From Lytechinus pictus (Eukaryota): a DNA stretch of 64,000 bases. Each line of letters begins with the position of its first letter. The first letter of the stretch is position 1. Made by a program: the position numbers and the translations under genes. Shown here piece by piece: positions 1-64,000 of this stretch. Under the pieces are notes generated by a model that saw only the letters and a program-made list of their open reading frames with translations, did not search any database and was not told where the DNA came from. The DNA lies in NCBI RefSeq assembly GCF_037042905.1, contig NC_087251.1, positions 22,322,001 through 22,386,000 of the forward strand, given 5' to 3'.

Positions 1-835
1 TAGGAATAATAGGACGATAGTCATCATTTTCATATGACAAAATGTCCTTAAAATGTCCCGGTCCTTTGCTAAAACAAGAACAAAAAATATATCAGCTTGC
101 GCTTCGCACCATTCATTAAGTGTGATCCACATCCACTTCTCAATTTTCTTACACAGTACTTGAAATAGTGTTAAAATTTACCTTTTTTAGATTGTAATAT
201 CAAATATTTTCAGCTCGCGCTTGCATTATTCATGTTATTGATCTTCATGATTAAAAAATGTATTCAGAATGCCCAGATTATAGGTCTAAATCTAAAACTA
301 AAACGCGCGCAAGCATGTTTATTGAGACAGCCTGCATGTTCTTTATCTAAAATATGCTTAAATTATCCAGTTTCAGATCAGAATATCAATAATTGTCTGC
401 TTGCGCTTCACGCTCGCATTATAAATAATACCAAATTAACCACATCCTATATATATTCATGATTTACTTTTAGGTCTAATATCTCAATTTTCTTCCGCTT
501 GCGCTTCGCGCTCGCATCAATTGTTTAGTTACATACCTATCCAATTTATGATTACAAAAAGTGCTTAGAATACCCATTTTTTAGGTTGGAATGTCAAAAG
601 GTTTTAGCTCGCGCTTGGCGCTCCCATTATTGAAATATGTACCCTATTTGTGGGTAGCTGTAAACAGTCCTTAACATGTCTCTTTCCGATCATGCTAGAA
701 CATTTATTAAAAATTTATGCTCACGCTTGGCATTCGCAGTAATTATCTAGTTACATACGCATCTTGTTCAGGGTCACAAACATTGCCCAGAATGTTAAAT
801 TTTCAGGAAAAAATACATGAAAGAAAAAAAAATAG
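1..835. mobile_element. Partial copy related to 11101-15171
   Basis: Colinear similarity with about 11810-12400 and 14700-15010. Confidence 0.7.
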
Positions 836-2331
836 ACAGGGCGTCACTAACGTTAGGCCTTTTCCAGGGGGGGGGGGGGGCTTGAATAGGCGTACCGATA
901 GGCCGAAGAGCTTCTTTTGAACGAAAGTGGGATGAAAAATCCTCATTTTTTTGTCTATTATTGAAATCAAATAAAAAAATGTTTGAAAGTTATACAGGTA
1001 CCACTAATGAGATAATTATGTTCAACTTGTAATGAAAGTGAAATAATCAAAGAAACCAAACACTTTTACAGTCAAATTAATGTTCGTGTTCCATAAAAAA
1101 AATGATGTGTTTTCAAGGCTTTCCATTCTATCATGCAGATCTGATATCTAAAGGTATATCAGGTTAAAATATATTTCAGATGAAAATGGTTAATTGAAAA
1201 CAGATGCACATTTGAAAAGTACAGGTCTCATTTCATGGAATTTAGACTGACAGATAATAAATATATTTGAGAAAATTTCGCCTTGTTGGAAAAGGCATAT
1301 GCATTTTAACCGACGAAAAGAAAAGGGAAAAAATCTATTCACTGTTTCGGGCAAAATTGTCCATGTAAGTGAACTCGTCTCAAAAAGATTATATAGAATA
1401 TATTCTCAATTCCAAACTAGAAGTTACTCCTGTAGGATATAGTACATTTTCTTTGCCTAAGAAAAACTTTTTTCAATATCTCTAACGATTCTTTTAACCA
1501 ATTACCTCCAGGAGTAACTTCCAATTTGAAATTGAGAATAGTTCTATACGGTGGTCACAGCATTGGGGGGGGGGGGCACCAGCAAAAAAATAGAGTCACT
1601 TATTTGGCGCGCGACTCAATTGCCAGGTATACTGACCTAATAGAGACATTTTAAGGACTGTGCCATTAAATGGATATGTATTTCAGAATGCGAGCGCGAA
1701 GCGCGAGCTGAAATTTTTGGATTGACCCCAAGCAGGGTTATTTTAAGGAAATTTCTTTAAGGAATTCATGAAGAGCATGTATATCTCAAGATCTCACCAT
1801 AGTGCTGCTTTTGTTAGAATTACAACGAAACACATGAAGCACTTTTTGAGTTAATTGTAATCACGGCCATGATTTGTATTTCTCTCATCAAATATTGCGA
1901 AATTCAGATCTGAAGAGGGGTGTTCTAAAGCTTGTTTTTAAAAATTCACTTAGACCATAAAATTTTCGAAATTCAGACATGAAGATGGGCATTCTGAGGC
2001 TTGTTTTTAAGAATTCACAAAGACCATGCAGGCGCGAAGAGCGAGCTGAAAATTTTTGATTTTCAGATTAGAAAAAGGGACATTTTAAGCACTGATTTTA
2101 GGAATTCGTGAAAAGCAGGCTTATATCACCAATCCACTAAATGCGAACGTAAGCACGGACAGGAAATCTTTTACATTAAGACCTTAAAATGGGGCAATCA
2201 ATTTAAGTAGTCATGAAAAAGAAGCATATGTCACTACATAAAACAATAGATTTAGATTTTTATTCACTTCCGTTCACAAAGCACAACAAAATCAAAGTAA
2301 CAATACATAGTCAAATTTAAAGTACAATATC

Positions 2332-2672
2332 AATAATAATAATAATAATAGCCAATTTGTATATAGCGCTTTTCCCAGAATGGCTCAAAGCGCGTTACAG
2401 CATATTATTACACCGGTCATTGGATTCATTTCAATCCCGCACGAAAAGTGCACAATTTCCACTCCCTGGGGAGCATTCCTTACATTCATCGCTGCCTCAT
2501 TATGGCGCTGGCAAATTCAAACATACAATATCTTTCGCATCCTACCGGGTACCCATTTAGCACCTGGGTCGAGAGTGGCAAAGTGTGGATTAACGCCTTG
2601 CCAAAGCGGTGGGATTCGAACACATGACCCTCTGTTTACAAGGCGAGAGTCAGAACCACTACACTACGGCTC
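2332..2672 (-). mobile_element. tRNA-derived SINE
   Basis: B box GTTCGAATCCC and A-box-like TAGTGGTT on the minus strand; (TTA)n tail; related to 12430-12738. Confidence 0.8.
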
Positions 2673-2674
2673 TT

Positions 2675-3261
2675 CCAGAAAAAACGAAACCGAGATTAGG
2701 CGATGATTTATCATAACTTAATCACAAATACAATAGACAAATGACCTACCATTGTAAAGCTTAGAATCTCCTCTTTCATCTGAAATTACTTAGATTATTT
2801 TTCATTCACGCATGAGTGAGCAAAAACAATTTGAAGAGGGGATACCAAAAAGTCATTTGGCGGGCTGTATCTGGGTTTCAAAAGGAAAACCACATTTTTA
2901 TAAAGTTCAATATCTGCTCTTTAATTTGATACCTCAATTACAGAAAATGGTCAAACATAACCTTTTTACTTCTTGACCATTTTTTGTGATTAAGGTATCA
3001 AATAAAAGAGCAGATATTGAACTTTTTAGGCATGTGATTTTCTTTTTGAAATTCAGATACCCCCCGCCAAATGAGTTTTTGGTATCCTTTCTTCAAATTG
3101 TTTTTGCTCACTCATGCGTGAATGAGGAATAATCTAAGTAATATCAGATGGAAGAGGATATTCTAAGCTTTACATTGGTAGGTAATTTGTTTATTGTATT
3201 TGTGATTAAGTTATGATAAATCATCGCCTAATTTCGGTTTCGTTTTTTCTGGGACGCACTG
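2675..3261. mobile_element. Tc1/mariner-type long-TIR MITE, internally deleted
   Basis: Foldback structure ending GGGACGCACTG|TA; same family as 42554-43358. Confidence 0.85.
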
Positions 3262-3380
3262 TATATCTCGTTAAACAGACAATGCGAGCACCAGGAACAA
3301 TGAAGACATAGGCCCTGAGCAAATTGTGTTTCATAAAGTTATGAAAAAATGTTTCTTATGTAATATAACATAACATAATT

Positions 3381-3533
3381 CAGGGGCCGCGGAACGGTTT
3401 TCAAAGTGGGGGGGGGGGGGGGGCTGACCATGCTAAAAATCACAATCATATGGTCATTTTTACATTTTTGTACACGGTTTTGGAAAAAAGTGGGGGGGGG
3501 GGGGGCTGAAGCCCCCCCGGTTTCGCGGCCCTG
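3381..3533. mobile_element. Small MITE with 5-bp TSD
   Basis: CAGGGGCCGCGGAAC / GTTTCGCGGCCCTG; TSD TAATT. Confidence 0.75.
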
Positions 3534-4183
3534 TAATTATCATTATAATTTATGAAAAATAATTTCTTCTTTCCCGCTACGTTTTTTTCCTCTCTCCCTC
3601 TTCTCCTTTTCCTCGTTTTTTGCCAGCCGATGGGGGGGGGGGGGGGGGGGGTGGGGGGTGGGCACGTGCCCCCCCCCCCGTATAGTTACGCCACTGAACC
3701 TAGACCATGTTGGGGGAGTCAATATCGAAATCTTAACCTAAGCTTAAGTTTTTGAAATGTCATCATAACTTAAAAAGTATATGGACCTAGTTCATGAAAC
3801 TTGGCCATAAGGGCAATCAAATATTACTTTACATCCTGCCTGAGTTTCAATTCACATGACCAAGGTCAAAGGTCATTTAGGGTCAATGAACATTGGCCAA
3901 GTTGGGCGTTTTTGTTGAACTACCATAATAACTGAATGTTTATGGATCTGATTCATTAAACTTGGTCATAAGCGTAATCAACTATCACTGAACATCCTGT
4001 GCGAGTTTCCGGTCACATGACGAAGGTTAAAGTTCATTAAGGTCTATTGCAGCCATTCTCAATTAATTTTGTTGAAGCGCCAAATTTCTTGTTGAGAATC
4101 TGGACTGCTCCACTATCAAACACGCGAAGAGCGAAATATTGTGGTATGGGGGGGGGGGATGCAGGACCACCTGAAGAGCTTAA

Positions 4184-4780
4184 AGGTCAAGTATTCCAGC
4201 AAAATGTTGATTTGAATAAATAGAGAAAAATCAAACTAGCAAAACGCTGAAAATTTAATAAAAATCGGATGTAAAATAAGAAAGTTATAACATTTTAAAG
4301 TTTTTCTTATTTTTCACAAAACAGTGATATGCACAACTCAAAATGAGACATTCGATGATGTCCCTCACTCACTATTTCTTTTTTTTTATTGTTTGAATTA
4401 TACAATATTTCATTTTTTATAGATTTGACAATAAGGACCGGCTTGACTGAGTCATATAGTATGAAACAATGCTCATTCCACATGTTTAGGGAGGAATTAA
4501 TCGTTGTCTCGCTTGACAATGAGGAGAAAATTAGAATATTCCCTATTTCATATAATAAGATACAAAAGAAATAGTGAGTAGATGACGTTATCAGTCTCCT
4601 CATTTGCATACCCACCAGGATGTGCATAAAAATTATAACTGTTTTCTGAAATTAAGCAAAACTTTAAAATGTCATAAGTTTCTTGTTTTACATCCGATTT
4701 TGATGAAATTTTCAGTGTTATGCTTGTTGGATTTTTCTCTTTTTATTCACATCAAATTTTTGTTGGGGTGGACGTGTCCT
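4184..4780. mobile_element. Kolobok-like MITE
   Basis: TTAA|AGG...CCT|TTAA with long imperfect TIRs. Confidence 0.82.
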
Positions 4781-4959
4781 TTAAGTAAAAAGCCTTTTAA
4801 ATGGCCGAGAGGGGTTCTCAATCAACAGAAGATATAAAAATACCAATTACACAATTTATTTTAAAAAAAATTGATAAGTGACTTGCTCAAATTAGTGTTA
4901 ATTATTATGTTTCTGTATTAAACGTTGTTCTTGATGAGGGTCGTGTTTTAAAAGCAAAC

Positions 4960-5205
4960 CGGGTATGTTGATTAGTGGTAGAGCGTCAGCCTCATGAACG
5001 GGAGGCCGTGGGTTCGATCCCCAACAGAGTCATACAAAAAATATATAGGAATGGAACCTTCTGCCTTCTTGCTTGGCGCTCAGCATTTAGATTGGAGAAG
5101 GGTAGTAATAACATATGATAGAAATGCAGGGCCCGCTGCATTTCCCTAACCGAAATGGCTACCCTGAGTAAATAAAACGTAATTATGATTATCATTGTTA
5201 TTATT
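4960..5205 (+). mobile_element. tRNA-derived SINE (different family)
   Basis: A box TAGTGGTAGAGC, B box GGTTCGATCCC, no acceptor stem, (ATT)-like tail. Confidence 0.75.
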
Positions 5206-5905
5206 AAAAGCACTGTTCACATATTATGTACATAGTCTTTGTACCAATCGTAAATGAATACATTAAATAGATCCTCCTTAATAGGGGTTATCGAATGCTA
5301 GATTACACAAAATCAGAGGAAATCAAATAGCAATTATATTTCAAAAAAGAGCGAGTGAGTTTTTATTTTACCTTTGTAATTAAATGATCAAACCTCAATT
5401 CCAGATTAATAGTAGATCAACCTTTTATTTTCTAATGCTTTTTCTTTTTCTATACCGGCTCCCACGCGCCACTCCGGAAGGCTCGGTGCGCCACAAGTGG
5501 CGCGCGCGCCACCATTTGAGAATCCCTGGTCTATTGACTTTGGCCATGTTGGAGGTAATTATTAAATTGCTGTCAAAACTTTCAAAGTTTATGGATACAG
5601 TTTATGAATTGTGGACATAAGGGTAATCAAGTATAACTGACAAGTCTTAGGTCACATGATCAAGGTCAAATGTCATTCGGCCGGGTCAATGAACGAAGTA
5701 TTGTATCATTATGAATGGTGTTTTTTGATGAATAATTATTTTATAGTCATTGTCACTGCTGCTATATTGAACCGCGTAATGCAGGTGAGACTACCAGAGT
5801 CGATCCACTTGTTTGTAAACTGCTCTTTGTAAATGTCACTGGAAGAATCAATAAGAGAATGCTTTGAAACAACAACAAACTAAATAACAAGTCATGTATG
5901 TCAAT

Positions 5906-7947
5906 GAAAGGTAGGAATATTGGTCACAATATTCGCTTGATTCTTGACATAATTGAATACACTGACATGAAAGATATTCCTGGGTCTATAGTAATGTTAG
6001 ATATTGAGAAAGCATTTGATAGTGTATCTCACAACTTTTTATTTCTTACATTGGAAAAGTTTAATTTCAGCAATTTTTTTATTGAGGCAGTTAAAACTTT
6101 ATATGCATCTCGCAATGCCTATGTTTTGAACAATGGTTTTCTAACTGAACGTGTCCCTATGGAACGAGGTATTTTTCAAGGTTGTCCGATTTCTCCATAT
6201 TTGTTTTTACTTGTGATAGAGATAATGGCAATATCAGTCCGACAAAACAATGCTATTAGAGGTATCCCACTTGAAAATGAAGATGTTAAAATATCTCTCT
6301 TTGCTGATGATTCTGTATGTTTTTTAAATGGTTCTGATGATTCTTTTTTGAGCTTTTTGAAACCTTGCAGAAATTTTTGTCGTTTTTCTGGTTGCAAAAT
6401 TAATTTTAGCAAAACTGAAGCAATATGGATAGGTTCTAAGAAGGGTAATCAACACTTCCCTTACATAAACCGTGGTGTTTCTTGGAAGGCTTCAAAATTT
6501 AAATGTTTAGGGGTAGTTTTATCTCAATTTATGAGTTAAATTATAAAGAGAAACTAAAAAGAATGGAGCAAACTTTAAACTGCTGGCGAACTAGAAATCT
6601 TTCTCTAATTGGTAGAATCTGTGTTGTCAAAACTCTTATTTTGCCACAGTTAATCTATCTTTTTTCTGTTCTTTCTGTTAAATTACCCAGAGCCTTCTTA
6701 AAAGAATTAAATAAATTATTTTTTAAATTTATTTGGAATGGAGGCAAGGATAGAGTTCAACGTAAGATAATGTGTAATCATTATACTCAGGCTGGACTTA
6801 GAATGATTGACCCTTTTTCTTTTGCATGTGCTCAAAAAATGGTATGGGTAAAACACTTATTGGATGAGAATTTTGATGCTCCATGGAAAAAGATTGAAGT
6901 AGCCTTTTTAGAAAAATTTAATCATAATATTCAAATTTTGTGGAAAACTCATGCTCCTGAGAGCATTTTAAACAGTCTTGGTAATATACAATTATCTGAA
7001 GCATTGAGAATGTGGTATTTATTTAGGGAGGAAGCTGCTGTCGAATTTTATGGTAACAAATTTTCAGACTTGAGTGGTTGTCAACTTCTGTGGTATAACA
7101 AATTCATTCGTTCAAAAACTAAACAGTATCTTGATTATCCAATGTGGCATGAGAGAAATGTCTTAATGATGTCAGACTTATTTAATCCCCCTCTTTTAGG
7201 TCACAAACTCTTTGAAGAGCTTGTGTTAGATTTTGGAATCCCCCGAACAGACAGAAGGAAATATAATTTTTTAATTAAGTGCATCCCGGAAGAATGGTTG
7301 GTGAGTTTTGACCCTGATATTATAGGTGTTCATGAAACAATTGTACATAAATTGTTGAGTTATAAAAAAGTCCCTAGAAATTCATACATTTTATTTAGGG
7401 GATCACACACACCTGACAAACGATACTCTTATTGGGATGAACATTTACCAATACCAGTATCTATCGATTGGGAAAAGGTACACCACACAATTTTTTTTGT
7501 ACCATTGATACTAAATTAAGATCATTCTATTTAAAGATTTTTCATAAAGCCATAGCATTAAATTATTTTTTATATAAGATTAAATCTAAGGACTCACCCA
7601 ATTATGTTTTCTGTGATAAAAGTGAGGAAACAATAGTCCACCTGTTTTGCGAATGTGAAAGGGTAATTCCTATTTGGCAATCCCTTTTAACGAAAATTTC
7701 CCAAAATAATGTTCAAATAAATGGTTCTAATTTTGAAAAAATGTTTGGACTCCCAGCTGATAAGTTCATTTCATACCTTTTCTTACTTTTGAAGTATTAT
7801 ATTCATACATGTAAATTTAAGAATAATCCTCCAAGTTATGCTCTTTTTAAGACATTTGTTAAAAAACAGCAGGACTTGGAATATTTGATAGCTAAGAAGA
7901 AAAAAAAGTTGCCCGCTCACTTTGAGAAGTGGCGATTCACCTTATAA
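5906..7947 (+). pseudogene. L1 ORF2 C-terminal part (RT and zinc finger), two frameshifts
   Basis: ORFs 5898-6539, 6503-7519 and 7468-7947 are colinear with ORF2 of the second L1. Confidence 0.92.
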
Positions 7948-8480
7948 TTTGGTTTTCAAAAATGTCAACAGGTTACATAAGGATAACTAATAATGTATAT
8001 TTTGTATAACAGGCTTAGTGCCCCATTAAAAAAAAATAATACTGCACTGTATTGGTTATATGGTTGTAGACATCAGTTCCCATTTCATGCAACTTGTATC
8101 TCAGTTTCCTTGATATACTTGTTCGTTTAAAAACCTCCATATTATGTCGTCTTGGATAACCAGTTGTGTTTTTTAATCCTATCAATAGTTGTTGGGAAAC
8201 CATTTCATAATCATAGCTTGTATATTTTGTTTTGTCTACTTTATTTACCAAATCACCTATCTTTGTTTAGATAACACTGATATTAAGTTATCACTTTGCC
8301 ACATTCCTTTTTTTTGGGGGGGGGGTGGGGGAGGATAAGTGGGTAGGTTTTTTTTATCATGGTTATTTTGTCTTTTTTGTGTAACTAACTTGTGTTTATG
8401 TGATTTGCAATTACCTAATAATCATTTGTAAATTTTGTGATTTATTTCAATTTATAATAAAAACAGAAATATAATAAAAA
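5906..8480 (+). mobile_element. 5'-truncated L1/Tx1-clade non-LTR retrotransposon
   Basis: 17-bp TSD AAGTCATGTATGTCAAT (5889-5905, 8481-8497), A-rich tail with AATAAA, RT motifs (LDIEKAFD, QGCPISP, FADD) and C-terminal CxxC..H...C finger. Confidence 0.95.
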
Positions 8481-11400
8481 AAGTCATGTATGTCAATAAG
8501 TATTGCGAGCGCGAAGCTGACGCTAAATATTTTGAGATCAAAACGGGAAATACTATGTACTTTTTATTATCATAATAATGAAGAATATCAATGAATTAAC
8601 CAAGCGCGAGCTGAAAATCTTTGATATTCCGACTCGAAAACTTGAAATTTTAATACGTTTAAAAAAAAGACGACCCGAGGTGCGTGGCTGAGAGCATGTC
8701 TATAAGGCGCATGATCAGGCCCCGCCGCTAAAGGGCGCGGGGGGGGGGGTGAGCAGGGGCGTCGAAAGGTCTTTCCAGTAAGGGGGGGGGGGGTGGAGGC
8801 CCTTGATTAGGCCACCGATAGACCGACAGAAAATAAGTCTAGTTTGGTCTGGATATGCTCTGCTGAGACTTCGTCTGGCTTTGAGGCATCCCCTCCCGAC
8901 TGTTGAGAACTGAGAAAAATAGGGTAATGTTGAAAAAAAAAAAAAAAAAAATCCCCATAGCAGTGGATTTTTCAGTCTATCCTATAGGCTACAGAAAGAT
9001 ATCGGTACCGATTGCCGACCTTCGACGACCATCTCCTCGGTCATATTTTCTTTCGTGGCTGATATGCGTATAATATACAGAGGATAATAAGGGTGTTGGG
9101 ACGGATCTGAGTATTTATGAATTTGGTGGAGAAAATGTTGTTATGTTTCTCTTTAAAAACAAAGACAAATCAAACACTCCAATCAATCAGACTAGGTAAA
9201 AAGGAAAAAACTTAACAACAAGCACGGCGACTCAACATCCCAACTTTTTAGCTACATGAACATTCAAGAAAAATAAGCACTTGTAAACAAAATAATTACG
9301 GTTCGATGACTTCAATTTATGATTAAAATGATTCAAATGCTTTCTTTGACAAATTTACAGAGTGTTTACAATTCAAAGAAATGCCTGTATGATTTATCCA
9401 ATAAATTAGAGACAGTAAATAAAGTTATGTCGAATATTCAAAGAAATAGGAGCCAATCAGTTTATAACAGAGTAATAAAATAGGATATCAACTTCAAGAT
9501 TCTGTGAAGACTAGCAGCTAGGCAAAAGCGTTGAGAAGTTGACTTGTCTGCAAAAGTTCGATCTACTTGGCGAATTGAGTTGTTCGACCTGAACTTGGAA
9601 TGATGAAATAGGCCTGATGCCGTGTACATCGAAGAGTGGAAAACTCGTCGTCTAGATGAATCATCGATATCAGGACAAAAACTCGTCAATGGTGAGGGTC
9701 TCAGTTGTGCCCGATAAATATCAGGAAAATGAGGTAAGTAAAAAGTCAGCTAAAACAGGAATCCATTTCTCCTCTACAAAAAGAAGAGCCCAGACAGCAT
9801 CGGTGAGGTACGCTGTTGGGAGCTAAGCCGACGATCTCGGGGAGATATTGGTTAAAATCCCGATAAAAAAAGATGCAACCAAAATTAAACACAGACGACT
9901 CTGCTGAAGTATCAGCAACCGTTTTTTTTAAGAGTCCCGTATCGAAACCGCCCTTACAGGGCGAGATCTAATTGGTCATTTTGCGTAACCAAGAAAAACA
10001 TTATGTACATAATTATTACTACTCAGTCCGTGTCTCTTAGGGTTCAACACGTATTGGAAATGCTTTCTTTTGAAATTCATCTGCTGTTCGGGAAATACTG
10101 TCTTTAATAATAACAGGTGGACATTTCTTTGCGTCCAACTAAAAAAAAAAATTGCTTTTGATTCTTTGTTTTTACAGTATCACAAACGTATTTCAGGCTT
10201 CTTTGATATCCTAAAATAAACTCAGAAATTGTCACTACAAGGGTAACTTATCAATAATTTAAATACTTTTGATGATAATCAAAAAAGAAATTAAACAGTC
10301 CAGATTTTGTTAAATGAAACTCATTTTCTCACAGGTGAGTTTAGAATTAAAACAAAATGGGATCATGATTATCAGGGCTAAGGGTGATTTATCAAATGAT
10401 TATAGGCCATCAAAGGCCACAGTACAACTTCCAAAAACGTTGAAATATCACAATAATGCATATTTAAAGGAAATATTATATTGGGAGATAATGCAACATT
10501 AAAAATTTTGAGCAAAATTCATGTTAGAAATATTTGTTAGATTGTTATAGAATCAATTTGATTTACAGTCTCCTAAAAACGGATGAAATTGTAATGTGTG
10601 TGGGAAATATTGCTGCCCTAATTTACTTCCGTGTTTCGAAAACGGCATTAATTTGGTCAATGTCATATCAGTAATTCAGTATCAACTTGAAGTAGGCCTA
10701 CCTATATTTTTAAGTACGAATTATCCCCCGTTCCCACAAACTGATGCTAGGATAATTACGTCGTCCAACATCCCTGCGCTTGCGTAGGGTACCTCAGAAT
10801 CTCACCTACCCCGTCCCCTACTCTGTCTTTTCCCACTCCCTTTCATTTTCGTTTTCTTTTTCTTTTGTTTTCCTCCTTCTCTTTGGCCCTTTCTCCCCTT
10901 TTGTCCTTTCTTTTTGCTCCCATTTTATTTTTTTTTTCATTTTTCTTTTGCGTTTTTTTCCTTTCCCCTTAATTCCTTCCCACTCTTCTTCGATACGGAG
11001 ACACTCTCTACACCGCATCGATTCCTTTTTGAAAATGTAATTAAAATCACAATGGATGGTGGACTGGGACAGCAGATCATCCAAAGATTTGCACCGGACA
11101 CATAAGCGGATCCAGGGTGGCCGAGGGGCCCGGACCCCCCTATTGGCGAAGCAAAAAATGGAGAAAAATGAAAAAAAAGAGGGAAAAGAGAGGAGAAAAA
11201 AAGAAGAGGAGGAAGACGAGTGAATAAAATAAGATGAGGGGAAGACTTGGAAAATACAAAGAATATTTTATGTCACTATATAAAATTTTGCTCGCGCTTC
11301 ACGCTCACATTGCCTGTTAGGTGGTCTTAATATATGGAGCTTAAATATCAATTTTGGAAGTCAATAATACAAAACATGTTTCACCTCGGAAATCGAACTT

Positions 11401-12429
11401 TCATTATTTCGTGTGATTTACAAATTGATTTTTAAAAAGTGTTCTGTAAAAATGTCTAATGGTTTGAATATTAACATTTTCTGCTCGCGCTGCGCGCTCG
11501 CAAATTTTGATTGCAGGTGCCTATCGTGTATTCCATAAAGCTTCAAAACATCCCTTTTCAGGTCTGATTGTCAAAACGTATCAGCTAGCGCTGCACACTC
11601 GAATTTTGATTGGCTTTTAGGTATAAATCTTGATTTTTTCCGCTCGCGCTTCGCGCTCGCATGAATTGTTTATTATAAAGCTGTTTTTGAAATGTACAGT
11701 TTTCAGGCCATAATATCATCAGATTTCGCGCCCTCATTAGGCATTAATGAATAAGATATTAATTTAAAATTCAAATTGTCCCTTTTGTTTCATCTCGCGC
11801 TCAGCAAGAGGAATTAATAGAAAGATAGTCATCATTTTCATATCTGATGACATATATATCCTAAGGATGTCAAAATTTAAAGTAATAATAATGAAAAATA
11901 TCAGCTCTTAAGTGCAGTTCATATCCACCTCACAATTTTCCTACAAAGTGTTTGAAATATAGAGCAGAAATTGACTCTTTTTTTCAGATCGGAATATCAA
12001 ATAGTTTAAGCTCGCGCTTCGCGCTCGCTTTGATTTTCATGATAAAGGCTGTATTTAGAAGGCCTATAAATCAAATATGAAACACGCACGCGCATGTTTA
12101 TTCAGATTCTCAGCTTGTTCTCTATTTAAATCATTTGCCAGTTTCAGATCACAATATCATTTTCTTTTCTGCTCGCCCTTTGTGCTTGCATTATTAAGGA
12201 GGAAGATCCCTTATTACTCATTCTTTTCATGATTTACAAAACATGAATTTGTAGGTCTAAATCTCAATTTTTGTGTCAGCTCGTGCGTTGCGCTCGCATA
12301 AATTGTTTAGTTATATAGCTATCCTGTTCACGATTACAAAAATTGATTAAAATTTTCCATTCTCTTTGTAGAAATGTCAAAAATTTTCAGCTCGCGCTTC
12401 GCGCTCGCATAATTTGATTGTTGAAATAT

Positions 12430-12738
12430 AATAATAATAATATACAGTTTTTGTATAGCGCATATCACATTATTAATAATGTCTCTATATATGTGCTTCC
12501 AAAGGACTTGGATATTATTACCCCAGCTGTAGCTTGGCAGCCGTAATTACTAAGATTACAGCGCACACGCATTTCAAGGAATAAATTCTTGCCAGGTACC
12601 CATTCACATCACCTGGGTTGATTGCAGCACAATGTGGAAGAATTTCTTGCTGAAGGAAATTACGCCATGGCTGGGATTCGAACCCACGACCCTCTGTTTC
12701 AAAGTCAGGAGACTAATCCACTGGGCTACAACGCTCCA
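12430..12738 (-). mobile_element. tRNA-derived SINE
   Basis: Minus-strand GGTTCGAATCCC; shared GGTACCCATT..CACCTGGGT core; (TTA)n tail. Confidence 0.8.
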
Positions 12739-12979
12739 CATGTGCAAATATGCAACGTCTTCATGGCTAAGTGCAAGCAGCCCTTAACCTTTTCGATCAG
12801 TTCAAAACGTATATAAAAACTTTCTGCTCGCGCTTTGCGCCGCGCATTATTAATGTAAGGAAGATCCCCAATTATTACTCATGCTTTTCATGATTTATAA
12901 AACATGAATAGTGTCTTTCAGTAGGTCTAAATCTCGAAAGTTTCCGCTCGCGCTTCGCACTCGCATCAATTATTGTTTA

Positions 12980-14705
12980 CACTGGCGTAAATCCGTGTTG
13001 AGGGGTGGGGGGGATGACTGAAATATTTTGGCATTTTTTTTGCAATCATGTTTTTAGATATGCAAGGAATTGTAATTGATAAGTCCACAGTGGCGTACCG
13101 TGGGTCACGGCATTGTGGGGGCACCAGCAAAATCTTTGAATCACTGAGTGAGCGCGCGAAGCGCGCTCAGTTGCTAGTTATTCTGACCTAATAGAGACAT
13201 TTTAAGGACAATGTCATTGAACGGATATGTATCTCACTGATCAAATTATGCGAGCGCGAAGCGCGAGCTGAATTTTTTTTAATATTCACACCTAAAAAGG
13301 GACATTATAATCAAATTTGCGTAATCATGATAGTTACCTGTCTCGCTAAACAATGCGAGCGCGAAGCGCGAGCTGAAATTTTCGTATATTTTGACCCCAA
13401 ACAGCGAGATTTTAAGGAATATATTTTAGGAATCCATTAAGAGTATGCATATCTCACCATAGTCATCTAATGCGAGTGCCAAGCGCTTGCTGATTTTAGT
13501 AGAATTACATCTGAACACATGAAACACTTTTTGTAGTCATTGCAATCATGATTATCATACGCATCTCACTAATCAAATATTGCGAGCGTGAGGCGCGAGC
13601 AGAAAATTTAGATAAGTTAGATAATTCAGACCTGAAGTGGGGCATTCTAAGGTTTCTTTGTAGGAATTAACTTGGACCATACGTATTTCATTAACCAAAT
13701 GATGCGAGTGCGAAGCGCGAGCTGAAAATTTTTGATATTCATATCAGAAAAAGGGACATTTTAAGGACTGATTTTAGGAATTCATGAAGAGCAGACATAT
13801 CTCACCAATCCACTAATGCGAACGTAATCACGGACAGGAAATGTTTTTATATATACGAAGACCTTAACATGGGGCAATCACTTTTTGAGTCATGTAAAAG
13901 AAGCATAGGCCTATGTCACTACATAAAACAATGATAACTCAAGTGCTAGGAAATATATTTGGTTTATATTGACTTGAAAACGGGATGTTTTAGTACAACA
14001 GGATTATCGTTGAACAGACAATGCGAGCACCAGGAACAATGAAGACGTAGGCCCTGGGCAAATTATGTTTCATAAAGTTATGATAAAAATGTTTCTTATG
14101 TAATGTAACATAACATAATTATAATATAATATAACATTATAATGAATAATACTTTCTTCTTTCCCACTACGTTTCTTTTCCTTTCTCCCTCTTTTCTCTT
14201 TTTCCCCATTTCCCCGGTTTTTTTTGTCAGCCGATGGGGGGAGCATGTGCCTCCCATGCCCCCCCGTAGTTACGCCACTGTATGTCCATATGGCAAATAC
14301 CCCTCCAATATTATTATTTTTTTACCCCATGATGGTTTAATGGTTTTATTAGAGATTACATTCAAAATTTTTTGACATTCCATCTTAATCCCTTCCCAAA
14401 GACCCCAACATTGATGAATTGGAAGAAACGGGGGTTTCTCTTCAATGTTATAATAAGGACATAAGTATTTCGTTTGGAAATGGTGAACTGGCTCTTTATT
14501 TGCATTTTATGATTCAATAATATTGTTTTATTTGTTAAGCGGTATTTTAGGAAGAATTTTCACCAATAAAACAATTATCTCTTGTGATTTTTTTTTTATT
14601 TCTTTCGTAAAAAGTGGGGGGATGATTGTACAGGCCATCCCCCCTCCTCGAAAAGTGGGGGGGGGGGGATATATCCCCCCCATCCCCCCGGGATTTACGC
14701 CAGTG
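12980..14705 (+). mobile_element. hAT-type MITE enclosing 13088-14280
   Basis: 15-bp TIR CACTGGCGTAAATCC / GGATTTACGCCAGTG; perfect 8-bp TSD ATTGTTTA. Confidence 0.9.
13088..14280 (+). mobile_element. hAT-type non-autonomous element, intact copy
   Basis: Same TIR; TSD TAAGTCCA / TATGTCCA (7 of 8 match); internal GCGAGCGCGAAGCGCGAGC repeats. Confidence 0.88.
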
Positions 14706-16075
14706 ATTGTTTAGTTAAATCTGTTAAATAAGTCAAAAAAGTGCTTTGATTTTCAATTCTTTAGGTAAAAATGTCCCCCCCAAAAAAATCAGCTCGCGCT
14801 CGCATTATTTGACTTTTAAAATATGTAACGCCTTCATGGCTTACTGCAAGCAGTCTTTAACAGGTACCTTTTCCATCAGTACATTTCTGCTCGCGCTTTG
14901 CGTTCGTTGTTATTATTTAATTGCATACACATCTTTTTCAGGATAACAAGCATTGCCCAGAATGTTCAAAGTTTAGGAAAAATACATAAAATTTCAACAA
15001 AAAAATTTTAGCTCGCGCTTCGCGCTCGCATTATTATATATGTTGATTTATAAGAATAAAGCTAAGAAGTAACTATTAGGAATACCCCTTCAAAAAAACA
15101 AAGATTCATCTTCGAGCGGCCGATCGGGGAAAATATGGCCCCCCTATTGGCGAAGGCTGGATCCACCCCTGGGACAAACAATTGCAATTTATGTCGTTGT
15201 CCAGAGTCAAGAGATTCCGATGCTGTCCCGCGGTCCACCAACTTTCGACAAATGCCTCTCAGGTCTCCATTGTGATTTGATTTGCACTTTTAAAGGAATT
15301 GATGCGAAAAGTCTTATTATTCCCAACGGGAGCGCCGCTGCCTGTGTGTGTGTGGGGGGGGGGGGACCCGCATCACCTTTCCCCTGCTCTCGACATCCTT
15401 CTCGTCAATGCACGATTTTAACAATGATGTTTGTAAAGGAGTAAGGCTGATGGTGCAAGAATTTGTGATTATGCTTATAGTTTTTAGATTGTCATGAAAA
15501 CTTTTACTACGACTTCTACTACCACCACCGCCGCCGCCCACCCCCCAAAAAAACCCGGTAGCAAAATTTGGTTATTACGCAATTGATTTTAACACAAAAA
15601 CGATGCACTCTAAAACAATCTCAAATATTACTCTAGTATTATCAGTGGGTCAATAATAATGTTCATATTAGGACCTGGCTAGCTTCTAGTGTTCAGAATG
15701 ACAAGAATTCTTGTTATTTTCTATTTGTTATTTATTTTGTTCTTTTAAAACGGAAGGCAAATCTACTTATTTTAAACCACCAATTCATTTTTAAGTGATA
15801 TATTGAATACTCTTCGAGTGAGGTATTTACATTCAAATTTCAGTTGACTGATTGTAGCGTGTGTGGTGAGAAATGTCCAGAGTTTTCTCATGTTTTATGC
15901 AACAGTGCCCATAAGGTGGCGCTATGGGGGCGGGAATTATGAGCAATTCTCTGATAAAATATTATGAGCAGATTATGGTCAGCAGACACACCAAAGTTTG
16001 CCGCTAGCCCTTTAAGGATCTCAAATTAACCAAACGAATTGCATTGTTGATTTGTATTTTTTGGACAATGCAGAC

Positions 16076-16383
16076 GCCGATTGCACGACAGGGTCTTTCC
16101 AGGGACCGTCTTTCGTGTCGCCCATCTTTTATGACGCGGTGTACAGTGTATGCGGGATATTTCTGAAATTTATGATAAACGAATAAAATTCTTTAGCCAG
16201 CTTTTTAAATCATTTCTTTTTCAATTTCATGAGATGTCACATAATTTTATAAACAAAAATTTTGTTTACTTTAACGGACGAATGAAATATGTTTGCAGGT
16301 TATTTGATATGCGTTTCACATGACACATAGTACATGGGCGACACGGAAGACTGTTCTTGCAAAGACCCTCTCGTGCAATCGGC
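16076..16383. mobile_element. MITE with about 50-bp TIRs in the EF-hand gene upstream region
   Basis: GCCGATTGCACGACAGGGTCTTT...GTGTCGCCCAT / ATGGGCGACAC...AAAGACCCTCTCGTGCAATCGGC. Confidence 0.8.
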
Positions 16384-16570
16384 CCCATGGTCATCACCAC
16401 TTTAGTGGTCATGTCGTGTGGCGTAGTAATATATCGCATTAATCAACAGTGAGACTGCTCTGTACAGATTTTTTTCCTTTTTAAAGAAGGAGTGGCTGAT
16501 TAGGCCTATACATCTCCTTGATAAAATGTTGATCCTTTCAACTCTTAATGCTGTATCACTTTGCCTTTAC

Positions 16571-16597
16571 TAATCCCATTGAGGTGAATGCTAATCC
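16571..16597 (+). promoter_or_regulatory. Paired TAATCC (Otx/K50 homeodomain-type) sites upstream of the EF-hand gene
   Basis: TAATCC at 16571-16576 and 16592-16597, 21 bp apart and about 270-290 bp before the ATG. Function is inferred. Confidence 0.4.
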
Positions 16598-16860
16598 ACT
16601 TCGTCATTGTCCTACAACATACTTTCAACGGAAAGATATCTATTATTTAGACTATATTATTTTCTGGCGAATACATTTTGTACTGATCGGTAAATGCGTC
16701 GCTGCACAGCATTTATTTCGACACGCATTGACTCATTGAACCCATTCAATAAAACTCCAAGTAAGCACCACACCCTTGTCACAAGTCAAGAATACAGCCT
16801 AGGCTACAGGTCCAGACAGATTTCGTCTTTAAGTTTGCAGAGTAAAACCAGTCTATTAAG

Positions 16861-16863
16861 ATG
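16861..16863 (+). CDS. EF-hand gene coding exon 1 (ATG only)
   Basis: AAG ATG|GTAAGT consensus donor. An ATG-only first coding exon is typical of calmodulin-family genes, and the phase matches exon 2. Confidence 0.7.
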
Positions 16864-19800
16864 GTAAGTTCACCAAGTTGGAATCATAATTCAAAACTTA
16901 TTTTCCTCGCCTACATGACTTACGATGCAATGTTCCATGCAGGTCGGGTATAATTACGAAGATGTAAAAACCATTTTATTTCATAGTCCTAGTTGATAAT
17001 TGTTCTTCCACCATAGACCTATAAAAATGGACATTCATCGGGTAGTTAATGAATCACTTAGCTGTGGCTGTCATTGTCATCTGAATAATATTCTTTTCAT
17101 ATTTGTCTATAGTTTATCGCGAATTACATGCAGTGTTTATCGCGAAATACGGTTTCTATCGCCGAAAAACGCTGTTTATCGAGCGAAATATAGAGTTTAT
17201 CCATGCATATTTTTGTCACCCAATAAACATAGTTTCTCTCGATAAACTTTGTTTTCACTCGATAAACAGCGTTTTTCGGTGATAAAGCGTTACGCGTTCA
17301 ACTTGTGTATCACTTTGATCTGTCACAATGAATAGTTGCCGATTCCATTTTGACAAAATATAGGCCTACCTCTCCTTGATAATCATTGGACCTTTGTAAT
17401 AGGTCCATCATGGGATTCACCATGATGTCACTGTTCCTGCATCGCATTCCAATTCTAAGATCGAGGGACGTTCTATACACCCACTTTTTATGATCAATGC
17501 TACTGGATGTTCTCTATTTTACCGGATTTCAGTGTTGCTATATATAAGGGCCCCGTTGCAATAAAGTTACCATTATGACCTCGTACTATTTGAGTGCCAT
17601 TATGAAACTTTACCATCCAATGGTATCGACGACAAGATAAAACAGAAGTCTCAACAATCACATTCAGACGTGTCAATAATGGGCACTTTTTTTTCAGGCG
17701 ACAGTTTCTCGGAGCAACAAGATAAAGTCAGATTCCAATTGGCTTGTCCAGTTCGTAATGATGCATCAGTACATTTTATGGGTATAATGTGTATCAGCGA
17801 ACAGAAAGAACCATAATTCGAGTAATATTAAAAGTTAATTATCTCAGATTCACGCAAGAACACGCATAAATTACTGTACAAATTATGTTCATAATTTCAT
17901 GAGTGAGCTCTAATGGCGCAAATTGTCGGAAGATGCTGAAATTAGTCAATTTTATAAGTATAGTTTAACATTTTTATATATGTCTTGTTTTCACGAATCT
18001 TTTGTATTATTTTTGCATGAAAATATCACAAGGGCTTTACTTTTTGTTGTCCATAACTTATTTGAAATTTGCAAAAGAAATTTATCCAAACCAATGCTTC
18101 TAGACAAAAGTAGTGAACACGGCTCCGAAGGGTTAACATCGGCACGCCACATGGGATATCATCCCACGTTGAGTGCTTTGTCAGTGATTGGAATGCCTTT
18201 GTATTCCGATAGATTTTCAAACGCATGTGTCTGAGTTTCCTACCCTTCCCAACTCGCCCCTGCTTTTATGCAACAGAACCCTTGTCGTCAACTTGAGATT
18301 TTAACTGCAATCTGGATTTATTTCTTATTCGTCTATTGCAAATTCGTCCAATTGCCAACTCGTCTACTATAATTTGGTCTACCATCAGTTCGTCCACTAT
18401 CCACATGGTCTAATTGCCATTTCGTCCAATTACCATTTCGTCTAATAACCAATTGGTCCAATAGCCATTTAGTTTATATACCATTTTATTTGATCCACTT
18501 CGACTAAGTGTATTGTGTAAAATTAATGAAAACGAAATGTTATATATACATGTATATAGGCCTAGCTCAACTGGTTATGAGACGAAATGGTCATAGGCGA
18601 AATGGTGATTAGACGAAGTGATGATTGGACCAAATGGTTGTTAGACGAAATGTTGATGGAAGGAATGGCATTAAAGTAGACTATTCGGTAAGTGGACGAG
18701 TTTGCGGTATATAGACGATTGGCAATTTACCACAATCTGCACATCTTCAGATAAATATGTAGGGGAGAGTTGAGTAATTGAGGCCCTGGGTAAATAAGGC
18801 CCCAATTAGTTTTTAGCTCACTGCTCAAGTTTATCAGTGTCAACGGAATGCTGTTTGTGTGGTATTTGAGACAGATCTCGAGTATAAACAAATGTCTCAT
18901 AGCCCATTTGACGAGCACAAACTCAGCAGCACCTCAAATTAGTGGCGATGTACTGTACCCATCCATCGATGTATATCAGCTTTTATCTTAGTTTACCTTT
19001 TTAAGGCATTGTTACACATGCTAATACTTTAGTAAAAGTCGCCACTTTCCCTCTTTTTTGACTGGAAGCCTAGCTATGAACTTCATATGCCTGATGGGGC
19101 AAATGAGACCCTCTGCATTAAAACATAATGAGTACTGTATGGTTACATCAGTTCTGTTAAACAATACAAATGCAGTGAAGATATCTCCACACTTGCTTAC
19201 GTATACTATTTCCAATAGAACATGACTGTAGAAACATAATATAACTGACAGTTAAAAACATAATCTGACAATATTTCTTTCCATGTTATTGGATAGCATT
19301 CATAAATAAATTTTTAAATGGGGCCTTTATGAAAATAATTAAATATTAATCCTGTGATATACTATTAAATTTTCAGTGATTGTATATCGCACCAACTGAA
19401 CCATTTTTACTTTATAGCAACACAAAATAGTTTCTTAATCAAGGGCTGGCCTCATTTGCCTCATTTCGATGGGGCAAATAAGGCTCCTGACGCTCATTAA
19501 TATGCAAATGAGAATGATTAGTCCTCATATTTCTATTGAGTAATGTAGGTCTAGTGACGATCTGGTATTGGGCATCTAATCACTTTTCTACTGCTATGCA
19601 TTAAAAAGATATGATTGGAATTCTGAAAAGGGGGCCTTATTTACCCCCCTCTCCCTCCTACACCACCTTGTGAGAGCCGGAAATTGCTAATAAGAATTCC
19701 CTGATAAACTAAACACGCATAAATATTTAAGGCGAATATTTATTTTCTGGTTGCGTGCTCGGTTTCCATTTCCGAAGGTTACTGACCTTCCACCATCAAG

Positions 19801-22800
19801 CTTGATCAGTATGTTTAGGTCTGGTCTGTCTGACTCGCTCTGCGAGATAATCGGAGTCAATATACACAATCAACATTTCTCTTGAACCCGCTTTTACCTT
19901 CTGGAATATCTTGAAAATGTTCAATATTTTATCATAGAGAGTCTGCATTTGTAGAAATATATGAAAATTAGAGTAATTTATTTCGTTTTATTTTTCTTCT
20001 TGCTCCAATGCAGGCGTCTTCTCTTTTTACAGCCGAAGAAATTGAAAGTAAGTAACATTTGAAAGTACGTTGTAAAATGTCCAGCATGACAAAGCAAAAC
20101 AAAGAGGTCTTTCTCGAAAATTGATGAATATCAAAACGGCAGTTCTGGAGGAACGACGTAATTGCAATTTTTCCTCAGCACCGAAAGTAGCTTAGGACGA
20201 AAGTGGCTGTTGCGGTTCACCAAATTTCGACAAAGACCTCCCAACTGCCTTTGTTATTTGACGGGCATTTTCAATACATTTACTCTGACTTGAATCCTCC
20301 ATACGTCGATGAGCAAAAAAATAATAGCGTATTTTCGCAATCACTTCGAAGACGCTTTCTACAACGCACCAATTATTCCTTTGACGTTCAAGTCAAATCG
20401 CAAAGGACAGCTGAGAGGTTTTTTTTCTACATTAAGAGGATCGAGACAGCAAATCGTCCGAAGATTCGGACCGGACGAAAAATTTCAGAAAATGTCATTT
20501 GTCCAGAGTCCAGCGTTTCATCAACATTTTCGTCCGACAAGTTGTCAGATCTGACATCTTTCCTTGATTCTGATTGGCCGAGAGGCAATGTTACTATAGT
20601 AACTGTCGGATAAAATGGTACTTGTCGGATAAAACGTCCGACGAATCCTTTCATGAAACGCTACCCAGGACGACACTTCTGTTTTGATTCATCGATTTTC
20701 GACAAAGTCTGTTTTATCATTGAAGGGCTTTTGACAAAAGATTCTCTGCGTTATAGAAGCGTGTGCGAAGTGATTGCGGAAACTCCCTATTGTCTGGGCC
20801 TCATCCAAAACGATAGCAACTGATCCAATGATTCAATCATAATTATGGAAAACCATGAATGTCACAATTCCTAACAAATGAGCAAACAAATCTGAGCACA
20901 CTGATTGACCGAATGACGAATGCACGGGACCCGAGTTCCTCTTATTATTTTGAGGAACACTTTATGGTTGGATACCAAAAATGATAATAATTTTCTTTAA
21001 AATGCCATTTACTTTTTCACATTATATCAGATTTTATGACATTGTAAGCGTTATTGTTTATTTTTCTAAATTTATTCCTATCAATATTTAGCTGAGATGG
21101 ATTTGATAATTTCATTGTGCATGTGCTCAGTTGCTCACTCGCCTACTCTATACGAATCATGAGAATTTTCTAAGAACATTATTGCCCACAGACCTGTTAT
21201 AAAAGCATGATAGACCAAAGTGTGAGGACACGTGCGAATTCATGTCACCTGAACGTCCATGGAAAAAATAGACAAATTCCGAAAATGACTCATGTAATTT
21301 ATGGGCCCTATTTAATCAAAGACCACTGTTTTGTCGGAAACCACATTTTAAAATTCCCCGATTCCCCTAATTTCCAATATTATAGTATGTTGTGTCTCGT
21401 TTACAGGTGAAAAATATATATACGGGAAGGCGGGGTAAGTTGAGCCACCACCCCAGGCCAATTATGAATGAGTCAGACATTGTGATTGTGAGTGTGGGAT
21501 ATTGATATCCCATTGCATAACCCTTAACCGACCACATTGTTTTCAACATTGAAACAGTAAGTAGTTTTTCAAAGGGAAAATACAAATTTCAGCCCCAAAA
21601 AAGTTAGAAAGTGTGAAATATAGATATTAATTGCATTTTACCCTCATGCATCTTTAAATGTGATAAGGACAAAAGATGACAATATTGTTAGTCCAGGTGT
21701 GGATCCTCATTCTTGTCGTGTCACATGAAGCTCGGACTGGGGTAAGTTGTGCCAGCAAACATGGGGCAAGTTGAGCCATGGTAATTCATATGGTAATGTA
21801 TATATAAAAACACGTATGCAGGCAGAAAGAATCAAATTCACAAGTTTTACTTGTAGAGGATGTTAGTGTTTATAGAGAACTATAGAAAGTCAGAAGCGGA
21901 TCTAGAGGGGGGGGGGTTGCAAACCCCCCCCAAAAAAAAATCCGGGGACCATTTTTTTAAATCTTATCTTTTTTTTTAAACTTGTAATTCCATTTTCACA
22001 CACAGATTTTCAAATATTTTCCCTACTGTGGGAGGGGGGACACCCCCCTCCCACACCCTCCCCCCTCGCTCGCTCCGCTTGCTTGGACTCGGTCGCTACG
22101 CTCCCTCGCATACCACCCCAACCCCCCCTTTATAAAAAGCTGGATCCGCCCCTGAAAGTGAAAAGACTAAACAAAATTGTCATATGGTTCTTGTCCCATA
22201 TAGCTTTTGTACATAGTTTTTTGTGGCTCAACGTACCCCTCGGGTGGAGCTAGTTGAGCCGTTTGACATTTTTTCAAAGATTACAGTGCCTTTCATTGTG
22301 GGGTAGAAAGTTACTTTTAGGTAAAACATGTTTTCCCAAGAATTGAATTTTAAGGCTAGGTACTTATTTCTACAAGATTATTAGTCATATCAGTCCTAAA
22401 ATGCATTAAAGCAAAAAATGGCTCATCTTACTCCGCCTTCCCTATTTATGGTTCATAGAATTAGAAATCTTCAGCACATTAAATATCTTAGTCTCATGCA
22501 TTTATTTTTTTAGTATGAAAAATATTTGATTTGATACCACTATTTTCTTACATAACTGCTTGGCATTTGTCCTTGGGCTTCTATGCCTTGGCCTTGATGG
22601 TTTGGGCCATGATTTCAACACTGACATGAGCAAACAGACGAAATAATAGTCTGGTATTAGGACAGACTAAAATATATAACAGCAAATATAGAACGTTCAA
22701 ATATGAATCATTAGTCACACGTCTCTCTGTTGTTTAACAAATCTCCTTTAAGGGGGAGTTCAGCCCGATATCAAATCCTTTTTTAATAAAACAGAAAAAT

Positions 22801-25800
22801 ATAAAAGCACAATGATGGAGGTCCGGCGATAAGCCATCAGATAAAGTATTCACAATTTTGAAATTTTGACCCTGTGACGTCACATGCGAGCACCTACCCC
22901 ATATGTCTTAAATCTAATCGATTCCCATTTTTTATTGAGTAAAAACACTTTATACAATCTGGCTTACCAGTTTACTCGCGTGCATTGTTTTAATAATTGA
23001 AATGTCTAAACTGAATATATAACATTTAATGGGATAGTCCACCCCAACAACAAGTTGATTTGAATAAAAAGAGATATTGTTGTCTACAGAACGCAGTAAG
23101 GTTCAAATGATAACTATTTCCTTTTAGGTTTTATTATATTTTTGCAGATTTGACAAGGAAAAAATTAATAAATTACTATAGCTTAAACGAAAATGGCAAT
23201 TGAAATTCTGGGAGGGGTCAATCCTTGTTTCGAAGTATAATGAGAAGAAAATGGAAATATGACTTCTTATAACAAAATACAAAAAAAAGCAAATAGTGAT
23301 ATTTAGTTTTGTGAAATTAAGCAAAGATTTTAGATACCATAACTGTCTTATTTTGCATCTGATTTTAGGTCAAGTCCACCTCAGAAAAATGTTGATTTGA
23401 ATCAATAGAGAAAAATTAGACAAACACAATGCTGAAAATTCCATCAAAATCGGATGTAAAATAAGAAAGTTATGACATTTCAAAGTTTCGTTTATTTTTA
23501 ACAAAATAGTTATATGAATGAGCCAGTTAGAGAGTCGATGATGCCACTCACCCACAATTTCTTTTGTTTTTTATTATTTGAATTATACAATATATCAATT
23601 TTTACGAATTTGATGATTAGGACCTACTTGCCTGAACCACAAAATGTTAAAATAATGGAATTCCATGTGTTCAGGGAGGAATGAAACTTAATTTCACATG
23701 ACAATGACGAGAAAATCAAAATATTTCATATAATAAAATACAAAAAAAAAATAGTGAGTGAGTGATGTCATCAGTTCCCTCATTTGCATACCGACCGAGA
23801 TGTGCATATAACTATTTTGTGAAATGAAGCGAAACTTTAAAATGTAATAACTTTCTTATTTTACATCCGATTTTGATGAATTTTTCAGTGTTATGCTTGT
23901 TGAATTTTTCTCTTTTTATTTAAATCAAGTTTTTGTTGGGGTGGACTTGTTTAACAGTGTGAAGTTTGGTTATTTTTCTCTAATTTAAATTAGATATTTG
24001 CTAGGGAGACTATTCCTTGAATATTTTCTGTTTGAAAAATTGAATACTGTTATAAGCATTGATTGTTTAAACATTTTTATCTCTTAGCAGTAATCGATCG
24101 GTTGTAGTAATTAGTTTCTGTGGAAATCTATACATGTTTTTTTATTTCTGTTTTACTTTGTTATGTTTCTGATGATAATTTGTATAGAAATCGATGTTGT
24201 ATGTGTCTGACATTTTGAAAAGAAATCCATACGTGTTATTAAATTTTGTTTACCGTGTAATTAACGGATGACAATTTTGCTTGGTTTTGTTTTACTGACT
24301 TGTCTGATGATTAATGCAAAAGCAAATAATTAATTTTCTGAGAATTCTGATGGATTAAAAAAAAATCAAATTATATGATTATAAGGGCGTTGTCGGCATA
24401 TGACGTCACCAAATGAGAACTTGATAGAACCATAATTTCGTTATTCTTATATGGATTTCGGCCAAAAGTTCTTTGGGATGTTTCCTTGGCTTTCGTTTAG
24501 GAAAGCAAACTTGACGTCATAGTGACATTTGGCTTTAACTCCCAATTACCCTTTATACTGTGTACTAAGAAATCGTTAATTTGTTCTTTGTAGATTACAG
24601 GAGGACATTCTCTTCATTTTATGACAGTAATGGTGATGGCTTTATCACGAGCGAAGAGTTGGGTGCTGCGATGGAACAATGTGGATGTGGATTTACTGAG
24701 GAGGAAATTAAAGAAATGGTAACAAAAGCCGATACGACCAGTAAGTCCATAACGAAGATTTATATCAGGAATCGCAAACTGAACAATGAGTGAAACTGTA
24801 ACTCTTCCAGACACCCCTTCACGATCATATGATTTTGACATGCATACTATGATTATCAGTGGCGTACCGTGGGTCACGGCATGGGGGGGGGGGGCACCAG
24901 CAAAAATTTCGAGTCACTTAGGGGCGCGCGAAGCGCGCTCAATTGCCAGGTATTACTGACCTAATAGAGACATTTTAAGGACATGCAGTGCCGTTAAAAG
25001 GATATGTATCTCACTGATTAAATAATGCGAGCGCGAAGCGCGAGCTGAAATCTTTTGATATTCAGACCTAAAAAGGGACATCATAAGCATATTTTTTTGT
25101 TTTCATGATACGTAACTGTCTAGCTAAACAAACAATGCGAGCGAGAAGTGCGAGCTGAAAATTTTGTATATATTGACCCCAAACAGGGACATTTTAAGGA
25201 CTATATTTTCGGAATCCATTAAGAGTATACATATCTCAGCATAGTCATCTAATGCTAGTGCCATCCTTTGCTGATTTTGTTAGAATTACATCTTAACACA
25301 TTTAGCACTTCAAGTTTTTGTAGTCATTGTAATCATGATTATCATACGCATCTCACTAATCAATTACTGCGAGCTGAAATTTTAGGAAATTCAGACCTGA
25401 TGAGGTGCATTCTAAGGCTTGTTTGTAGGAATTCACTAAGACCGTACGTATTTCACTAACCAAATGATGCGAGCGCGAAGCGCCAGCTGAATTCTTTGTA
25501 TATATTGACCCCAAACATGGATATTTTAAGGACTGTTTTTAAGGAATCCATTAAGAGTATCTCACAATAGTCATCTAATGCGAGTGCCAAGCACTTTCTG
25601 ATTTTGTTACAAACACATCTAAACACATGAAGCACTTTTTGTTGTCATAGTTATACGCATCTCACTATTCAAATACTGCGAGCGCGAAGCGCGAGCTGAA
25701 AATTTAGGAAATTCAGACCTGAAGAGGGGTAAAACCTACTTCTACTGTTCTGCTCTTTCCACAGCTGTGAACATTGCTGATTCAGCATCTACTGGATAAA

Positions 25801-28800
25801 GACAAACGGTACAAGAACCCATTTATGTTCACAGCTTTTGTGTTCAAACCTGCCTAGCTACCACCATGCCTACCGTATCCTGCCCAATTCCAGGCTGCGA
25901 CTACGCCACGCCGGATCTGGATGCCTCTATTGTTGCTGCCCTGCTCACGACCCACTCCACAATTCATGCCTCTGCTGGGACAGGGTCTGCTGCCAAGATA
26001 GAGAAGGTCAAGAGGCCCACCATAGTTGCAGCCGGTACAAGCGAGGACTGGGCTTACTTCACTTCTCGATGGTCCGATTATGTGGAGAGTACCAAGATAC
26101 CAAGGACAAGGACAAGGACGTGCAACTCCTTGAATGCTGCGATGAGCCTCTTCGCAAGGACCTTACAAGATCCTCTGGCGTCAGCCTCACCACCAAGTCT
26201 GAAGCAGAGGTGCTGGCGGCAATCAAGAGGCTCGCTGTGCGTGAGGAAAATACCATGGTAGCTCGAGTGGCGCTACATAACATGCGCCAGGACCGGGATG
26301 AGACAGTCCGCAGCTTCGGGGCCCGCTTACGTGGTCAAGCAGGGATCTGTAAGTTCATCATTAAGTGCCCTGGTTGCTCTATGGATGTCAACTACACTGA
26401 TGAGATACTGCGGGATGCCCTGACCAGGGGAATCGCTGACCCCGAGATTCAGCTCGACCTCTTGGGGGACAAGAACCAGAAGATGTCTTCCAGTTCATCG
26501 AGGCGAAGGAGGCTGGCAAGCGTTCTGCTTCATCCCTCCTGCACTCTCACGTCGTAAACTCCGCTAGCAGCTCATATCGGAAAACCAAGCAAATGCACCT
26601 CAAGGATGGCCAAGACTTGTGTAACTACTGTGGCAAGAAGGGACATGGACGGGGTGCCCCTGCTCACGTCCGTAAGACACAATGTGATGCCTATGGACAC
26701 AAATGCAGGCACTGTGATAGATTCCACCACATGGAGAACGTATGCCGAAGCAGGGACAAACCAAAACGTCTCCCTCCGGTGACCCCTGAGGGACAGGAGA
26801 ATGCTCTATTTGACTCCTTTTGCTCTGTTCATGGCTATGATCACTCATGCGGAGGCCATGGCATTCCCCTTGATCATCACGTTTATGATAGCCTTAACCA
26901 AGCATGGATCAGAAGGAAGTCTTCCCCGCAACCCTTTGTAGATGTGACTGCTCTGGTTGTCCCTGATGACTACGAAGCTCTTGGATTTCGGCTCTCCTCC
27001 CCTACGATGCCTCAATCTACCCCTGCTATGGCTGACACTGGGTGCCAGAGCTGCTTGGCCGGCATGAAGATAGTTCGCCGCCTTGGATTACGTCAACGGG
27101 ACCTCATCCCTGTTAGTATGAAGATGCGGACTGCCACTAAAGGGGGCGTCAGGATTCTTGGGGCCATTCCATTGTGTCTGTCTGGCACGGGTGCTCAAGG
27201 CCGTACCGTCTGGACGAGACAGCTTACCTACGTCACAGACAGTTCTGATCAGCTCTTCCTCAGCCGGGAAGCCTGTGTTGGCCTTGGAATCATCTCAGAT
27301 AGTTTCCCACAACTGGGTGCGACACGAGACCCGCCCCTGTCGGACACGGCTGCAGTCCTTGAGGGGCCTCATACAAGACGTGCCTGCCACTGCCCTCAAC
27401 GTAGATTGCCCCCACCGCCTCCCACCTCACTACCTTTCCCGGCAACTGAGGACAACCGTGCCAAGCTCCAGCAGTACCTCCTTGATTATTACAAGAGTAG
27501 TACGTTCAACACTTGCGAACACCAACCACTGCCCCTGATGGATGGCCCTCCCATTAAACTGATGGTGGACCCCGATGCAGAGCCTATCGTACATCACACC
27601 CCCGTGCCTGTACCACTCCACTGGCGGGATGCAGTCAAGGCAGCATTAGATCACGATGTTCAGCTGGGTGTGCTTGAACCTGTACCTGTTGGTGAGCCTG
27701 TCACTTGGTGCCATAGGATGGTTGTGTGTGCCAAGAAGAATGGCAAACCGAGAAGGACTGTCGACTTCCAGGCCCTCAATGCTCATGCAACCCGCGAGAC
27801 ACACCACACTCAATCCCCTTTTCTCCAAGCGAGGTCAGTTCCACACGGCAAGAAGAAGACTGTCTGTGATGCTTGGAATGGCTACCACAGTGTACCCATC
27901 TGCCAGGAAGATCGCCATCTCACAACATTCATCACACCCTGGGGTAGATACCGCTACAAAACCGCGTCTCAGGGATACATCGCTTCTGGTGACGGCTACA
28001 CCAGGCGATACGACGAGATTGTATCAGCCATCCCATACAAGACAAAGTGTGTTGATGACGTCTTACTCTGGGCGGACACATTAGCTGACAGCTTCTTCCA
28101 AGCAGTCGAATGGCTAGACATCTGTGGTAGGAAAGGGATCATCCTCAACCCTACCAAATTCACACTTGGCGCAGATGTTGTCGAATTCGCAGGATTTGAA
28201 ATCACTACTGACAATGTCCGGCCATGCCAGAAATACCTGCAGGCGATCCTTGATTTTCCAGCACCGTCTAATATCACTGATGTGCGGTCATGGTTTGGGC
28301 TTGTCAACCAAGTATCGTATACCTTCAGCATGACAGAGAAGATGTTACCATTTCGTCAGCTCCTGAAGCCCAGTACGCCATTTGTGTGGACTACTGCCCT
28401 CCAGCGTGCCTTTGAAGACTCCAAGGCTGTTATTGCCGGCGAGATCGAAGATGGCGTGAGGATATTTGACCCCAGAAAGCCGACCTGCCTGGCAACGGAC
28501 TGGTCTAAGGATGGCATTGGCTTTTGGCTTCTGCAGAAACACTGCACCTGCGATGGCACTATCCCCTTCTGCTGTGTCACAGGTTGGAAGGTAACACTTG
28601 TAGGGAGTCGGTTTACTCATGCTGCTGAATCCCGCTACGCCCCAGTGGAAGGCGAGGCTCTAGCAGTAGCGGACGCCCTTGACAAGGCACGATACTTCGT
28701 CTTGGGATGCGAGGATCTCATCATTGCCGTGGACCACAAGCCACTACTCAAGATTTTCGGCGATAGGGCCTTGGAGGGGATCCCTAATCCCCGCTTGAGG

Positions 28801-31800
28801 AATCTAAAGGAGAAGACACTGCGGTACAAGTTCAGAATGTTCCATGTCCCTGGCGTCCATCACCGAGCTACAGATTGCCTCTCTCGCCACCCTACAGGCA
28901 AGGCAGAGAAATTACACCTCCCAGATGACGTAGCCATGGTTGGTGTCATGCGCCTGTCATTTCTGCACTCACCAACGCTAATGGGGGGCCTTCGGACCTC
29001 GGACCCTTACACTGATTCTGTTGAAGTCTGCACACTATCCTCTGCCATGTGTGCCTTGGACTCTATTCACCTCAAATCAGTTACATGGGATAGAGTACGT
29101 TCTGCGACAGCGAGTGATGACAACATGCAGACCCTCCTTGAACTCATCGAGTCTGGCTTGCCTGCCCATCGCCATGCATTTCCCCACCCACTGCGTGAAT
29201 ACTTCCAGTTTCGCGATGGACTTTCTTCGGTTGATGGAGTTATCCTCTTCAATGATCGTGTACTCATTCCTCCTTCCCTCCGGGATGAAATCTTGACCCA
29301 CCTGCATGCTGCTCACCAAGGGGTTACCTCGATGATTGCTCGTGCTGACGCTTCTGTCTTCTGGCCTGGCATCACCCCCGCGATCAGAGCCCTACGTGTA
29401 ACCGGATAGCCCCATCCAATCCCAGTGCACCGCCGGCTCCCCTAATCTCGCCGGCCTTCCCCTTTCAGTGTATCTGTGCAGACTATTTTCATTACAAAGG
29501 ATGCAACTATTTGGTCATAGTGGACAGGTACTCGAACTGGCCAATCGTCGAACGGTCTGCACAGGGGGCGAATGGACTCATCACATGTCTCCGTCGTGTC
29601 TTCGCTACCTTCGGTATTCCCGACGAGCTGGCTTCTGATGGTGGCCCTGAGTTCACAGCGGTAGCTTCGCGTTGTTTCCCTTCGGATTGGGGCATCCATC
29701 ATCGTCTTGCCTCTGTTGCATTTCCCCACAGCAACTGTCGAGCTGAGGTTGCTGTGAAGACCATCAAGCGCCTTATCATGAGCAACACGGGCACTACTGG
29801 TTCCCTTGATACGGATCACTTTCAACGGGCGATACTTCAGTATTGCAACACCCCAGACAGGGACACGAAGCTATCCCCAGCCATGTGTGTCTTTGGCCAC
29901 CCGATCCAGGACTTTATTCCTATTGCCCCTGGCAAATACAAGCCACACGACACCTGGTGCGAGACCCTACAGGCAAGGGAGGAGGCCCTTCGCAACCGTC
30001 ACATGAAGGGAGCAGAACGCTGGAAGGAACACACCAAACGGCTTCTTCCACTTGTTGTTGGCAACCACGTCCGCATTCAGAACCAAACAGGGCCGCATCC
30101 TCTGAAATGGGACAAGACCGGCGTGGTGATTGAAGTACGGCAGCATGACCAATACCTGGTCCGTGTTGATGGATCCGGCCGGATCACACTAAGGAATCGC
30201 AAGTTTCTACAGCATTACACTCCGGTCCATCGGCCCTTGCCACCGAGGACAGTGGAAGATGACCTTCGTACCCGGAGTTACCCGAACACCCCATCTGCCC
30301 CGTTGATCTTGACACCTACTGCTGTGTCTGGCGGACTACCATCACCATCCCCGTGTCCGGTTGTGCCCACTCCGTCTCCTCGACAGCAACCTGGGCCCAT
30401 CACCGACGCCTGTCCATCAACGGTGACTGATCAACCTGATGGCTCCCACCAACCAGACCCTGTTGATGTCTTGTCATCCCCGGCCGGCCGTGCTGCCCCA
30501 GCTGCAGTTCCTCGTGAAGCTTCCCCTTCCGTGGCTGATCGACCGCCTCCTCCTACTCCATCACCTGAGGATGACGGCATCGCTCCTGCTGCCACACCAG
30601 CTCCTTCGCCCAGGCGATCTCTCCGTCAGGCCGGTAGACCTGCATGGCACTCGGATTACGAGATGTCTCTCTAGCGTGCTATGACATCCTTTTTGTGTTC
30701 TTGGAGTTTCTGTTTTACGCGTTTTTGTTCCTGCTGGTGTTCGTGTTTGCAGTTATTTGGACGTTACATTTTGCTTTTCTTCTACTTTTTGGAGTTAACT
30801 GTTTGGAGGAGCCTTTCAAAATAGACATTGCTTTTTGGACAGGAATTTCATCTTTGCCACTGACTCGTTTTTTATCACTTTTCGTCGTACCAAAGGCTTG
30901 GGGGGAGATAGAGGATTCTAAAACCTACTTCTACTGTTCTGCTCTTTCCACAGCTGTGAACATTGCTGATTCAGCATCTACTGGATAAAGACAAACGGTA
31001 CAAGAACCCATTTAGTATTCTAAGGCTTGTTTGCAGGAATTCACTAAGACCGTACGTATTTCACTAACCAAATGATGCGAGAGCGATGCGCGAGCTGAAA
31101 ATTTTTTATATTGAGATAAGAAAAATTTACATTATAAGGACTGATTTTAGGGATTCATGAAGAGCAGACATCTCACTAAACTAATGAGAACGTTAGCACG
31201 GACATGAAATGTTTTACATTAAGACATTAAAATAGGGCAATCACTTTTAGTCAAGAAAAAGAAGCAAATGTCACTACACTGAAACAATAATAATTCGAAT
31301 TGCGAGGAAATATATTTGGTGTACAGTATATTGAATTGAAAACGGGAGGTTTTAGTACAACAGGATTATATATCTTGTTAAACAGTCTATGCGATCACCA
31401 GGAACAACAAAGACATAGGCCCGCTTGGATGGGGAAAATGGCAGCTTGTCGCAAGTGATGTGATTTGCGTCGAGAGCAGTTTTGAGCAGACCTGTACCAC
31501 CGGTGACGAATATAAGTGATAAGTAGACGGTAAAGTTGATTTATTTCGTCTTTTCTTGTTACGTCGTGTTTTTATTGTTACTATTCATACTCTATCAAAG
31601 ACGTTATCATGGATAATAACTCGCCCCTTCACAAGAAAATCAAGCGGAACACTGCACACGCAGACCTAGCGGTTCCTCTCCAAGGATCCCCCGATACTGC
31701 AGGCGCCGGCCATGGGCGTGAACCCCTAGCGAAGCGGGATATTCTCGCTCCATCTTCCAGCACTGCTGCGGAAGCCAATATAACGGCTGCCATTGACAAG

Positions 31801-34800
31801 CCCCCTCTATATGGTTCATCCAGTTTTTTGAGAATTTTGAGAAGAGACAAGATGCCCGCATTGAGTCAATTCTCGATAAGAAACTGCATCAACTTACTTC
31901 GAAGCTGTCTGAACAGGATGAGAAAATCAAATCCTTGAGTTGACTGTTCTTAATGATGCTGTTAAGTCCTTGGAGGTTCAAAATGGAAAGCTGGAGAGAA
32001 AATTGGATGACCTTGAAAATCGTTCAAGGAGAAACAATTTAGTAGTCTTCGGATTGAAAGAGTCCAACAACGAGGATTGTAAGAATGTGATCCATGATTT
32101 CCTACAGTTTGCAGAGGTGCCAGAGGAGGACATCAAAAATACCCAGCGATGCCACCGTACTCCATCATTTCGTTCCCAGTCAGAAAATGTGCAGCGTCCC
32201 AGGAGGATCCACATTGGCTTTGGCTCGTTTACTGCAAAGGAAAGAGCTCGCAAATGCTGCATGAAGATGCTGAAGGCATCAAAATCGCTCTACCAAGATC
32301 AGAAAGCCTTTGTAGCTGAAGACCTTTCACAGCATGTTCTACAACTGAGGAAAGCCATAGCTGGAGCATTCAAACGTCTGAAGGAAGAGGGCAAGAGCCC
32401 TTTTTTTGTCTTTCCTGACAAGTTATGCTACAAGTCTCCTAATGGGAAATTGATTACAACGTAACTTCGTTCTCTTCCACATGTATTAAATAACTTTCGT
32501 TGCATCTCTACTGTGTCTTCCCAATTGAGCCTGAGAGAGAGAGCGTACTGAACTTTTGATCAAGAGTTAAACAAAAAAATTACTTAGTGGGCTATTCGTA
32601 AAGTACGCAGTATTGTTGATATCCCTGAGCCAAGTTTTTAATTCAACACATTTAGCTTTTGGATATATTTTCAACAGATCAGGGGCAGCAATTGTGGATT
32701 ACATGATCATGACAAAAATAGCTGAACAAGGCTGTAATGTGTCTTTAAAATTGAAGTCTTATCTGTTTTGAAACTTTTGAGATGAGAATTTGTCCATTTT
32801 TAAACAGCATCTTTGAGATACAACAAGGTTTTTTGTGGGTTTAACGAGTTGATTTATGTTTTGCAAGAAATTGCAGTCATTCTTTTTTCTTTGTTATAAA
32901 AGTGCCACAATTTGTCTATGAGGCAGTTTTAGATACCGTAGTTTTAATCACATGGTGAGTTTTGCTCAAAGTTGCTCAAATTTGTTGTTGTTTTTTATAC
33001 TGCTAGCACCTAAGACCAGGGCTGTGTGTGATTTGAAGCCTTTGTTTGTTCCTGGTGCCTTGGTTTCCCATCACTACTTTACTTCCAATTGTTTGTTTAT
33101 TTGATGTTTTTTCTTTTGTATTTTCGATTCGTTTTTAATGTTATCCTGATGGTATTTTGTAACAGAGCAGTACATGTAAATGTGTATATTCAATCCTATG
33201 TTTCGTCTTGGGCAGATACATGTATGATGAGGTGTCTTGAACGATTATACTTCCATTTTCGTCTAATGTACGTATTTATTGATAATGCTTACCAAAGTGA
33301 TATTTTTCCTTTTGAACCATGTATGTAACCTTATCTACTTTCAATTGTCGTGGAATTCAGGACCTCATTAAAAGGAGAAAAATATTTCATTATTTACGCT
33401 CTATCGAAAGTGATATAATATTTCTCCAAGAAACACATTCATCACCTAATGATGAAAAGTTTTGGTCACAGCAATGGGGAGAACATTCTTGGTTTTCTAG
33501 TTTTTCTTCTAATAGTAGGGGGGTTGCAATTTTGATTCGCAAACATCTTGCTCCCACAATACATAACATATATAGTGACCCTAATGGGCGTTATTTGATT
33601 ATGTCTATTACCATACATGATATGTCTCTGATTCTTTGTAATATATATGCTCCTAATGAAGATGATCCAGATTTCTTTTTTTATGTATTTAGTAGAATTA
33701 ACCAATATCCCCATGCCCCTCTTATGGTTGCAGGAGACTTTAATGCAGTATTAGGTCCATTAGATTATCAAGGCAAAAAACAGAAACATTCCAATGTTAA
33801 AGCAAATGAAACTGTTAATTTCTTGTTGGACGAATATGATTTAATTGATATTTGGAGATATTTCCATCCAAATTTACGTCAATATACGAGACATCAAGAT
33901 AACCCGAAAGTGCTGTCCAGATTAGATTTTATACTTGTTTCTAATACCTTGGTTAACAACTGTATTTCTTCTAAAATATATCCAGGTATACAATCAGATC
34001 ATTCACCAGTACTGTTGAAATTTAAATATGCCCAACCCCCTAAAGGTCCTGGTTTTTTGGAAACTCAATTGTAGCTTTTTGTCTAGTGATCCAGATTTCA
34101 TTCAGGTAGTGAAACAAGGTATAAGTGACTTTAAACTCGATCATCAAGAGTCAGAGTGCAATCCAAATATAATTTGGGATGCCTTAAAATGCAAAATAAC
34201 TGGGATAGGTATGGAATATGGTGCAAGAAAGAAGAAAGAAAGGAAAAGGGAGAAAATTGATTTATTGAAAGAGATTGATTCAACTCAAATGCAATTAAAC
34301 CAGCACCCTCTGAATAATGATCTCATTGAAAAATTGAGTCAGCTTAATAATAAGCTCAATAGGTTACTTGACAATGAAACAAAAGGTTTGATTATTCGTT
34401 CGCGATCTCGTTGGATAGAAGAAGGCGAAAAAAGTAGCAAGTATTTTTGCAACCTAGAGAAGAGATATGCAGAAAAGAAATCAATATATCGAATTAAAAA
34501 TGACCAAGATCAAACAATTTCTAATCAGGATGGTGTTTTGGATGAAATTCATAAATTTTATCAAAACTTGTACAGAAAACAAAATACCCAACAAACTGAT
34601 ATTATTGAATTTTTAGATACAATTGAAATCCCCAAATTAGCTGAGAATGTCAAAACTTTTTTAGAACAACCAATTTCTAATGGGGAAGTTTATGAAACCA
34701 TAAAGTCAATGAAACGTAACAAATCTCCTGGTTTTGATGGATTGCCAATATAATTTTATATAACATTTTGGCCTGATATTTGTGACTTACTTTTAAATTC

Positions 34801-37800
34801 ATTTAATTATTCAATGGAGAGTGGCATGATGTCGAATTTTCAAAGAAATGGTATAATAACGTTGATTCCAAAGAAGGATAAAGATGTTAATTATTTGAAA
34901 AACTATAGACCAATTTCGCTTTTAACTGTTGACTACAAAATTTTTACCAAGACTCTTGCAAACCGCTTGAATTTTTTTTTAAACCCCTTAATTCACCAAG
35001 ATCAGTCTGGTTTTCTAAAAGGAAGAAATATTGGTTTTAATATTAGGTTGATTTTAGATTTGATTGAATATACTGAGGCAAATAATATCCCTAGAGCTAT
35101 TTTACTCCTTGATATACAGAAAGCATTTGACAGTGTAAACCACGACTTTTTGATAGAAGTTTTGAATCGCTTCAATATAGGAACAAAATTTATTAAGTGG
35201 GTAAAAACCATTTATTGCGAGAGGAAAAGTTATGTTATGAATAATGGATTTTCAACTAAGGTAATTAATATGGAAAGAGGCATATTCCAAGGGTGCCCAA
35301 TTTCCCCCTATCTTTTTTAACTTGTAATTGAAACAATGGCTTTAGCTGTGAGACAAAATGACATTATCAAAGGTATTCCAATCCAAAATGAAGAAGTGAA
35401 AATTTCATTGATGGCGGATGATTCAACTTGTTTTTTGGATGGTTCCTTGGAATCTTTTAATATTTTATTTCAAGTGCTTGATAAATTTGCTAGTAGTTCA
35501 GGGTGTAGGCTTAACTTATCTAAGTCAGAAGCTATCTGGATAGGAAGGAAAAAAGGTTGTCAAGATTTCCCATTTGCTGAAAGAGGTCTAACATGGAGAG
35601 ATAATTCTTTCAAAACATTGGGTATTCAATTCTCGTTGAATTTTAATTCACTGTATAGTCTTAACTATGTTCCTAAGCTGAGGCAGATAGAGAATATATT
35701 GAATTGTTGGTGCTCAAGAAATTTGTCTTTTGTTGGAAAAATCTGTGTTATTAAAACTTTATTAATGCCTCAGTTGCTGTATTTACTATCTGTTTTGTGT
35801 ATTAAAATTCCAAGCAAATTTTTTAAGGATCTAAATATTTTATTTTACAGATTTATTTGGAATGGAGGCCAGGACAGAGTAAAGAGGAAATATTTTTGTA
35901 ATGACTTTTCTGCCTGTGGGCTTAAAATGGTTGATCCCTATACATTTTCAATGGCTCAGAAAATGATTTGGGTAAAATTTTTGTTAAATGATAATTACAA
36001 TAGTGGATGGAAATTAATTGAAGTTTCCTTTTTAGACAAATTTAATGCAATGAGGGACATTTTGTGGAAGGCCCATGCACCTGAACAAATTTTGAATAAT
36101 TTAAATTGTTCCCTACTTGCAGACTCAATCCGGACCTGGTACTTGTTTAGAGATAAAGCATCCAGAAAAGAGTTTGGTTATGATTATTTGTATTTGGGTT
36201 ATTCACATTGTATTTGGTTTAATAGAAATGTCAGATCCAAATCTAAACAATTTTTCTTTTATGAAAATTGGTTTAATAAGGGCATAGTTTTTATAAGTGA
36301 TCTCTTTAATCCACCCCATCCAGGTTACAAGTTATTTGAAGAGTTAGTTCTCGACTTTGAAATTTCAGCAAAAGATAGAAGAAAATATAATTTTCTATTA
36401 CAAAATATTCCTGGTCCATGGTTAGATTGGCATAATAATCCAGATTTAGATATCCATTCCGAAGTTGTAGATAAATTATTAGAGAAAAGGAAAGTTAGCA
36501 GTTATGCATATTCGATATTTTTCGATCAATGTCTCCCAGATAATTGTATTTCCTTTTGGGAAAAGTCGTGCCCTTCTAACGACAAAGTAGACTGGGAGAA
36601 AATACATATGCTGAATTTTAAGAGTACTATTGATAGCCGCCTCAGATCATTTTATTTCAAGGTGTTTCATAAGACAATTGCCCTTAATGCATTTTTATTT
36701 AAAATCAAGAGAAAAGATTCCCCAAACTGTTCATTCTGTAAAAGAGACCCTGAAACAATTGTACATATATTTTGTGATTGTCCGGTGGTTAACCTTGTAT
36801 GGGATGATCTTTTATCTATAATAAACCAAAAACAACATTCGAATATTATCCTTTCCCCCTTTGTAAAGGTTTTTGGTATTCAAGGTGATAACTTTCTAAC
36901 ATTCATTTTCCTTGCTTTCAAATACTATGTTCACTTTTGTAAATTTAATAACAAAAACCCCAATATTGTGGAATTCAAAGCTCGTATCAAAGGTATTAAG
37001 GATATTGAATATGTTTTGGCGAAGAAAAATGGTAAATTACCTGTACATTTTAAAAAGTGGAGATTTGATATCTAATTTGTTTTATGTATCTGTCTCGACA
37101 AGTATATACCTACATGTACGTAAGTGCTGCTCTGTTTTTAATCATGTAAATAGCTTGTTGATTTGTTTGATTTGTACTGTGATTTATTTTTTGATCAATA
37201 AAGATTAAAAAAAAAAGACATAGGCCCTGAGCAAATAATGTTTCATAAAGTTATGAAAAAATGCTTCTTATGTAATATAACATAATGTAATATAACATTA
37301 TAATGAACAATAATTTTTTCTTTCCCCACTACCTTTCTCTTCCTTTCTCCCTCTTTTTTTCATTTTCCCCGTTTTTTTTGGGCCAGTCGATTTGGGGGGG
37401 GGGGGGGGGCTCGTGCCCCCCATGCCCCCCGTAGTTACGCCACTGATGATTATGATACAAAATATTGCTTGTTTCTGATTTTGCCTATCTAGTTGTATGA
37501 GATTGACATGTAGTTCACTATAAAAAAATATAAGAAAACGGATAAATATAAAGGAAATCTGATGTGTTAGACTACTTTCAAAATGACAAGTAGGTATTAC
37601 TCTTAATCTGCAGGGTTCGTCCTTAAGTGATGATCCCGGCAATTGAGGTGTTGATTTGACAATGAATGTCTACTCTTTATCACTGTGCATTGATCCATTA
37701 ATTTACATTTGATCTTTCATAAGCTTTAATTTGATACCAAACATAACATGGAAGAACAGCGGTATTTTATTAATACCGCTGAAATGGGCCATCCTCCATA

Positions 37801-39850
37801 TGATCTGTATGTTATGTTAAATTGAGCATGTATATATTTTATCTTTTTATATGGAAATAAATACAAACAAACAAACAATTCCTTAAAATTTGAAATTTAT
37901 ATCGAGGTATATGAAAAAGTGGGCGTGGCCTATGACGTCAATTAAAAAAAAAGAAATGCCCAAGGGTGCCCAGGTGGCACCCATCGGATTCTTGAAGTAG
38001 ACACCCCATACTACATCTTCTAATCGCAGTCATACCCAACTTGACGGTCATGCAATAATTTTGATCATATCTACCCGACTAAAATTCGATAATTTAATCG
38101 TGCGCGTGGAATCATTGGTGAAAAGATAGATAACATATATCATACCTTATTCATATTTGTCCTCCCCCTCTTTTCTTGGGGAGGTGGAGCCGTATACGTC
38201 TATGGCCGCCCCGCCCGCTTATGTTGCCCCTGGTATATTTTTTTATGTGGAACGGAAACCCAGAAAGCATAAATTCATATTGAAACTTTTGATATTTTCT
38301 TCTACTAGACGACGGAAAAATTGATTTTGAAGAATTTTTGATGATGATGGCAAGAACACAAGCGGAATCCACATACAGTGAAGAGGATATTCGAGGATGG
38401 TTCAAAACACTTGACAAAGATGACAACGGTTGTATCAGGTGAGCTAGACAGAGATTTGGGAAGGGGCAGAAATTTTGAGGGAGACCAGACTTGGCGTAGC
38501 GGGAGAAAATTGTAAAGGTTCTTCTTCTTCTTCTCCTTCTTCTTCTTCTAATACTACTACTACTACTACTACTTCTATTTCTTATTATCATTTATAATCT
38601 TCTTCCCCCTATTCTTGATCCTTCTCCTTCCATTCCCCCTTTCCTCTTCCTTCTTAATTATTTTCTTCAGTTTCTGTACTTGTAACTCCACCAAGCTACC
38701 CACTCTCAGTTAACTGTAATCACCTTGCACGGATCCGGGGATGGGATTCTATTATTGCTCTTGTATTGTACATATGTTTATTATCATCATGTTTGATTCT
38801 TTTTTTTAATTATTTTTTTGAATTTTTTTGTTACCTTTGTATTTTTCTTATGCGTATTATTGCCATTGTTATAAGTAGTTATATTTCTTCTATGCCCCCA
38901 GGAGGGACCGTCAAAGAAATAAAATCCTTGTCATTGTCATTGTCATTGGGAAGGGGGTTGGGGTGACGAGCGAGCTCTTCCGACCATAAGGAAAAAATTG
39001 TGACTTTTTGTGGAAAAGGCGGTAGAAAACGTCTTTAGTTGTCAAGCAGGCGTAATGCTTGAATCGTTTTATACTTTCCACAATACACATAAGCCATCTG
39101 TTTTGATGATGCTGATAATGATAACAATTATTGTTAAGAACGGAAAATGTTTTAATAAATAATAATTGATCATTTTCTTGCTCAGTGCTAAGGAGATGCG
39201 AGAGGCTTTGGGTGAGTTTTGTATCAGCATGTCTAAAGAGAAAGCTGATCAATTGATCAAGGAATCTGACAAGAATGGTGACGGTTTGGTCAACTATGAA
39301 GGTATGTAGTTGAAGGGATCAATGGAAGTGAAGAATCACTGACTACCGCTTTTTTGTTCTTTATTTCGACATCGCAGTGTAATTTCATAGAAACTTCATA
39401 ATCTTTTTATTAGACGTTACTAGGTGTAAGAATTCATCGACAGAATGATACAATTACAGACAGTTATCATCACCTCCAACAACCAAATTGACCACACCCA
39501 ATCAATAGATTATTAAGATCACATTTTCCTTCAATTACCCTTTTCAGGACCATTTTCGAGTCTGAAAGTATATTTTCTTTGCTTTTCATTTTTAAAATTT
39601 AGTTTTCTTTCGTTTAACAAAATATGCCTACACCATTGAGGTCAAGGTCCGAAAGATTTTACATAACCTGTGACATAAGTAGTATTTTATTTTGTTTTCC
39701 ATTTATCTTTCTCGCACATAATCATGTCAAATTTTAAGGTTCAAACATCCAATTTGATATATAGCAGGTAAGATTGGTAATTATGTTGTTTGTTTCTACA
39801 ATTCAGAATTCGTCCAGACGTTGATGGTTCTTAAACTTCCCACTTCATAA
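16861..39850 (+). CDS. Calmodulin-like / Spec-like four-EF-hand Ca2+-binding protein, 157 aa, six coding exons: 16861-16863, 20014-20047, 24594-24740, 38309-38438, 39186-39301, 39807-39850
   Basis: Manual splice, all introns GT-AG, 474 nt in one frame: [157 protein letters not shown]. Four 12-residue EF loops ([48 protein letters not shown]). Too divergent to be calmodulin itself. Confidence 0.9.
18312..18732. mobile_element. MITE with inverted arrays of TCGTCTA/TAGACGA subterminal repeats
   Basis: TTCGTCYA-like repeats in the left half and their reverse complements in the right half. Confidence 0.7.
18762..19658. mobile_element. TIR MITE
   Basis: TA|GGGGAGAG..GGCCC / GGGCC..CTCTCCCTCC|TA. 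Confidence 0.65.
20014..20047 (+). CDS. EF-hand gene exon 2 ([11 protein letters not shown])
   Basis: Pyrimidine tract + TGCAG acceptor, GTAAGT donor, 34 nt, phase 0 to 1. Confidence 0.85.
21424..22442. mobile_element. TIR MITE (contains 21891-22154)
   Basis: GGGAAGGCGGGGTAAGTTGAGCCA / TGGCTCATCTTACTCCGCCTTCCC. Confidence 0.8.
21891..22154. mobile_element. MITE with 5-bp TSD (hAT5-like)
   Basis: CAGAAGCGGATCTAG / CTGGATCCGCCCCTG; TSD AAAGT. Confidence 0.78.
23367..23950. mobile_element. Kolobok-like MITE, second copy (an older fragment precedes it at about 23027-23360)
   Basis: Colinear with 4184-4780; AGGTCAAGTCCACC / GGTGGACTTG. Confidence 0.8.
24594..24740 (+). CDS. EF-hand gene exon 3 (EF1 and start of EF2)
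   Basis: TTTGTAG acceptor, GTAAGT donor; overlaps ORF 24581-24793 with [14 protein letters not shown]. Confidence 0.93.
25730..25825 (+). repeat. 5' LTR (probably missing about 10 bp at its left end)
   Basis: Identical to 30919-31014. Confidence 0.9.
25866..30674 (+). pseudogene. Gypsy gag-pol polyprotein with about three frameshifts
   Basis: CCACCATG start; Cys/His knuckles ([23 protein letters not shown]), protease DTG, RT CVDD, RNase H TDWS/VDHKPL, integrase SDGGPEF and AEVAVK. Frame breaks near 26100, 26480 and 29396 (inside the integrase HHCC). Confidence 0.93.
30909..31014 (+). repeat. 3' LTR (about 106 bp, TA...TA ends)
   Basis: Starts immediately after the purine tract; imperfect terminal inverted repeat TAGAGGATTCT / AGAACCCATTTA. 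The exact left boundary is inferred. Confidence 0.85.
31609..32464 (+). pseudogene. L1 ORF1 (coiled coil + RRM), frameshifted
   Basis: [30 protein letters not shown] and FFVFPDKL motifs of L1-type ORF1p. Confidence 0.88.
33319..37075 (+). pseudogene. L1 ORF2 (APE endonuclease, RT, CCHC finger), disrupted
   Basis: TFNCRG, LQETH, GDFN, RLD and SDH endonuclease motifs; YRPISLL, QGCPISP, MADD. One frameshift near 34055 and in-frame stops at 34751 and 35318. Confidence 0.95.
38309..38438 (+). CDS. EF-hand gene exon 4 (end of EF2, most of EF3 loop)
   Basis: CTACTAG acceptor, GTGAGC donor; [15 protein letters not shown]...LDKDDNGCI. Confidence 0.93.
38519..38575. repeat. (CTT)n(CTA)n compound microsatellite in intron 4
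   Basis: Directly visible. Confidence 0.9.
39186..39301 (+). CDS. EF-hand gene exon 5 (EF4)
   Basis: CTCAG acceptor, GTATGT donor; AKEMREALG...[12 protein letters not shown]. Confidence 0.93.
39807..39850 (+). CDS. EF-hand gene exon 6 ([14 protein letters not shown])
   Basis: TTCAG acceptor; completes NYEEFV as in calmodulin; TAA at 39848-39850; candidate AATAAA at 40575 and 40615. Confidence 0.88.
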
Positions 39851-39888
39851 AGACGATGAACGGCCCAAGCCTGCTTTCCAACATTCTA

Positions 39889-40266
39889 CACTCTTAAAAC
39901 CGTCATATTGACTAGACCACACTGTAAAAAACGAAGTGCTAATTTAGCACTTACAGTGCTTGTATAGTGACTGCACTACGAGTGCTGATTTTCTAGTTCA
40001 AATTTCAACTAGAAAATCAGCACTCGTATAGTGTAGTCACTTTATACAAGCATTGTAAGTGCTAGATTAGCACTTCATTTTTTACAGTGCAGTAGTCAGC
40101 TGGGTGCAACTGATATGTCTTGTCACATTTCTGATTATATTCTAGTCAGAAATAACTATGTTCTAGTACAATACGACTAAAAAATAGTCAAATATGACTA
40201 GAATAACAGTTGCACCCAGCTGACCCTATTACCTAGTCATTTTTTTACTGATTTGTTTTTAGAGTG
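39889..40266. mobile_element. CAC-ended MITE in the predicted 3' UTR
   Basis: TA|CACTCT...AGAGTG|TA. Confidence 0.65.
39920..40089. mobile_element. 170-bp palindromic CACTG-ended MITE nested in 39889-40266
   Basis: CA|CACTGTAAAAAA...TTTTTTACAGTG|CA; near-perfect foldback along its whole length. Confidence 0.88.
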
Positions 40267-41255
40267 TAAAAACACCAGAGTCAGAATGACTAGATCATCA
40301 GCTGCGGATGCAACTGATATATCAACATAATCTTACTACATTTATTCTACTTTATTGTTATGGTTTCAAAGTAATTAAAAAAACAAAAGTTTAATGATTA
40401 TCTTGGGTAAATCCTTTGATTTTTGTATAGTATTCCTAAAGGGAGAATTATATCCCTTATCGGTCATATCTCTTAGTTCTTAGAACTTTCCATTATCTTC
40501 AGTTAGAATTAATTCGATTTTTAAGAACAAAATTGCTCTAATCTTTTAAGATGTTCATTGTATTATATCTGGCTAATAAAACTTTATAATTTCTACAACC
40601 CTGTTTTTTTTTCAAATAAATATTTGTCAATCTCCATTTTGAATGACATCTAACCATAATACACAATAGTAAAAGTTTGGCGTGGGAAGGAGGGGGGATG
40701 GGCGATGCAATGTTGTCTTTTTCCAAAATATTACCCACTTATTAGTTATAAAACAGGTTTATGTATAGCGGCGCTAAATTTTGGACACATTTGAGCAGGC
40801 TGAATTGCATGGACATATGATATACATGGCATGAGTCCACGTTGCAGAGAAACCATGGAGGCAGCAATTCAAAAACTTCACCAAGAATGATTACCGTTTT
40901 GAAATTGATTTGATGCGAATTCAATACTATAGCACTAAATAAAACGTTGATACGCGCGAATGGGTGATAGACACGTATTATCCCTGTGGGTCTCACACAT
41001 ATTTTATTTCATAGTTTAGCTACAAATATATATCATTTCTTTATTACATTAATGTGAAGCATCATAAACTTTATGGAGCATGCCTCTATTTAAAATCTTC
41101 ACCAACTTCACAATAAAAGAACGAGATTCTTCATAATTCACTCATTGAAATGCGTAGTCTGTTTTGTCTATTAGTGAATGACTGTGACTGATAGTAATGA
41201 TCAGTGACAAAATGAAGCCAAACATAATCTCCTTCCCCATTTTTTTTTATATTTA

Positions 41256-41259
<4 letters not shown>

Positions 41260-41307
<48 letters not shown>
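41260..41307. repeat. (TA)n microsatellite
   Basis: Directly visible. Confidence 0.97.
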
Positions 41308-41310
<3 letters not shown>

Positions 41311-42278
41311 TGCGTATCAAAAAAAAAGTTTACACTTGGAAAAAATCCTGTAAAATTATACATTTGTAATATCCTGAAGATTTTTCCACATTCTAACATT
41401 GGTTCAGATCCATTTAAGCAAATGACGATATAACTGTCGAAAAATATTTCCGCTTGAGTGAGCACCACTTAATTTTGAAAAGTTAGTGAAAAATGATTTG
41501 CGCAGAACTGTGAAATAGTTATGCGAATAAAAGTAGACCTTAATCATGAAGAACACGTGGAATTTAGCTGGTAAAACTGATTTGAAGATATCTTTTACCT
41601 TTTTTGACTTGTTTCCTTGCCCAAAACACTTTGAAGAGTGCATTTCGCCCCACCCCACTCCCCCACACACCGAGGCCATCGTGACGGTATTTGCTTTACA
41701 CTGAGCTGTTATTTACATGGAATGGCTTAAGCTTGATTTTCGTTTTGTTAATCATAGCCAAGTTTGGGAAATGTGTGGAGAAACAAGTATTTAATGGAAA
41801 ATGAAATGTAAACCCACTTTCAATGATAAAAACTTAGTGAAAAAATGCTGGAGATGTCTGATATAAACTTTTGTTCAGATTTAGTTATGTCCTCAGATCC
41901 AGCTGGCACAAAAAGGGTAAAGGTTGTGCTTAATAAGTGTTGAAATTTCAATTTGGGTGGCAAAATTGTTACAAATCCTTGAATGTATCCGTTTTATTTC
42001 AATTGACTAAAAGTACAAGAGAAATGTATGAGAAATGTTTCGCAGGGTAAGTTTGATTTTGCCCTTTCCCATTGACACAGCGTGAAAACGAGCATTTCTG
42101 CGCAAACAGATTTCTGCGAGCTTTACAAAATTGGACAGTGCTCACTCAAGTGTAACATTCTGACAAAACTTTTACTTTCATTGGATAGATGAGACCCAAA
42201 CCAAAGATTATATGTGAAAAAATTACCCACATGTTGCATATATTTTAATTCCCATGGCTTTTTCAAAGTGTAAACCTT
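41308..42278. mobile_element. Tc1/mariner-type non-autonomous element, right TIR truncated
   Basis: TA|CAGTGCGTATCAAAAAAAAAGTTTACACTT at left and AAGTGTAAAC at right. Confidence 0.72.
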
Positions 42279-42368
42279 CACCCGACAAAGGAAATTATAA
42301 TTGGTATGGTGTCGAAAATCTGTCTATCTGACGGTCAATCGTATCGGGGTCGCCCTAGCCACTAACCC

Positions 42369-42440
42369 GTCTCTGTGGTCTAGTGGTTAGGGCACCGGCG
42401 TTCAAAGCTGGGGGCCCGGGTTCGATTCCCGACAGAGACA
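42369..42440 (+). tRNA. tRNA-like cloverleaf with anticodon TCA (opal-suppressor-like; may be a repeat-borne pseudo-tRNA)
   Basis: Acceptor GTCTCTG/CAGAGAC, D stem GTCT/GGGC, anticodon stem CCGGC/GCTGG with loop GTTCAAA, variable region GGGC, T stem CCGGG/CCCGA with TTCGATT, discriminator A, then T6. Confidence 0.6.
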
Positions 42441-42553
42441 TTTTTTCGGCATCACCAATTTTTCCAAAGGGTAGATAGCTATGGGAACCTTGATTTAAGC
42501 TACGCCTACCATTGTTCTCTTCATCCATTTCTTTCACACAATATATATATATA

Positions 42554-43358
42554 CAGTGCGTCCCACAAAAAATGAAACCGAGATTTATCGATGATTTATG
42601 ATAACTTAATCACAAATACAATAGACAAATGACCTACCATTGTAAAGCTTAGAATCTCCTGTTTCATCTGAAATTACTTAGATTATTTGTCCTTCACGCA
42701 TGAGTGAGCAAAAACAATTTGAAGAGGGGATACCAAAAAGTCATTTGGCGGGCTGTATCTGGGTTTCAAAAAGAAAACCACACTTTTATAAATTTCAATA
42801 TGTGCTCTTTAATTTGATACCTCAATTACAGAAAATTGTCAAGAAATAACAAAGTTCTGGTTCTTTGAAATAAGGCTTGAATTTCAATAATTTCATAAAA
42901 TGAAGAGGTTTTACAGGCTAGCGTTCAAACTCACTCGACACTCAGTTTTGTTGACGATCAGCCATGCATTAAGTCTTTTGTTAACCATGCGACAGCTTCT
43001 GTGGGAAACCGGTGAAAACACGTTTATTTAATGAAATTATGGAAAAAAAGCATCGTTTCGAGGGATCATAACTTTTTTACTTCTTGACTATTTTTTGTGA
43101 TTAAGGTATCATTAAAAGAGCAGATATTGAACTTTTTAGGCATGTGATTTTCTTTTTGAAATTCAGATACCCCCCGCCAAATGAGTTTTTGGTATCCTTT
43201 CTTCAAATTGTTTTCGCTCATTCATGCGTGAATGAGGAATAATCTAGAAAGAGGAGATTCTAAGCTTTACATTGGTGGGTCATTTGCCTATTGTATTTGT
43301 GATTAAGTTATGATAAATCATCGCTTAATCTCGGTTTCGTTTTTTCTGGGACGCACTG
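42554..43358. mobile_element. Tc1/mariner-type long-TIR MITE
   Basis: TA|CAGTGCGTCCCA...TGGGACGCACTG|TA; roughly 280-bp inverted arms. Confidence 0.9.
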
Positions 43359-44664
43359 TATATATCAATTTATATATATATATTTGTATTTAATTTATGC
43401 TGTATGATCTCAGAAGAGTCCCCGTTGGCCGCGCGATCGCGCCGAAAATTGGCACGCAGGTTGTCTGGGACATAATCTACAAAATTGTTAAGTAATTTAT
43501 TTCGTGCAAATTGCTATTAAGTGATATGCTAATTTATGCGTAATTAGTATGCGAAATCATACTTTTCCCTCTTACTCCCTAAAAACCAAAGTGAGAACAT
43601 TTGGAACTTTACTTAGGGACCCTAAGTAAAGTTCCAAACGTTCTTCGGTTTGGAAAGTTTTTGTGGTGTTCTTAGCAAGTGTACATGAAAAAAAAGCGAT
43701 ATCAGATCAATTTCTTATGTATTATATTGTTTTTTGCAATTTCTTATGTATTTCTGTGTTTTTGGACCTTTTGTTTTTCATTGTTTTTTCAATGAAATTT
43801 GTTGGGGACTCTTCTGAGATCATAAACGGCATAAAATTAATACATTTGGACCAGCACAACTAAGAATAATCATAGATTTATGATTTTTGGTTGAAAACAT
43901 AATTTGCATTGACTTTGTACACGAAATCACGTTTTTGAGCAATTTTTGGTCTGACATGCACTTACATAATGTTGCGTAATTTCAGAACCGCGTACCCCGC
44001 CGGCGCGGTCAAGCCAGCGATGGCGCTTGTATACTCAAGAGGCGGTGCTGGATTGTGTAGGGCATTATATGGTGCAGCGAAATTTAGATGAAGACGTATC
44101 AACTTCACGTATACTTGATATCATATTGATATGCAAAGTCTTAAAACCGTTGTCACCACCATGTAATATTTTATTTAAAAAATACAGTAACAAGTATTTT
44201 TAAGCATGATATTTGATGTAAAAACTTTTCAAGCAAAAATAATGATATAGAGGAAATGAAAATAAATCAACTCTACAATCTACTAAAAAAGTGCTCTGAG
44301 AGGATTTCGGTGGTCACAAAATGAGCTTGACTAAATCCGGATGAAATTAGCAGACTGGTTTATTTATGACAGAATTTAATCCTGTTTTACTGAAGATGTA
44401 CAAAAAATTGTGACAATAATTTAGTGATATATTATTTTTTAAATGTAATATATTATTAATGAATGTTTTGTATATTTTTTGTTTTTATTATTTTATTCTA
44501 CTTTTGTCATAATCTATTAGTTTACCTCTATTTTGCTGTTACTCCTTGAGTGTATTGTATCGGATCATGGTTTCGTTGGCATGACTACCAAATTGTTCGC
44601 GCACTTCATTTGTATGCGCGTATCGAGTGTGGACGCTTGTCAGAGTTATCAATAGACAGAGTGG

Positions 44665-44780
44665 CGAAACCGGAAGTGTGCTCTGATTGGTCCGATATTT
44701 TATGGAGCCCCAATTAGTTCCCTCTGCCATATTTTCTGCGCTTGTGATCTTCTGCTTAGTGCATGCCTCCGGAAATTTCA
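44665..44780 (+). promoter_or_regulatory. Promoter-like motif cluster, possibly carried by a transposon
   Basis: CCGGAAGTG (ETS), CTGATTGG (NF-Y) and GCCATATTTT (YY1-like) within 70 bp. Confidence 0.35.
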
Positions 44781-46459
44781 ATAAACTACACGTTTTCTCA
44801 CATTTAGTGATAAAATACCTCGACACTTTCAACTCATGGATATATTTTCAAGACGCCAATGTGAGTATTTTAACATATAAAGTTACCTTTTTGTAGATAC
44901 ATCTGGTGTTATTTTGCATAAATCGGCTTCCAAAATAATGTCGAAAAAAGTGTTTGGTAAGAGAGAAAAATTGCATTTTTTCAAGTTTTGTGTAATCATG
45001 TTTTGCACAAATCACCTCAACGTGTTGAAAATAGTGTTTTACAATGACTGTCAAGGTTGAATGATCTTTTAACAAGTTGTTTTATGTTATTTTGGGGGAA
45101 ATCAATTTATTTTCTACCAAAAACAGTTCATAAAATTTAGCATATGGGACTACCCTTCATAAGACCCTAGCCAAAGATAAGGAGCTGCGCCGCCGGAGCT
45201 TTCGGCGGCGGAAACCTTAGCCCACTCTATAGGCCGTAGGCGGTTAATTGCAGGGATGGCGCCACCAACTCAACGGGTGAAGGCACTTTTCAACTTAGTC
45301 TAATTTATATTAGACAGGAATAACCGTCATTTCTGGGATTTTATTAAACAATTCGTGACATTTTCTTATAATCCCCATTTATGTATTGATGAGTGAGCCA
45401 ACACAGTCCAGCGGAACAACCAAAATACAGAGACTGAAGCTTTTGGTCTAATCTAAAGTTAGATCTACTACTTGTCTTAATCTGAATTTTACTAATATTA
45501 TATAGATGGAAATATCCCATTAGAGGGGAAAATATCCCTATATATTTAGACTATTTTGTTATTAAGGCCAAAGTGTTAAAACTCCTGATTTTAGAAAACC
45601 CGTATGCCTAGGTCTAATTTAGACCCTAAGACTAGAGTTAATATTAAGACTGAAGGCAGCACTGCATGCAGTGCAGTTGAGTTGTTACATTACAATTTTT
45701 AATCTAACAAAGGAACTGCAGTGCTCGAGTCTATTTACTCTGGACTAGGGTCTAGTGAAGATCTATAGTAGATGTAGACCTAGTCTAGGCCTATTAGATA
45801 AAAAAAATCAAAGTCCAAGACCAGAGCTTACCTATCAAGACAGCCAATGATTCAATTAAGATTACTTTATTAATGCAAACAAAAGAAATGATGATTCAAA
45901 GTGCTTTGACCTGTGTCCTCACAAGCAATAATGGATCTACATCTACATGTACAAATATCAGATTTGCTGCATGTATGGACCTAGTAGGTCCATGCTGCAT
46001 GTAACCCATCTGTGTTTGGTGTGTGGTGATTGTCGTGAGTTCATCTAGCTATTACTATGTTAGTACAAGTTCAGGGCCTATACTGACAGTACTCACTACC
46101 GTACCTTTATTCACTCATAGAGTACGTTAGCTTTGTGTGATTAATTCAATATGTGTTAACGTATGTATAAGCTTTAACCTTATAACTGTGACAACAACAC
46201 TTGCTTGGACTGATGACGAAAATGGCACAGGTCTAATAGTCACATTATGGATTATCTGCTGGTAATTGTACTTGCTCACTAATTTTGTTATCATAATGGC
46301 ATGTGCTTTTAAAGGTCATGCAATTAAGGTAATGACTTCAGTGACTACAAGTTTTAAGCATCAACTTTGGAAATGACTAGCTGAACAGAGTTCCGGGAAC
46401 AGAGTTTATTAATTTAAAGGTGATTTCTGAGTCATAGACTGTAATCAATAATTATTGTT

Positions 46460-46790
46460 TTCTGGGGTTGCCACGCAGTCAAGCTTAGCTAAAAGTGGCA
46501 ACCCCTGCAACCTTCTAAAAATCATATTTGGTTTATTTGAAGATTTATGTCATTTGTATTTTCTGATGTTATGTTTTATTTATTGTAATTATTGTATTAT
46601 AATTTTTTTTTTGGAAAAATTAATAAATAAGTAAATGAAATGAAAAATATAAATATGTATTAATATAAAATTCAATTTGTTCAATGTTTTGCTTGTCAGT
46701 TATCCGTATATTATTATTGTGTTTTTTTGTTAATGTGTTTATGAAAAAGTGTTGCAGAAACCAATAAATGAAATGAAATGAAATATCTCA
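46460..46790 (+). mobile_element. 3' end fragments of CR1/L2-group LINEs
   Basis: Stem GGGGTTGCCAC..GTGGCAACCCC followed by AATAAA and (AAATG)n tails. Similar minus-strand fragments with (ATTCA)n at about 50505-50630 and 57835-58045. Clade assignment is inferred. Confidence 0.5.
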
Positions 46791-47740
46791 GCTGATAATG
46801 TTTTAAAACAATTTATCAAGGAATGAATGTTAACACAATCAAAAAATAATGCAAGATCGAACTTAAGTAAAATATATGTTCAATCCCCTTTGTAATAACT
46901 GTGCAATTTTGAAAGAATGAACAACTTTATATTGATATCAATTTTATGTATAATTGTTTTTTTATTTTCATAAATTTGTCGTCATGGTATTTTCCTTTTT
47001 TTCCACAAATGCATCATGTCATTGGGACTATTGTATTACATTTTCAATAAAATTTCCTTGTCATCACCTTATGTTGCAGGATGTACATTTTTATTTCCAT
47101 ATACCCATCTTTTTTAGGTTATATCAAAATGCATTTCAATATAGTGTCTGTTATTCAAATTTTAAATTCAGTTATAAAAAATCTAGTTTATTTAAAATCG
47201 ATTCAACAGCCTGAATGTCTAATTCACTGCATGTGATAATGTAAATGGGAAAATTGAAAAATAAATTGTTCATCCTTATTTTTTTTCACCAAGATGTGAT
47301 TTTCCAATTGAAATTTATTTCCATTTTTATTGTCATTCTAAATAGGCTTATATATAGGATGTGCACGCGCAAATCAAAGTTATTTATGATTATAATCAGT
47401 TGAGCTTTAGTGGATGTGAAGGAGGGAGTGGCATAACACAATATTACAAACAAAGTATTGTTTGGATTCACCTTCTTGTGCATAGAGAAATGTATTTCTT
47501 ACATGGAAATCACTTATGATATCTTATTGTTTTCTCTTTCAGATAAATCCTTTCAGGTTATGTAGTCTAGTTATTTTGTCTCTCATTTTAAATAATCGTC
47601 CTTGATTCTGTTAAAGCTATAAGCTTTCCATCTTATGCATTACAAGCGTTTAATTAGTTGAGACTCTGTTTTTCTTTTTTCCTTTTTTCATTACACAGTG
47701 TTACACCACACAATAGAAAGGGAGAGGGAAATCGGAGAAC

Positions 47741-47742
<2 letters not shown>

Positions 47743-47778
<36 letters not shown>
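47743..47778. repeat. (GA)n microsatellite
   Basis: Directly visible. Confidence 0.97.
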
Positions 47779-47780
<2 letters not shown>

Positions 47781-49308
47781 CAGAGATGAGAGGGGCAAAG
47801 AGAGTGATAGATAAAGGGAGGGGTATATTCACAACTAAAAGATTATTGACAGTTTTCACCATTTGCCAGAATTGTCAGATTAAATCAATCAGAGGGAATG
47901 GAATGAAAATGTGACAACTATTGCCAATCAGCAAATTCATCATCAAGTGAAATCACGATTACTATAGGAAAATAAAAAAGTGCCGAAAATACACTGTAAA
48001 AAATAATGAGTAAAATTTTACCACCATGATGGTAATTATGTGTCCAACCTGTTTTGGAAAGTATTTTACCATGTTTACCCAATGCAGGAAGCATATTGTC
48101 CGGTGAGGTTGAAAAATAATAAGCAATTACTTTAGAATGGGCAAAAAAATCACACTGGATAAATAAAAATGCCCCAAAGAAATGCCAGATGTTAGATGGA
48201 CACATAATTACCCTCCCACATGGCTTACTTTTCACAAAATTTTTCTATAGAGTGCAAGAGTTTATCATATAGATAATAATTTCAGAATGAGCCAAGATGA
48301 TTTCACTTAGAATAAAAACATGGCAGCCGCTGATGAAAGTTAGGATATGAACAACTATAGATTACATTTCTTCAGATATTTACAAGATATGATAATGATG
48401 ATCGGGCGCCACTGGTTGATCGCCCCTACTTTTTATTAAAAAAGTTCAAACAAAGAAGAGAAATTAAGTAATTATACCCCTTATTTTTCGATTGATAAAA
48501 AGTTGATATAACGCTTGGGTCCTTTGTCCCCTATTTAAAAGAAGATAGTAAATTTCAAAATTTATTGATTAGAATCCACACATATTGGATCATTCTCAAT
48601 ATAACATATGATACTTTTGATAGTGATGATTAGGGGGGGACAACTGCCTCAACTTTTTTTAGTTAAAAAAGAAGAGAGAGAAAGAAAGCAGGATATTCGC
48701 CGCCCTGATGATGATGGTAATTATAACGATGACAATGATCATAACAAAAATATTGATTTCAATGATAATAATTAATAGTGACAATATTGATCGTCATATA
48801 ATAGTAATAGTAATGAAAACAACAATAAAAAAAATAATTTACCAATAACATTCCCCTTTTCGTTATACAAAACATCAAGATAAATGGTTAATTTTAATGT
48901 GACATAAGAAAGGGTAAGGTTGGTTAAATTTTTGAATAAAAATATTCGGACTGTTAAAATTATTCGAGATCATGAAATTCGATCTAAGTACAATATTCCT
49001 ATTTCCATTATTGATTGACAGTCAGTGCAGTGAAAATAGTGTAAGCTAGGAGTTGTCACCTGGGCCCGTCCCCCTAAATCACCACAGATCAATAGCCCAT
49101 TTTGTCAGGGGACTATATTAAATTATGCTCTAACTTTTAATAGAATATATCATTTGAAAATATTTCAAAATATATGCTTTTCCTTTATATTTTGTGATCA
49201 CTGTACTTTTTTTTGCTCCTTAATTGTTTATTTTCCACGTACGATACCGGTGGTGTGATTACAAAATTTCAATGCAGTGATTCAGAAGAAGAAAACTGCC
49301 CCCCCAGG

Positions 49309-50476
49309 CCGGGTGACCAGACGTCCCGTATTTCCTGGGATGGTCCCATATTTTGCTCCTTTATCCGACAAACCCCTCCCGGGACGTCTATTTGTCCCGT
49401 ATTTCAGTATATTGAACAAAATGTAGTTAATACATTTAAAAGTGACGAATGTTCATCAAATAACCAACAGATAATCGATTACTAAACTTTTGCAAGTTTT
49501 TTATTTTTTTTAATTTTTAAATATATTAAAAACACACCATATATAATAATTATTTTTGTCAGATGGTTGTTTTTGTTTGCTGGAAGTTTGAATTTTTCCT
49601 CTTTCTTTCATTTATATTCTTCTTTCTTCATTATTCTATCCTTCGCGCTGCTGACACTTTTTTGTTCCATCTATCTTTATTTGTTATCTTTCTTTCATGA
49701 TCCTTTCTCTCGCTGTGTGTTCATTTTTCTTTCGTTCCTTCTTTCTCTTATTTGCATTCTTTATCAAATTTTCTTTTTATTATTTCCTTCCTTCTTTCTT
49801 TCTTTAAACTGTTCTTTGCTTCCTTCTCCATTTCTCTCCTTTTTTCTTTTTGTTCTTTTTCTCCTTCCATTATTTTCTCTTCTTTTATTCTTTCCTCCCT
49901 CTCTTTTCTCCCTAATTCTTTCATTCTTTATTTTTTTCCCTTCTAATTCCTTTCCCTTATTCTTTCTTTCCCTTCCATCCTTCTTCCTTCCCTAGCTTCG
50001 CGATCCCTTCCTGTTTTTCTTCTTTTATTGTTTCTTTTTTTTTCAAAGAATGAAGGAAACATTTCTCTTTCCTTCATTCTTTCTTTCCGCTCCTTTTTCT
50101 TACTTTATTTTTTCTTTCTCTCCTTTATTTCGTCTTTCACACATTTTTTCATCTTCCCTTCCTTTCTTTTTCTTTCTTTCTATATTCATTTCAAAGAATG
50201 ACGGAAACCTTTTTCTCTTTTTTATTCTTTTTTATCCTTTTATTCTAACTTTTTTTATTTTTCCTTTTTCCTTCATTTTCCCCTTCATTTTTTATTTCTT
50301 TATTCTCAATTAATATATTTTCCTTCTTTCGTATTTTCTTTCTCTCCTTCATTCTTTCGTTCATCCTTCCTTCCAATTCTTTATATTTTTTCACAATTCT
50401 ATAACACTGTGTAGCCTTCTATGTTGATTTTTTGTCGATTGTCCCGTATTTCATTTTGTGAAATCTGGTCACCCTA
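49309..50476. mobile_element. hAT-like element with a pyrimidine-rich low-complexity interior
   Basis: GGGTGACCAGA / TCTGGTCACCC termini; GTCCCG subterminal motifs; CTGCCCCC occurs near both flanks. Confidence 0.7.
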
Positions 50477-51539
50477 CTGCCCCCTTCCCCCGAGTTTTCC
50501 AGTCAATTCAATTCAATTCAATTCATTTATTTTCCATTAAAAACTCAATCAAAATAAATACATACAAAATTCATAAATAAAAATCGGAAGGACCCCAAGA
50601 AAAGCATAGCTTGCGAGGATGGGGGCATTATGTCTTCAGCATCACCTTGTTAATTTTTCGTGTTCCCATATTCCTTATTTGCCTATTGCCTATTTTCCTC
50701 TTTATTTCCATTTTTCATTCATCGAGTAAATCAAGTCTTCTATAATTCATCACATTAATTTTCAATAAAAAAGTGGAATTCATCTTGAATAATATTATTG
50801 ATAATGCCAGACAAACCGAAATGGGGGATCTATCATGAAGCTCTAAACCAAAGAGAAGAAATTACATTAGATTCATTATCATTTCTTCCGGACCTAGGCT
50901 AGTTTGTCGAAAATCAATTATGATAATAGCGATGATTGCCAAATCAATTGCATGTGCGCGCAGAGGGAACTAATCAGCCCCCCATGGCTGACCTTTGACC
51001 GCGCGTATCCTGTTTTCAGTGCGCGTGTCGCCACTCTGTCTATTGATAACTCTGACGCTTGTGTGTTGCTGCCCTCTACGTTCGTTGGTTATGACATCCA
51101 CCAGAATACCGACTTTATCATGTCTCTGAGATAAGATAATATGGAGAAAAGACAATGTTCAGAATACCGCCCCAGGGTACGCCGCTGCCTATAACGTCAT
51201 CCTATGTGGTCGGTTTTGGGATTACATGCGTTTGTATATAGACAAGATTGATAATTTTATTGTTTTCCAAATTAAGAGTTTGATCTTTTAAGGAGAACAC
51301 GCACAGAATAATATTAATAGTATTTACAGGCTATATTGAAAAAACCCAAGCTCTGGAACTTATTTTGGTCAAGTTTCATTTGATGTTTATTTGGCGCAGC
51401 TTTATGTGCATTGGGTTCGTATTTACCTGACATAGCAGTTGAAGCCAAATAAGTGGGAAAAGGAGCAAGAAATCACAAATCAATGGGGAAAATCTGTGGG
51501 GATAACATCAATAAAGCATATCAAGTCCTTTTACGCCTT

Positions 51540-51998
51540 TTTGGACCCCTTGCGCGCGCCAATGCTCAGCGGCGCACGCACAGTCGCACAAGCGCAGCCT
51601 GGTGATATGCATATTAGGTACAGTACGCGCCCGGCCCGAATATGACAACTTGTGCCATTGGCTTGTGGTCTGACCAAAGACCTTATAATATATTACTAGA
51701 CCGAAAGCTGCGTGCGCGTTCAGCACAAAACAAATGAGATTAGGCTCCGCCTACCGCGATCATTTGAAGACAAAAATAAGCCCTCATTGACATTCATGAG
51801 CATGAAGATATTCATAATCCGGCCTTTTCATTGGCTAAGAGCGTCATTAATACGCGATTTCCCCGATTCTTTGTCATCGATACTAGTGGTATCGTGTTAC
51901 AGAATTAATTATTCATTTGACCTCATTACGTCATCTAATTTATTCATTACGAAACTTTTCTTTCCACACAAAAATGGACCTACAAACACTCCGGTGAG
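51540..51998 (+). promoter_or_regulatory. Promoter-like CpG-rich region and candidate first exon
   Basis: Several CCAAT/ATTGG boxes, TTACGTCA, a pyrimidine-rich start-like tract CTTTTCTTTCC, then ATGGACCTACAAACACTCCG|GTGAGT. Confidence 0.45.
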
Positions 51999-52872
51999 TA
52001 CGTATAAATTGATATAACCACATTAATTCTGTGGACTATTTACACATTTCACACTGTATTTTGTGATCTTAGGTTATTTCTGTAACTAATTAGAGAGTTT
52101 GTTATCATTCTTCTGTTAAAGAAAAGCAGAATTTGGTCTTTGAAATTGAAGTTAGATTGTCATCGTCGCCCGGCCCAGTGCAGCCTGTATGTTGCTTTTC
52201 AGTGGTTATGCCGCTGTGTCAACCACATGTATTTTGTACGGGCTCCTAGCCGGCTGGGCATCGAGAGAAAATCGGGCCGGGAGCCCACGATTGATCAAAA
52301 CAAGAAGAATGAAGCTTATTTTTGTACACTGTATAACGTTAGATCTAGAGGAGATCTGCATCTATCTTCAGTAGATCGAGACTCAGTCAGGAATACTGTG
52401 AAGCGGAGTGTGGAAGAAGATATGCCTGTCATCATTGTTTCAATCCTCACTAGATTCTCGTCAGTTTCTATATCAAATTTATTTTGCATAACTTCAGGCT
52501 TCTTCTGCATTTAGCCCCCACCCATTTTAATTCTTATTGTTATTTATATAGTTAGACTCGGTATTAGAAATAACATGCTGCTCTGCATGTTTGTCTCACT
52601 CTTATTATCAATAGATCAAGATCTAATTTCTGGTTAACAGAGCCTAGTCTTTCTTCTTTATTTTACTTTATCAGTTTATGTTACTTTACTTTTATCCATC
52701 GATGCTTGTACGTAGATCTATCTGGGCCTACCTAATTCAAATCTAGTCATCTAACTTATACTTTCCCAACCCTCGACACGTACCCCCAGGGCTTAGGATC
52801 TAGGTCTCTAATTTTAGGCCTAGATGTAGGTATGGGCCTAAACGACTACATTTACATGAGTATGACTGTCGG

Positions 52873-52917
52873 TTACCCAGGGAGCTCCCGCCCGCGCAGC
52901 GGGAGCTCCCTGGGTTA
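52873..52917. mobile_element. 45-bp hairpin micro-element with 9-bp TSD
   Basis: 17-bp perfect stem ACCCAGGGAGCTCCCGC; flanking direct repeat GACTGTCGG. Confidence 0.75.
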
Positions 52918-53499
52918 GACTGTCGGTGGACCAAGGACTAGATCTAGATGATAGATCTACTCTCGGTCAATAATGGCAATGAAGGTTTAGCCAGGAATAA
53001 AAGTCAGACATCAAAAATTTCTAAATCGATATACATCTAGGTAAAGTCACCGAAGGGTTAGCTTTACATTGATCTAGGTCTAGATCTAGATCGAGAGTCT
53101 ATCGATAGTCTAGATCTAGACCTTATTTAGATAGGGCCTACATGAATGCTGTCACGCAGCACTGATTCTGGTTGGACTAGATCTATACTTCCTTACAAAT
53201 AGATCTAGACCTAGTGCATGAGATTATGAAATTATGTTGCTAAAATCAAATGAACTAAGTAAGATTCGGAATAAAAAGATGCAGATTTTTTTTTTTTTTT
53301 TTTTTTTTTTTGGGGGGGGGGGGCAGACATGTGAAAAAAATTAGAGAAACCTGACATTCAGAAAGTGAGGGCCCGAACCTACCAATATTGCCTAGGGCTG
53401 TTTTTTGCATTTTCTAAAGTAGAATTGAAGGATTTCATGAAATTCTTTTTTTTAATGAAGGTTTTCACATTTCAGCTCCCACCCAAACCCCTCCCCCTA

Positions 53500-53792
53500 C
53501 ACTGTTAGAAAATTTATTCTTAAAATAAAAGAAGTTCCTGCAGCAGAGGTTGAGAACACCTGTAATTTTACCAGATTGCATAATCTTACATTATATCATG
53601 TAAAATTACAGGAAATTGGTATTTGGTGTATGGAACCTTACAAATTTCCTTACATAAAACACCATTTTCCTCTTTTTAAACAGACCTGTTCTGTAGAAAA
53701 CTTCCTGTTTTATGAATTTACAGAACGATTTTGTTATTGCTTTCTGCAAAATCTTGTTTTTTTTCTGTAAAATCAGGGTTTTTTTAACAGTG
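53500..53792. mobile_element. CACTG-ended MITE
   Basis: TA|CACTGTTA...TAACAGTG|TA. Confidence 0.7.
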
Positions 53793-54587
53793 TACATACG
53801 GCCATGAAAGAGATCACTTGACACTTATTGTTCTCTCTTTTCTTTCACAAACAGGTTGAGTTTGAAGAACAAGAAAAACAGTAGAGGTCTACCCAGTACC
53901 TATGGTTAAACATGATGATCATAAGTGCATGTATCATTTTGCAGATTCTCATCCAGGTATAAAAGTTAAACTAACCCATAAAAATTACAGATACATTACA
54001 TGCATTGAAATGAATGTTAACCATGTTTACATTAAATAAAAATAACCTGAGCCACTGCTAAGAGGTAGGATCTATACTGAATATACACTTCTTATATATA
54101 CAGGCTCTCGACTCTCTCGAGTCTAAAATAGAACCAATGCCAAAAGTTATGTACCTTGGGCAAATTTATAAAATAAGGTCATGTCCTTGATCTACTATTA
54201 TTTAAATGGCCTTTTTATTTCCTATTTGTTTATAAACAAAGCAATATTTATTTTTCATGTTTTATATTTCAGAAAATTCATTTTATTCATTCTTTAGTGT
54301 GATATTCATATTTCATATTTGTAGATTTACAATTTTTTTAAAATCTTATTATTTTACATTTTGTCCAATAAGATGATGCAGCTCTACAACTTCCATGGAG
54401 GTGATTGATGATGATAAACAATTGGTGAAGTAGGCCTAATAGAACAGTGATAGGACCACAAAGAGAAATACAACCTACAGCAGTTATATGAGTGAGTTAA
54501 TAAGTGATTATTTTTAATAATGGGGGGTTTTCACAATATTTTTAGGCAACAAATAGACCTGCCTTTGAAGAAAACATTTCAATTCTG

Positions 54588-55551
54588 TTTTTGTCTCACC
54601 TGCATAGCAGAGTGAGACTATAGGCGCCGCTTTTCCGACGGCGGCGGCGGCGGCGACGGCGGCGTCAACACCAAATCTTAACCTGAGGTTAAGTTTTTGA
54701 AATGACAGCATAACTTAGAAAGTATATGGACCTAGTTCATGAAACTTGGCCATAAGGTTAATCAAGTATTACTGAACATCCTGCCTGAGTTTCATGTCAC
54801 ATGACCAAGGTCAAAGGTCATTTAGGGTCAATGAACTTAGACCATGTTGGGGGAATCAACATCAAAATCTTAACCTAAGGTTAAGTTTTTGAAATGTCAT
54901 CATAACTTAGAAAATATATGGACCTAGTTCATGAAACTTATACATAAGGTTAATCAAGTATCACTGAACATCCTGCATGAGTTTCATGTCACATGACCAA
55001 GGTCAAAGGTCATTTAGGGTCAATGAACTTTGGCCGAATTGGGGGTATCTGTTGAATTACCATCATAACTTTGAAAGTTTATGGATCTGATTCATGAAAC
55101 TTGGACATAATAGTAATCAAGTATTACTGAACATCCTGTGCAAGTTTCAGGTCACATGATCAAGGTCAAAGGTCATTTAGGGTCAATGAACTTTGGCCAA
55201 ATTGGGGTATTTGTTGAATTACAGCCATAAATTTGAAAGTGTGTTGGTCTAGTTCATAAAACTTGGACATAATAGTAATCAAGTATCACTGAACATCCTG
55301 TGCGAGTTTCAGGTCACATGATCAAGGTCAAAGGTCATGTAAGGTCAAAGAACTTTGGCCACGTTGGGGGTATTTGTTGAATTGCCATCATATCTCTATA
55401 AGTGTATTGGTCTAGTTCATAAAACGTGGAAATAAGAGTAACCAAGTATCACTGAACATCTTGTGCGAGTTATAGTAGTTTTCAAAATCAGCACTGCTGC
55501 TATATTGAATCGCGTGATGCAGGTGAGACGGCCAGAGGCATTCCACTTGTT
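54588..55551 (+). mobile_element. Helentron-associated (HINE/DINE-like) element with internal tandem repeats
   Basis: Subterminal IR GTCTCACCTGCA (54593) / TGCAGGTGAGAC (55518); 5' hairpin partner GTGAGAC; (GGC)n tract; repeat units of about 162-191 bp; T-rich ends. Fragments also at about 3697-4050 and 5530-5812. Confidence 0.8.
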
Positions 55552-58500
55552 AGGTTATAGATAGGTGTCGTTTTTATTCGCAGATCAAAATATTCTGTGC
55601 AACAAAACATCATCTTTAATTCTGACTATTATATATAATTTATATATGTTAATTTATATATTCATATTTATGGGAAATCTCTGACATTTTTTTTTTATAG
55701 AGTACATGTAGTTATAATGGAGAGTGGTATGCAAACTGCATAGAACAGGTTTAAGTGATATGCTTTGTAGAAGTACAAGTTTATAATTAGTAGAAGTAAG
55801 ATTTCCTATGTTATGTGATGAAGAAATTTATATACCGGTATCGGCGGTATGTATAGTCTTACTTTTCTTAAAACATTTATGTTTTACAAATCATGACAAT
55901 TTTAATTTAAATTCATTGATTTTCTTTCTCTATTTTTTTCAATCTGCAGGACTGGTGTAACAGATGTTTTCACTCAAGAAACCCAACAAATTGAAAAGTG
56001 ACTTAGCTTAGGAAGCACTTGATAAAGATGGAAAAGGTTTTTTTTTTTCAAGTCCAATTTTTTTTTTTTTTTAATTATCATCACAACCCCAAATTCATGA
56101 AGTATGAAATTTCCTGTCGATTTTCATTAAAACTGGTTGCAAAAGGAAAAGCTATAAACATACAAATAGGAGCGGCGAAGTGAAGTTGAAAGTAGGGGGG
56201 GGGGGGCACAGGGAAAATGCTGTATTATGTGAAATTTTAAAGAAGTTGCGAGAGAGCAAAATTTTGACATTTTAAAAAAGAAAATCCAATTTTGTGATAG
56301 ATTTCGACAAAATATTCAGAATGATATATTTCACCCTTTTTTTTTTTTGGGGGGGGGGGCAAGATTCCTTCAAGCCCCCCCCCCCCCCTCCATCTGTAGT
56401 GTACGAAACTGCTTATCTACCCCCACTCACATGAATTATTAAACTTAATGCACAAAGGATTTCCTTATTGTTTTCTTGTTTCAAAGGGCACTCGTCATTC
56501 TTTAGGAGCACTTTTCTTGGGTAAAAGGGGGCAGTTATTCGAGAAAGGGCACTTACAAGAAGGCGAGGGGGTACTTTTTAACACTTAAAACGGGCCCTCA
56601 TGATGAAAGGGCACAGAACACGTTCGGGGGGCATTTTTTGGTAAAAATTTGCACACAAGGAAGAGCACTTGGTAACACCGTCAGGTGAAAGGGACACAGT
56701 TCACGTTCGTGAGGGGGCATTTTTCTTACATAAAATTAAAGGCACTTTTCAGTGCTTCAAAAAGTAGGGGGAACTGTGCCACCCAGGATCGCTGCCCCTG
56801 CATACAAAAAACATTTTTGTTCGATTCAAAGTATTAACATACGCTTAAGAAAAAAAGTAAGGCTAAATCCTCTGATAATGTGATATTTTTTCTGGCTATT
56901 AATAAAATTCACAACTAACCAGAAAATGCCTTCATGTCTTTCATTTGTATTCATATAGTATTTGTACAGAGCTAAAATGAAAGGGATTTGGAATTGGCAA
57001 AATTCAAATGAGATGGAGATCGAGAGAGAGAAAGAGTGATGAGAAGGGCCGGGGGTTGAAAAGAGATGAGAAAGAAATGGAGGGGCACATATGAAGAGAT
57101 AATTTAGAGGGGGGGGGGGTAAGAGAGCACGAATGGTGGGAAGTAGGAACAAAGGGGTGGAAGAGAAATTAGACGAGAATTATGGTAACCAAGAGACAGA
57201 TAACAAGTGGGAAAAGAAGAAGGAAATATATGTAGGAGAAAGGCGGCACCAAAATAACGTGAGTGGGAAAATTATTAAATGGAAAAACAGAGCAAGAAAT
57301 GCTGGAGAATAGAGGGGACAGGAAACGTATTAAACATGATAAACTGGGGCCCGTTTCATCATGAGTTACAAGTATGGTAATTATGATTGGTTATATATAG
57401 CCGTTCCCATCGTAGTTAACTACGATGGTAACTGCTATAAACAATCATAATCTAGGTTACCACGGTAATCACAATAACAGCGATGTTTAAATACTAGTAG
57501 CTGTAATTCATTATGAAACGGACGCCAGATGAAGAAAACAGGCACGGGGATCCTTGAGGGCCGGGGCCGGCCCCTTACGTATTATACCTTGAACAAAAGA
57601 TTTTTTTTTTTGCTTCTCGAAATTTGTAACAAGAAATGTACTATATTAGTGGTGACAGTTATTTTTTTCAGTAACCATACTCAACCAGTGAAAATTACCA
57701 TCAAATTGTAATAACCATGTTCTGCCCCCACCCGCCCCCCCCCCCTAGAAAAAAAAAAGAAAACAAGACTTTTGGGTCAGTGCAACAGCCCCCTTTGATC
57801 CGTTCGGCGGCCTCTGCCGGCTATTCAGAGTCTAGATTCAATTCAATTATTTTATTTTCCACTTTCAATTTCATATTTACAATTATGATACAATTGACAA
57901 AGTAACATTAATCACAATTGAAGTACATACAAAAATTGACAACATTATAAAATTACAATAGACAATTATCAAATCGAAATATAAATGATTGAAAGGGAGG
58001 GAGGGCCAACTGAAAAGCAGAGCTTGTATAATGTAGGCCCCCCTAATATTGATTAATTAATATTGATTCTTTACATTTGTTAAAAACTAAGATTGCTGTA
58101 TATCTTAACATGCGACAATTTGGGGATGGCAAAAGCACTTGAGACCTCTTTAACTAATCACGACTTGAAGACTACTCTTTTCATCTTCCCTTTATAGGCC
58201 TATACGACACAATACAAACAATGCTTTGTTTTTAAGTGATATCGATTGTGATATCGATACTTTATTGAGCGCAATGTATCGTCTCAGATTTGCGCTTGCT
58301 TGATTCGCTGAATCCTTCGCGTCACGAGCGCGTAACAAAATGAATACATTAATTAATTTGCCAAGTTGACCTTTGTCATTGCGCTGATGTGCGTATTGTC
58401 TAATACACGTACAAAACCACAGTCGACGAGGGAGCATCGTACGAAATTAATATTAATGAGGGCTTATTTTAGCTTCTAATGGATTAAACAAAATGGCGGT

Positions 58501-59148
58501 AGCTTCGGGGGCTTGGGTCTGACACATGTTTATTTAAAGCTAAAACGCGAACGCGAAGTTTGACCAATGAACATCATTCTTACATCATCGTAAAGCTGAG
58601 AGAAAACTGCACAATGACTCGTGGGAACTAAGCTGTAAGATACCATCAAGCGAAATTGGATCGAGTGGGAAATCGTTTGTGGTGACATAAAGTAGGATTT
58701 TACGTTGAGTTTCATCCTATTTTTGATATGAAAGGGATGTTTTTGACCCCAAAACGCGAATGTAATTAACATCTTTGCAAAAATTTCAATTATTTAATGG
58801 AAATAATATGATATCATCAGCATTATATCATTGGAACTAACTTTTTTCATGAATGACAAAATTGTTAACAAAACATGAAATTTCCAATGGTGTTTCCATA
58901 GAGTGGTAGACAAGCGCGGAAAGCACGCGCAGTTAGTGTCCCATATGATTCGATATGGACTAAGTAGTTACAAAAGAATTTTTCTCTTTGCAATTGAATT
59001 CGTAAATTTGAAAACAATAACCTTTTTACATGCACAAGCATAATCACAGCTGTATCCCCGTAAGGAGAGTGGTAAAACCCTATACTCGCAAATAGCATAA
59101 TGGTACTCATTTTCGAATTTGAACGTTTATAACAGAAATACTCAGCTG

Positions 59149-59690
<542 letters not shown>

Positions 59691-61112
59691 AGGATTTTTG
59701 ATCCATTTAATGTGTATGAAAAATAATAAAAAAGGAAGTACAATTAAAGTGGGGACAGTGTGGCATTTTGGGCCTTAAATGACATAATTTCCATGTAATG
59801 ATGTATATAGGCATTGTGATTATCATGTCGGACACGCTTCTTTTTTTTTCATCGAAATTCCTTATTCTCACTCATTAGTATGATTTTTATGAAATATGCG
59901 AAGCTTGTTTGCAAGCCTCGCATATATATGTATAATAATCATCATTTTCATCATTATGAGGAATATAGACTAAAATACCCGACACAAAGGACTGACGAAG
60001 CGAAAACTTACCACAAAACATTGATTGTGGACAAAGAACGTTTTTTCATAAAATACCGAAAATAGCTGTTATGACTAAGGAAAAAAACACAGAATTTTAT
60101 ACAGACTCGCATACATGATGCTTTTACGTGAAGTACACTTCTTAATGTCATATCACGAGGAATACATTGAAATCCATACACTCAGATTAAATTGAAACTA
60201 TGACGACAGTTTTTTTATGTAAAAATATATATGCCCATCAATTAAGCTTCGAGCTCGCTCGCATGACAGATTCTTTCCATAATGTTGGGACTTCATTTAT
60301 TACCCTTCACAATGCAATCAGGCGCGGTTTTAAGGGGGGCTTTTTGGACTGAAGCCCCCCCCCCAAAAAAAAAAAAATAATAATAATAATAATTTATTAA
60401 TACAGTATACCATTCATGTCGTCAAGTGCTGTAAAATCAAAGTTTTTACTATTGAAATTCGATTTTTTTTTCGCTCGGTCGCTAAACGCTCCCCCGCAAA
60501 ATATCATCTAAATGCAGAATACATTAATGCTCTCTTAAAGTGTGAGTATGGGAAATCAATTATCTCCTATGATACAGTAAACTGCCTTGCAACTTTTTTT
60601 TAAATCAACATCCCTATATACTCTACCCACCACGAATATAACAATACTAAAGCCATAAACTTGAAGTTTTAACTCTCATTCCTTATATTTTTCTTAGAAA
60701 ATGACTCTGTCGCTATATACTCCCTGATTGAGGCTAAACTTATTTAAAACATAGTTTAGAGTCAGGAGTGTCGATCCATGTTTCGGATTATGTCCAAAAT
60801 TTTCGGTGCGAATAATGCAGATATTTGCAAGTGAAGCACACCAAAAAAATGTTTATTAGTATTTCTAAGTCAAGTTTGATGGTTTTATAGCACTTTTAGA
60901 TGTTTCTTCAATCACTTTTTTTTTCAATAGATTCATAAAGGTTTAATTTTGTCAAAATTATTGGGCAGGGCAAATCGATATGTTTGCCGCATCACCAATA
61001 TTTTCATGGCGATCGCCCCTTGCCCCGCCCCATGATAGAAGCAACATGCAGAATGATTTGACTCTATTCTCTACAGTGCTCTATTGTGTAGACTTGTGTT
61101 TTACAGGGCAGT

Positions 61113-61786
61113 GGGTGATTTCAAGTTCGGTGTTCGGTGTTGGTGTTGGTGTTGAGAGCGTAAAAAGGCCGCTGAACCGAGCTCCAACACCGAGCTGGGT
61201 TCAGAGGAATGATACCGATTGCGTTATCGATAGCACATGACGTCACGCCTCTGCGCTGCGCTGCTAAATCATCTCAACTTCACGCGAGAAGTCTCGACGA
61301 CGAAAATGAAATCGGAGAGAAATGCATTAAATTCTCATCGTACAGAATACCAATGTTTTAATTAATTCAAGAATTCGAAAGAGTGAACATTATTCTTCAT
61401 CAAAATATATACAGCTCAAATGATTTGTACTCATCTTAACTGTAAAAGCTCATTTTACGGGGATGTTTCATCGTGTTCGCCGCCTGTTCACGAGCTTGAG
61501 ATTGCCAACACCAACACCAACACCGAACTTGAAATCATGATTTTCCCAATCCCTGGGGGTTGGTGTTGGTGAATGGGGAAATTGCACGTAGATCGTCAAC
61601 ACCAGCCGCAGTGCTGGGTTCAGCAGACGACATTAGACACCAACATTCAACACGAACTGCCGGAAATACGTCATATTTTCCGAGGTCAATCCCAACACCA
61701 GCCTGATTTCAAGTACGGTGTTGTGGCTGGTGTTGGTGTTGTCACAACACCAACACCAGATTTCAACACCGTACTTGAAATCACCC
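61113..61786. mobile_element. PIF/Harbinger-like MITE
   Basis: TIR GGGTGATTTCAAGT; 3-bp TSD AGT; internal (GGTGTT)n / (AACACC)n. Confidence 0.78.
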
Positions 61787-62132
61787 AGTGTCATAAGGTC
61801 GTATTCTTTTGCATTATATATGCATGTTGAATATCCCCTTCAGTAATTTAACGATGTTTTGATGTACATTTATTTGGAAGTTCATAAAGTGCTCAAAATG
61901 CAAGGGTTCACTTCAAAAAATTTTCTCCCTGGTCACTACATTCGCTCGTAATATTTTCAAGAGGTGTCACCGACATTAAAATCCATCTCCTTCCATGTTC
62001 TATTATACCTATTTACCTTCAAAATTTTGAGAATATTATTCTTTAAAAAAAAAGAACACCTGGAGAGAGTAACAGCACAAACTCGTTTCCGGATATCCAG
62101 TCCTACCCCCCTTTTCATTAAAAGCCCCCCGT

Positions 62133-63895
62133 TACCCCCATCTCACTAGATGGCGATTCCACTGCGATCGTCAAAAATCGACAAAGCGTGGTATAACGTA
62201 GCTTGATCGTGCCTTTATCTTTTCAATCTTCTCCGTCGTACCTTGATCTTTTCTGAAGCGGCAAGGATCGCCACCATCTTTTTGGTCGCCACAAAATTTG
62301 AACATGTTCAAAACTTACGTAGCGAGATCGCGGAGGTGCTAATACCCCCATCTCACTAGGAAGGCGATCGTGGAGACCATGGCGATCTGTGTAAATCCCG
62401 CAAATCGTAGCAGAATCTTCCTCGAATTCAATTTTTAGCCTGCGAGACGATTGCACTGCAACTTCTATGCGACCGACCTGCGCTGAAGGCGATGGTAATA
62501 CGCTGAAAGTACGACGATGCCACTTTCTTGCGACGATTCGAGGCAGATGTGATGCGCTGCTTCTGCGATCAAAGCGATCGTACAACGAGGCTCATACGCT
62601 AATTAGGACCTCGGTACGGTGGTGCTACGAATGAAGCGATTATGTTACGTTCATGATGGGCTCTTGAAACGATTTCAAGCAATCGGCATACTAATCGCGG
62701 CACATGACACATTTTTCAGTCGATTGCCAACCTCCGACCAACATGGATGTTCAGAATTTGGTTGGACTTATACATCTTGGCATTCTAAAAGAACATCAGT
62801 TAAAAGTTGAATGCGAGGACAGGAGAAGGAGGAGGCCAAAAAGATACAGGGTCCGATCCTGGCTGTCACCTAAGTCATAATATACAATATTTTTAAAATT
62901 TCATTCAAAAGATGTCGATGAGCCTAATAGTTAATATAAGGGATGCATCCAGAATTTCATAAAAGAGCATAAAAATCTTTGATATTCTGTTTATTTTTTT
63001 CCACAAAGTTTGTCACTCAAAAATATTTGGTAAATTCCTTTCAAATTTGCTGACAAGAAGTAGTCTACTGATGTGAGAGCACTCATAAAAAGGGAGGGGG
63101 AGGGGGGCACAATGCCAGAATCTCCCTAAAGATTGCCTTTCCCAATCAATACATTAGTGATCGAATCATTAACAAAATTTGATGTTGTCTACTGTCACTG
63201 TGGTTGGAGTTCAATTTATTTTCAAAACATAATCAATTTATTTATTTCTGCAGAGGTAACCCATTTCGTCATCAAGACATGTGAGCGTCTTTTTTTTCTC
63301 TTTCCAGCTGGCTCAGCAGTGAGATTTTCATCCTCCTCCTGTACCCCCTCCTCTTCCTCCTCTACCTCCTCCTCCTCTACCACCATGACCACCACATAAC
63401 CCCTTGATCTTCCTCTTCGACCGCCGGCCTAAGAGGGGTAGCTTGGGCAGCTTTCCCTTTTCTGGTCCTTTTTCTGGGAGGTATGTTTGAAAACGCCGTG
63501 GTATCGCCTCGTAATCTGTTGCAAATATGATAATCCGCCACCATCGGCACGGCGTTTTATAGCAGCGCGGACGGTTGTTGCGCAATCGCTGCCCAGTCAT
63601 CAGCGGCGCAGCAAAAGCGCAACGCGAACGCCTGTAGCGGGCTGAGAACGTGTGCCACATGCCACCCAAAGAAGGAAGCGTCGTGGTGGAAGCTGTGTGA
63701 AGCGTGTCGTAAGTTTTGAACATGTTCAAAATTTTGTGGCGACCATAAAGATGGTGGCGATCCTTGCCGCTTCAGAAAAGATCAAGGTACGACGGAAAAG
63801 ATTGAAAAGATCAAGGCACGATCAAGCTACGTTATACCACGCTTTGTCGATTTTTGACGATCGCAGTGGAATCGCCATCTAGTGAGATGGGGGTA
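62133..63895. mobile_element. Long-TIR DNA transposon derivative (Harbinger-like, tentative)
   Basis: About 185-bp inverted repeats (62133-62319 vs 63708-63895) starting TACCCCCATCTCACTAG; a second terminus at 62343. Confidence 0.8.
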
Positions 63896-64000
63896 TAAAG
63901 CGCATCACAATTGAGTCATGAGCGTATTACAAACGACATATTCGTAGCTGTAACGGAGCCCCAACGCATAAAGCGTAGTATAAGCGCATTAAAAGCGGCA

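What the first reader, a model, noticed from the sequence alone, without database searches (positions are those of the whole stretch)
25730..25836. Gypsy element whose primer-binding site pairs with its own LTR: candidate tRNA-independent self-priming
Seen: the 11 nt directly after the 5' LTR (TGTTCACAGCT, 25826-25836) do not start with the TGG expected for pairing to a tRNA CCA end. They are the exact reverse complement of AGCTGTGAACA inside the LTR (25763-25773; 12 bp counting A25825:T25774). That LTR segment begins about 33 bp after a TATA-like TAAAA at 25730, where a transcript start would be expected. The enclosed loop has a further hairpin, TGCTGA-T-TCAGCA. Established: fission-yeast Tf1 primes reverse transcription by annealing the first 11 nt of its mRNA to the PBS, and the same is proposed for Tf1/sushi-group chromoviruses. 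Inference: this element looks different (CVDD RT, two-knuckle gag, Pro-rich integrase tail with no chromodomain, Mag-like), so self-priming may have arisen independently in a marine invertebrate Gypsy lineage. I do not know of a description of this.
Basis: partly seen in the sequence, partly recalled or inferred. Interest (0 to 1): 0.85.

Follow-up and report, generated by a model that had tools for sequence, protein, structure and literature searches.

The report
Self-priming Gypsy retrotransposon of marine invertebrates
This jumping gene and its relatives from other marine animals carry, where DNA copying must begin, a short sequence that pairs with the element's own terminal repeat instead of a tRNA, so the group probably primes reverse transcription with its own RNA, as yeast Tf1 does.

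Summary
TGTTCACAGCT (25826-25836), directly after the 5' LTR, is the exact reverse complement of AGCTGTGAACA (25763-25773) inside the LTR, or 12 bp counting T25774:A25825.

It is not chance. A sister family in the same genome (about 82% identical Pol) has a different primer site that again matches its own LTR, with 5 of 11 positions changed on both sides. Across 28 distinct families (window, sister family, 26 from metagenome contigs, 45-74% protein identity) the 12-bp helix is 98.5% paired. Ten of 12 pairs show double changes, and the covariation score is 0.954 against 0.189 in shuffles (0 of 500).

Short non-autonomous derivatives keep only the LTR plus 10-14 nt at the 5' end. Two other Gypsy families in the genome have TG..CA LTRs and TGG primer sites.

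Tf1-type self-priming is therefore the best explanation (about 0.8). The transcript start and the RNase H cut were not shown; in 17 of 28 families the paired segment starts at the A of an initiator-like (T)CA(G)TT motif.

The clade has a CVDD reverse transcriptase, TA..TA termini, 5-bp target duplications and no chromodomain. I could not place it against reference clades, so an origin independent of Tf1/sushi is open. My searches found no description. Earlier notes of this scan report the same architecture in diatom Copia and a moss chromovirus.

The parts
25730..25825 (+). 5' LTR of this copy (96 nt). It lacks the first 10 nt (TAGAGGATTC) of the 106-bp family LTR.
   Evidence: Exact repeat with 30919-31014. 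Family LTR start from other copies with 5-bp target duplications. RNA-read loose ends show the uninterrupted host repeat reading ...GGGG|CATTCTAAGG.
25730..25734 (+). TATA-like TAAAA, 33 nt upstream of the paired segment (promoter role inferred).
   Evidence: A comparable motif at -23 to -33 occurs in 6 of 28 families only.
25763..25774 (+). Proposed self-primer: AGCTGTGAACA plus T25774. It begins at the A of CACAG, which resembles an initiator.
   Evidence: Exact complement of 25825-25836. Covariation. The arm starts at Y|A in 17 of 28 families.
25775..25787 (+). Small hairpin TGCTG-ATT-CAGCA stacked on the primer helix.
   Evidence: fold. Not seen as a conserved feature in the alignment fold.
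25795..25800 (+). GATAAA, a possible polyadenylation signal about 25 nt before the LTR end (inferred).
   Evidence: AATAAA or CAAATAG-type motifs occur at the same place in relatives.
25826..25836 (+). Primer-binding site TGTTCACAGCT, with no TGG start.
   Evidence: The conserved 5' block of short derivatives ends 10-14 nt after the LTR.
25866..30674 (+). gag-pol coding region (protease, CVDD reverse transcriptase, RNase H, integrase). It is broken into at least four frames in this copy.
   Evidence: ORFs 25866-26261, 26069-26557, 26593-29409 and 29778-30674. Pfam RVT_1, RT_RNaseH and Integrase_H2C2. Sister-family copies carry one 1587-aa ORF.
30892..30908 (+). Polypurine tract AAAGGCTTGGGGGGAGA, ending directly at the 3' LTR.
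   Evidence: GGGGGGAGA precedes the 3' LTR in nearly all relatives.
30909..31014 (+). 3' LTR, full length (106 bp, TAGAGG...CATTTA).

Best explanation
This is a Ty3/gypsy-type (Metaviridae) LTR retrotransposon that starts reverse transcription without a tRNA. A segment of its own RNA inside the LTR (25763-25773) folds back onto the 11 nt that directly follow the LTR (25826-25836). That segment probably lies at or next to the RNA 5' end. The element's RNase H is inferred to cut the RNA just 3' of the duplex, so the short 5' RNA piece becomes the primer. Minus-strand DNA would then start opposite A25825, which is exactly the last LTR base. This is the Tf1 mechanism, and it appears to be a property of the whole clade. 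Shown here: the complementarity, its exact position at the LTR end, and its maintenance by double changes. Inferred: the transcript start, the cleavage, and whether pairing is in cis or between two RNAs.
For: 1; a 12-bp helix lies exactly at the LTR/internal boundary, and there is no TGG anywhere between the LTR and the gag ATG.
2. One search examined the 21 own-genome copies that reach past the LTR end. Eleven are unchanged. L017/L026 carries T>A in both LTRs and A>T in the primer site, a compensatory change. L008 and L016 differ only by G.U pairs. Five have one mismatch, one has a mismatch plus a G.U, and one is degenerate.
3. One search, sister family B (Pol about 82% identical): its primer site TGAACACGGTC is the reverse complement of GACCGTGTTCA in its own 142-bp LTR. 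Five of 11 positions differ from family A on both sides. The script found this in 8 of 11 loci with LTR pairs. L037 shows it by eye, L033 has one mismatch, and L045 was read on the wrong strand.
4; 40 of 53 evaluable metagenome loci have a perfect inverted repeat of 11-17 bp whose 3' arm starts at the last LTR base. The maximum over 20 shuffles per locus was 8-13.
5; 21 of 28 loci with two LTRs have a complement of 10 nt or more at the junction, against 12 of 5600 random internal positions.
6. Searches, on 28 families: 98.5% of cells are paired and 10 of 12 pairs have changes on both sides (125 cells). The covariation score is 0.954, against 0.189 in shuffles (0 of 500) and 0.07-0.13 when the partner is slid. 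RNAalifold predicts the same 12 pairs on its own.
7; short LTR-primer site-3'UTR-polypurine tract-LTR derivatives diverge 10-14 nt after the LTR, which marks the 3' border of the functional site.
8. Two families in one genome have different primer sites, each matching its own LTR. That excludes a shared host primer.
9; two other Gypsy families of this genome have TGG primer sites and no complement to their own LTR.
10; the paired segment starts at Y|A in 17 of 28 families, mostly within TCAGTT. I recall that motif as the metazoan initiator consensus.
11. The Tf1 mechanism as described in print: PMC7175516 and PMC4600332 (passages).
Against: No transcript start, cleavage product or strong-stop cDNA was observed. 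Three RNA runs sampled at about 6% gave 54-56 reads each, and none lay beyond 25829.

The 28 rows of the covariation test were chosen as the longest perfect inverted repeat, which favours pairing. The position is, however, fixed by LTR ends that were defined independently.

Thirteen of 53 loci did not show a repeat of 11 bp or more. One search shows most are cut contigs, non-LTR upstream sequence or mutated copies, but L078 is simply degenerate.

In 11 of 28 families the arm does not start at Y|A.

The full host tRNA set was not compared. Only two pattern searches were run.
Confidence: 0.8

Rival explanations
1. The LTR-primer site helix is a structural RNA element, for example for packaging, dimerisation or presenting the primer site, like the U5-leader stems of retroviruses. 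In this reading the true primer is some other RNA.
For: Retroviral leaders have conserved stems around the primer site (recalled). Covariation proves pairing, not priming. No cleavage or cDNA data exist for these elements.
Against: The 3' arm begins exactly at the base after which minus-strand synthesis must start, in all 28 families. Nothing else is conserved between the LTR and gag in the short derivatives. There is no TGG or other shared motif to bind a common primer. The sites differ between two families in the same genome.
Confidence: 0.12
2. The primer site binds a host tRNA, a tRNA half or an internal tRNA fragment, as in copia or Ty5, and the match to the LTR is incidental.
For: Half-tRNA priming exists in Ty1/copia lineages (PMC6317226 passage). 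The complete host tRNA set could not be fetched.
Against: The site does not start with TGG, so a CCA end cannot pair. At least 26 different primer-site sequences each match their own LTR, whereas tRNAs are conserved. In the own genome, AGCTGTGAACA followed within 50 nt by a T-arm-like motif occurs once, and ARAGORN finds no tRNA there. With an A-box-like motif upstream there are 4 hits against 1 in the control; one is an LTR and none looks like a tRNA by eye.
Confidence: 0.03
3. The complementarity in the window is a chance match or an assembly artefact.
For: None beyond the short length (11-12 bp).
Against: About 2e-5 is expected by chance. The match recurs in 21 own-genome copies, in the sister family and in contigs from many independent assemblies.
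Confidence: 0.01

Closest known systems
Tf1, Tf2 (Schizosaccharomyces pombe) and Tj1 (S. japonicus): experimentally self-primed Ty3/gypsy elements
   Same: The primer site directly after the 5' LTR is complementary to an LTR segment at the RNA 5' end. In Tf1 this is the first 11 bases, cut by RNase H between bases 11 and 12 (PMC7175516 passage; PMC4600332 passages). Here the duplex is 11-17 bp, at the same place. A single gag-pol ORF is shared too (Tf1's single ORF is recalled, not seen in a call).
   Different: The hosts here are marine invertebrates. There is no chromodomain. The RT motif is CVDD. LTRs are 106-334 bp with TA..TA termini, whereas TG..CA for Tf1 is recalled, not checked. The duplex always includes the last LTR base. 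Nothing has been tested experimentally.
Tf1/sushi-group chromoviruses of fungi and vertebrates, and the Tcn1 clade of mosses (predicted self-priming)
   Same: [quoted passage not shown]
   Different: Those are chromodomain-bearing chromoviruses. Membership of this clade could not be tested by phylogeny, and the chromodomain hallmark is absent.
Ty1/copia TAR lineage (Houba, Osr-1) of plants; diatom Copia families noted earlier in this scan
   Same: Self-priming predicted from primer site-LTR complementarity outside Tf1/sushi (PMC6317226 passage; scan notes, unchecked).
   Different: A different superfamily (integrase before RT) and different hosts.
Steamer-like / SURL-type (Mag lineage, C-clade) elements of bivalves and sea urchins
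   Same: Marine invertebrate hosts, a compact element of about 5 kb, a single gag-pol ORF, two zinc knuckles, short LTRs, and apparent cross-phylum spread (cross-phylum spread of Steamer-like elements is recalled; the passages read are).
   Different: Steamer-like LTRs start TGTAACA and end ..AAACA, and the 12-nt primer site TGGTGTCAGAAG matches tRNA-Leu (PMC8905726 passage). The mussel element MchSLE1 has a YxDD RT and a tRNA-Asn site (PMC11046912 passages). A family with those hallmarks in this genome (L128) is only about 31% identical to the window's RT-RNase H.
Troyka (LTR retrotransposons with non-canonical termini)
   Same: An invertebrate LTR-element lineage that departs from TG..CA termini.
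   Different: Troyka has CG..CG termini and 3-bp target duplications (PMC12440569, abstract and sections 5 and 14). Here the termini are TA..TA and the duplications 5 bp.

Membership tests
Self-primed (Tf1-type) LTR retrotransposons (functional class) | No tRNA-type primer site (no TGG start) after the 5' LTR | tested here: met
   There is no TGG between 25826 and the gag ATG at 25866. In A3 25 of 28 sites begin TG, 2 TC and 1 TA; none begins TGG.
Self-primed (Tf1-type) LTR retrotransposons (functional class) | The sequence directly after the LTR is complementary to a segment inside the LTR | tested here: met
   40 of 53; 21 of 28 against 12 of 5600.
Self-primed (Tf1-type) LTR retrotransposons (functional class) | Pairing kept among relatives by compensatory changes | tested here: met
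   10 of 12 pairs with double changes, covariation score 0.954 against 0.189. L017.
Self-primed (Tf1-type) LTR retrotransposons (functional class) | The complementary segment is the 5' end of the element's mRNA | tested here: inconclusive
   Initiator-like Y|A at the arm start in 17 of 28 families. The RNA reads gave no coverage of the 5' region.
Self-primed (Tf1-type) LTR retrotransposons (functional class) | RNase H cleavage of the RNA duplex releases the primer | not testable with these tools
   This needs biochemistry or sequencing of cDNA intermediates.
Tf1/sushi clade (chromoviruses) | Chromodomain at the integrase C-terminus | tested here: not met
   Pfam at E up to 10 on the C-terminal 297 aa gives no Chromo and no SH3_Tf2-1. 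The whole protein gives only RVT_1, RNase H, H2C2 and rve.
Tf1/sushi clade (chromoviruses) | RT/RNase H/integrase phylogeny groups it with Tf1, sushi-ichi and similar | not testable with these tools
   No reference sequences could be obtained. Named hits are all 'uncharacterized'. The Atlas and PDB searches only confirm Metaviridae.
Metaviridae / Ty3-gypsy superfamily | Domain order protease-RT-RNase H-integrase, with RT closest to Ty3-type | tested here: met
   (domain order); the best solved relative is Ty3 Gag-Pol 7q5b, E 1.4e-41.
Steamer-like / Mag C-clade | LTR TGTAACA..AAACA with a tRNA-Leu primer site, TGGTGTCAGAAG (per PMC8905726) | tested here: not met
   The LTR is TAGAGG..CATTTA and the site is TGTTCACAGCT. 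L128, which carries those hallmarks, is about 31% identical.
Troyka | CG..CG termini and 3-bp target duplications | tested here: not met
   TA..TA termini and 5-bp duplications, e.g. ATTTC (L026), ATTAT (L024), ATATT (L053) and CTTAC (L057).

The most novel reading that the evidence does not exclude
A large and strongly conserved Metaviridae clade uses tRNA-independent self-priming throughout. Its marks are a CVDD RT, TA..TA LTR termini, a single ORF of about 1600 aa and no chromodomain. It occurs in echinoderms, molluscs, cnidarians and annelid-associated assemblies. The primer would be the very first bases of an initiator-driven transcript. In the boldest reading the clade acquired or kept this independently of the Tf1/sushi chromoviruses. 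Self-priming would then be a recurrent or ancestral solution among LTR elements and would be common in animals. A speculative consequence is that such elements would be invisible to primer-site-directed tRNA-fragment silencing.
Probability: 0.45. Interest if true: 0.65.

Novelty: new member of a known kind. Interest (0 to 1): 0.55.

Why it matters
Self-priming has been demonstrated only in fission-yeast elements and predicted for a few fungal, vertebrate, moss and plant lineages. Here a whole, very widespread invertebrate Gypsy clade shows the signature, with unusually clean covariation (28 different primer/site pairs). More than 2000 protein clusters match it, and the 120 best are 67-91% identical over RT to integrase.

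Three consequences follow. The mechanism is likely common in animals. It offers natural 'mutants' that define the length and position rules of the primer. Annotation pipelines that require a tRNA primer site will mislabel or discard these elements.

One further inference was not tested. Such elements would escape host repression that targets tRNA primer sites with 3' tRNA fragments. I saw that topic only as a search listing (bioRxiv 10.64898/2026.01.22.698655).

Tried and rejected
RNA evidence for the start site. One search listed no holder on record as RNA. I laid three raw-read RNA runs with the same species label plus one contig set. Each RNA run gave 54-56 reads, almost all on the flanking host repeat or the LTR. 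Depth was 0 in the 20 bins from 25829 to 26240, and no 'many molecules begin' place was reported. The start site therefore stays untested. A 63-nt contig spanning exactly 25763-25825 in X1 is explained by graph branch points: an LTR variant diverges after 25763 and the LTR ends at 25825. It is not a transcript start.

Host tRNA comparison.

Clade naming. PDB, ESM Atlas, two protein searches and cluster names gave only 'uncharacterized' or generic names. A text search for 'CVDD' with 'retrotransposon' found 0 papers. The original Tf1 papers and a review were not held.

TATA box as a general feature. It is present at -23 to -33 in only 6 of 28 families, so I rejected it as a clade feature.

A second small hairpin 5-10 nt before the LTR end. 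Mean best stem is 4.0 against 3.2 in shuffles, and RNAalifold does not predict it. It is suggestive only.

The first alignment, A2, mis-registered 5' arms of different length. I replaced it with the end-anchored A3.

Searching this scan's earlier notes by sequence and by genome found nothing.


Full report
THE OBSERVATION

One search shows TGTTCACAGCT at 25826-25836, directly after the 5' LTR, and AGCTGTGAACA at 25763-25773 inside it. They are exact reverse complements. T25774 also pairs with A25825, the last LTR base, which gives 12 bp. As RNA, 25763-25845 folds into the 12-bp helix with a stacked 5-bp, 3-nt-loop hairpin (-23.3 kcal/mol, z -2.77, 3 of 200 shuffles as good).

The exact LTR repeat in the window is 25730-25825 / 30919-31014. 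One correction is needed. In other copies the LTR is 106 bp, starts TAGAGGATTC 10 nt further upstream, and is flanked by 5-bp target duplications such as ATTTC in L026 and ATTAT in L024. The polypurine run GGGGGGAGA abuts the 3' LTR at 30900-30908.

The window's 5' LTR lacks those 10 nt. RNA-read loose ends from other copies of the flanking host repeat read ...GGGG|CATTCTAAGG across the empty site. The simplest reading is an ordinary insertion followed by a small deletion at the 5' junction. The coding region is broken into at least four frames, so this copy is not autonomous.

IS IT MORE THAN CHANCE?

The own genome is held and contains the family (41 places). I aligned the 21 places that reach past the LTR end. 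The other 20 stop at position 96-97; they are 3' or solo LTRs and cannot be tested. Results:
- 11 rows have the unchanged 12-bp pairing.
- L017 (the same locus as L026) has T>A in the primer segment of both LTRs and the matching A>T in the primer site. This is a clean compensatory change.
- L008 and L016 differ only by changes that give G.U pairs.
- 5 rows have one mismatch, 1 has a mismatch plus a G.U, and 1 (L019) is degenerate.

Nine of these copies belong to short or rearranged derivatives. Five were read in full, at 449, 590, 650, 1702 and 2326 bp. They keep the LTR, the primer site, about 200 nt of 3' UTR, the polypurine tract and the second LTR. Their similarity to the window ends 10-14 nt after the LTR. 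This works as a natural deletion map of the 3' border of the site.

THE SISTER FAMILY

A search of the genome with the window's RT-integrase found the window's family at 90-100% identity, then a sister family at about 81-84% with uninterrupted frames of about 1600 aa. After that comes a gap down to 30-32%. The sister family's LTRs are 142 bp. BLAST does not align them with the window's LTR, although the termini are alike (TAGAGGATT...TTATTTA).

Its primer site is TGAACACGGTC, the exact complement of GACCGTGTTCA at LTR positions 66-76. Relative to the window's family, 5 of 11 positions differ, and all five differ on both sides. The script found the pair in 8 of 11 loci with LTR pairs. L037 shows it by eye, L033 carries one uncompensated change, and L045 was read on the wrong strand. 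Two deleted derivatives (L040, L043) diverge right after a 12- or 13-nt site. Two families in one genome, each with a primer site tailored to its own LTR, rule out a shared host primer.

THE WIDER CLADE

The protein family is very large and conserved. One search found 2296 proteins at E <= 0.001 among 7999 scored candidates. The 120 listed are 67-91% identical over 841 aa. The few named ones come from Diadema antillarum, Mytilus edulis and Actinostola sp., or are evident host contigs filed under symbiont bins. One search adds Mytilus galloprovincialis and Elysia marginata. CVDD is invariant in a 20-sequence alignment.

A metagenome scan returned 80 loci at 45-74% identity (444 of 465 candidate stretches confirmed, best 80 kept). 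Wherever two LTRs define the boundary, the LTR starts TAG and ends ..TTTA or ..CTA, and it is preceded by GGGGGGAGA. The next 10-17 nt are the reverse complement of a segment inside the LTR.

Quantitatively:
- The gag start was matched in 60 of the 80 loci, and 53 of those have at least 150 nt upstream. In 40 of the 53, the longest perfect inverted repeat in the 420 nt upstream of gag is 11-17 bp, with its 3' arm starting at the last LTR base. The maximum over 20 shuffles per locus was 8-13.
- 21 of 28 loci with two BLAST-defined LTRs have an exact complement of 10 nt or more within 12 nt of the LTR end, against 12 of 5600 random internal positions.
- looked at the misses. Three are the same arms with one mutation (L054, L057, and L069 with a G.U). 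Two have the primer site, but the contig is cut before the LTR part (L050, L066). One is degenerate (L078). In seven the upstream sequence is not an LTR at all.

I then took one representative for each distinct arm, 28 families including the window and the sister family, cut from 12 nt of the 5' arm to 12 nt of the 3' arm. On this alignment:
- 98.5% of 336 cells are standard pairs.
- 10 of 12 pairs have changes on both sides, in 125 cells.
- The covariation score is 0.954, against 0.189 +/- 0.024 in shuffles (0 of 500) and 0.07-0.13 when the 3' partner is slid by 1-3 columns.
- RNAalifold, given no structure, predicts exactly these 12 pairs.

The caveat is that rows were picked by their longest perfect repeat, which favours pairing. 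The position is nevertheless anchored by independently defined LTR ends. The two innermost pairs never vary: the last LTR base A pairs with U, and the first primer-site base T pairs with A.

CONTROLS FROM THE SAME GENOME

Two of the nearest other Gypsy families, 31-32% identical in RT-RNase H, have AG..CA and TG..CA LTRs. Their primer sites begin TGGTGGCAGCG, which I recall as a tRNA-Leu type. Neither has even a 6-nt complement to its own LTR at the junction.

For the window's site, a genome pattern search for the 11-mer followed by a T-arm-like motif gave one hit, and ARAGORN finds no tRNA there. With an A-box-like motif upstream there were 4 hits against 1 in the control. One is an LTR, and none looks like a tRNA by eye.

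HOW IT MOST LIKELY WORKS

Minus-strand synthesis must start at the base next to the LTR end. The only conserved thing there is a sequence that pairs with the element's own LTR. That is the Tf1 arrangement. [quoted passage not shown]

Here the paired LTR segment begins at Y|A in 17 of 28 families, mostly within TCAGTT. In 6 more there is a CA within a few bases. From memory, TCAGTT is the metazoan initiator consensus. If so, the primer is the very 5' end of the RNA, as in Tf1.

An AATAAA-like motif (CAAATAG, AATAAA, or GATAAA at 25795-25800) sits about 20-30 nt before the LTR end. That would leave a very short U5. The start site, the poly(A) site and the cleavage are all inferred.

The L017/L026 pattern, with both LTRs and the primer site changed together, fits the replication scheme as I understand it. 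The site of the progeny is copied from the primer, so a change in the primer segment is carried into the site within a cycle or two.

COMPARISON WITH WHAT IS KNOWN

- Superfamily. Protease-RT-RNase H-integrase order and a best solved relative of Ty3 (E 1.4e-41) place the element in Metaviridae.
- Steamer-like. It is not a Steamer-like element, given different termini, a different primer site, CVDD instead of YxDD, and about 31% identity to a family with Steamer-like hallmarks in the same genome.
- Troyka. It is not Troyka.
- Chromoviruses. It lacks the chromodomain that marks them. That does not settle phylogeny, and I could not bring in reference sequences. Whether it is inside, beside or far from Tf1/sushi remains open.
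- Self-priming elsewhere. It is already predicted in print for the Copia TAR lineage and, within the wider Tf1/sushi group, for moss Tcn1 elements. Earlier unchecked notes of this scan report it in diatom Copia families and a moss chromovirus.

My full-text searches found no description of self-priming in an invertebrate Gypsy lineage. Subscription literature and Repbase reports were not searchable.

VERDICT

It is a new member, in fact a whole clade, of a known kind of priming mechanism. Its independence from Tf1/sushi and the exact RNA ends remain to be shown.

Noticed in passing
window 24880-25729 and 31015-31160: The element sits in an array of a host repeat of about 330 bp with the core GCGAGCGCGAAGCGCGAGCTGAAAATTT. 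The repeat is very abundant in the contig set X1 (summed word depth up to 16427) and is covered by RNA reads (depth up to about 30), far above the element itself.
   Followed up: no
window 25720-25730 and 31015-31020: The 5' LTR lacks the family's first 10 nt and there is no 5-bp target duplication. Reads from empty copies of the host repeat suggest a small deletion at the 5' junction after a normal insertion.
   Followed up: partly
L022, L023, L024, L026, L027 (own genome): These are miniature non-autonomous derivatives of 449-2326 bp. They keep only the LTR, the primer site, about 200 nt of 3' UTR, the polypurine tract and the second LTR, so they resemble TRIM elements, and they have 5-bp target duplications.
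   Followed up: partly
alignment A3, about 5-10 nt before the LTR end (window 25808-25819, GGT-ACAAGA-ACC): A short hairpin with a different sequence in each family (AGGG/CCCT, GCGC/GCGC, GAAGA/TCTTC, AGATC/GATCT) sits at a similar place next to the primer-site helix. This recalls the U5-IR stem-loop reported for Tf1 and retroviruses. Support is weak: mean stem 4.0 against 3.2 in shuffles, and RNAalifold does not predict it.
   Followed up: partly
LTRs of L093, L105, L106, L112, L115, L120, 20-45 nt upstream of the paired segment: Conserved GACCCyTTACC and GCGCATGC-type motifs lie upstream of the initiator-like start. From memory, GCGCATGC resembles an NRF1-type site. This suggests TATA-less promoters in most families.
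   Followed up: no
proteins P0002, P0012, P0041, P0075, P0011, P0082: RT to integrase is about 70% identical between copies from echinoderm, mollusc and cnidarian records, and some copies are filed under bacterial symbiont bins as apparent host contamination. That suggests either horizontal spread or unusually strong constraint.
   Followed up: no
end of Pol (window about 30610-30671; L034 ORF residues 1570-1587): After a variable Pro-rich tail, the very C-terminus carries a conserved RRSxR...PxWxxDY motif in the 20-sequence alignment. Its function is unknown.
   Followed up: no
window 24600-24740: An open stretch reads like an EF-hand, calmodulin-type exon (...[19 protein letters not shown]... 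read by eye). The element and the repeat array may therefore lie in an intron of a host gene.
   Followed up: no

Follow-up and report, generated by a model that had tools for sequence, protein, structure and literature searches.

Does a well-folded tRNA-like sequence with a UCA (opal) anticodon belong to the decoding machinery of its host, or is it part of a mobile element? This question is raised by one locus in the 64-kb window, by which we mean the whole stretch of 64,000 nucleotides that was analysed. A first-pass annotation, made from the letters of the sequence, had described a UCA-anticodon cloverleaf followed by a T6 terminator at 42369-42446, and had proposed an opal-suppressor-like RNA that might be spread by a mobile element.

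A tRNA-like cloverleaf with a UCA anticodon

The cloverleaf and its terminator were confirmed by ARAGORN, by Rfam and by a parse of the individual arms. ARAGORN predicts a single tRNA in the window, at 42369-42440 on the forward strand, and labels it SeC(tca). The same segment matches Rfam family RF00005 with 54.4 bits, against a gathering threshold of 29 (E = 6.3e-9 for the whole window), which is the only gathering-level Rfam match in 64 kb and, by Rfam, the best match of its clan. Side matches to Plastid-ycf2, mascRNA and mir-885 are all below gathering and reflect the tRNA fold.

The module is 72 nt long and has a 7/5 fold. All seven acceptor pairs are Watson-Crick, the D stem has 4 bp (two of them G-U), the anticodon stem has 5 bp (one G-U), and the T stem is paired at four of five positions, with a mismatch at C42416:A42432. 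The anticodon loop (42400-42406) contains G32, U33, the TCA anticodon at 42402-42404, A37 and A38; the variable loop has 4 nt, and the discriminator is A42440 (A73). The A and B boxes are intact, and a run of six T nucleotides that resembles a Pol III terminator lies directly 3' of the cloverleaf, at 42441-42446. Only 3 of 200 shuffled sequences fold as stably (z = -2.79), and the minimum-free-energy structure retains the acceptor and anticodon stems only, not the full cloverleaf. Apart from G32 and the T-stem mismatch, which is private to this copy (see below), all the features expected in the sequence of an opal suppressor, namely a canonical cloverleaf, UCA, Pol III boxes and a terminator, are present.

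Isotype of the module and origin of its anticodon

The ARAGORN label raises the question of whether the module is a tRNA-Sec, which the first-pass annotation had denied. According to the available text of Santesmasses et al. 2017 (PMC5330540), the length of a eukaryotic tRNA-Sec is 90-101 nt. Its fold is 9/4, with 13 bp in the acceptor-plus-T helix and 6 bp in the D stem, the variable arm is long, and position 73 is G; by the same text, ARAGORN averages 20 tRNA-Sec calls per selenoprotein genome, most of them false. The arm parse of 42369-42440 shows no such feature: it has 72 nt, a 7/5 fold, a 12-bp acceptor-plus-T helix, a 4-bp D stem, a 4-nt variable loop and A73, and the denial was correct. 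What the module shares with tRNA-Sec as characterized in that text is the position of the UCA anticodon and the ARAGORN label.

The D and T arms had been said to resemble those of tRNA-Glu, and a motif search agrees with this: eight tRNAs share both the D-arm and the T-arm motifs of the module, six of them Glu and two Gly. Among the best gapped Glu matches is a tRNA-Glu(CTC) without encoded CCA, at positions 143-214 of L004, a 1.9-kb contig of a bacterial MAG (56 of 72 positions identical with gaps, 43 ungapped). Judged by its lack of an encoded CCA, this tRNA is probably eukaryotic and host DNA carried over into the bacterial bin. By eye, acceptor pairs 2-7 of the module equal pairs 1-6 of the L004 tRNA, save for one compensatory change; in the anticodon stem, the 5' strand found at 27-31 of L004 recurs at 28-32 of the module. 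If both stems slid by one base relative to tRNA-Glu, G32 would be the old stem base 31 and the TTC at 33-35 the displaced Glu(TTC) anticodon, with TCA left in the reading position. The module may thus be a register-shifted tRNA-Glu, as suggested by one foreign isoacceptor, the CTC of L004, which served as the comparison in place of host tRNAs. A CCA-encoding tRNA-Arg(CCG) on a metagenome contig (L001, 1489-1563) is identical to the module at 56 of 72 positions without gaps; it had been picked by an exact 25-mer, and we treat it as convergence.

The cloverleaf is part of a high-copy repeat

In assemblies of public sequencing runs, 20 of the 24 listed runs contain part of 42279-42545. Four of these (X1, X9, X12 and X13) were compared over 42130-42640, on the basis of contigs and not raw reads. 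X12 represents organism B, and X13 represents organism C, which has low depth, also carries the MITEs described below and is not counted as an independent species. That X9 is RNA is only a guess. X20, a marine metatranscriptome with a share of 0.10, lies outside the four-run comparison. The locus is composed of the following features:

41308 to 42275, no strand: MITE1, a non-autonomous element bounded by terminal inverted repeats and adjoining a TA run; about 20 nt are missing at its right terminus (repeat search; in 69 X1 contigs the absent terminus follows 42275)
42276 to 42368, forward strand: upstream part of the repeat, 5'-truncated, the family extending further 5'; polymorphic at 42340-42365 (loose ends before 42274 in X1, X12 and X13)
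42369 to 42440, forward strand: tRNA-like cloverleaf, 7/5 fold, with TCA at 42402-42404, G32, and private changes at 42390 and 42432 (ARAGORN, Rfam, arm parse, contig comparison)
42441 to 42446, forward strand: T6 run resembling a Pol III terminator; a second run, T5, at 42459-42463 (sequence)
42447 to 42544, forward strand: 3' part of the repeat, followed in other copies by a TA run or a short AT-rich extension (public-run contigs)
42542 to 42553, no strand: TA microsatellite, likely the target site (sequence)
42554 to 43358, no strand: MITE2, an intact palindromic element flanked by TA, with a related copy at about 2675-3269 (repeat search)

MITE1, which we take to be of Tc1/mariner type from its TA flank and CAGTG end, has a right arm that matches its left arm at 66% over 188 nt. 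This right arm stops where the repeat begins, in agreement with the truncation of a MITE that the first-pass annotation had described, and the two are joined at about five shared letters and one extra base. The insert itself had been placed at about 42279-42540. It is indeed a short repeat adjoining the TA run, but it starts at about 42276 and runs into TA at about 42542-42553, and the loose ends of contigs show that the family extends past both of its ends, so that it is only part of a longer element and does not stand alone.

The suspected spread by a mobile element is upheld by the high copy number of the repeat in the contigs of public runs. In X1, the contig depths over the module add up to about 9e5, versus about 38 for single contigs. 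This sum is not a copy number; it is of the same order as the depth on the two MITEs, and even division by 31 for unitig overlap leaves several hundred. In X12, the depth is about 1e5-4e5 over 42274-42553 and there is next to none on either MITE, so that the repeat is a unit independent of the MITEs and common to a second genome. The depth in X9 on the module and the 3' part is 3-7 times that on the MITEs, relative to X1, although contig depth cannot show an RNA level. There is no second copy of the repeat within the 64-kb window, nor any copy of the family in the metagenome contigs, viral contigs, prokaryote genomes and phages that were searched.

The contigs also reveal how copies end. Loose ends before 42274 occur in 41 contigs of X1, six of X12 and three of X13, and follow one common upstream consensus, which implies that the window copy is 5'-truncated. 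On the 3' side, behind 42544-42553, X12 contigs continue into TA runs (12 contigs) or into a short AT-rich extension (3 + 3 contigs, median 16-27 nt). Among the 15 joints listed of 27, one contig joins copies head-to-tail (42536 back to 42274/42287), and at least three joints, with one contig each, connect opposite strands. Nine polymorphic X1 sites are clustered at 42340-42365, in the 30 nt directly upstream of the module, which suggests that the family comprises several subfamilies with different Pol III start regions.

The window copy compared with its family

Since a free variation of anticodon and stems among copies had been named as the mark of an ordinary SINE or pseudo-tRNA, we compared the window copy with its family. 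It has five differences in 265 nt, a private divergence of about 2%. At 42342, 42390, 42432 and 42481, 97-100% of the family depth has another base; at 42308 this fraction is 70-99%, and about 30% of the X1 depth shares the base of the window. At 42390 and 42432, the other base accounts for 99.0-99.99% of the depth in X1, X9 and X12 and restores U13-A22 and the T-stem pair. The T-stem mismatch is therefore a private mutation of the window copy, as is the D-stem wobble from 42390, and in the family majority all stems of the cloverleaf are perfect. With two private differences in the 72 nt of the module and three in the 193 nt outside it (Fisher p = 0.62), the window copy is without sign of constraint.

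In the family as a whole, no variant of the anticodon loop (42400-42406) at 4% or more is listed in X1, X9, X12 or X13, and the free variation of the anticodon was thus not observed. The differences of X12 (8) and of X13 (19) all lie outside the loop, while 6 of 36 differences in X1 and 11 of 41 in X9 are beyond those listed. None of the six further differences of X1 involves C, so C35 is invariant in X1 at the 4% level. Sites in X1 that vary at 4% or more number 13 in the 193 flanking nt and none, among those listed, in the module (p = 0.023, or 0.12 if one unlisted site lies inside); between organisms B and A there are three differences in the flanks and none in the module (p = 0.56). These counts are a weak hint that source elements keep the tRNA fold, which speaks somewhat against a purely neutral relic. 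A fixed anticodon is also expected of a young family that was copied from few sources.

A probable non-autonomous retroelement of Penelope/Naiad type

We consider it probable that the sequence from 42276 to about 42545 belongs to a non-coding, non-autonomous retroelement that is present in high copy number and has an internal module derived from tRNA-Glu, and that the window copy is truncated at its 5' end. Most likely, this copy is selfish DNA rather than a functional suppressor tRNA. The 5' truncation, the end in a TA run, and the head-to-tail and inverted joints fit the pattern of Penelope/Naiad-type elements, not that of a SINE. In the available text of Craig et al. 2021 (PMC8557442), Naiad insertions are 5'-truncated, often form partial tandems with inverted copies, carry a 30-40 bp tail, prefer (TA)n and have no hammerheads, and non-autonomous Chlamys derivatives form head-to-tail runs. 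A 3' end in (TA)n together with 5' truncation is found in the window copy, and 12 X12 contigs have loose ends that run into TA. The repeat has in common with the Naiad clade, and with Chlamys derivatives such as MRC1, the (TA)n target and the 5' truncation, in single contigs the partial tandem or inverted joints, possibly the short tail, and, in the part of the unit present, the lack of a hammerhead. Unlike these elements, it is short and non-coding, and its internal tRNA module with T6 is not described in the available text of PMC8557442, where the one mention of a tRNA is of tRNA-Sec. A link between the module and the selenoproteins of Naiad was rejected, since these use an ordinary tRNA-Sec and SECIS, and the module is devoid of every Sec determinant. 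By analogy, the repeat fits a non-autonomous PLE or a retrozyme-type passenger, and its membership in such a group is putative.

Under the retroelement reading, the window copy could have arisen as follows. A Penelope-like (Naiad-type) reverse transcriptase and endonuclease would nick a (TA)n tract and prime on the AT-rich end of the element RNA. It would then copy back through the tRNA module and stop early, giving rise to the 5' truncation, and the 5' side would be joined at a short microhomology with the removal of about 20 bp of the MITE1 end. In source elements, the module would probably serve as an internal Pol III promoter or as an RNA fold. The UCA would be a by-product of remodelling, through the one-base slide of the Glu anticodon arm or through a point change, inherited by all copies and not used for decoding, and dispersed copies would decay without visible constraint.

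Since the copy contains 93 nt of repeat before the module and a further 100 nt behind T6, the template cannot have been a plain Pol III monomer, which leaves a Pol II transcript, a read-through product, a multimer or a circle as the options. Several points count against the retroelement reading. Pol III should stop at the T6 directly behind the module, before it reaches the 3' part. The tandem and inverted joints are each found in a single contig. An autonomous Penelope-like partner that shares the 3' end is a putative component. Finally, the module is preserved more faithfully than one might expect of a neutral relic. The tRNA fold may have a role in the life cycle of the element itself.

Alternative explanations

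A specific form of such a role would make the repeat resemble a retrozyme, with the tRNA fold in place of the hammerhead. RNase P and RNase Z would cut multimers transcribed from tandem copies into unit-length, possibly circular templates for a Penelope-like reverse transcriptase; the fold would be selected, and the anticodon would be irrelevant. We regard this as unlikely, but it accounts for several observations. With 93 nt upstream of an internal module, a simple Pol III transcript of one unit that begins with the tRNA cannot be the template, the re-registered acceptor stem is nonetheless fully paired (with the one compensatory pair relative to L004), and there are the hint of fewer variants in the module and the head-to-tail joint. 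Animal retrozymes consist of 150-450 bp tandem units (Cervera and de la Pena 2020, PMC7229834, available text) and a derivation from PLEs has been proposed for them (Li, Clavereau and Pollet 2026, bioRxiv 10.64898/2026.07.22.740005, available text). The repeat shares with these non-LTR retrozymes its small size (a few hundred bp), its lack of coding sequence, the tandem joints and a proposed mobilisation by PLEs, but it has a tRNA-like fold and no hammerhead in the 270 bp present, and circular forms of it are hypothetical. A search for type I hammerheads in 42270-42560, which covers the part of the unit present in the window copy, gave no match at E up to 10 and no core motif. Against the retrozyme-like mechanism, the conservation signal is weak and depends on differences beyond those listed, promoter use and youth of the family account for the same data, and T6 suits Pol III termination better than a role in processing only.

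Spread at the DNA level would need no RNA step: a satellite, or a foldback or MITE-like unit, would have picked up a tRNA gene and would multiply through recombination or DNA transposition. In our view, this is quite unlikely. The repeat does lie between two MITEs that also favour TA, and opposite-strand and head-to-tail joints do exist. However, no terminal inverted repeats of its own are listed for the window copy, one of its ends is in TA while the other is ragged, and organism B has the repeat without either MITE.

An ordinary tRNA-derived SINE, or a tailless retro-tRNA, with a chance change of the anticodon is very unlikely. As in tRNA-derived SINEs (SINE2), the A and B boxes are intact, the copy number is high and dispersed copies decay, and according to the available text of PMC8450103 young SINEs often retain tRNA scores; the same text gives a conflict between anticodon and tRNA body, together with shared flanks, as marks of repeats in tRNAscan-SE 2.0. 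The depth in X12 rises about 3-fold from the module onward, which could mean that many copies start at the module, but summed contig depth is unreliable for such steps. In a SINE the tRNA head would form the 5' end, whereas here family sequence continues upstream of the module, for 93 nt in the window copy and for more in the loose ends, and none of the 24 loose ends listed (737 further) lies at the 5' end of the tRNA. The module is thus internal, retains its acceptor stem and is directly followed by a terminator, unlike in SINE2. The 3' end of the copy merges with the TA run and has no match to the LINE copies of the window (BLAST), and the 5' end is truncated. The claim of the first-pass annotation that this is no ordinary SINE head is supported.

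The opal-suppressor-like function that had been proposed is not supported, in view of the two private stem changes, the atypical G32 and a body that looks like a register-shifted tRNA-Glu. That copies are transcribed by Pol III, processed, charged (presumably by TrpRS or ArgRS, which we take as candidates from C35, A73 and G1-C72 under identity rules) and read UGA is hardly credible: it would agree with the canonical size, the intact promoter boxes, the terminator in its usual place, U33 and A37, the perfect stems of the family majority and the lack of anticodon variants in X12 and X13, but the body matches no single isotype in register, G32 is atypical, the T-stem pair is broken in the window copy, and a very large number of strong copies would presumably interfere with termination.

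Relation to other tRNA-bearing elements and implications

Predictions of tRNAs and suppressor tRNAs are also inflated by Helenus/TRIMp3 (Kojima 2024, PMC10886601), another mobile element with a tRNA-like module in its interior. According to the available text of that paper, all tRNA-Sup-CTA predictions in Uromyces and Cronartium derive from Helenus, and the six phyla listed for it do not include echinoderms. Helenus has two LTRs, a PBS, a PPT and, in animals, a 4-bp TSD, none of which is evident in the single partial copy of the window. No second LTR-like repeat for the unit was found in the window, and the ragged 5' end and the TA end argue against Helenus.

Our search of the freely accessible literature, without Repbase, listed no paper on the repeat family or on a tRNA-bearing PLE derivative; the supplements of PMC8557442 and PMC10886601 may hold related consensus sequences. 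A small passenger of Penelope type that carries a well-folded tRNA module in its interior did not turn up in this search. It may extend the theme of small-RNA-gene capture, seen in SINEs and Helenus, to a third class of retroelements. For annotation, tRNA finders will call family copies tRNA-Sec or suppressor genes, and masking is advised. If the fold is a processing signal, the family would bear on the way in which retrozyme-like RNAs arise; if its RNA is charged, it would bear on the tolerance of animals to many potential UGA-reading genes. A more speculative idea, which we rate as improbable, is that a Penelope-mobilised element is cut at its tRNA fold by RNase P and RNase Z, and thereby releases much UCA-bearing tRNA-like RNA that the host must keep uncharged or that leaks UGA readthrough. 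The window copy itself adds little beyond the family.

Other features of the window

The window is repeat-rich, with about 36% GC and with Gypsy-like and LINE-like ORFs, and no host gene is evident near the cloverleaf. At 25730-31014 there is a Gypsy-like LTR element bounded by a pair of 96-nt direct repeats with 100% identity (25730-25825 and 30919-31014); its ORFs at 25781-30674 are, as we take them from their motifs, gag/pol-like. A LINE-like element at 31922-37075 has ORF1-like, endonuclease-like and RT-like frames that are interrupted by stops, and a second, partial LINE relative lies at 5868-7947 (66% over 1080 nt). A pair of 188-nt inverted repeats, 98% identical and 1.4 kb apart (62133-62319 and 63708-63895), possibly represents a young DNA transposon. 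Tandem arrays include a 537-nt (AAGA)n-type microsatellite at 59151-59687 and a 163/192-bp repeat at 54665-55471, which has a relative at about 3692-4044.

Within the cloverleaf region, four X9 contigs end, at 42367-42380, in letters that resemble the reverse complement of a common template-switch adapter. If so, they would point to a cDNA library and to an antisense RNA end or an RT stop inside the cloverleaf.
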